DNA of 20,000 nucleotides from Dimargaris cristalligena (lineage: Eukaryota), in contig ML002226.1 in NCBI GenBank assembly GCA_003614675.1, positions 50,861-70,860 on the forward strand, written 5' to 3'. The position numbers were made by a program, and so were the translations under genes. A model generated the notes under the pieces. The model worked only from the letters and a program-made list of their open reading frames with translations, did not search any database and had not been told where the DNA came from. Positions within the stretch are counted from its first letter, which is position 1. Every line of letters begins with the position of its first letter. This document shows, in pieces, positions 1-20,000 of this stretch.

Positions 1-1883
1 ATATTCCGAAGGTATTTGATTTCGTATTTGTGGTGTTTGCGCAGGTAGAACAGACGCATTGACTGAGTGAGCAGGATAAAGCCGTAGCACCCGACAGCCG
101 TCAGAGCGTGCCACCAGCCGTGGAACTGCAGCACCACGGCCCATGGCATACCCACGGTGTGACGCAGCTCCTGCAGTGCCGAGCAAAAGGCGTTGTCCAG
201 GTTCCACATGGCGAACCCACTCAGAAAGGTGCAAGTGCTGAACCGCGCCAGTCGGGAAAGCTGGCGCTTGTATTCACCCTCGGGGATACGGCCCAGTAGC
301 TGGACGATACGCAGTAGGATGACCACCATCTCCAAGCCGTAGGCTACTTGGTGGAACACGGGGTTGGGGCTTGAGATGTACGTGAAGGTGACGAAGACGC
401 AGTAGGCCAGCAGTCCGGCGATAAGTTTGGCATTGTATTTCCGGGTACTGTCCATCTCGATCCTGGTGGGTGAAATAAAGCAAGGGTATTAGAAATTGTG
501 GGTTTGCCGGTTAGTCATAGGGAGGAAACTCGGATCATCAGCCCAGGGATCAGGTAATTGGGGGCCTCCTCTATAGGCAATTTAACTTACAAGGCGTAGA
601 GGCAAATACAAGTGGCGTAGATCACTATAGGGCAGGCGGGATAAAGAATACAGTATGGCTGGGGTTAGTGGTACATCCTTCGGCTACCAGTTAACATGGA
701 AAATTTGAGGCACCCAACAAAGTAGGGGCGAAGCAAAGGCGTTTGTTCCGAGGGTTAGGGCCAGGGTACTTACTAGGTAATTCGTCCATCAACTGCATCT
801 CGAAATGCAGGGTGGTGTGGAACAGACAGCTAGGCATCGAATAATGCGGCAGATAAGGATAGAAAGCAATCGAGTTAGTGTCAGGGAATGGGGTAGGTGT
901 TAGTGCATCCGCTCCGAAGTTTGTACTAAGAAGGATTGCGGACTAATGGGTTGAGAAGGCAGCCTAAAAAAATAGATATCCAGGGGGAGGGGTGTACCTT
1001 ACCTGCCAATTCCCACCAGTAGCATCCCGGCGTAGCACACGGCGAAGCGGGTTTCCATTTGGTATTTGCGAATAAAATAGATCCCGAGAGCGGCCAGGCC
1101 GACTGTTAGAAAGCGGAATGAGGATGGTACATATCATTAGGGGCGATTAGTATGGCGATGTCTGACCACACAAGCAGGTTTAATGAGCAGGAAATCAATA
1201 AATTAGAATAGAATAGATAAACAGGGAATACCCCCAAAGGGGGTCTCTCTGACGCAGGGGCGGGTAAAATGAACTTACGGTAGCAAGTGTTGGTCATGGT
1301 GTTCCAAAACTCGGCTACATAGGGGCTGGTCAGGTAGTTCTCCTGAAGGTATTCGGGGAGGGATGATAATCATTAAGGGGAACAGATGTTGAAGGAGCTT
1401 GGGTTTAGATTCTACATGTAGCTTTAGTGAATGGGTGATTAGCACCAGAATAACACGCCATGAATGATAATCCCGCCGATATGAATACGGTCCCAAATCA
1501 GCCAATTACTACTTACCTCACACCAATCAAGAGTAGACGTTCTGGGGGGAATAGATAGATATAAGCAATAAATATGGAAAGAAAGAGCGGATTGATTAAA
1601 CAAGAGAATGAGAGATATATAAGTAGATAGATAAAAATGGCGGGAATGCTTAAAACAAAGAGTATATGCGCATACAAGCGCCTTCCATGATACCCCGATT
1701 CACTTTATTCATACTGGTCTGGTCAGAACCATAGCCAATACTAACTGCCTAGAGTCGATAAAGTACAGTTCGCGAAGTAGACCCTACAGGTACTTACGGT
1801 GGGCCCCAGTATTGCAGGGGAGGGTCCTCGAGGAAAACGGCAGGGCCCTCGGGGGCGGCCTGGAAGGAATCGTTGGGGTTCAT
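1..1883 (-). CDS. Alkaline (phyto)ceramidase, YPC1/YDC1/ACER3 family; 3' end runs off the window start. Exons: 1883-1798, 1541-1517, 1342-1279, 1102-1003, 829-774, 624-591, 462-<1
   Basis: Joining GT-AG-bounded exons gives one open frame with family motifs YWGPPTSTLDWCEENY..AEFWNT, GIGSCLFHTTL..MQLMDELPMIY, PVFHQVAYG, GFAMWNLDNAFC and QFHGWWHALT. Exon phases are all consistent; start context GCACC-ATG. Confidence 0.93.
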
Positions 1884-3080
1884 GGTGCCGGGAGCAATCA
1901 AGTAGGGATGCTGGAAGCGAATGGGGGTACTAGAGCAAACCAGGCTAAGCCAAACACGGAGAGAATGGGGGGAAGAAAAGGTGGAAATCAGGCGGAACCA
2001 AGGGCCAAGTAAAAAACTACGCGAGGGTGGGGAAAGAGAACGAAGGAGAAAGAAGAGGAGAAGAAGAGGCAGGGAAGGTAATCCGAATAAGTAAGTGGGT
2101 AACTGGAGATGCGTCGACTACCACAGGAGGGGAGAAGGGGGAATAGACAAGGGGCAAAAGGACGACTATTAACTAAACCAACCACCCTTTCTTAGAATTG
2201 GGCTGCTATATCTTACCTGTTGTGTAGAAAAGGCTGTGGGCGGGTTTTGGATACCACCGGGTTAAACTATGCGGTGAAAAGTGGGTGGGAGTTTTATACG
2301 CTTCGGACTAAGGTAAGACAAAACCCCGGGTTCCTGGATAAACTTGCAGGGGCCGTGCAGTAAATAAGTAAGTATTATAGTGTACTCTATATATCACGTC
2401 TGGTCTCTCTTTGTTCAGTGACCACGCAAAACCCCCGAAAAAAATGGATCCCAATCGACGAGCGTGTGTGTTAGGGGTTCACTCCTCCACTGGAATGGAT
2501 ATATAAATAGCAGGGTCTGTTCAAACTAAAAATCATACAACTGTGGAATCACAAACAACCATCAACACTGCTCAAAAAGCCACCATGCAGCCAAAAAAGG
2601 GGGAATGGGGGTTGGTAAACGAAAACTAGTAGAAAGGTCCGGACGCGCTAGCAGGGGCTGAATACAAATATATATATAATGTAGATGTGAAATAGGAAGG
2701 AATTGCAAGTAAAGGCATCGGTGAGAGATTATCCATTGAGCTGGCCCACGTAATCATCTATGACGACGACTCACTTTCCTATTGTTCAATGGGGGTTTTT
2801 CCTCGGATGTCTTTCTCACATTTAGGTATGTGTCCTTTTTCTTATATGTATATAGAGTGGTTTGGTGGAATTAGGGGCCATTGGCCAATAAACAAACACC
2901 CTTCCTAACCTCCGGTTCTTGGCGGCGATACTCCGGACCCCATGTTGCTAAATGACGAGGCACATGTGCCATTATCATCTACAAATCACTGAAATGCACC
3001 AGCTGATTCCGGCGAAGGGACAATGTTCTTCTTATTTTATATGATGGAAAGCAATTCGTTAGCCGAGTAATTTGATATTT

Positions 3081-3230
3081 ATATGGGTGGAATTCAGTGC
3101 AGATGTATAAGGTTTTGAATAATACGCGTATGGGAAAATACATGAGAGATCCATTATTAACCAGTGGTTTTTTGCCTCATCCAACGGATTTATATCCGTT
3201 ATACAGTCTGGTTGAACCTTTTTCCCATAT
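3081..3230. mobile_element. MITE-like terminal-inverted-repeat element, copy 1
   Basis: ~30-bp imperfect TIRs (ATATGGG...TGTATAA / TTATACA...CCCATAT); aligns by eye along its length with 3403-3546 and the reverse complement of 13751-13895. Confidence 0.75.
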
Positions 3231-3402
3231 ATATCCCACTGCTAGGAGAGGCATCCTCTACGGTACTCACCCAGCCACGTCACGTGATAATTAAATTACC
3301 GATAAAATAGGCACCTTAAACTATATGGCTTAAATCGGAGGGGTGCATAATACCAGCAGCTGTAGTATAGTGGTGCACGGTCTTAGTGGAAGTGCCACTT
3401 TA

Positions 3403-3546
3403 ATATGGGTGAAGTTCAGCTTGGTTGTATAGGGGTTTAACCGATATGTGTATGGGAAAATTGGTGGGATGTTTATTTTCAACCAACAGTATTTGCCTCA
3501 TCAAATGGATTTTTCGTTATACAGCCTTGTTGAACTACTCCCATAT
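3403..3546. mobile_element. MITE-like element, copy 2 (same orientation as copy 1)
   Basis: Same termini ATATGGG...CCCATAT and shared internal blocks GTATGGGAAAAT, TTTGCCTCATC, CGTTATACAG and GTTGAAC. Confidence 0.72.
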
Positions 3547-4009
3547 CCAAGATTGTTTCACTCATAGCAATACAGGAGAGTTCAGCCGTAAAAGACAACT
3601 CGACACATGTTGAATAGACTGGACTCTACTGGATAATAGCGAATTCCCCTATTGCTTATAGTTTCAAAGCCTCCTTCCTATACGACTATACAGCTATACT
3701 GGACTGCGCTATTCCTAACCAACACCCAGTAACATCATCATCACCCCCACTGGAAGAATATCCCACCACGGGGATATATCTTACACTAAAATTGGCACTC
3801 CTGCTCCCCCAACCTAGCCTCCCAAACCAAAATGGCACCCACCCACTAGAAAGACCAAGCGGAATCTCCCTCCCTATACCAATCCAGCTAATGGAGCCGA
3901 TTCGTTAATTATCTTCAACCCACTCATCGTGGATTCCACCCCCCATTCTCCGCCTATAATCAATCAATCCTTCCCTCTTTTATATTTTTTTATTTAATTA
4001 CCCGTCGCC

Positions 4010-4509
4010 ATGCCTCTTCCGTTTGAAGCCGTAGTCCCCTTCGCCATCATCGCCGGTCTCATTTCCGTAACCGGTTACGGCTTGATGGCCACCCAGCGTA
4101 TGGGCAATGCCGGCAAGGTAGGTTAGAACGCTCTTAGGATTGGCTATCAGGTCACTCCCACCAAATGGTCAACGGCCAACGATCGGGTGAAGTTCGTTCC
4201 TCCTCCCCAAAAACAGCCTACCGGAGTTGGTTTGTATCTTCACTCGCTGTTGTTTTTTACCCTCGCTCTCTACCTACTGGCCCTAACTCCCCCCCCCCGT
4301 GTTGTATATCCAACTCCTTACGTTTCACGCGCATCCCATTAATACCTGCCCTTGACTAGCCCCGCCGCCACGACGTCGGTGAGTGGGAACTGAAAATGAT
4401 GGAACGCGACCGCCGTCTAACCGGCAGCGCCAGTATTCAGAGCGACAACCCTATTGCGCCACCAGAGTTTGCCGTGAACAGCGTCTGGCATATCCACAAG
4501 AACATTTAG
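4010..4509 (+). CDS. NDUFA1: NADH:ubiquinone oxidoreductase subunit NDUFA1 (MWFE), 85 aa. Exons 4010-4117 and 4360-4509
   Basis: Spliced protein MPLPFEAVVPFAIIAG...GNAGKPRRHDVGEWELKMMERDRRLTG...QSDNPIAPPEFAVNSVW matches the fungal family pattern; phase-0 intron GTAGGT...TAG. Confidence 0.92.
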
Positions 4510-4915
4510 GCCGCTCCTTTTTCTCAGTCGACTCCTATTATCTTACCCAAAAGGCCACTCACTCCCCCACACAGTCCCTGAAGAAACTGCCTACTTTTTA
4601 CCTGTACCATATTCTTGGTCCGGCTAGTTTATCCCCGTGCCCTCAAGAATGGATCCCTTTTCAACTTATTGGCCTTTTATTACTATTACTTTCTTTTCAT
4701 TGCGTTGAATTTTACCCGCCGCGTATTTATATTTATAAAAGCCCTCTTACTTGACAGATGTTAACCAGTGTCGGTGCTTTAGTCTGGATTGCTCCTATTT
4801 TGGGTCTTTCCGGCGGCGATGCTTTATTTGGCCCTGAGAAAAAGGGGGCGGGCTATGTATATGGGTTATAGGCAGAAAATACTAAGCTGAGTGAGAGGGA
4901 TTTCAGATAATTTAT

Positions 4916-4923
4916 CACGTGAC
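4916..4923. promoter_or_regulatory. E-box of the Cbf1/USF type (TCACGTGAC) upstream of SRP40; a second GTCACGTGA lies near 3279-3287
   Basis: Exact motif match in intergenic DNA; function not shown. Confidence 0.3.
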
Positions 4924-5601
4924 TTAGTGTAGGACCAGACAGCTTCCCTTACGATTGATTGATTTTATTCGGAAAAGAGTGGCATAGGTAGATATAATAT
5001 AATAAACCATTTAAACTGGCGCAGTTCTTTGGTCAGCCTTTTTAGCAGCAGCACCACCACCACAACCTATGGAAAAAAAAACAGGAAAATACAGGAAATA
5101 ATAAAAAAAAAGCCAACCTCCTCCTCCTCTGCCAACCGTAAGGGATTCCTCTACCAACCCTTTGGCTGCAGGGCGTAAGTGCCGCCCAAGCAATAAGTGT
5201 GTGTGGTGGTGGCTTTCTACCCGCAAATACCCTTTCCAGTGTAGTCTCTTTAGCGTTTTCGTTGACTATACTACTGGGCAAAAAACCCACTTGGCTAGAC
5301 TAGACTAGAGCAAAGTGCCCTTCTCTTGATTCAGACATTGCTTCATCCCTTTACATATTCACTCCACCGACTCTCTTTTCTATCTATCTATCTACAGGTG
5401 AGTAGCAGCGACAATATAGTGCCGCCCTTGCTTACAACCATTTCCCCTTCGTTGGAAGCCTTTACCCCTGTGCCCGATCCTTTCCCTGCGCATTGGGATA
5501 GCTGACCTATTTAAACGGCCCTTTGCTTTTCTAACTGACCTTCCTTCTACATCAACTACCCCCTGCTTCAACACTCAGTCACCGACATAGACCGCCTCAC
5601 C

Positions 5602-7739
5602 ATGGACCAGAAAAAGTGGAATGCCCTTGACTCGACCAAAAAGGCCTTGTTGGTGCTCATCACCGAGTTCCTCGAGGCCAACCAGCTTCAGCTCACGGAC
5701 AGTCTCCAAAAATGCATTGCCAAGGAGTCCAAGGCCTCCGGCACCACCGACCTACTGAAGATCTACCGGGGTCACGTCGAAAGGTAGGCTATTCGATTCC
5801 TACTAGTCTAGATATCGGCGGGGAAAACGCGCTATTCTTTTGATTTAGCTCCTCCCCCTTCTCTCCATCTCCCCCGCTTACCGGGAAATTAGATAACCCA
5901 TAGCCAATCAAATCATTACACCCTCTTTAACTTAATGCCCTCCTAATTAATTATGCTTTTACTATTGATTCCATGCTTTACCTATTGGATTGTACTAGTC
6001 GCCACCAAAGTAAAGCCAGTGCACCCAAATCATCCTCCGACTCGAGCTCCAGTTCCAGCTCTGATTCTAGCTCCAGCTCAGACAGTAGTAGCAGCGGCTC
6101 CGATTCCAGCTCCAGCTCCAGCTCTAGCTCAGACTCCGATAGCGATGCCGAATCTGGGTCGGGCTCCAATAGTAGTTCGGATTCGGACTCGGATGCCGAG
6201 AAGAAGTCTGCTTCACTCAAGGCCATGGATGTTGATACCCCAGTAGTTGCCGCTGACACTAAGCAAGGCGGTGCTGCGAGCTCGTCCAGCTCCAGCTCTG
6301 ATTCCAGTTCTAGCTCCAGCTCCAGTTCTGATTCTAGCTCCAGCTCCAGTTCTGATTCTAGCTCGAGTTCCAGTTCCAGTTCCAGTTCCAGTTCCAGTTC
6401 CAGCTCCAGCAGCGACTCGGATTCCGACTCCAGTTCTGATGACGAGCCCGAAGCCGCCAAACCTAAAGTCGTCGCTATCGAGGTTGAACGCACCACAGTC
6501 ATCACTAAGGAAGCAGCTCGCCCCGACTCGAGCTTTAGTTCGAGCTCCAGCTCCAGCTCCGACTCAGAAGACGCCGATGATGAATCAGACGCACCTGCCG
6601 GTGCCAAAGCCGACTCGTCTTCATCTTCTGATTCGTCCGACTCCTCGGACTCTAGCTCTGACGAGTCCGAGGCTGAGGAATCTAAGCCCGTAGCCACTAA
6701 GCCGAAATCTTCCGACTCCTCTTCGTCCTCTTCATCCTCTTCTGACTCAAGCTCCGATTCTTCTTCGTCGTCATCGTCTTCTTCTTCTGATTCGAGTTCC
6801 GACGAGTCCAGTACTGAGGTCTCGAAGCCCGCCGCTACCAAGCCCGAGTCTTCGTCTTCCTCCTCCGACTCCTCTTCCTCCGACTCCAGTTCTGACGAGG
6901 CTGAGACCCAAGATTCTAAGCCCACCACTACCAAGGCCGAGTCTTCGTCCTCGTCCTCTTCTTCATCTTCTTCCTCGGACTCCAGCTCCGACGAGGCTGA
7001 GACCCAAGATTCTAAACCCGCCGCCACTAAGTCCGAGTCTTCCTCTTCGGATTCCAGTTCTGACGAGAACAAGGCTCGGGACTCTAAGCCCGTCGCCGCC
7101 AAGGCCGAGTCTTCATCGTCTTCCTCCTCTTCTTCTTCCTCGGGCTCCAGCTCTGACGAGGCCGATGCCAAGGATTCTAAACCCACCGCCACTAAGTCCT
7201 CTTCCTCGTCTTCATCCTCGTCCGAGAGCGAGGCTGAAAAGGCCGAGCCCAAGGCCGTTGCCGGTGAAAAGCGCAAGCAGCCCGATTCCGACAGTGCCAA
7301 GTCGGGCTTATCCTCGTCGAGCAATTCCGACGACAGTGACGATGATGATGAGGATGATACCGCCTCTCCTCCCCCCAAGAAGCGCCCCGTCTTTGGCCAA
7401 ACTTCCCAAACTCCCCAACCCCGGGGCAGCACTACTCCCCAGAGCCAGATCAGCCACGACGCCAAAACCAAGGCCGGAGGAGCCCGGACGACCCCGGGAC
7501 AGCGTTTCAGCCGCATTGACCCCAAAGACGTGGTCTTCCATGACCCCCGGCTGATGGATAACACCTTCACCAACAAGGGGGGCGCCGGCGGCTCTTATGG
7601 TGAGAAGGCCAATAATGATCTGATCGTAACCCGGGGCAAGCGTTTCACCGCCGAAAAGAACAAGAAGAAGCGTGGTGCGTACACCGGGGGCCGGATCGAC
7701 TTGGACTCGCATTCGATCAAGTTCTCCTACGACGAGTAA
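5602..7739 (+). CDS. SRP40: Nucleolar serine-rich phosphoprotein SRP40/Nopp140, ~640 aa. Exons 5602-5783 and 5999-7739
   Basis: LisH-like N-terminus (LLVLITEFLEANQL), alternating acidic poly-Ser and Lys/Pro/Ala blocks, and the SRP40 C-terminal domain (GQRFSRID...DNTF...YGEKANNDLIVTRGKRFTAEKNKKKRGAYTGGRID...SIKF). Phase-2 intron GTAGGC...TAG joins in frame. Confidence 0.94.
6030..7240 (+). repeat. Low-complexity coding repeats in SRP40: (TCCAGY)n, (TCY)n and ~110-130-nt modules encoding SSSDEAETQDSKP..TK.ES
   Basis: Direct repeats visible, e.g. GACGAGGCTGAGACCCAAGATTCTAA near 6894 and 6990. Confidence 0.85.
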
Positions 7740-8269
7740 ACTCTGCTTTATTCTATATTATTTTAGTATTTTTTTTATTTTAAAAAAATAGTTATTATTA
7801 GGCTGTGAATGATGTAGTTGGTGTGTGTGGTCTCCTCTATACACCATGCGGGGGGACCCACCAACCTTTAGCACTTCTCCATTTTTTGATCCACTTTGGC
7901 TATGATAAGCCCCCTTGATTTTTGAATACACTGCATGCCTCTCGGATATTATATTTTTCTTATTAGGGTTTTATCGTTCCTATTTTCCATTTTATTTTAT
8001 TATATTATGTAGGAGTAGCATGCTTCTCACGTAAACGCCATCTATTCATTACCTCTTCCCTTCTTTTATGCTATAAAAATGATGTTAATTTCGACTGTAT
8101 TTTCTTGCGTCGACTGCCTCCAAGTGTCTGGCTAGTTAGTGCCTTGGTTAGATCGACCTGTGTCGCACCTGGCCCTAGGGAAACTATGGAAGTGTGATTT
8201 AAAAGAGTATGAAGGGGGGAGGGTACTACCTTTGACTTATGGCTGGATTGGCGGGTAGGGTGACAGCAG

Positions 8270-8734
8270 CTAATGGGCGGTCTCGCCGAATAGGGGCCGT
8301 AGCATATCGGCTTCAACGGCCATTTCCTCCTCGGAGCGCGGTGGCCGTTCGGGGTTATCCACCCGGGCGACGGAACTCTTTTCCAGGTCCACATAGATAT
8401 CGTCGTTATTCGTCCAATCCCCGAAGCGGCGAGGGATGATATGGACATGGACGTGGGGGACGGTCTGGCCGGCCGCGGGGCCATCCTGGACGGCCAGGGT
8501 CAGGGACTCGCCCCGGAATTGGCGTTCAATCACGCGGCCGATGGTTTGGGCACTCTGAAACAGGTCGCTCACTTCGTCCGGGGTGAGGTCGGTGAAGCGG
8601 GGCACTAGGCGATGCGGAACGACGAGGACATGGCCCGGGGCAATGGGTTTGAGATTGACCAGGCCGTACGATAGAGCCGACCGGAAAAAGACCTGGCCGG
8701 GGCGGATAGTATGGGGGCCGAAGGTAATGGTCAT
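8270..8734 (-). CDS. HNT2: HIT-family dinucleoside polyphosphate hydrolase (Fhit/Hnt2/Aph1), 154 aa, intronless
   Basis: VNLKPIAPGHVLVVP, QDGPAAGQTVPHVHVHIIPR (histidine triad), NDDIY and RPPRSEEEMAVEA are Fhit-branch motifs. Start placed at MTITFG, where family similarity begins. Confidence 0.93.
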   Translation of the reverse strand: MTITFGPHTIRPGQVFFRSALSYGLVNLKPIAPGHVLVVPHRLVPRFTDLTPDEVSDLFQSAQTIGRVIERQFRGESLTLAVQDGPAAGQTVPHVHVHIIPRRFGDWTNNDDIYVDLEKSSVARVDNPERPPRSEEEMAVEADMLRPLFGETAH

Positions 8735-9388
8735 GACTGTGGTTGTGGTTGTGGTTATAGTTGTTGGAGCAAGTAGACGGAGGAAGTAATACGACTGGCT
8801 AACTAGGGGCATATATGGTACTTGACCTATATAACCTGGGCTGTGTGTAACAGCGGCTCTCTTAATAAAACTGTTCGTTCGGCTGGCAATTGTAGCAAGA
8901 AGGCGCTCTCGTTCACCCAAGTTAAGTTCCCTTATTATTGGTTTGTCTATAAGAAAGTCGGACCAATCAGCCTGAGTCGCCCGCATAACTGCGCCTTGAG
9001 AGGAGGGTTAGGGCGGGGTGACTCCCCTGCCCATTCGTTACCAACTGTCCGATTCTCTCTTACCCGCCCACTGCTGGGAAAGGGGAGAGAAAGGGCGGGT
9101 TTCGCTTAGGCTTACTTATCTTCCCGCCCACCTCACTCATAAGCATGGGTTGGGCCTATTAAGTCCAAGTCTGCGGGGTTCTGTTTTTTTTACACCTCGC
9201 TCGTCTAATTGAATCGGCATTGGCATTCTTTTTAACTTACTGTTCAGTTATTATTATTTTTGGTTAGTTTAACTCCATTTCATTAACACTATTTACTTAG
9301 GACCCAACATCCCTTTTCCTCTCGGTTGCTCAGTATTTGCCAGCATACATACTCTCCCACAAACAAATACCCTCTATCTAATCCCACC
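8735..9388. promoter_or_regulatory. Probable bidirectional promoter between the HIT gene and Nup2
   Basis: Head-to-head genes about 650 bp apart; CCAAT box (GACCAATCAG near 8961) and several GC boxes (GGGCGG near 9011 and 9093; CCCGCCC near 9063 and 9123). Confidence 0.5.
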
Positions 9389-12300
9389 ATGAGTAAACGC
9401 GGGGCTGAAAAATACCTGACTCAGCTCAATCAGTTCGACCACGAGGCCGACCAGGTAAGTATGCAATTGCTCTCTTCTTCGGCCCCAGCTCAACAGTAGC
9501 AGCAAGCTTCGCATCCCCCCCATTTTATCGGTATTCCAAAAGTGGATTCTATCCAACCGCCCTAGCAGAGGGGGGAAGGGGTAGTTCACAATAGGGCAGC
9601 TGAAGTGTGTCGTCGCCTGAAAGTTACTTCCAGTGTTATATATATAGGTATACTTATCAATAGTACCCCCCTGCCGACGTCTGCTATATTTTGATGTATT
9701 CTCGCTATTTTACAACCCAGGATGCTGAGTCGTCCAGCGCTTCGCAGGCCTCAAGAGATGACGTCTCCAAGCGAATGTAAGTGGAACTCTTAAGCCTTGC
9801 TTTTGGTATAGATCTTAGTTGTACCTGTATAATTTCTTCTGGGCCATTAATTCCGTTGGTCAAGGACCGAGATACTCCTACATTCTCAGCCTACCTTCCG
9901 GACGCCGCCTTGCTAAATCGGGACTCTTATTATTGGCATACTTCCATTATCATGCCGTCCAATTCATTCACTGATCCGGGATGATCCATTACTTAGCATC
10001 AAGGTGCCCAAATCCCGCAAGGCCTTAGCTTCCGCCAAGGTAAGAACGATTTAAAACTGTTTCTATCTCCGACTATCTCTCTCCCCAGAAACGTCAGCAT
10101 CAATCTTATGGCCCAATCTTACCGGTCATTAAAAACAGGGTATTAATATGTTGCCCACTCAGCCATGTGTGTGGGTGGTATGAAGGGCACTTACTAATCG
10201 TCGCAAATATGAATACGACCATCACCTACCTATCATCTCTATTTCCCCGGCATTCAATTCCCACCCCTTTTATAGACTGGTGGTACTGCTGCTAAACCGT
10301 CCCCTTTCTCTGGCTTCGGAGGTTTTGGGGCGCCGGCCACTGCTACTTCCGAGGCCAATTCAGCCGAATCCGAACCAGTTGAGGAATCCAAGAAGGCCAA
10401 CGTTTTCAGTGGGTTTAGCTTTGGCTCGGCCGCCAATGCCCCCACCCCCCAGTCTGGCCAGTCCTTCACCTTCGGGTCGGCCGCCCCTTCAGCTGGATTT
10501 TCATTTGGTGTTGCTCAATCATTCGCGTCCTTGGCGCAGCCTACTAGCAGTAGTGTGCCTGCTTCCACTGGGGCATTTGGTGCTACGTCGTCGTTCGGGG
10601 TCTCGTCTAAGCCAACCGGCAGTGCTATTCCCACGTCCACCGGTACATTCGGTGCTTCGACGACCTTTTCTACGTTTGGGTCCTCCGCCCCGAAACTCGC
10701 TGAATCATCCACCCCAGTTGAGTCAGCAACTGCTAGTAATTCCGAAGCTAGTGGCAGTGGAGATGGGACTAGTAGCAGTGGCGGTGACAGTGCTAGTGAT
10801 AGTGAAGAGGATGCCCCCCAAAGTATTGCGCCTGCCAAATTCCAGCCTTTCCAGCCTCCTTCCAGTTCGGTGAGTGCCAGCAGCTCTTTTTCGGAATACG
10901 GTATGAAGGACGCCAAACCTATCCAGCCCTTTCAACCCCCTGGTGCGGGGCCTGCCAAATCCGTACCTGTATCTGTATCCGACTCTACTCCCGAATCGGA
11001 ATCCACTCTGGCACCCACTGTTGCTTCGTCAACCACGCCGGTCCCTGCGGTCAACGAGGAGCGCCTCAAAGATTACATGCTGAACCGTCTTGGTCTGAAC
11101 CAGTGCTTTAAACAGTCGTTGGAGGAGTTTTTGAAAACCGACCCCTACGTCGATCTCGAATTCAGTTTTAAGAGTTACCGGGAGCATATTGGGTCCATCC
11201 GTAAGCGATTCGCCGATGTCCTAGAAGACGCAGCGGCCACGAAGCAGTCAACTACTGCTGTGCCCGTCAAAAGTCAACCAGCTTTTTCAACTCCGGCTCC
11301 GTTTTCTGCCCCTGCTCCTGTCCCCACTCCTGCATCCGTCCCTACTTCCCAGCCACCCGCTTCGGTTGCCTCGCCCTTCTCCTTCGATAGCAGCCGTAAA
11401 CCATTCGAGAAGCCAACCGAAACTGCCCCGGCCGTACCCTTCATACCTCTTACCACCATCCCATCTTTTCAGCCGGCCACCACCACATTAAAACCCTTCG
11501 AGTCTTCGGAACCTGCTAAGCTGGTGGCGAGTCCATTTGCGTTTGGCGCAGCGAGTGTTCCGACTCCCCCACCTACATTCAGTGGCTTCGGATCGTCCAC
11601 GACTTCCTTTGGAAACCCAGCCTCCGAATCCACCGATTCCAAGCCGACTACGAGCACCAGTTTCGGTGGGTTTGGACCATCGTCGACCTCCTTTGCGAAA
11701 CCGGCCTACGAACCCACTGAATCCAAGCCGACTTTGGGCACCAGTTTCGGCGCGTTTGGATCATCATCGACTACTTTTGGGAAGCTCACCTCCGAAGCCA
11801 CTGAATCCAAGCCGTCTGCAGGTACTAGTTTCGGCGCGTTTGGATCATCGTCGACCTTTGGAAAATTGACCTCCGAAGCTACTGAGTCCAAGCCGGCCGC
11901 AAGCACTAGTTTCAGCAGTTTTGGGTCGACGCCTTTTTCGTTCGATAAACCGGCATCCGAGACCACGGAATCAAAGCCAGCCGTCGGTACTAAGTTTGGT
12001 GGGTTCGGATCGTCATCCACCTTTGGCGGATTTGGTGCCTCGGGGACCATGTTCGGTGGCTCGAGTGGGTTTGGACTCGGTGCCGCTGGATCGAAAAACA
12101 ACGACGGGTCGGACAGCGGAAGTGAAGATGAAGAAGGTGAGGAAAACCAACACCCGGCCTACGAAGCTACGGGTGACCAGCCCGGAGCCGGGGAGGAAAA
12201 CGAAGACTTATTGTACACGACCATTTGCAAAGTGTTCAAGTATGACGCCAATACCCAGATCTTCAAGGATTTGGGTAAGGGGCACCTCCGCATCAACAAG

Positions 12301-12534
12301 GACCGTAATACCGGCAAGGTGCGGTTCCTGTGCCGTCAAGCGAGTTCCGACCTGGTCACGCTGAACGTGGCGGTGTTCCCCAAGATGAAATTCAGTCGCC
12401 CGGGCGGTAAGAGGGATGTGGCCTTCGTGGCGGTAGGCGATGACAGCAAGCCGAACAAGTATTTGGTTCGGGTAGGCTCTGACGACCTGGCCGCTACTTT
12501 ACAGAAGGAGATGGAGGCGGCTGCTCAGTCTTGA
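9389..12534 (+). CDS. NUP2: FG-repeat nucleoporin with C-terminal Ran-binding domain (Nup2/Nup50/Nup61 family), ~807 aa. Exons 9389-9454, 9721-9776, 9997-10039, 10276-12534
   Basis: NUP50-like N-terminus (MSKRGAEKYLTQLN...SKRIIKVPKSR), many FG/FxFG repeats and a RanBD (GAGEENEDLLY...KVFKY...FKDLGKGHLRINK...RFLCR). Three GTAAG...YAG introns with consistent phases. Confidence 0.9.
11575..12030 (+). repeat. Tandem ~80-nt (26-27 aa) coding repeats, about 5-6 units, of type SFGxFGSSSTTFGKxxSEATESKP
   Basis: Recurrent ACYGARTCCAAGCCG and ACYAGTTTCGGCGCGTTTGGATCATC blocks at ~80-nt spacing. Confidence 0.85.
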
Positions 12535-13750
12535 GGTGCAAGAGTCGGGTGAAAAGAACGGCCGGGTGATTGAACCACCTGTTTTTGGAGGCTGGACTAT
12601 CGCTCTTTCTGGTGGTCTACCAGCATACTGACAACCAGGCTGGGGTAGTCACCGAGAATACTATGACTGCCCTTTCAGTAGTTTATAGGGGGTACCGGTT
12701 TCTTGGATATTAATTCAGATTCATAATAGCACGGTTGATGTTAGGTATTGCCATTGTCGTTTAAAACCATGCTCAAAGAAATATACTTCTATTCGAAAAA
12801 CGTTCTACTCCGCCATATCCAACCTCTTTTTTTATAATGATTATTTCCATTATCTTTAATCTATTTTCCCCATTCGCCCCCGTCCTTCCTGGGCTATAAA
12901 AGGATCCTATTTCCCATGTTAATGCGCGTTATCTTCGGTTTAATTCGCCGCTCCCCCTTCCTTTCAACCAACCCGAAAACTATATACATTGTTGACTTTT
13001 GCGGGATTAGTTGTTCCCACCTTGGCGTGCACAGGTTTGTGTATATGGAGGCCCATTTTTCCTACTCTCTTTTGGTGATTTTTATTTTTATTTTTTTGGA
13101 CCGCCACTGCTTCTTACTTATGTTATTATCATTTCAACTTTACATATATGCCATGATGATACGTTCCATATAGTATATAAACCACAACTACTTTCGTAGC
13201 CAAGCGATTAATCAAGTGCGTATGCCCATCGAATAGTGGCGGGGTTAATAGCCCAGTATACCGCCTTAAAAATGTCGAACCTTGGTCTTGCGGTAATACC
13301 CGAATCTTGAATTCGACCCCGCCGATCAAAGGTAGTTTTGTAATGTGTAGCACAGTTTTGCCCTTTGTACACGATTTGATGTCAGTGAGGTTGGCGAACA
13401 TATTTTACCGCATCGCTCTTTTCAATCGCCAATGGCTATTACTAAGAGGCCTACTTCCAAAGGCAACTTCTTGAAAATCATCACCCGCTGCCTCCAATGT
13501 CTTACTACAGATAACGGCCAATTAATCTATCATTTAAGGAGCCATATGCTAGTTAAACGGCGCTGGTGGTATCGTGTACCATACATTTTTCTCGGCAGGA
13601 CAGGGATTAGAGTATCTATGGCGACACTGTTTAATTGGTTGTCACTCCGTCATGCCAATATGGGATCTTCACCAAATACACTTTCCCATGTATTATTGGG
13701 CCACTCCTCCCATTGTTACTCAGAGACTTTTCTTTCTGACTTGAACCGGC

Positions 13751-13895
13751 ATATGGGAGAAGTTCATTCAGGCTGTATAATGAAAAATCCGTTGGATGGG
13801 GCCAATATTACTGGTTAAAAGCTATTCTCACATATATTTGCCCACACACGTATTATGTAAAACCTTATACAGCTGGTTTGAATTTCTTCCAATAT
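13751..13895. mobile_element. MITE-like element, copy 3 (inverted relative to copies 1 and 2)
   Basis: Matches the reverse complement of 3081-3230 (AAATCCGTTGGATG, ACTGGTTAA, CGTATTAT..AAAACCTTATACA); TIRs ATATGGGAGAAGTTCA..GCTGTATAA / TTATACAGC..TGAATTTCTTCCAATAT. Confidence 0.75.
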
Positions 13896-14107
13896 TCTCT
13901 GGGCTAAGCTTCGATAACTGGCCGATAGAAAGTTATCCAGCGGGGGTTTTTCCCTGAGCAAGACAGGCTGTGGTCTCTTCACAACCTCGCTACACTTACG
14001 ACCAGCTTACCTTTAAGCACCCACCTCATTCGCTGGGCCATTGTCCCCTTCGTATTAACCATACCTAGACCCCTACTGATTTCTGATAAATTCGTATTGT
14101 TGGTACC

Positions 14108-15490
14108 ATGGCCTCCCTCACAGCCCGTCACTCTTCTCCCGATACTACCACAGTCCCACCTCCCGAGCGCCTACCCGGCCGAGACCTGCTCCTATGGCTC
14201 TTCCACCCGTCCCACAGTCTGGGCCGACAAATTGTCCACTACCTTGACAATTAGGAGCAATTCCGGCTGGCGGCAACCTGTCGGGCCCTCCATTCGCTGG
14301 TCAGCTCGCACTACGAACCCATCGTACCCGACGTCCCGAATCTGTCTCACGATTGTCGCCTGGCCCGGTTTATCCGGCGCTACCGTCCGCGGATTCGCTA
14401 CCTCTCTTTTGATTTAATGGAGAGCCAAGCCCCCGATTGGTTCGACGGGGTCCCGTCCCTCTTTAACCAGGCGGCCCAGCTGTATTGCGTTGAGTTTTTC
14501 CTTAACCAACTGGCCCGGTGGCCCAAGGCGGCCAGCTGCTTGGCCAAGCTGCCACCGCCCCTCCAGAAACTGACCGTTTTCCTGGCGGCGGCTAAGGAGT
14601 GTTCCGTCCAAGACTACCAAGCCCTTGCAAAGACCTATTTTTCGGACGCCCTTTACCGTCGACTAGGCTAAGTGCGGGTACTAAAACTCAGCACGTACTC
14701 GTCGACCATCGAAACTGACCATATTCTACAGTTTCTGACCCCCTTTTCCAATCTGCAGCAACTGGAGCTGGGTATTGCCGAGCCCGATGATCGTCTCTGC
14801 CGGGCTATAGCGCATCGGTTTCCCAATCTAACCCACCTGTCCCTCAATGCCGGGCCGTGGAATATTAGTTTGCTGTTTGGCCCCCATCCGCCCATTTTCC
14901 ATCAGTTAGTATCCCTTCAACTGAGTTTTAGTCACGATCCCCACCAGTTTGAAGCCCTGTAGAGCGTAGTGACCACTGACTACTCCCATCTAACCCAGTT
15001 TGCCGTCCATTTCTCCATGAGCCATGATCCACCCACTCTGCACCAAGTGCTGCCCCTGTGGCAATTCTTCAACCAGCCGTGGTCTAAAATCACCTCGTTA
15101 ACCCTGTCCTGCAGTTCCCCACCCGATGGCGATATGCTCCCCGAAATAAGCTCAAGCATCGTTGCAAATTTCCCGGAACCCCGGGATCTATCACTGCTCT
15201 CTTTTGCTACCCCGGCCTCGACGTATTCGTCCATTCTATCCCAATGCTCCAAATTAGAATCGCTGATGGTAGAGGAATGCGTTTCCACCACCTTCAACGA
15301 ACTGCGCCAGCTCGATTTCTATAATGCTAACCTGTCTTTGCTGAGTTTGGATGGGCCTATATGTGACTGGGAATCCTTGGCCACCGTTATATCCCGGCTG
15401 CCCAATCTACAAGGGCTGCATGGGGATATGGTGCCGGTTCCCCTCCGACCGCAGTTCAGAATGCAGTACCCGCACATTCAACCCACGTAA
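14108..15490 (+). pseudogene. F-box/LRR (RNI-like) protein frame of 460 codons with three in-frame stops (TAG 14252, TAA 14669, TAG 14960); pseudogene or recoded gene
   Basis: One frame from GTACC-ATG links the ORF-track pieces 14417-14671, 14672-14962 and 14969-15490. F-box-like IVHYLDN*EQFRLAATCRALHSLV plus LRR-like FSNLQQLEL, FPNLTHLSL, CSKLESLMV, LPNLQGL. No frameshift, and no intron removes the stops. Confidence 0.72.
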
Positions 15491-15860
15491 TGATGGACTA
15501 CTATATCCTTTCTCATAGATTTTTGTAAATTGTATAAATTCTGAGCTATTTAGTGTACTTGGGTATTTGTGCCCATAATCATTTCCAAGCATAATGAGTT
15601 AATAAATCGACTAATACGTGTGGTTATCATTCTATTATTTTATCGCCATAATGTTCTTACTGGCGACCCTGGGGTCTAAGAATTAAGGTCGGGAAACTCG
15701 GGAAATTGAAGGGCATATCGTATAGCGTAAAGTAGGGATCATGTGCCGATAATCCCCAATGTGGTCCCATCACTGGCTTCCCCCAAAATTCATGCTAGAG
15801 AGAATATAATGGTGAAGTAAGCGGAGGGGACTGAGGGCTTACACCAACCATTCTATCATT

Positions 15861-16010
15861 GAGTGGAATACTGATGAGCCCAAAAAGGGCGTTGCCGCTT
15901 TTTGGCTGCGAAAGCTACACCCAACAAAGTCAATGGTAGAGTATATTATAGCTGGTCTTAATATATCCCAACTGTGGCCCATTGAACATGTCTAGCTCAT
16001 TTCAATTCTA
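15861..16010 (+). ncRNA. Candidate type I hammerhead-ribozyme-like structure
   Basis: Core CTGATGA-G...C-GAAA flanking a CCAAAAAG/CTTTTTGG stem; AGCTA can pair with TAGCT followed by C15998; stem I is weak and needs one extra nucleotide. Confidence 0.4.
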
Positions 16011-16063
16011 ATTCTCATTTAACTTATTCCATCCGCACTTCTGTCAAATATACTATACCAGCC

Positions 16064-16937
16064 ATGTTCGTGGACAACGAAAAGGTAATGGAGACGTACC
16101 AGTATTATCGGATGACCGTTACCCATTCCCCTCATTCCAGCTTCCATCCTTTTACCAATTTACCTATGAAGGTCTACTTAACAAACCAGGGATGCTAACG
16201 AATATTCCGACCGCCACATTTCATTGTTACCATGCCTATTACCTGCTCGATTCCGGTATGACCATAATATATAGTTTCTTACCGAATTAGCCGCGTACTT
16301 CCGCAAGGCCTCAAAAAGCGGGTCCGTTACCGTGACCTCCAAGCGATGTAAGTACCGTGCCCTTTGTGAAATAGAAATATATGTATTATCACGGGACATT
16401 ACCTAATGAAAGGCTTTGAATCTACCCGAAGACTCGTCTGGTAATAGATTCATTGGGTCAGTACAACTAACCATAAACTCCGATACCTTGTGTACGGTAG
16501 ATGACGCGGCCACCCGCCACCAAAGCCCGGCCCAGCCCATTGTGGAGACCAACCTTACTATGGACCCCCACCCTACTTCCAGTGAGCCCGGCAACCCCCA
16601 GCATGACTACTTAGTACGCGCCGCATTTAAAGGAGACAAAATAAGCACTGTGGTAAGTAATCTCGCGCGATTGGGGAATTCGCCCTACAAGTGTAGCCGT
16701 ATAAGTGGGTAGTTATTATATACATTCAAGCATGTTCAACTTAAAACATAGCCATTTAACACCGTTAAATTATGATCTACTAAATGCCGCCCATGTCTTT
16801 AGGTCACGCCTGAAGATTACACGCAATTCCAGTCGGGATACCTTTATTTACTAAAGCTACAAATGAAGGCCCTTAAAGTCCCCAAGAAACGGAAGGCAAC
16901 TGGTTCCGCCAAGAAATCTGGTTCATCAAAAAAGTAA
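16064..16937 (+). CDS. SRP14: Signal recognition particle 14 kDa subunit, 126 aa. Exons 16064-16084, 16275-16347, 16501-16652, 16803-16937
   Basis: Spliced protein MFVDNEKFLTELAAYF...GSVTVTSKRY...YLVRA...KISTVV...FQSGY..LLKLQMKALK..KKRK fits SRP14; three GT-AG introns in consistent phase. Confidence 0.92.
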
Positions 16938-17328
16938 AATGACCTTGAGGTCTCTATTCCGCCCTTGCGTATACTGCCCCTTCCCCACCCACCTCATACT
17001 ATATTGACCTACTCATCCCGTTCAATGTACAGCATTAACTTATCATTCGTTCCGATTTCCTAAGCTACTCTGATGTAGATCCGCCAGCTTCTACCATATC
17101 AATGTCACATTAAAGACTCTTACCAACTATTTTATATACATTGGAATAATGTACAAATATTTAAAATTACCCCCTAGAGTGCCAATGAACGTAGATGGAT
17201 TAGACTGCATCTAACTAGTGGGCTAGATGAGAGCTGTTGGAGCAAAGCGATTATATTACTCAATCTTCCATCCTCTAGCAGTATGTTTCATCGGAGGCTA
17301 GATCCTTATGGTCGAGTATTCTAAGCGT

Positions 17329-17351
17329 TCTCTCTCTCTCTCTCTCTCTCT
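17329..17351. repeat. (TC)n microsatellite, about 11 units
   Basis: Directly visible. Confidence 0.9.
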
Positions 17352-18177
17352 ATCCATTATATCGTAAATAATATCGCAATAATCATAAAATGGGGACAAA
17401 GATAGCATTGTGAGGAAACACAGTAGAAATGCCCATTATACCTTTCTGCTAGCACAATCTACTCTTGGCAAACTGGAGTTAGAACCATCCGAATGGTGAT
17501 CCTACAGGACCAATAAACTGATCCAGGACTCTATCTTATCTGAGCTTGTAGAGGAGTAGTAGTCGACATTAGAAGGTCGATTAGTCTAACTTGTGGTTGA
17601 AGGGGGCCTACTCCCAAACCACATCTCTCCCACCCAAATTATAGAAATTGAATATGCAGAGTACTTTATTAATGGGCTAATCCAAACGCATATTTGCAGA
17701 CTGATACTAATATAATATAATCCTCTCCAATGAGCTCTCGCAATGTTTGGGGGCCATAAGCTCTTCACTGTTAAATACCATATCTCATGTTTAGTAAGGC
17801 TATTCAGCCCATAAACCATCGAGTGAATTACATGATCCCCAGCTTGAATATTAAATTTTAGATTAAGACCACCTTTATTTCCTAAGCAGAATGAGTGATT
17901 AAGTAAGACAATTAACCCGCAAACCCACCTTAAAAACAGGGAAGTAAAATTATACACAAAACTCGCCTTTAAGGTATTTGCCCTTTTATTGTATACTATT
18001 AGATAGTCTAAAGCGGAACCCTTGCATTTGACGAACGCTAGATAACTGTTTATCGACCGATTAAAGACCCCTTAATCTCAAATAGGGCCCATTTACCAAT
18101 AAACGACACTCATCTGACCATGCTTCCAAAAGCGCTAACGCTATCTACAAGGAAATTACTTATACTCATTCCAATGG

Positions 18178-19191
18178 TTACTGAGGGCATGGGGGTGCCG
18201 GTATGAGGTTGAGCACCCGTTGGAGGTCACCGACGGGAGTTTGCCAGCGATCTTCGTACATTATATTCATATAGAATTTAGACCGACTCCCGTTTTGAAT
18301 GGCCCACGGGATCAGCACTCGGCGCAGATGGGCCCGTTCGGCGGGATCGGAGATGCCTGGGCCCACAATCGAGCTGGCCAAAGTCATGGGGAGACCTGTC
18401 TGCATCCACTCGAACCATTTGACCGCGGTTTCCGAGGCCACTGAAATGCTAGTGATCCCGGTTAGGACATGGATAAAATCATGGGTCTCGCGATAGCGTT
18501 GAAGCACATAGGCCAATTCGGGATCGGACACGTATTGGACCTAGGGATTGTCATGGGGAGGGATAGTGTTATTGAATTTATCTGTGTGGATATCCGTGGA
18601 TCAATTGCTCAAAAAGCCGTTTCCGCTGTATTGACTGGTGTCGCAGCCAAGAACATAACTGGATGCGGCATACAGAAGTAAAGCTAGTGGATACACAACT
18701 GATATTTACCTCTAGGCGTGATTCGGGCTGAAATCCATGGTGGTCCATGAATCGGACATACTCCCGACCAAACGTCCGATCCGGCAGGGTGCGAAACCAG
18801 TCGTAGTCCATTGTTTGGGAGTTGAGTCGCGGCTGTTCCCGCAAGATACGTCGACCCTCAGCTGAACCGAGCATTTTGTGGTGCATGGACCGCGCAGCCC
18901 GCCCGCCTGTGAGTTCACCCAGCGTGGCGACCATGTCTTTTTCCAAAAGAGTAAAATAGCGGGTAGGGTGGAGTACACCAGTAAGCCTCAAAGTATATCC
19001 CTGTTGGTCGGTGATTCGCAGGTGGAGAAGGCTTCTTTGAAGCAGACCCCTTGGGGAGGTGGTGGGGGCCGAGTGGCTAGCTAGTGAATAAACTTACCAG
19101 CACGGGCAGGGTTGTAGGCGGCGGTAAATGCGGACCCCACGGTTAGAATGGCTCTTTGGAGGCACGAAATGGAGTGGGCAGCTTTAGACAT
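18178..19191 (-). CDS. COQ4: Ubiquinone biosynthesis protein COQ4, 227 aa. Exons 19191-19098, 18936-18710, 18540-18178
   Basis: LQRAILTVGSA...NPARADMVATLGE, EGRRILREQPR, TFGREY, YVLQRYRETHDFIH (HDxxH motif) and ETAVKWFEWMQTGLPM. Exon phases consistent; start CCGCC-ATG. Confidence 0.94.
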
Positions 19192-19923
19192 GGCGGAAGG
19201 TTAGGGTAGATGGAATTGAATAATAAAGGAATGACACATGGCATATGACATATGGCCTGGGAGTATTTAGGGGGGATACTTGTGGGGTTGTGTGGCCCCC
19301 CTCCTGGGCATGCCCCAAAGGCTTAGGCTGATTCGCCCTTTCCCTTTCCTTGGGGAGCTCGTTTAGTTACTACTACTCCGCCGGGTTGGGAGCACTTCGC
19401 TTCTTATCCAGAGGCGTGTCAAAGTCTATTTGGTGGCTGCAACAAAGGCAGTTCCGGTGCTAGCCGGGCTCCGTAGTAGTGTGGCTGGGTCTAATCCCCT
19501 TGAGCCATAATAGGATAGTCGCTAACTACTTCCGCCCTCGGTTTCACTTTCAAACTCCCCTCCTCTTTTCAGCCCGTATTGTATGGGACACTCGCGAGTT
19601 CCTATTGTTCCTGTGGTTTCAGTGGCTCGCCCTAGTTCGAGTGCTGATCTTTTTTTAGCCTTCTTCAGCCTAGTCGTACGGCTGACTAGGCTAGGGCTTA
19701 TTAGTGCCCTTCCCTTCCCTTTTCCCAGCTGCTATTTCTTTCCGCTTGTTAGTTTTTTCCGAGGCCTAATCTTCCTCCGCCTCTGCCCAACTCTACAGAA
19801 TCCTTCACTTCTCTCTCACTCTCATTTTTCTAAACAACGGCCAATTACCAAATAGACCAGCTTCTGCATTCCCGCCCACTTCCTGTGCCTCCGCCCCATC
19901 CAGCGCTGCCTCACGCTCGAACC

Positions 19924-20000
19924 ATGCGTTCACCGCTTCCCCGGCTCCCGTCGGTATTGACAGTGGCCCTTCTGGGCTGGCTGTCTGTAGCGACCGAGCA
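19924..20000 (+). CDS. 5' end of a probable secreted or membrane protein, truncated by the window end
   Basis: GAACC-ATG context matches the other genes; MRSPLPRLPSVLTVALLGWLSVATE resembles a signal peptide. Only 25 codons are visible. Confidence 0.45.
   Translation, partial: MRSPLPRLPSVLTVALLGWLSVATE

Follow-up and report, generated by a model that had tools for sequence, protein, structure and literature searches.

The interrupted F-box/LRR frame of Dimargaris cristalligena described here is, with a probability of roughly 0.8, an ordinary young unitary pseudogene that was recently inactivated. Nonsense lesions are present in the genomic DNA, and the relatives of the gene carry sense codons at the same sites. 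The analysis covered a window of 20,000 nt, that is, the whole stretch of contig ML002226.1 under study. A preliminary description of this DNA had listed five options for the locus, of which an ordinary young pseudogene was the last; it turned out to be the one that fits best.

A full-length frame with three internal stops

On translation the frame comprises 462 positions: 457 sense codons, three internal stops and the TAA-TGA end. The positions of its features are given in Table 1. Translation confirmed the three stops and the tandem end as they had been described and gave no internal TGA. As the closest in-frame stop on the 5′ side is a TAA at 14087, we take the ATG at 14108 to open the frame. 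The remaining five frames over the same 1386 nt carry 16–21 stops each, and this frame is therefore clearly coding, either now or until recently.

Table 1. Features of the interrupted F-box/LRR locus and of the public gene models that cover it (positions in the window).
Feature	Position	Strand	Remarks
Whole interrupted frame	14108..15493	+	Member of the Dimargaris cristalligena-restricted F-box/LRR family
F-box-like region, residues 40–69	14225..14314	+	Pfam F-box 20.2 bits, E=5.4e-4; F-box-like 19.9 bits
Premature stop 1, TAG, residue 49	14252..14254	+	Context gacaatTAGgagcaa; inside F-box-like region
LRR solenoid, residues ~98–441	14399..15430	+	Alternating strand/helix repeats across stops 2 and 3
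Premature stop 2, TAA, residue 188	14669..14671	+	Context ctaggcTAAgtgcgg; in family-conserved L-x-R-I-R motif
Premature stop 3, TAG, residue 285	14960..14962	+	Context gccctgTAGagcgta
Natural gene end, TAA 15488 and TGA 15491	15488..15493	+	3 codons past conserved C-terminal Y-P-H-I motif
Annotation artefact, 24-nt GT..AG "intron" skipping stop 1	14234..14257	+	One deposited model
Annotation artefact, 21-nt GT..AG "intron" skipping stop 1	14234..14254	+	Other deposited model
Annotation artefact, 15-nt GT..AG "intron" skipping stop 2	14658..14672	+	One deposited model

Full-length paralogs aligned to the locus by tblastn in single HSPs that cross all three stops. Residues 7–445 of P0004 correspond to 14204–15478, and residues 3–460 of P0007 to 14144–15481. 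Thus, the locus contains no frameshift, and the earlier statement that it is free of indels stands. The four segments between the stops fall on contiguous stretches of the family HMM (2–52, 54–198, 200–295 and 299–463), and every stop stands where the family profile has a single sense position.

Several properties of the stops that had been put forward as signals say little. A stop set consisting of TAR only is expected by chance with a probability of 0.45–0.49 (about 0.47), as calculated from the locus's own codons, and was given no weight. The same applies to the observation that each stop is one C-to-T change from CAG/CAA in a CpA context, which holds for every TAG and TAA by definition. 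The tandem TAA-TGA at the end of the gene is trivial.

The stops are real in the DNA. Contigs of four DNA runs (two samples, two studies), some of which may themselves be the source of the window, had no other letters and no gaps over 13900–15700 (1801 nt); these were contigs, not raw reads, and contigs can lose a second, intact allele. One report suggests that Dimargaris cristalligena is non-haploid (PMC9866270). In both deposited assemblies the gene models work around the same stops.

The locus belongs to a species-restricted family

An exhaustive HMMER search of 1.84 billion representative proteins returned 27 family matches, all of them from Dimargaris cristalligena. A word-indexed protein search yielded no match at E ≤ 0.001 when the single sequence was the query, and two proteins only when the query was an alignment. 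When clustered at 50% identity, the family falls into 25 clusters or more. Its apparently uninterrupted paralogs are 405–534 aa long and 22–39% identical to the locus in a 16-row alignment (up to 42–43% over local matches). Tandem pairs with adjacent locus tags are found (P0023/P0024 and P0012/P0035). About 12 of the 25 other clusters are represented by truncated or discordant models only, which fits birth-and-death turnover. The hallmarks of the family are a G-L-x-L-L-x-W-L-F-H-P motif ahead of the F-box and a Y-P-H-I motif near the C-terminus. UniRef names many of the paralogs "F-box domain-containing protein", and a literature search found no paper naming both "Dimargaris cristalligena" and "F-box". 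Judged by these sequence comparisons, the family is fast-evolving, FBXL-like and confined to Dimargaris cristalligena.

The F-box itself is only marginally recognizable in the sequence. Its Pfam F-box score lies just below the gathering score of 20.5, the F-box-like score lies below the corresponding 24.3, and among 16 family members one reaches a Pfam F-box E-value below 0.01. In an AlphaFold2 model of the read-through product the region is helical (H37–45, H49–56, H59–69), with low pLDDT values there of 55–66. As a whole the model forms a single coherent solenoid (pLDDT 81.2, pTM 0.78) in which 14 strands alternate with helices, as is typical of the C-terminal LRR solenoid of FBXL proteins. 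Foldseek matched it to COI1 (9e-8), MAX2 (2e-7), FBXL17 (6e-7), FBXL2 (1e-6) and TIR1 (1e-6), and further to D3 (with MAX2), SKP2 and NLRC4. Compared with PDB sequences, the family profile matched TIR1 (2.9e-11), FBXL2 (6.4e-6), FBXL17 (1.4e-5) and COI1 (4e-4). The F-box/LRR identity originally proposed for the frame is borne out by the solenoid model and by these matches, with the Pfam F-box marginally below threshold.

The FBXL receptors TIR1, COI1, MAX2/D3, FBXL2, FBXL17 and SKP2 likewise have N-terminal F-box-like helices followed by a long LRR solenoid. In contrast to them, the Dimargaris family is found in a single species and has hallmark motifs of its own, the copy examined carries three stops, and its model is only 11–15% identical to the receptors. 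On the basis of fold and family, the gene in its intact ancestral state most likely encoded an FBXL-type substrate receptor of an SCF ubiquitin ligase. Its N-terminal F-box would have docked on Skp1, and its horseshoe of about 13 LRRs would have bound substrates. The expansion of this FBXL-like family is uncharacterised and is seen only in this mycoparasite, and it could bear on the biology of the fungus.

Paralogs carry sense residues at the stop sites

The sites of stops 1, 2 and 3 are occupied by a sense residue in 14/14, 15/15 and 15/15 aligned paralogs, respectively. At site 1 we found R in five, Q in three, E in two, and L, H, A and W in one paralog each, besides one gap. Site 2 has R in nine, Q in two, and K, L, G and H once each, while site 3 has G in five, A in three, R in three, and N, S, T and Q once each. 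The commonest residues are thus R, R and G. In the locus's own clade of four the residues are L/Q/Q/E, R/R/R/K and G/G/N/G at the three sites. It had been argued that Gln fits each site, but in the paralog alignment it is a minority residue at all of them (3/14, 2/15 and 1/15).

The breaks are young

In leave-one-out scoring against the family HMM the locus ranked best of 13 (406 bits, 0.88 bits/aa versus 0.44–0.78 for the others), a rank that is inflated, since the locus served as query when the family was assembled and the family is hence centred on it. Two less biased measures are the strongly conserved columns, of which the locus matches 56 of 66 (rank 2 of 16), and the tree, in which its root-to-tip path is the shortest in the clade (0.74 versus 0.89–1.26). 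By both of them the locus is normal and not eroded. The breaks are young, since outside them the sequence resembles the family no less than the intact paralogs do. The lack of decay past the stops, as seen by HMM score, conserved columns and tree, was counted against the pseudogene reading.

Random substitutions create a stop in this gene in 3.2% of cases, and in 5.7% when C>T/G>A changes only are considered. Three stops therefore imply about 34–274 (19–155) neutral substitutions, and the family score drops by about 0.9 bit with every random substitution. For three or more stops without any frameshift the joint probability is 0.0002–0.14, depending on the mutation bias and on the indel:substitution ratio, for which values of 0.03–0.1 were assumed. 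We regard three stops without a frameshift as mildly unusual.

A unitary pseudogene would have arisen here by three independent point mutations that changed sense codons to TAG, TAA and TAG. With the standard code, translation would stop after 48 residues, inside the F-box, and no functional protein would therefore be made. For plants and mammals there is good documentation of lineage-specific F-box families with many pseudogenes (PMC3030570, PMC3984280). Like the lineage-specific expansions that such reports describe in plants, nematodes and mammals under the terms "genomic drift" and birth-and-death, the Dimargaris family is large, fast-diverging and species-restricted, and it resembles the pseudogene-rich ones among them in its tandem pairs, its many truncated or discordant models and at least one nonsense-bearing copy. 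Such a copy is expected biology in an F-box family with fast turnover.

Genetic code, stop context and base composition

The SRP40 gene ends in a TAA four codons after the SRP40_C domain (76/76), and the Coq4 gene in a TAA four codons after profile position 221/221. The window's long conserved ORFs lack any internal TAR. Because these conserved neighbours terminate at TAA directly past their C-terminal domains, a genome-wide change of the code is excluded, as had been concluded before. TAA and TAG are read as Gln (NCBI table 6) in ciliates, some green algae and diplomonads. Read in this way, the Dimargaris frame would be one uninterrupted 460-aa ORF ending at the TGA. Unlike the organisms that use table 6, however, Dimargaris uses TAA as a true terminator, and the residue typical of the family at the stop sites is not Gln.

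The base following stops 1, 2 and 3 is G, G and A, respectively, and a purine after the stop is a context of efficient termination. None of the three is followed by a CAR-YYA-type motif. No local RNA structure or hairpin was detected at the three stops, the folding z-scores around them being unremarkable (−1.08, −0.52 and +0.31). The number of tRNA genes in the window is zero.

At the locus TpA/ApT is 0.81, (CpA+TpG)/(ApC+GpT) is 1.18, CpG o/e is 0.85, TpA o/e is 0.87 and the GC content is 55%, values that resemble those of the neighbouring genes. The usual thresholds for RIP are TpA/ApT above 0.89 and (CpA+TpG)/(ApC+GpT) below 1.03, and the locus lies on the other side of both. A duplicated partner was not found either: the window holds no second copy, and the nearest paralog is 39–43% identical at the protein level. 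The RIP-like mutation suggested in the preliminary description consequently finds no support at the locus.

Other explanations

Could the gene be alive, "locked" by TAR codons that are corrected or bypassed only under certain conditions, through suppression or stage-specific editing of the mRNA? We consider this very unlikely. If true, it would be the first restorative stop-codon correction outside Ascomycota, and the reach of restorative recoding would then include early-diverging fungi. Each of the two routes, taken singly, is highly improbable. Editing would correct the transcript during a particular stage of the life cycle, by changing UAG to UGG or, through U-to-C changes, to Gln. A full-length, frameshift-free, uneroded and slow-evolving frame is what a restoratively edited "pseudogene" looks like, and TAG makes up two of the three stops. 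U-to-C mRNA editing is not known from fungal nuclei. The frame has no hairpin signal around its stops, and Trp occupies the three sites in 1/14, 0/15 and 0/15 paralogs. Restorative A-to-I editing of UAG to UGG has been described for Sordariomycetes and demonstrated with RNA (PMC10776026). As reported there, the edited "pseudogenes" in Fusarium graminearum and in Neurospora crassa are likewise intact and frameshift-free with in-frame TAG, and the Fusarium TAG stops are often derived from non-TGG codons. That system corrects UAG and is described as one of Sordariomycetes/Pezizomycotina, whereas Dimargaris is a Zoopagomycota fungus, is known here from DNA alone and has a TAA as its middle stop. 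A single A-to-I change at 14669 leaves a stop, and TAA served in the Fusarium study as a deliberately uneditable allele (PMC10776026). Gene-specific readthrough or suppression, in which the TAR codons would be decoded, for example as Gln by a near-cognate or suppressor tRNA, to give the full 460-aa protein, would agree with a frame that is intact up to its natural, family-typical end, with a product modelled as one coherent solenoid and with stops that are all TAR. The last point, however, is a near-even chance event, and Gln is rare at the sites. TAA terminates the conserved neighbours where expected, the window holds no tRNA gene, and three leaky stops in series would multiply to a negligible yield. 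Editing and readthrough are both disfavoured because one stop is TAA, purines follow the stops, and local RNA structure is lacking.

A C-to-T-biased process, either RIP-like or a deamination of methylated cytosines, would leave the locus a pseudogene but give its stops a different origin, and is unlikely. Such a process makes stops from CAR and TGG efficiently and without indels, which suits a frame that has three stops, lacks a frameshift and is not visibly eroded, and its higher stop yield raises the joint probability to as much as 0.14. Against it speak the negative locus-wide indices and the lack of a duplicate partner. In addition, none of the clade residues at sites 2 and 3 leads to TAA or TAG by one C>T/G>A change, and at conserved columns the mismatches are not clearly enriched in C>T (R>H, P>S and L>F, as opposed to L>S, L>P and C>F). 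According to a kingdom-wide survey (PMC12543289), Neurospora-type RIP is likely limited to a few ascomycetes. If true, it would be a weaker variant of the unusual reading above: the genes of a zoopagomycete would be subject to a RIP-like C-to-T process that generates stops. It is hardly credible that the stops lie within very short real introns and that the gene is intact. Two independent annotation pipelines did set GT..AG intervals over stops 1 and 2, but the codons skipped are family-conserved (the F-box stretch I/V-x-x-L-x-N and the motif L-G-x-I/V-R), and in the family HMM each of them corresponds to a single match position. The sole intron definable in the window, that of Coq4 (18709–18541, minus strand; GTAAAT...CCCTAG), is 169 nt long. 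In-frame GT..AG candidates passed a GTRNG donor filter in 0 of 26 cases at stop 1, 0 of 53 at stop 2 and 2 of 74 at stop 3, although this filter would also miss GTAAAT, the one real donor in the window; the two that passed would remove the entire best-conserved segment of 96 codons. The argument against introns therefore rests on the conservation of the skipped codons. The chance of a sequencing or assembly error, or of acquisition from a donor in which TAR encodes Gln, is negligible. One public Dimargaris cristalligena assembly was made from amplified single cells (PMC6784888), but the contigs of four runs from two studies are identical and both deposited assemblies have the same stops, so that the assembly error considered earlier can be dismissed. 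We reject the proposed TAR=Gln donor, since the gene is part of a family whose matches (27/27) come solely from this species; within it the locus is placed among native paralogs, in a clade supported at 96/93.

Public gene models of the locus

The probable young pseudogene is represented in the public databases by two or three "hypothetical proteins", the deposited models splitting the locus into pieces of 179, 272 and 157 aa. The "introns" placed over stop 1 delete family-conserved F-box codons. Neither model manages to skip stop 3: at this codon one of them terminates, and the other begins a new "gene" at 15017. Both public annotations mask a probable pseudogene by introns of 15–24 nt, which leads to inflated gene counts and to truncated or chimeric proteins in the databases.

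An F-box/LRR frame interrupted by three stop codons

The window comes from the nuclear genome of Dimargaris cristalligena, a mycoparasitic zoopagomycete, and the deposited protein models of the locus are named for the same organism. Translation confirmed the preliminary description of the frame at 14108–15493 exactly, with its TAG, TAA and TAG (stops 1–3) and its TAA-TGA end. The other five frames of this interval contain 16–21 stops apiece. As single tblastn HSPs of full-length paralogs span all three stops, the locus is without a frameshift. The four segments delimited by the stops score 38, 93, 106 and 121 bits against a family HMM built from 12 full-length paralogs, and map to its positions 2–52, 54–198, 200–295 and 299–463. 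Each stop stands in place of one sense codon.

Coordinates of the features described in the text
Feature	Position	Strand	Details
Start ATG	14108	+	in-frame TAA upstream at 14087
Stop 1, TAG	14252	+	translation
Stop 2, TAA	14669	+	translation
Stop 3, TAG	14960	+	translation
End of frame, TAA then TGA	15488	+	translation
Deposited model 1		+	179 aa; skips 14234–14257 (24 nt), ends at stop 2
Deposited model 2		+	272 aa; skips 14234–14254 (21 nt) and 14658–14672 (15 nt), ends at stop 3
Deposited model 3	begins at ATG 15017	+	157 aa
SRP40-like gene	5931–7739	+	602-aa ORF, SRP40_C domain at end
Coq4 intron	18541–18709	-	169 nt, GTAAAT...CCCTAG, between Pfam profile positions about 107 and 108

Four DNA runs, from two samples and two studies, have contigs that match the window over 13900–15700 with 0 differing letters and 0 gaps; some of these runs may themselves be the source of the window. 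The same positions are treated as stops in two deposited, independently annotated assemblies (locus-tag prefixes BJ085DRAFT and H4R33). An assembly error is thus a very unlikely origin of the stops. According to PMC9866270, D. cristalligena has been suggested to be non-haploid, and with this caveat a second, intact allele of the locus would be invisible in the contigs.

To pass over in-frame stops, both public annotations use GT..AG “introns” that are 24, 21 and 15 nt long. These would remove residues that are conserved in the family alignment, and they are far shorter than the Coq4 intron, the only one in the window definable by domain continuity. Short real introns over the stops were therefore rejected, and the “introns” of the deposited models are annotation artefacts. 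One pseudogene is in this way split into three hypothetical proteins. Models at other family loci are also discordant between the annotations (for example 198 vs 255, 167+106 vs 293, and 414 vs 474 aa), so the stop-skipping artefact may be widespread.

A species-restricted FBXL-like family

Searched exhaustively with HMMER, 1.84 billion representative proteins gave 27 matches at E ≤ 0.001, every one from D. cristalligena: two deposited fragments of the locus and 25 paralogs that are 22–43% identical to it. Pfam finds a borderline F-box at residues 40–69 (20.2 bits, cut-off 20.5) and weak LRR matches. The AlphaFold2 model, made from a 16-member family alignment (mean pLDDT 81.2), has an N-terminal helical region followed by a single continuous strand/helix LRR solenoid. 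Its Foldseek matches include COI1, MAX2/D3, FBXL17, FBXL2, TIR1 and SKP2 as well as NLR-type LRRs, and by sequence the family profile matches TIR1 (2.9e-11), FBXL2 (6.4e-6), FBXL17 (1.4e-5) and COI1 (4e-4). Taken together, these matches identify an FBXL-like F-box/LRR family, whose members are presumably SCF substrate receptors with a predicted binding to Skp1. The motif G-L-x-L-L-x-W-L-F-H-P precedes the F-box in this uncharacterised family; T-D-Y-P-H-L, Q-P-W-P-x-I-T-S-L, R-L-P-N-L-Q and a C-terminal Y-P-H-I are also conserved. Certain members lie in adjacent loci with consecutive locus tags.

Origin of the stop codons

We consider the locus to be a young, ordinary pseudogene of this family, mis-modelled in the public annotations (probability about 0.8). 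It is not eroded, which is slightly odd: it agrees with 56 of the 66 columns in which the other members show 70% or more conservation (rank 2 of 16), and its path in the tree is the shortest of its clade (0.74 vs 0.89–1.26 substitutions per site). It also has the top score in a leave-one-out family HMM, a rank that is inflated because the locus was the query used to collect the family. Only 3.2% of random substitutions in the locus create a stop, and the family score falls by about 0.9 bit with every random substitution. Under a simple Poisson model, three stops imply 34–274 neutral substitutions. The joint probability of at least three stops and no frameshift is 0.0002–0.14, varying with the indel:substitution ratio (assumed 0.03–0.1) and GC-to-AT bias, for a locus chosen post hoc in a genome scan. 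We regard this as a mild tension and no anomaly. About 12 of 25 other family clusters hold only truncated or discordant models, which suggests that many copies are decaying, enough for one such case by chance.

That the stops are instead corrected or decoded is very improbable. The preliminary description held that Gln fits each site, but in the alignment of 15 paralogs the share with Q is 3/14, 2/15 and 1/15 at sites 1, 2 and 3, where R (5), R (9) and G (5) are commonest. The well-supported clade of the locus itself has L/Q/Q/E, R/R/R/K and G/G/N/G. Gln is thus a possibility at site 1, with no support at the other two. The restriction to TAA and TAG is real, but since 76–79% of stop-creating substitutions in the locus, given its codon content, yield one of these, three of three are expected by chance with a probability of 0.45–0.49. 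Likewise, each stop is one C-to-T change from a Gln codon in a CpA context, but this holds for every TAA or TAG and is uninformative. The exclusion of a genome-wide code change stands, as SRP40 and Coq4 terminate with TAA four codons past their C-terminal Pfam domains. Restorative A-to-I editing in fungi is known as a correction of UAG to UGG in Sordariomycetes, and its authors had TAA serve as the uneditable control allele (PMC10776026); the locus differs in that its middle stop is TAA, and Trp is nearly missing from the paralogs at all three sites. Against readthrough, the bases after the stops are G, G and A, RNA structure around them is ordinary (z = −1.08, −0.52 and +0.31), and the window contains no tRNA gene. 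A RIP-like process, also proposed, could have made the stops by mutation, but the indices of the locus are negative (TpA/ApT 0.81, (CpA+TpG)/(ApC+GpT) 1.18) and, like its CpG o/e (0.85) and GC content (55%), close to those of neighbouring genes. No close duplicate of the locus was found, and by the conclusion of a recent kingdom-wide study Neurospora-type RIP is probably limited to a few ascomycetes (PMC12543289). Because the locus belongs to a native family and groups with it in the tree, the suggested foreign donor is excluded.

Neighbouring genes

The pseudogene lies among ordinary eukaryotic genes (ceramidase, SRP40, HIT protein, RanBP1-domain protein and Coq4). Downstream of it, 15500–18100 is AT-richer (GC 0.38–0.47), and ORFs of 100–161 aa in this region (16410–16712 on the plus and 17586–18071 on the minus strand) have no Pfam match. 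Opposite the SRP40-like gene, a 538-aa open frame at 5978–7594, also without a Pfam match, is probably a by-product of that gene's low-complexity, skewed composition (TpA o/e 0.53–0.58) and not a second gene.
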